Source of the DNA: Candidatus Iainarchaeum sp.
GTDB lineage: Archaea > Iainarchaeota > Iainarchaeia > Iainarchaeales > CSSED10-239
Direction: 5' to 3'
DNA length: 10,015 nt
NCBI GenBank assembly: GCA_003559395.1
Contig: PWLL01000020.1
Span: 1 to 10,015, forward strand
The position numbers and the translations under genes are program-made. Under the pieces are notes generated by a model. That model did not search any database and was not told where the DNA came from. It worked only from the letters and a program-made list of their open reading frames with translations. Shown here in pieces: positions 1 to 10,015 of the stretch (positions are counted from its first letter, which is position 1; every line of letters begins with the position of its first letter).

Positions 1-1
1 A

Positions 2-55
2 CACGACATGTATCCAGAAGACTATCCACATGACATGTATCCAGAAGATTTAGAT
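2..55 (+). repeat. Two copies of a 27-nt in-frame tandem repeat encoding HDMYPED(YP/LD)
   Basis: nt 2-22 (cacgacatgtatccagaagac) and nt 29-49 (catgacatgtatccagaagat) match at 19 of 21 positions with a 27-nt period. The repeat touches the window edge and may continue upstream. Confidence 0.75.
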
Positions 56-883
56 GTTGAAGATACAAGACAAACAATCTCAGAACAAGCAAGATATCAA
101 ATAACAAGACCAGGATTACAAATAAGAATGATACAACTAGAAAACACAATCAATTTGAAAATAAAAGAACTAGAAACAATAATAAATAAACTTTATGAAG
201 AAGAAGTTATTTTTGACGATGAATTTCTTAAAGAACAACTTTCTAGTCTTTTAGTTTTAAGAGAATATGTTCTAGAAAATAGAGAATATGAAGAAGAAAT
301 TCATGAATTTTCTAATTTAAGACAAAGACTCTCAAATACTATTTCTGAAACAAGAGAATATCTTAGAGAAGATATTGCTGAAAATGTAAAAGAAATGGTA
401 AAAGAAGATATTTTAGAAAAAAGAAACAATTTTAGAGAAGAAACTGCTTTAAAAAATAGAGACCGGTTTAGAAATTTAGCTCATGAGCATAATCTTCAAA
501 TAAGAGAAGAAGTTGTTCAACCTGTTATAGAAGAAATAAGAGCTGGTGTTGCTCAAAGAGTTTCACAAAGAGTACAAGAAATAGATGTTGAAGAAAGAAC
601 ACGGGTTGTTGGACAAATAATTTCAGAAGTTGCAAGAGAAAATAAACAAATCGCAATAAACGAAGCAAAACAAAGAATCGCACAAGCAACTATGATTCCT
701 CAAGCTTATAAAAATGAAATCAGAAGCCAAAGACAACAAGAAGAAACTAGAGTCAGACAAGAGATACTAGATACTTTTAGACAACAAGAAAGAAGAGTTT
801 CTGTTGACCCAGAAATTAAAGATGAGATCTTTGAAAGAATAAGACAAGAAAGAGCAAATATAAGAAATGAGGTGGTAGAATGA
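8..883 (+). CDS. Highly charged (E/R/Q/I-rich) predicted coiled-coil protein of unknown function; possibly 5'-truncated by the window edge
   Basis: 291-codon ORF on the purine-rich sense strand. The frame is already open at nt 2 (His-Asp before the first Met), and a tandem repeat sits at the edge, so the true start may lie upstream. Long heptad-like charged stretches (IREEV, IRNEVV, RQQEETRVRQEIL). No TM segment or catalytic motif recognised. The stop overlaps the next start (ATGA at 880-883). Confidence 0.7.
   Translation: MYPEDYPHDMYPEDLDVEDTRQTISEQARYQITRPGLQIRMIQLENTINLKIKELETIINKLYEEEVIFDDEFLKEQLSSLLVLREYVLENREYEEEIHEFSNLRQRLSNTISETREYLREDIAENVKEMVKEDILEKRNNFREETALKNRDRFRNLAHEHNLQIREEVVQPVIEEIRAGVAQRVSQRVQEIDVEERTRVVGQIISEVARENKQIAINEAKQRIAQATMIPQAYKNEIRSQRQQEETRVRQEILDTFRQQERRVSVDPEIKDEIFERIRQERANIRNEVVE
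869..875 (+). promoter_or_regulatory. Shine-Dalgarno-like site GAGGTGG for the 880 ORF
   Basis: GAGGTG matches the canonical SD extension GGAGGTGA. It ends 5 nt before the ATG at 880, inside the 3' end of the upstream CDS, which suggests translational coupling. Confidence 0.55.
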
Positions 884-1146
884 GTGATCTTGAAGGAGTT
901 TATAAAAAACCAAAAATAAATAAAGTTTTGATCATTGTTCTTATTGCTATTGTTGTTGCAGTTGTTTTAATCTTGTTAATTCCAAGAGCTGAAACACCAA
1001 CAGAAACAGGAGAGATAGATCCCATAGATGAACCGACTGAAGAACTAACAGACACAGAAATTAATGATTTAGAACAAGAACTTCACGAAGACTTTTCAAT
1101 AGATGAAGATGATGAGTTTTTGGATTCAGAAGACTTTTTTGAATAA
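880..1146 (+). CDS. Small single-pass membrane protein with a strongly acidic C-terminal tail, function unknown
   Basis: 88-aa ORF. It has a basic N-terminus (KKPKINK), one hydrophobic helix (VLIIVLIAIVVAVVLILLI), then a D/E/T-rich tail (EIDPIDEPTEELTDTE...DEDDEFLDSEDFFE). It shares a 4-nt ATGA overlap with the upstream gene and has an SD-like site. Confidence 0.7.
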   Translation: MSDLEGVYKKPKINKVLIIVLIAIVVAVVLILLIPRAETPTETGEIDPIDEPTEELTDTEINDLEQELHEDFSIDEDDEFLDSEDFFE

Positions 1147-1160
1147 AAAGTCTTTTTTTA
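1128..1160 (+). terminator. AU-rich hairpin plus T7 tract overlapping the stop codon of the 880 ORF; possible weak or partial terminator or RNA stability element
   Basis: agacttttt (1131-1139) pairs perfectly with aaaagtct (1145-1153) around a 5-nt loop, and the stem can extend by 2-3 pairs. ttttttt follows at 1154-1160. The stem has only 2 G-C pairs, and the next gene with its own SD starts 23 nt later. Confidence 0.3.
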
Positions 1161-1168
1161 TGTTTAAA

Positions 1169-1173
1169 AGGAG
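1169..1173 (+). promoter_or_regulatory. Shine-Dalgarno site AGGAG for the thioredoxin-like gene
   Basis: AGGAG lies 9 nt upstream of the ATG at 1183. Confidence 0.65.
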
Positions 1174-1182
1174 TTACATAAT

Positions 1183-1740
1183 ATGTCAAAAAGAAAAATA
1201 AATAAAAAGAAAAAAGAAAAAAGAGATGTTACAAATATTTTATATTTTGGAATCTTAGTTGCATTTATTGCAATTGTCTTAATATTAGCAATAAGACTAA
1301 CTAAAAGTTCACCAGAAACTTTTGAAGAAAATATAGACTCAGGCCAAATTTTTACTCAAACAGATAGTGATCAACTTGAGCCTGGACAAAAAATTGATGC
1401 TGAAGATAAATTGTCATCAGGATATGAAGTTGATGTACATTATGCTTATTCAGATGGATGTCCTTTTTGTACACAACAACAAAGATTTATGGATTCTTGG
1501 GAAGAAAAATATCCAACAGTAACAATATATAAATATAACGCACAAAGTTCAGAAGAAATGCAAACCTTCTTACAACTAGCAGAAACTTACGGAGAGTCTC
1601 CAAGAGGCGTACCAGTAACTATTATTGCAGATCAATATTGGTCTGGTTTTAGTGAAGAAAGAACTGGCAAAGCTATGGAAAACACTATAGAATATTGTTT
1701 AGTAAATGAATGTGAAGATCCTTTAGATAGACTAAACTAA
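1183..1740 (+). CDS. Membrane-anchored thioredoxin/glutaredoxin-fold thiol-disulfide oxidoreductase (CPFC active site), predicted to face outside the cell
   Basis: 185-aa ORF. It has a Lys-rich N-terminus and one TM helix (ILYFGILVAFIAIVLILAI), which suggests an N-in signal anchor. The soluble domain carries DGCPFC (a CxxC redox motif) and RGVPVTII about 50 residues later, in the position of the thioredoxin-fold cis-Pro loop. A second Cys pair, CLVNEC, lies near the C-terminus. A strong SD precedes it. Confidence 0.8.
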   Translation: MSKRKINKKKKEKRDVTNILYFGILVAFIAIVLILAIRLTKSSPETFEENIDSGQIFTQTDSDQLEPGQKIDAEDKLSSGYEVDVHYAYSDGCPFCTQQQRFMDSWEEKYPTVTIYKYNAQSSEEMQTFLQLAETYGESPRGVPVTIIADQYWSGFSEERTGKAMENTIEYCLVNECEDPLDRLN

Positions 1741-1898
1741 TAGTTCATCTTTTGTCTTTCAAAAAAATCAGAAGTATATTTTTTTTTTTTAATATCTTCT
1801 TCTTTTTCTTGTTTTAGTTTTATTGCTTCTTCACATTTTTCACAATAAAGATTGTAGTTTACAATCATTTTTTCACATCTTAGACATCTGTTTACCAT
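1737..1898 (-). CDS. Small zinc-ribbon-like protein (53 aa, CxxC-x10-CxxC), absent from the supplied ORF track
   Basis: My translation is MVNRCLRCEKMIVNYNLYCEKCEEAIKLKQEKEEDIKKKKYTSDFFERQKMNY. The ATG at 1898 lies 7 nt after the lysS stop and is preceded by the same AAAAGTGA motif found upstream of the other minus-strand genes. Four Cys in a paired CxxC pattern are unlikely by chance in this Cys-poor, AT-rich sequence. The TAG stop at 1737-1739 overlaps the convergent gene's end by 4 nt. Confidence 0.6.
   Translation of the reverse strand: MVNRCLRCEKMIVNYNLYCEKCEEAIKLKQEKEEDIKKKKYTSDFFERQKMNY
1779..1790 (+). terminator. T12 tract about 39 nt downstream of the plus-strand operon; possible oligo-T termination signal
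   Basis: Twelve uninterrupted T on the plus strand follow the stop at 1738-1740. No convincing G-C stem precedes it. The same bases encode KKKK of the minus-strand zinc-ribbon ORF, so it may simply be coding sequence. Confidence 0.25.
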
Positions 1899-1905
1899 TT
1901 TGTTT

Positions 1906-3369
1906 TCACTTTTCTTCTTTTAATAATGGAAATAAGATAACATCTCTTATAGTTGAAGCGTTTGTAAACATCATAACAAACCTATCAATTCCAAATCCTA
2001 TTCCATATGCAGGAGGCATTCCATATTTTAAAGCTTCTATAAAGTCTTTATCAATAGGATGATTTTCTCCTTTTTCTTTATCATTATCTTTTTGAGCAAT
2101 CATTTGTTTTTCTTGAAAGTCTGGATCGTTTAGCTCACTATATATGTTTCCTATCTCCCAACCATTAACATATGGTTCGTCTCTTTCTATAAGTTCTTTG
2201 TCTTTTCTGTGTATCTTACATAAAGGAGTTAGTTCTTTTGGATGGTCGGTTATATGTATTGGTCCTGATAAATGAGACTCACAAAAATGTTCAAACAAAG
2301 CATTTATTAAAAGCCCACGACTTTGTGGAGATGGCATTTCTATATTGTTTTCTTGAATTGTTTCTTTTAGTTGTTCTTCTGTTAAAGAACGAACATCAAT
2401 ATCAGCATATTCTTTAATCGCATCAATCATTGATAGTTTTTTCCAAGGTCTCTTAAAGTCAAATTCTTTATCCTGATAGGTTATTTTGGTTGTACCATAT
2501 AACTCAAGTGCAACTTTTTCATGAAGTTCTTCTATTAAATCCATTGCATCGTTATAATCTTTAAAAACTTCATAACATTCAAGCATAGTAAACTCAGGAT
2601 TGTGTGATTTGTCTACTCCTTCGTTTCTAAAGTTCTTACATATAGTAAACACTTTCTCAAAACCACCCACTAGCAGTCTTTTAAGATACAGCTCAGGTGA
2701 TATTGACAAGTATAACGGTCGTTTCCACACATATGCTTCAGTCACAAAAGGTCTAGCATTTGCTCCTCCATAAAGTGGTTGTAACAATGGTGTTTCTACT
2801 TCTATAAATCCTTTATCTTTTAGTATTTTTCTTAAAACATCTATTATTTTTTCTCGTTTTATAAAAATGTCTTTTACTTCTTTATTTATCATTAAGTCTA
2901 GGTGTTTTTTTCTATATTTTATTTCTTGATCCTGTAATCCATGATATTTTTCAGGCAAAGGCAAGAAACATTTTGACAGGAAAGTAATATCTTGTGCTTC
3001 AATAGATATTTCATTTGTTTTTGTTTTAAATATCTTTCCAGACACGCCAATAATATCTCCTTGATCAAGTTTTTTAACAAGCTCAAACATCTTTGTATCG
3101 TTTGATTTTACAACAATTTGTATTTTTCCTTGTTGATCGTGTAGATCAATAAACGCAATTTTTCCTAAGTTTCTTATAATAAAAATTCTTCCAGCAACAC
3201 TTGCTGTTTCTTCTGAGTAAGTGTTTGTTTCTAGGTCTTTGTGTTTTTTTTGTATATCTGAAGAAACATGTGTTCTCTTATAGCTATAAGGAAAAGGTTC
3301 GATATTGTTTTCTAAAAGAAAATTAAAGTTTTCTTTTCTTGATATTTCATATTCTTCTTGTCTTGACAT
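1906..3369 (-). CDS. lysS: Lysyl-tRNA synthetase, class II
   Basis: N-terminal OB-fold anticodon-binding signature (VAGRIFIIRNLGKIAFIDLHDQQGKIQIVV). Class II motif 1 region (GFIEVETPLLQP), motif 2 (FRNEGVDKSHNPEFTMLECY) and motif 3 (GIGFGIDRFVMMFTNASTIRDVILFP), plus the LysRS-typical KYHGLQDQEIKYRKKHLDL. The ORF track starts at a GTG at 3378. I prefer the ATG at 3369 (MSRQEEY...) because that GTG is part of the recurring GTGA upstream motif. Confidence 0.95.
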   Translation of the reverse strand: MSRQEEYEISRKENFNFLLENNIEPFPYSYKRTHVSSDIQKKHKDLETNTYSEETASVAGRIFIIRNLGKIAFIDLHDQQGKIQIVVKSNDTKMFELVKKLDQGDIIGVSGKIFKTKTNEISIEAQDITFLSKCFLPLPEKYHGLQDQEIKYRKKHLDLMINKEVKDIFIKREKIIDVLRKILKDKGFIEVETPLLQPLYGGANARPFVTEAYVWKRPLYLSISPELYLKRLLVGGFEKVFTICKNFRNEGVDKSHNPEFTMLECYEVFKDYNDAMDLIEELHEKVALELYGTTKITYQDKEFDFKRPWKKLSMIDAIKEYADIDVRSLTEEQLKETIQENNIEMPSPQSRGLLINALFEHFCESHLSGPIHITDHPKELTPLCKIHRKDKELIERDEPYVNGWEIGNIYSELNDPDFQEKQMIAQKDNDKEKGENHPIDKDFIEALKYGMPPAYGIGFGIDRFVMMFTNASTIRDVILFPLLKEEK

Positions 3370-3411
3370 ATTTATCACATTTTTTTTGTTTGGATATATA
3401 TAATATATATC
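3370..3411 (-). promoter_or_regulatory. lysS upstream region: TA-alternating tract, A8 run, GTGAT RBS-like motif
   Basis: The minus strand reads gatatatattatatatatccaaac-AAAAAAAA-t-GTGAT-aaat-ATG. The TA tract could be a -10/TATA-type promoter element. GTGAT matches the 3' part of the extended SD GGAGGTGAT. Confidence 0.4.
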
Positions 3412-3454
3412 AAAAATAATAAAAAGAGAGATGATATTTATAGAAACATCATCT
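3412..3454 (-). terminator. Hairpin plus oligo-U tracts between the giant gene and lysS
   Basis: A perfect 7-bp inverted repeat, agatgat (3429-3435) and atcatct (3448-3454), flanks a 12-nt loop and overlaps the giant gene's TGA. On the minus-strand transcript it is followed by CUCUUUUU and AUUAUUUUU. The stem is short and AU-rich. Confidence 0.4.
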
Positions 3455-6400
3455 TTTTTTTTTGTTTTTAAGCAAAACAGTATTTATAATATAGAAACAA
3501 GAAACAAAAAACAAAATATACATCATTAAACCAACAGTTGATGTTGGTGATAAAGGAATGTTAAAGCCATCTGTTCTTCTACCTGCTGCATCTGTGCCTA
3601 TGTTGAATACGTTTCCTGATGTTTTGCCTGTGACTTTTCCATCAGCGTCTGTTGAAAACAACATTCCGTCTCTAAAAGCTTGATTATAAGGAATCATCAT
3701 TCCATTTTCTGTATACCAGTTGCCTGTTTTTGGATCATACCAAAAACCTCCTTGTTGTCCTTGTGCAGAGGTTAATGTTTCTACGTCGTCGTTATATTTA
3801 AGCTTTGGTACACCATGTTCAGCACTTATATCAAAGTCATGTGAGGCTCCGTCTTCTGTTTGTATTCTGTATCCGTCTTCTAGATCAAAGATGTCTGTTA
3901 TTTTTTGATCATAGACTTCTCCTGTTTTTTTGTCAATAATTCTCATTCTTTGTTCACATTCTGGATAATCACTTATATAGAAAAGAATCGTTTTTGTAGG
4001 CGTATCAAACATTTGGAAAGGGCCTACATTTTCTAGAGCATTGTTCATTTTTTCAACATTTGCGTATGCTTGTGAGTTTGGATCATCACTAGTTGATGTT
4101 GCTTTAAAATCAAAAGCAATCTCATCGTCATCACATTCATTTTGTGCAGGTGTTGATGTAAGTTCTGCATCTAGGTCTTTTATATCTGCTCCACTTGTAA
4201 CGCTTGTATATTCGACCCACATAATATATGCGTTCTTTTCTCCACTATACACAAGTTGTCCTCTTTCAAATTGAACAGATATGTTTTTCCCAAGATTTAT
4301 TCTTTTACTTTCTACTTCTTCAATAGGAAACAATCTACTTGTTCGGTCACCATAAATAGACAATCGAGCACTTGTTCCTTCAGCTACTTGTCTTGGTGTT
4401 CCTTGTGCACTTATTTTTGTTGTTTGTGGATATACGTCATATTGTGTTGAAGGGTTGATTATGTTTGCAGATTTTACCGCACCAAGATATTCTGTTAGGT
4501 TTGTTGCTCCTCCATCTATTTCGTTTCCTGTTTGTTCATAATAGCCTTGTCTTATACAGTGCATAAAATCATTATCTTGAACAAAGAAATTACCATAAAC
4601 ATCCATTTCAAACAAAAGTTCTTCTGGATTGTCTGAAACAGGAATATAGGTCAGCATTTTTGGAATTATCTTTGCAGGAATTCCTAGGTTTGTTGCAACA
4701 AGTCTTACAAAATCTGAGTGATCGCTATCAATAATCTTGTTAATATTTCCGTCTTTGTCAATAAGGTTTAGTTCTCCTTTTTCTTTATCTATTTCTAAGC
4801 CTTCTTTTTTGTCTTCATCAATTAAGATTTCTTTTCCTTGATCGTTAAGGTTATTGGCTCTACATCTTGTATCAGGACCAAGTTCAAAGAAAAACAAACG
4901 ACCATCTAAGCTTGCATCTGTTCCAGCAGATGTAGAAAAGCTTGATTGAACGATTGCATGGTCTCTTAGATTTTTTTCTACAAACCCTTTTGCTTCTTGT
5001 GTTCCTGCACTTACTGTTTTTTCAAACTCTGTTCCTTTGGTTATGTTTTTTAATGTTCCTTCTATCCCATCAAGTCCTTGATCTACCATGTCTGCTACTT
5101 TATTTGTTGGATCTTCTTCTATTCTTTCATATTCTAAAGAGTTCATGAAAAAATGAGTGTAAAGTCCTTCTTGATCATCAACACATCCTTTTATTTGTGG
5201 CATAACTATTATTTGTTTAGGAAGCGTCATTAAGAGTGCTGGAGCAAGTAAAGGATTTGCTGGATGAGGTAAAGTCCAATAAGCTGCTCTTTCTGGTATT
5301 GTTAATGCTACTGCAAGTCTATAGTCTTTAGGTAAAGCCCAACCAACATTTATTCCACCAAGATTAAGTTCTCTTATTTTTTGTTCACAAGTATCTCCTT
5401 CTTGTCTTGCTTTTACAAGATTTATTTCTTCTTCTGATTTTTCTCCTTCATTTATTCCACTATAGTCTGTGTGGTGTGAAAAAGTAACTAGGTTTTGTCC
5501 TTTATTTTCATAGTTTTCTGGAGTTGTATTTTCTAAGATATAGTTTGATGTATTAAAGCCTCTAGGTACATAAAAGTTAATGTTTAGTTTTGCTGAAGGG
5601 TCAACATAGTTTGTTGTATCTTCATATTCAAATCTTTTTTCATTTTCTTTTATGGCTTCAAGTTGTGCTTCTCTATATTCATCAACAATTTCTTGAACTT
5701 CTTGTTGGTTATAGCCTGCATCAAGATATTGTTCTTTCATAATCTCAACTGTGGAGTCTAGGTTTGCAAGTTGATCTTGTGTTTTTCTTTCTTGAATATC
5801 TTGTCGTGTTATTGTTTGTTCGCTTTCTGAAGGAAATTGCATATATTCATTATACATGTCTGCTGATAGTCCTTCTAGACTTCTTTCTCTTGTTTGTTGT
5901 TCAATATAATCTGAACCAATGTTTATTCTACAATTGGTTCCACATCCTGTGTTTATTGTGTCTGTAAATAAAACTATGTTGTCTACAAGATCTCTTTTTA
6001 TTTTTCCTCTAAGCATATTATCTATTGATCTTTCTGCAGTAGCAATCAGTTGGAAGTCTGTATATTCTGCAGTAACCTCTAAACCAGTTTTAATTATTTT
6101 TGGAAATATAAATATTGCTGAGTTTAAAAACTTCATAAACAGGTCTCCTTGATCAGAACCATCATTTGCGAAAAAATCAATATATGCATCATCGTATATA
6201 GGCGGAGACATGCCGTGTGTAATATTTATTGCAGAATAAGATTCTGGAAGTCTATAAACGCTAAATTTATCTAGACCTAAAGGACTTAAAAACCCAACAT
6301 CTGCAAAACCTCTTTTTGTTTGCCAAAAAAGAAAGTTATAACCAAAGGCTTCCAAAGACTTTCCTGCAAAATCAAAAACATTATTTTGGGTTACAAATTG

Positions 6401-8647
6401 TTTCATTTTAAAATCTGCAAAACTTGTAGAGGCATAGTCAATAAATCCTTTGTTGTTTAAGTGTGTTTGTGTCATATCAACAGCACCTGCATAGTCATTT
6501 GTAATTGCATTTGACATTTTGTTAAAGTAGGTGTCTGAAACATTTATTGGGTCTAATAAATAATCGTCTAGATGTTCTGGTTTAATTATAGTTTCTATAG
6601 ATTGTGTGTTAAATTCAGGAAAACCAGTACCGTGCGTTATTTGACTTTTAAGACTTTCAAAATTTTGTGGTGTAACACTAACTGTTTGGGTCCCTATTTT
6701 TGCTTGAACAACACCACTTGGATTATTTTTTATAAAAGTTTCAATATCTGCTATTTTTGTAAATTGTTGAGGTGTTCCGCTTGGTACAGAAACTTCTGGC
6801 ATAATTACGTTTCTTTTTACAAAACTACCATCAGCTAATTGATAACTTACTTCTTTTGTTTTTGCTGTTGCTACATTAAACCCCTCATTAAATTTAAACA
6901 TTTTATCATTAATTTGTGTACTTACACCAGTTTTTGTTTGATATGAAGTTGAGAACACAGATTCTGGAAAAACTTCATGTCCAGGCACAGCAGCATCTAG
7001 ATGATCTGGGTTTATTTTTATTTTATTTGTTGAAAAATCAGCTGCAGTCATTGCTTTTTTAAGATTTACACCTTGTGCGTTTACACCATCTAACAAATCT
7101 TGATATGCTAACATCGCATCATTATAAGCATTAAATTCTTCAGGACTAAAACTTTTAAACATTTCTTTTGTGGTTTTTCCTTGTTGTTTTGCTGCAATTA
7201 TTTTGTTTTGTATAGTATTTACATGATCTAATTTCATTATTTCTGAGGCGTTTTCTTTTGCTAAACTAGCAAGCATATTTTCTTGATTTACAAGACTATA
7301 AAATACAGATTTTTGTTTAGATGTCATATCTTTGAAAAAATCAGGGTTGTTTATGATCTTATCACTAACTTCTCCTTTTCCTTTTTTTACTGCATCTCTA
7401 TAAATTTTCATTTTTTGATTAAGATTATTTTGTGCAATCATCTGCTCTCTCATTGTTTGGTTTTGAATACCCAAGATTGCACTACCATTTTCAGACATGT
7501 TTTTTACCATCTTAGCTCCTGCTCTTGATTTTCTTGCCGCAACAAAAGAACTTCCAACTGTTCTTTTTGTATCTAAGATAAGACGTGCTGGGTCTTTCAT
7601 AAGATTTTTTAAAAAAGTTGGTTTTATTTTATTTACAATTTTTGCGTAATTTGATTGAATACCAGGAACTCTCATAAGCTTTGCAGTTGTTGCTCCTAAA
7701 AGCACTCTTCCTGCACTAAAGACCATATCTGTTGAATAATATTGATTAAACATTTTATCAAATAAAGAATAAGAGTGAATAAAAGTATTTTCTGTACTTC
7801 CTGTTGTTGCCATGTTTGCAGAAAAACTACTTGTTTCTATAACATTTGATATTGCTTTGTCTGTTACAAGCTTTAAACCTTCTATATTCATTTCGTTTGT
7901 ATCTGTTGTTTCTAAAAGGTTTTTATAGTGATTCATTTCTGCAACAGATGCATCAGAAAAAGGACCAAGTTCAATATTATAATCTGTTTTGTCTCCAGTT
8001 ATAATTTCTCCTGCTGCTTCTCTTGCTTTGTTAACTCCAATAAAATCTAAAAGATCTTTTCCTACACTAGCCATTTCTGGAAAAAATCCTGTAAGTCCGT
8101 TTTGTCTAAACAAACCAAAGCTTCTTGTATAACATCCAGAAGCAGAATCTTCACATCTTCCTGTTCTTAAAGTTGAGTCTAGATCTAGTCCATACTGAAA
8201 AGAACCTTCACAGCTTTGTGCAAGTAAAGCAGATGTTTCTAAAGGATTCATTAATTTATCAGGCATCTCTACTTTTCCGGCCATATCTCCTGCAACTGCA
8301 TCTTGACCAGTAACCAAAAGTTCGTTTTGAATAAGTTCTTCTCTGTCTAGGGTTGCATCTATATTCGATTCAACTCTATCTATTTTAAAACCACTAACAA
8401 TAATGTCATTCCATATTTTTCTAACAGCTTCTTCTGGCAACCTAATTGTTGCACATCCATCTCCTCTGTTATAAACATAATCTAAATCACTTATGTCACT
8501 AAACATAAATGTACAACCAGATGGATCTTCTTTTTTTTCAGAGATTACTCTTGAAGGATCAATGTTTGCAGAAAAAACACTTCCTACAATCATTATTAAA
8601 AACAAAAATGACATCAATGGTCTTAGGTTTTTTATTTTATATCTCAT
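3449..8647 (-). CDS. Giant (1732 aa) secreted, C-terminally membrane-anchored surface protein of unknown family
   Basis: Uninterrupted 5.2-kb ORF in a stop-codon-rich AT-rich sequence. The N-terminus MRYKIKNLRPLMSFLFLIMIVGSVFSA-N looks like a signal peptide. The C-terminus has a TM helix (TVGLMMYILFFVSCFYIINTVLL) followed by KNKKKR. There are 13 Cys in the predicted ectodomain and many N-x-S/T sequons. No catalytic or repeat-family motif recognised. Confidence 0.9.
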   Translation of the reverse strand: MRYKIKNLRPLMSFLFLIMIVGSVFSANIDPSRVISEKKEDPSGCTFMFSDISDLDYVYNRGDGCATIRLPEEAVRKIWNDIIVSGFKIDRVESNIDATLDREELIQNELLVTGQDAVAGDMAGKVEMPDKLMNPLETSALLAQSCEGSFQYGLDLDSTLRTGRCEDSASGCYTRSFGLFRQNGLTGFFPEMASVGKDLLDFIGVNKAREAAGEIITGDKTDYNIELGPFSDASVAEMNHYKNLLETTDTNEMNIEGLKLVTDKAISNVIETSSFSANMATTGSTENTFIHSYSLFDKMFNQYYSTDMVFSAGRVLLGATTAKLMRVPGIQSNYAKIVNKIKPTFLKNLMKDPARLILDTKRTVGSSFVAARKSRAGAKMVKNMSENGSAILGIQNQTMREQMIAQNNLNQKMKIYRDAVKKGKGEVSDKIINNPDFFKDMTSKQKSVFYSLVNQENMLASLAKENASEIMKLDHVNTIQNKIIAAKQQGKTTKEMFKSFSPEEFNAYNDAMLAYQDLLDGVNAQGVNLKKAMTAADFSTNKIKINPDHLDAAVPGHEVFPESVFSTSYQTKTGVSTQINDKMFKFNEGFNVATAKTKEVSYQLADGSFVKRNVIMPEVSVPSGTPQQFTKIADIETFIKNNPSGVVQAKIGTQTVSVTPQNFESLKSQITHGTGFPEFNTQSIETIIKPEHLDDYLLDPINVSDTYFNKMSNAITNDYAGAVDMTQTHLNNKGFIDYASTSFADFKMKQFVTQNNVFDFAGKSLEAFGYNFLFWQTKRGFADVGFLSPLGLDKFSVYRLPESYSAINITHGMSPPIYDDAYIDFFANDGSDQGDLFMKFLNSAIFIFPKIIKTGLEVTAEYTDFQLIATAERSIDNMLRGKIKRDLVDNIVLFTDTINTGCGTNCRINIGSDYIEQQTRERSLEGLSADMYNEYMQFPSESEQTITRQDIQERKTQDQLANLDSTVEIMKEQYLDAGYNQQEVQEIVDEYREAQLEAIKENEKRFEYEDTTNYVDPSAKLNINFYVPRGFNTSNYILENTTPENYENKGQNLVTFSHHTDYSGINEGEKSEEEINLVKARQEGDTCEQKIRELNLGGINVGWALPKDYRLAVALTIPERAAYWTLPHPANPLLAPALLMTLPKQIIVMPQIKGCVDDQEGLYTHFFMNSLEYERIEEDPTNKVADMVDQGLDGIEGTLKNITKGTEFEKTVSAGTQEAKGFVEKNLRDHAIVQSSFSTSAGTDASLDGRLFFFELGPDTRCRANNLNDQGKEILIDEDKKEGLEIDKEKGELNLIDKDGNINKIIDSDHSDFVRLVATNLGIPAKIIPKMLTYIPVSDNPEELLFEMDVYGNFFVQDNDFMHCIRQGYYEQTGNEIDGGATNLTEYLGAVKSANIINPSTQYDVYPQTTKISAQGTPRQVAEGTSARLSIYGDRTSRLFPIEEVESKRINLGKNISVQFERGQLVYSGEKNAYIMWVEYTSVTSGADIKDLDAELTSTPAQNECDDDEIAFDFKATSTSDDPNSQAYANVEKMNNALENVGPFQMFDTPTKTILFYISDYPECEQRMRIIDKKTGEVYDQKITDIFDLEDGYRIQTEDGASHDFDISAEHGVPKLKYNDDVETLTSAQGQQGGFWYDPKTGNWYTENGMMIPYNQAFRDGMLFSTDADGKVTGKTSGNVFNIGTDAAGRRTDGFNIPLSPTSTVGLMMYILFFVSCFYIINTVLLKNKKKR

Positions 8648-8680
8648 ATACGTTTCACTTTTTTTAAAAATATATTAAAT
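8648..8680 (-). promoter_or_regulatory. Upstream region of the giant gene: TA-rich tract, A7 run, GTGAAA RBS-like motif
   Basis: The minus strand reads atttaatatattttt-AAAAAAA-GTGAAA-cgtat-ATG. It overlaps the last codons and stop of the upstream 175-aa ORF. Confidence 0.4.
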
Positions 8681-9191
8681 ATACTATTAAGGATAATAAT
8701 ACAGGAAAAAACAAATAAATAATAAAACTAATAATTATTGTAAAAGTTATTGACAACCATAACAAAAAATTATATTTATTTTTAGGAAGTTTCTTTTTTT
8801 TTATTTTTTGTAAACTTCTTTTTTTAAGATTGTCATATATTGCTGAAGTTATAAAGACTGCAATCAACAATAGTAAACTAAAGATTACCGCAACAAAGAA
8901 CAACTTAAAAATATTAAAGATTACTGCTTGAATAATAACATTAAAAGAATATCCTCCAAAACCATAGATTAAGGACGGCACAAAATATATTAATAACAAC
9001 AAAATATACACTATAGGAAAAGTTGTTAAAAAAACAGATCTTACAAAACTTTTCTTTTTTTTGTATCTTTGGTATCTTTTTGTAAGAAGGTTTGTTATTA
9101 ACACAAAGGGTAGGGCAAAGATACAACTATAGATGAACAATTTTATTACAAAGAACAAATGATTTAATATTGTTAAAGCTATTGAGCTCAT
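8664..9191 (-). CDS. Small polytopic membrane protein (175 aa, about 4-5 TM segments), function unknown
   Basis: Hydrophobic segments alternate with Lys/Arg-rich loops (TKRYQRYKKKKSFVR; NLKKRSLQKIKKKKLPKNKYN), consistent with positive-inside topology. The plus strand here is full of stops. The ATG is preceded by A7-c-GTGAAT. The ORF ends 16 nt before the giant gene's start. Confidence 0.7.
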   Translation of the reverse strand: MSSIALTILNHLFFVIKLFIYSCIFALPFVLITNLLTKRYQRYKKKKSFVRSVFLTTFPIVYILLLLIYFVPSLIYGFGGYSFNVIIQAVIFNIFKLFFVAVIFSLLLLIAVFITSAIYDNLKKRSLQKIKKKKLPKNKYNFLLWLSITFTIIISFIIYLFFPVLLSLIVYLIYF

Positions 9192-9217
9192 GTATTCACG
9201 TTTTTTTATATATATTC
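9192..9217 (-). promoter_or_regulatory. Upstream region of the 175-aa membrane ORF: TA tract, A7 run, GTGAAT RBS-like motif
   Basis: The minus strand reads aatatatat-AAAAAAA-c-GTGAAT-ac-ATG. It lies in a 138-nt divergent intergenic region, the only sizeable non-coding stretch in the window. Confidence 0.4.
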
Positions 9218-9298
9218 TATAATATTATATTAAAGCAAGGATATATAAATATATTTATCTACAAATATATATTAGTTGAAACATTTAAAAAGATGACT

Positions 9299-9329
9299 TA
9301 ATATATATTTTTATAAAGAAAGAAAGAAT
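9299..9329 (+). promoter_or_regulatory. Putative promoter and leader of the plus-strand K/E-rich gene
   Basis: A TA-rich tract (taatatatatttttataaa) is followed by a purine run (gaaagaaagaat) directly before the ATG at 9330. There is no GTGA or GGAGG motif here. The region is low-complexity, so the assignment is weak. Confidence 0.3.
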
Positions 9330-10015
9330 ATGGACCCTAAAAAGATACCTAGAAGAGAAAGAAGGTTTTATAGAAAACTAAAGAATGGAGAGTTTGTTTA
9401 TAGTGATAAAGTCGTTAAGAAGAAAGTTAAAAAAGAAAAACAACACACAAACCAGGACGCTACAAAAAAACAAACACCAAAACCAAAAGAACCACCAAAA
9501 CCAATTCCTATAGAAAAGAAAAAAGTAGTAGATTCTATTTTGCAAGAACTTTCTGAAAATCTAAATCCTGATATTGATACTATTAGTGAAATGATATATA
9601 ATCAACTTAAAAAAAGTAACGTAGATGTTAATAAAGACGTTATTAAAAACGTTGTAAACCAAACAGAACATTATAGAGCATCTAAAAGAAAACAACAACC
9701 AAAAGATAAAAATGACCCTACCAATAACATAATTTCTGAGCTTTCTAAAGAACTTCCTGAAGAAGATAGAAAAGCTTATGCTAGTTCTTCTGGAGGAGAA
9801 AGTCGTAGAGAGCAAAGAGAAAGAATAACAGGGATTGTTGATAATGTTTATGAACAGTTGGAAAAACAAAAGATAAGAGATGAAGTAAAACAAGAAAAAC
9901 AAGAACAACTAGAAGAAAAAGAAGAATTAAAAGAGCAAAAACAAAAAACATCAAAGAAAAAGAAACCTAAGCAAGAGAAAGAGCCTGAAGAAGAAAAACT
10001 GGATCTTGATTTAGA
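9330..10015 (+). CDS. Lys/Glu-rich low-complexity protein, function unknown; 3'-partial (runs off the window); absent from the supplied ORF track
   Basis: I translated 228 codons from the ATG at 9330 to the window end and found no stop (MDPKKIPRRERRFYRKLKNGEFVYSDKVVKKKVKKEKQ...KPKQEKEPEEEKLDLDL). This is the first ATG after an in-frame TGA at 9294. The sense strand is purine-rich like every other gene here. No TM segment. Confidence 0.7.
   Translation, partial: MDPKKIPRRERRFYRKLKNGEFVYSDKVVKKKVKKEKQHTNQDATKKQTPKPKEPPKPIPIEKKKVVDSILQELSENLNPDIDTISEMIYNQLKKSNVDVNKDVIKNVVNQTEHYRASKRKQQPKDKNDPTNNIISELSKELPEEDRKAYASSSGGESRREQRERITGIVDNVYEQLEKQKIRDEVKQEKQEQLEEKEELKEQKQKTSKKKKPKQEKEPEEEKLDLDL

Follow-up and report, generated by a model that had tools for sequence, protein, structure and literature searches.

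A giant membrane-anchored surface protein encoded beside type IV pilus-like genes in Iainarchaeota

Loci for archaeal type IV pili recurrently encode, as predicted components, large proteins called 'S-layer-like', which have a signal peptide, a C-terminal transmembrane (TM) segment and conserved cysteines, and large adhesins are found there as well (PMC4858521). Membrane-anchored surface proteins of the kind treated here have therefore been on record since 2016 from pilus loci of other archaea. Those of arCOG05471, known from Thermoproteales, Thaumarchaea and Euryarchaea, are large, have a single C-terminal TM segment and several conserved cysteines expected to form disulfides, and their function is predicted only (PMC4858521). 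In DPANN archaea, pilus loci made of 'dark matter' genes have been noted (PMC6393860). PilY1/PilC and the methanococcal DUF2341 proteins are large non-pilin proteins encoded beside about four minor-pilin-like genes, and they carry a Sec-type rather than a prepilin-type signal peptide. The C-terminally anchored archaeal S-layer glycoproteins (Haloferax Csg type, tetrabrachion, SlaB type) are type I, acidic and very large, with one gene per genome. Finally, the small genomes of DPANN and CPR encode outsized extracellular proteins, often near pilus genes and with a proposed role in cell contact; among them, SPEARE of Nanohaloarchaeota and the laminin-G proteins of the micrarchaeon Mia14 (PMC5498576) are variable and have recognisable domains (protease, adhesion, nuclease, laminin G).

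How does a giant gene of Candidatus Iainarchaeum sp. compare with these systems? The window analysed here is a whole stretch of 10,015 nt of one contig, and a single ORF with an ATG start takes up 52% of it; an earlier note made from the sequence alone had put it at over half. The gene and the two ends of its product are as follows.

3449..8647, minus strand: gene of the giant envelope protein, 1732 aa plus stop (ORF list, translation, homologues)
8570..8647, minus strand: Sec-type signal peptide, aa 1-26, with the hydropathy peak at aa 4-35 and predicted cleavage between VFS and AN
3452..3565, minus strand: C-terminal anchor with the motif FNIPLSPTS, TM helix aa 1704-1726 and basic tail KNKKKR (alignment of C-termini, hydropathy)

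The protein is acidic and about 187 kDa in size, with an ectodomain pI of 4.7. By Kyte-Doolittle hydropathy (19-residue window, threshold 1.2), only two segments reach TM grade, aa 4-35 and aa 1697-1729, and two patches, aa 834-852 and aa 1130-1152, are less strongly hydrophobic, the latter matching the Pro-rich hydrophobic patch pointed out earlier. The signal peptide has a basic n-region followed by a hydrophobic core and a cleavage site that fits the -3/-1 rule, and similar N-termini were found in all 33 full-length homologues inspected. The second hydrophobic segment is the anchor, after which comes the KNKKKR tail. This topology call is based on hydropathy and conservation, and it upholds the signal peptide, single C-terminal TM helix and basic tail that had been read from the letters. 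Cysteines are at positions 45, 65, 146, 165 and 172, and the next is at 902, exactly the N-terminal pattern and Cys-free stretch claimed before; further ones follow at 906, 1087, 1155, 1262, 1364, 1505, 1564 and 1717.

The earlier note had called the protein an orphan, which turned out to be wrong. It has five full-length homologues at 37-64% identity, and exhaustive profile search gathers a family of 194 clusters at 50% identity. A genome scan yielded 41 loci, all of them in archaeal MAGs and many labelled Iainarchaeum or Diapherotrites (DPANN), in agreement with the DPANN lineage considered at first. The gene occurs in a single copy per genome, with a full length of about 1330-1770 aa. Ten cysteines are invariant or nearly so across the family, and long motifs are nearly invariant across 68 full-length members; conservation is highest in the C-terminal half and the anchor motif, while the centre is variable. 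When homologues were sought by word index, the full alignment and that of the N-terminal domain added a single partial relative (P0007). Interruption in sibling genomes, named in advance as a refuting finding, was not found, since the gene is whole in more than 30 of them; two apparent cases were rejected, one being a 100-N scaffold gap (locus L021) and the other a frameshift in a MAG whose coverage is as low as 1.5x (L020).

At the C-terminus, the family has in common the consensus [FL]N[IL]P[SL]xPE, a TM segment and a basic tail. Among all ORFs of 51 loci, the motif [FL]N[IL]PxxPE is confined to this family, and the idea that it is a general sorting signal is unsupported in the loci at hand, as other ORFs do not have it. 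The tripartite, sorting-signal-like architecture is conserved in the family and matches no known CTERM model; no Pfam or NCBIfam model of a CTERM sorting domain, PGF-CTERM included, matched at E<=1.

Searches for known families agreed with the earlier view that no family could be assigned. Against Pfam, NCBIfam and PDB sequences, the single protein gave no match at curated cut-off or significance, and the result was equally null when the query was a profile of 68 sequences, a set of 31 diverse members or consensus segments of the family. A confident match to a characterised family was thus looked for and not found. A match to TERT_C was dismissed, as it scored 17.7 bits against a cut-off of 27 and fell in a low-complexity basic region. 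HExxH is absent from the protein, and, as in the reading by eye, no catalytic motif was detected, nor was a catalytic-family match. The impression that there is no tandem periodicity of Ig, cadherin or beta-helix style was confirmed by profile self-comparison: 140-aa windows revealed no internal repeats (top hhalign probability 14.8%), and with 60-aa windows recurrence was limited to one short hairpin motif. Judged from its sequences, the family is a previously undescribed one, without known domains.

Along the chain, the mature protein can be divided into five regions.

7688..8470, minus strand: Cys-bearing N-terminal domain, aa 60-320, with C65, C165, C172 and the motif YSxFDKxFN (conservation profiles)
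6371..7687, minus strand: variable central region, aa 321-759, made of a basic helical part (aa 321-535) and a mixed beta/alpha part (aa 536-759)
5918..6370, minus strand: conserved block, aa 760-910, with YW, SxYxLP, YxDAYIDFFANxGSDQGDxF and CxxxC (C902, C906) (family alignments)
5591..5917, minus strand: insertion peculiar to the window's subclade, aa 911-1019, acidic and helical; gapped in most of a 33-sequence alignment
3566..5590, minus strand: conserved C-terminal ectodomain, aa 1020-1694, mostly beta and the best-conserved part of the family

AlphaFold2 (AF2) was run on two halves of the protein, each from a 6-sequence alignment, and the models are poor, with a mean pLDDT of 51.5 for the C-terminal half and 46.9 for the other. 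The N-terminal domain is modelled at pLDDT below 50, and a homologue search with its alignment found no relatives outside the family. The centre, where identity is 22-33% even across the six closest homologues, is modelled with helices at pLDDT 74-91 and strands at 60-84; the basic K/N/Q-rich helical region proposed in it was borne out, as aa 320-535 have a pI of 9.9 and form the helices of the model. In the conserved block, the acidic loop YxDAYIDFFANxGSDQGDxF is suspected to bind Ca2+, and a cognate motif, DxYIxIxAN, is kept in the most distant members. The segment described earlier as acidic and coiled-coil-like is indeed acidic (pI 4.1) and helical (pLDDT 71-84), but is better regarded as the repetitive insertion of one subclade, into which the scaffold gap of L021 falls. 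The C-terminal ectodomain holds C1087, C1155, C1364, C1505 and C1564 and the motifs GPFQxFxT, IIDKxTGE and GSFWYDPxTGxWYxEN, and a weak YD-like beta-hairpin motif recurs in it; it is modelled best at aa ~1490-1630 (model residues ~561-700; pLDDT 76-89). Foldseek returned no match at E<=1e-3 (PDB for both halves, BFVD for the C-terminal half). The top matches of the C-terminal half in PDB and BFVD were Kelch, WD40, FG-GAP and designed propellers at E of 1.2e-3 to 3e-2; TM-scores did not exceed 0.16, and the model has a mean pLDDT of 51.5. Such propeller-like matches, and the ClyA/flagellin-like ones, are non-significant and may serve as hints. With models this poor and all fold matches at E of at least 1.2e-3, no structural similarity to a pilus component is demonstrable.

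What stands around the gene is more informative. Of the conserved neighbourhood, the window contains just two genes, and the pilus genes are read on related contigs only. The window has no tRNA gene.

8664..9191, minus strand: membrane protein with four TM segments, 175 aa, upstream of the giant, whose start codon follows 16 nt after its end; the constant partner
9330..10015, plus strand: K/E-rich protein with N-terminal PRRxRRFYR, divergently oriented and cut by the contig end (translation, homologues)

In 37 of 38 loci, the gene of the four-TM partner directly precedes the giant on its strand, with a gap of 3-16 nt between them. The partner has no family match in Pfam or NCBIfam, and the possibility that it is a dedicated sortase or protease was rejected, as it has no conserved polar or catalytic residues. 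Homologues of the K/E-rich gene are present in most loci, between a block of pilin-like genes and the small TM gene. Since a divergent gene lies between the pilin block and the partner-plus-giant unit, these do not form one operon. Downstream of the giant, one clade has LysRS and the other clade a PAC2-like gene.

Four pilin-like genes adjoin the locus in about 28 of 30 informative cases, and the block is 2-5.5 kb upstream of the giant in about 27 loci; in L041 it has come to lie downstream after rearrangement, still adjacent. This linkage of giant, partner and pilin block, in related MAGs where the earlier note had proposed to look for conserved neighbours, is the chief new finding. Even where identity has dropped to about 15%, in the members that diverge most, the gene order is unchanged, as judged for L050 from the sequence and for L051 from gene sizes alone. 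The block is missing despite at least 5 kb of upstream sequence in L043 (10 kb) and L023 (5 kb, with inserted genes). A TadC-like platform protein usually accompanies the pilins, and a T2SSE ATPase does so in some loci. In L030, the cluster is headed at 26-1648 by such an ATPase (PF00437; 63.9 bits, where the cut-off is 24.9; E=1.4e-17). Its homologues head the cluster in L024 and L025 too, while in L041, where the cluster is rearranged and lies downstream, the homologue stands beside the gene of the platform protein. In the window's own AT-rich clade no ATPase gene is adjacent, which counts against a role in the pilus. The platform protein, encoded after the ATPase in L030, is polytopic and 727-784 aa long; its matches to Pfam T2SSF are weak (18.7-19.1 bits, below the cut-off of 25.2; E ~1.5e-3), its aa 165-323 align with a bona fide T2SSF protein at an hhalign probability of 76.9% (E=2.1e-5), and for the homologue in L050 a 'faint' T2SSF match is on record. 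After it, six to eight small proteins with class III (prepilin-type) N-termini follow in L030, for example KKGQAF and then a hydrophobic helix. The pattern, K/R-G/A before the cut and Q/Y after it followed by a hydrophobic helix, was found in 18/26, 27/33, 26/31, 18/27, 12/12 and 18/18 members of six pilin-like families, as scored by a pattern heuristic instead of FlaFind on ORFs taken from the first start codon; many misses are visibly over-extended N-termini, and several in the pil178 group are a different, non-pilin-like protein. Family B starts with F-T-L-S-K and has no n-region. No prepilin peptidase (FlaK/PibD) was found in the 10-kb flanks of the loci.

The functional evidence for the giant comes entirely from this neighbourhood, and the linkage to a type IV pilus-like cluster narrows the alternatives to an accessory role for the pilus or the envelope. 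At a probability of about 0.5, we read the giant as an extracellular accessory, anchored in the membrane, that serves a type IV pilus-like machine specific to the lineage of the Iainarchaeota (Diapherotrites, DPANN). It is suggested by the near-constant siting beside type IV pilus genes, the linkage kept after rearrangement and at about 15% identity, the operon coupling of partner and giant, the ten near-invariant cysteines and the precedent of large proteins in archaeal pilus loci. A conserved membrane-proximal half and a variable centre would fit a protein that keeps a conserved contact near the membrane and exposes its far end. Against this reading stand the divergent gene that parts the pilin block from the partner-plus-giant unit, the two loci that lack the block, the clade with no adjacent ATPase, the failure to show a structural likeness to pilus components, and the C-terminal TM anchor, which is not part of the build of known pilus-tip proteins such as PilY1. 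The giant resembles the arCOG05471 type by description, namely pilus locus, signal peptide, single C-terminal TM segment and conserved cysteines, a likeness of kind from which homology is not argued; unlike that type, it is paired with a dedicated four-TM partner, has [FL]N[IL]PxxPE before its anchor, and belongs to a family confined to Iainarchaeota-type DPANN.

By its topology features the giant is a type I membrane protein, which has a Sec signal peptide, one TM anchor at the C-terminus and a large extracellular body, probably held firm by disulfides. If it is such a pilus accessory, its conserved C-terminal half and the anchor would sit beside the TadC-like platform, and so would the four-TM partner, which is presumably co-transcribed; here, the C-terminal part may engage a complex of the four pilin-like proteins or else the envelope where the pilus leaves the cell. 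Outward would point the N-terminal Cys domain and the fast-evolving centre, for adhesion or envelope contacts. Physical association with the pilus is presumed in this scheme, as is any adhesive, stator or conduit role.

The strongest rival takes the giant for the chief S-layer or envelope protein of the Iainarchaeota, which forms a TM-anchored surface lattice whose proximity to pilus genes reflects shared envelope biogenesis; we regard it as possible, if on the doubtful side. A signal peptide with a C-terminal TM segment and a basic tail is the classical topology of archaeal surface-layer proteins, and the acidic ectodomain and the occurrence of one copy per genome throughout the related MAGs recovered fit as well. 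Makarova et al. (2016) even term analogous neighbours of pilus loci 'S-layer-like' (PMC4858521). However, no S-layer domain of Pfam or NCBIfam and no PGF-CTERM match was found in the family, and with 11 N-glycosylation sequons where 15.6 are expected, there is no enrichment of them. Conservation, with near-invariant motifs in 68 full-length members, is high for an S-layer protein, and tight, rearrangement-resistant linkage to pilin genes and a dedicated four-TM partner also counts against this rival. Cys-rich globular domains and a non-repetitive body of 1500 aa are atypical, though compatible.

A bolder form of the pilus reading, which we hold to be unlikely, is that the giant is a structurally new, phylum-wide component coupling an archaeal type IV pilus to the envelope, either as a membrane-anchored functional counterpart of the minor-pilin/PilY1 priming complex or as an envelope conduit or stator, with folds lacking described relatives and processing at [FL]N[IL]PxxPE as a new sorting-like motif. 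Like PilY1/PilC and DUF2341 proteins, the giant is a large non-pilin protein with a Sec-type signal peptide beside about four minor-pilin-like genes; its C-terminal half is beta-rich, with non-significant beta-propellers as the best fold matches, and its acidic D/N/G-rich loop may recall Ca-binding sites. Against a likeness to a pilus tip, PilY1 is without the C-terminal TM anchor that the giant has. Unlike these proteins, the giant is without a vWA domain, and searches gave no PilY1/Neisseria_PilC domain at E<=0.1 (window protein), E<=0.01 (31 members) or E<=10 (consensus segments), and no Pfam match to DUF2341 in the giant or 31 diverse members.

It appears quite improbable that the giant is a stand-alone adhesin or host-contact protein, which binds a partner cell or substrate independently of pili. 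Its DPANN origin and its giant extracellular body with a variable centre are in favour, and type IV pili and large surface proteins are implicated in episymbiont attachment elsewhere (PMC9894109, PMC5498576). However, no domains or repeats known from adhesins were found (Ig, cadherin, laminin G, beta-helix), strong conservation instead of diversification marks most of the protein, its N-terminal domain included, and it is single-copy whereas host-range adhesins are often multi-copy and variable. In the same way, the family differs from SPEARE and the Mia14 proteins, being conserved, single-copy and without a recognisable domain. Moreover, Iainarchaeota are possibly free-living, according to earlier work cited in PMC10936187. 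Host attachment by the giant is speculative. Of the adhesin, S-layer protein and effector that had been put forward as equally open, the common ground of a secreted, C-terminally anchored giant stands, while the effector has found no support: a membrane-tethered enzyme or contact-dependent effector (protease, glycosidase, toxin carrier) is very improbable, for the invariant or nearly invariant E1039, HH1058-1059, D1157 and H1603 of the conserved blocks and the recurring hairpin motif are set against the absence of HExxH, of any catalytic match in Pfam, NCBIfam and PDB (31 members, consensus segments), of toxin, RHS or YD domains by Pfam (window protein, 31 diverse members) and of a conserved immunity-like or other small gene downstream, and against an anchored C-terminus that is the most conserved part instead of a polymorphic one.

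Iainarchaeota are uncultured and their cell surface is uncharacterised, and the giant gives them a conserved single-copy surface protein tied to pilus genes. An apparent orphan has become a family of about 190 clusters without known domains, a good candidate for a new fold, and the family, its motifs, the four-TM partner and the four-pilin block are concrete targets that metaproteomics, cryo-ET and structure prediction can take up. It may also help to settle between host attachment and free life of these DPANN archaea, and if the giant does couple the pilus to the envelope, it would determine the way in which such ultrasmall archaea fasten themselves to a surface or a partner cell.

The giant protein of the window (1732 aa), which the earlier note had regarded as an orphan, is a member of a larger family. 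A first search recovered five full-length homologues (1707-1759 aa, 37-64% identity), a scan that took one genome from each species gave 41 loci with best-segment identities of 24-51%, and an exhaustive HMMER search with a profile of aa 760-1732 reached 194 clusters (50% identity) at E<=1e-3 and 96 at E<=1e-30. All the 41 loci come from archaeal MAGs, obtained from groundwater and sediment; the labels of many are Candidatus Iainarchaeum, 'ainarchaeum' or Diapherotrites, that of one is Micrarchaeota, and each assembly has one copy, which in a few cases is split across two contigs. Apparent interruptions of the gene in sibling genomes are artefacts, namely a 100-N scaffold gap in the locus L021 and a frameshift in L020, from a MAG of 1.5x coverage. 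The most distant members, which are GC-rich and Ala-rich and share about 15% identity, retain the signal peptide and the motifs DxY[IL]x[IV][FY]AN and, towards the C-terminus, FxxDPxTGxW..NG, and they still end in 'NPLLALPSxPE', a TM helix and a basic tail.

The DNA of the window is rich in AT (GC about 0.23-0.36) and contains no tRNA genes. Its genes are as follows.

8..883, plus strand: 291-aa E/R/Q-rich charged protein, family matches sub-threshold only
880..1146, plus strand: 88-aa ORF, family matches sub-threshold only
1183..1740, plus strand: 185-aa protein, TM helix at the N-terminus, thioredoxin-like CPFC motif, weak Glutaredoxin and Thioredoxin_2 matches
downstream of the giant gene: class II LysRS
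3449..8647, minus strand: the giant, ATG start, 1732 aa
8664..9191, minus strand: 175-aa four-TM protein, 16 nt between its end and the start codon of the giant
9330..10015, plus strand, divergent, running off the contig end: K/E-rich protein with a conserved motif, PRRxRRFYR, at its N-terminus

Between the stop of the giant and the start of LysRS (~3400-3447) lies an AT-rich inverted repeat, AGATGAT-N12-ATCATCT, followed by a T-run and then a TATA-like stretch; a scan for bacterial-type terminators did not flag the repeat. In the related loci L001 and L002, genes sized like the 8..883 and 880..1146 ORFs and proteins similar in size to the 185-aa one are present at the corresponding position, a match of size and position alone.

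What lies beyond the end of this contig? Longer related contigs have first a polytopic protein of 727-784 aa, then six to eight small proteins whose N-termini are of prepilin type, then the K/E-rich gene, which is on the opposite strand, and after it the small gene for the four-TM protein and the giant. The polytopic protein gives a weak Pfam match to T2SSF, and aligns with a significant T2SSF protein at 76.9% probability (hhalign, E=2.1e-5). The cluster is taken as type IV pilus-like because of this putative T2SSF-like platform, the T2SSE ATPase that heads it in L030 (PF00437, 63.9 bits, E=1.4e-17), and the class III-like N-termini that a pattern test found for the majority of proteins in six pilin-like families. 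One of these, family B (L001 6543-7271, L030 6624-7262 and orthologues), starts with M-[IL]-[EG]-F-[TSA]-L-S-K and a hydrophobic helix and has no basic n-region, so that its start resembles the mature N-terminus of bacterial type IV pilins (G|FTLxE), not the usual archaeal K/R-G|Q.

In 37 of the 38 loci that include the N-terminus of the giant, the gene directly upstream and in the same orientation is the small TM gene (phmmer). Its product has no conserved polar residues, and therefore is no obvious enzyme. The K/E-rich gene, whose product is probably cytoplasmic, is divergent from this two-gene unit in most loci with enough upstream sequence. By phmmer, about 27 loci have a block of four conserved pilin-like families 2-5.5 kb upstream of the giant. 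In L041 this block is downstream of the giant, together with ATPase and platform genes, and it is still adjacent; linkage has therefore outlasted rearrangement. Only L043 and L023 lack the block; in L023 the 5 kb of sequence upstream include inserted genes. In L043, the sole long locus without the block, a 2718-aa ORF (16-8172, plus strand) lies upstream of the giant. Gene order is unchanged in the most distant members, L050 by sequence and L051 by gene sizes only. The linkage, which is conserved and resistant to rearrangement at 15-60% identity, is good evidence of a functional tie to a type IV pilus-like system.

Small genes of toxin-antitoxin type or otherwise unrelated are inserted in or beside the locus in several genomes (MazE/PemK, L050 9315-9934; a PIN gene, L051 3871-4242; small unassigned ORFs, L014 5032-5915 and L023 3646-3876), leaving the overall order intact. 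There is also a second, more canonical pilus-like set (L030 16556-19785, minus strand, with equivalents in L024 and L036), which in L030 comprises a T2SSE ATPase (E=2.4e-35) and two T2SSF proteins on the opposite strand and begins about 2 kb downstream of the stop of the giant; in loci of the GC-rich clade the distance from the start of the giant to the start of this ATPase gene is about 7-11 kb.

As for the protein itself, the earlier description of its features is accurate. Hydropathy gives two TM-grade segments only, aa 4-35, a predicted signal peptide (basic n-region, hydrophobic core, VFS|AN), and aa 1697-1729, followed by KNKKKR, in agreement with the signal-peptide-like N-terminus and single C-terminal TM helix with basic tail read before. 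The cysteines are at 45, 65, 146, 165 and 172 with the next at 902, the region aa 320-535 is basic (pI 9.9), the acidic segment covers aa 911-1019 (pI 4.1), the Pro-rich hydrophobic patch peaks at aa 1130-1152, and HExxH is absent, all as had been noted. The reported lack of tandem periodicity also held, since profile self-comparison in 140-aa windows gave a top probability of 14.8% and no repeats. In 60-aa windows hhalign shows weak recurrence of a short beta-hairpin motif (type phi-phi-D/E-x-x-T/K-G-x-phi-x-phi), aa 1455-1472 against 1625-1642 (61% probability) and aa 1285-1318 against 1570-1597 (36%), both values being uncorrected for 78 comparisons; this recurrence is not significant, and is compatible with a repetitive beta architecture. 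The predicted ectodomain has about 187 kDa and a pI of 4.7, and N-X-S/T sequons are not enriched (11 observed, 15.6 expected).

Family alignments show three conserved blocks.

aa 60-320: C65, C165, C172, YSxFDKxFN
aa 760-910: YW, SxYxLP, YxDAYIDFFANxGSDQGDxF, C902xxxC906
aa 1020-1700: LE, HH, TC1087, C1155VDxxEGYY, C1364, C1505, GPFQxF, C1564, IIDKxTGE, GSFWYDPxTGxWYxEN

Ten cysteines are invariant or nearly so across the family, and conservation is poor in the centre (aa 321-759), also between close relatives. The subclade of the window alone carries the insertion that forms the acidic helical segment aa 911-1019. The scaffold gap of L021 (12985-13084) falls within the repetitive acidic insertion of that homologue (DAKENTED-like repeats), which suggests that the segment is hard to assemble and variable in length between strains. 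At the C-terminus every member has [FL]N[IL]P[SL]xPE, then a TM helix and a basic tail. This arrangement resembles a tripartite sorting signal, is confined to this family among all ORFs of the loci, and matches none of the known CTERM models.

Neither Pfam and NCBIfam searches with the giant nor Pfam searches with six distant members, 31 diverse members and family consensus segments gave anything at curated cut-off or significance, and PDB sequences gave no significant match with the single protein or a 68-sequence profile as query. Two AF2 models, both built on 6-sequence alignments predating discovery of the wider family, are poor (mean pLDDT 51.5 and 46.9), with reasonable confidence in the basic helical region, a beta/alpha region (aa ~596-726) and an all-beta region (aa ~1470-1640). 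Foldseek found no match to them at E<=1e-3. For the C-terminal half, beta-propellers (Kelch, WD40, FG-GAP; E 1.2e-3 to 3e-2) rank highest in PDB and BFVD alike, and for the N-terminal half long helical bundles do (HBL-B, flagellin, ClyA-type; E>=0.06); these are hints only.

The tight coupling to a dedicated membrane partner gene, the strongest conservation in the membrane-proximal half and anchor, and the variable centre have shaped our best model: the giant may be a membrane-anchored extracellular accessory subunit of a type IV pilus-like machine, to which we give a probability of roughly 0.5. Such a subunit might serve in adhesion, as a stator or in passage through the envelope. Disulfides would stabilise its body, to which Ca2+ at the acidic DFFANxGSDQGD loop may also contribute. 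The 185-aa CPFC protein may be an extracytoplasmic thiol-disulfide oxidoreductase, and if so it would bear on the ten conserved cysteines. The main rival is a general S-layer or envelope protein, which topology, acidity and a single copy per genome would fit; the absence of S-layer domains, the unenriched sequons, the high conservation and the dedicated linkage to pilus genes make it rather unlikely. A stand-alone host adhesin is more doubtful still and has little support; Iainarchaeota are reported to be possibly free-living (PMC10936187), and therefore host attachment is not a given. That the giant is an enzyme or effector is very improbable, with little to support it.

How does an accessory subunit of a pilus-like machine accord with known work? 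For many type IV pilus loci of archaea, Makarova, Koonin and Albers (2016; PMC4858521) predicted large accessory proteins of two kinds. Those of one kind are large and 'S-layer-like', having conserved cysteines and one TM helix at the C-terminus (arCOG05471 is an example); those of the other are large adhesins that carry a signal peptide and in some cases DUF2341, a domain that PilY1 also has. DPANN pilus loci were later described as built of 'dark matter' genes (Makarova et al., 2019; PMC6393860). In description the giant family resembles the arCOG05471 type, and no homology of it to PilY1, DUF2341 or S-layer domains was detected. Our literature search found no publication describing it. By description, the giant thus appears to be of a kind already predicted for archaeal pilus loci, in a family for which we found no published description, and its interest would be greater if its folds or its C-terminal motif prove to be new.
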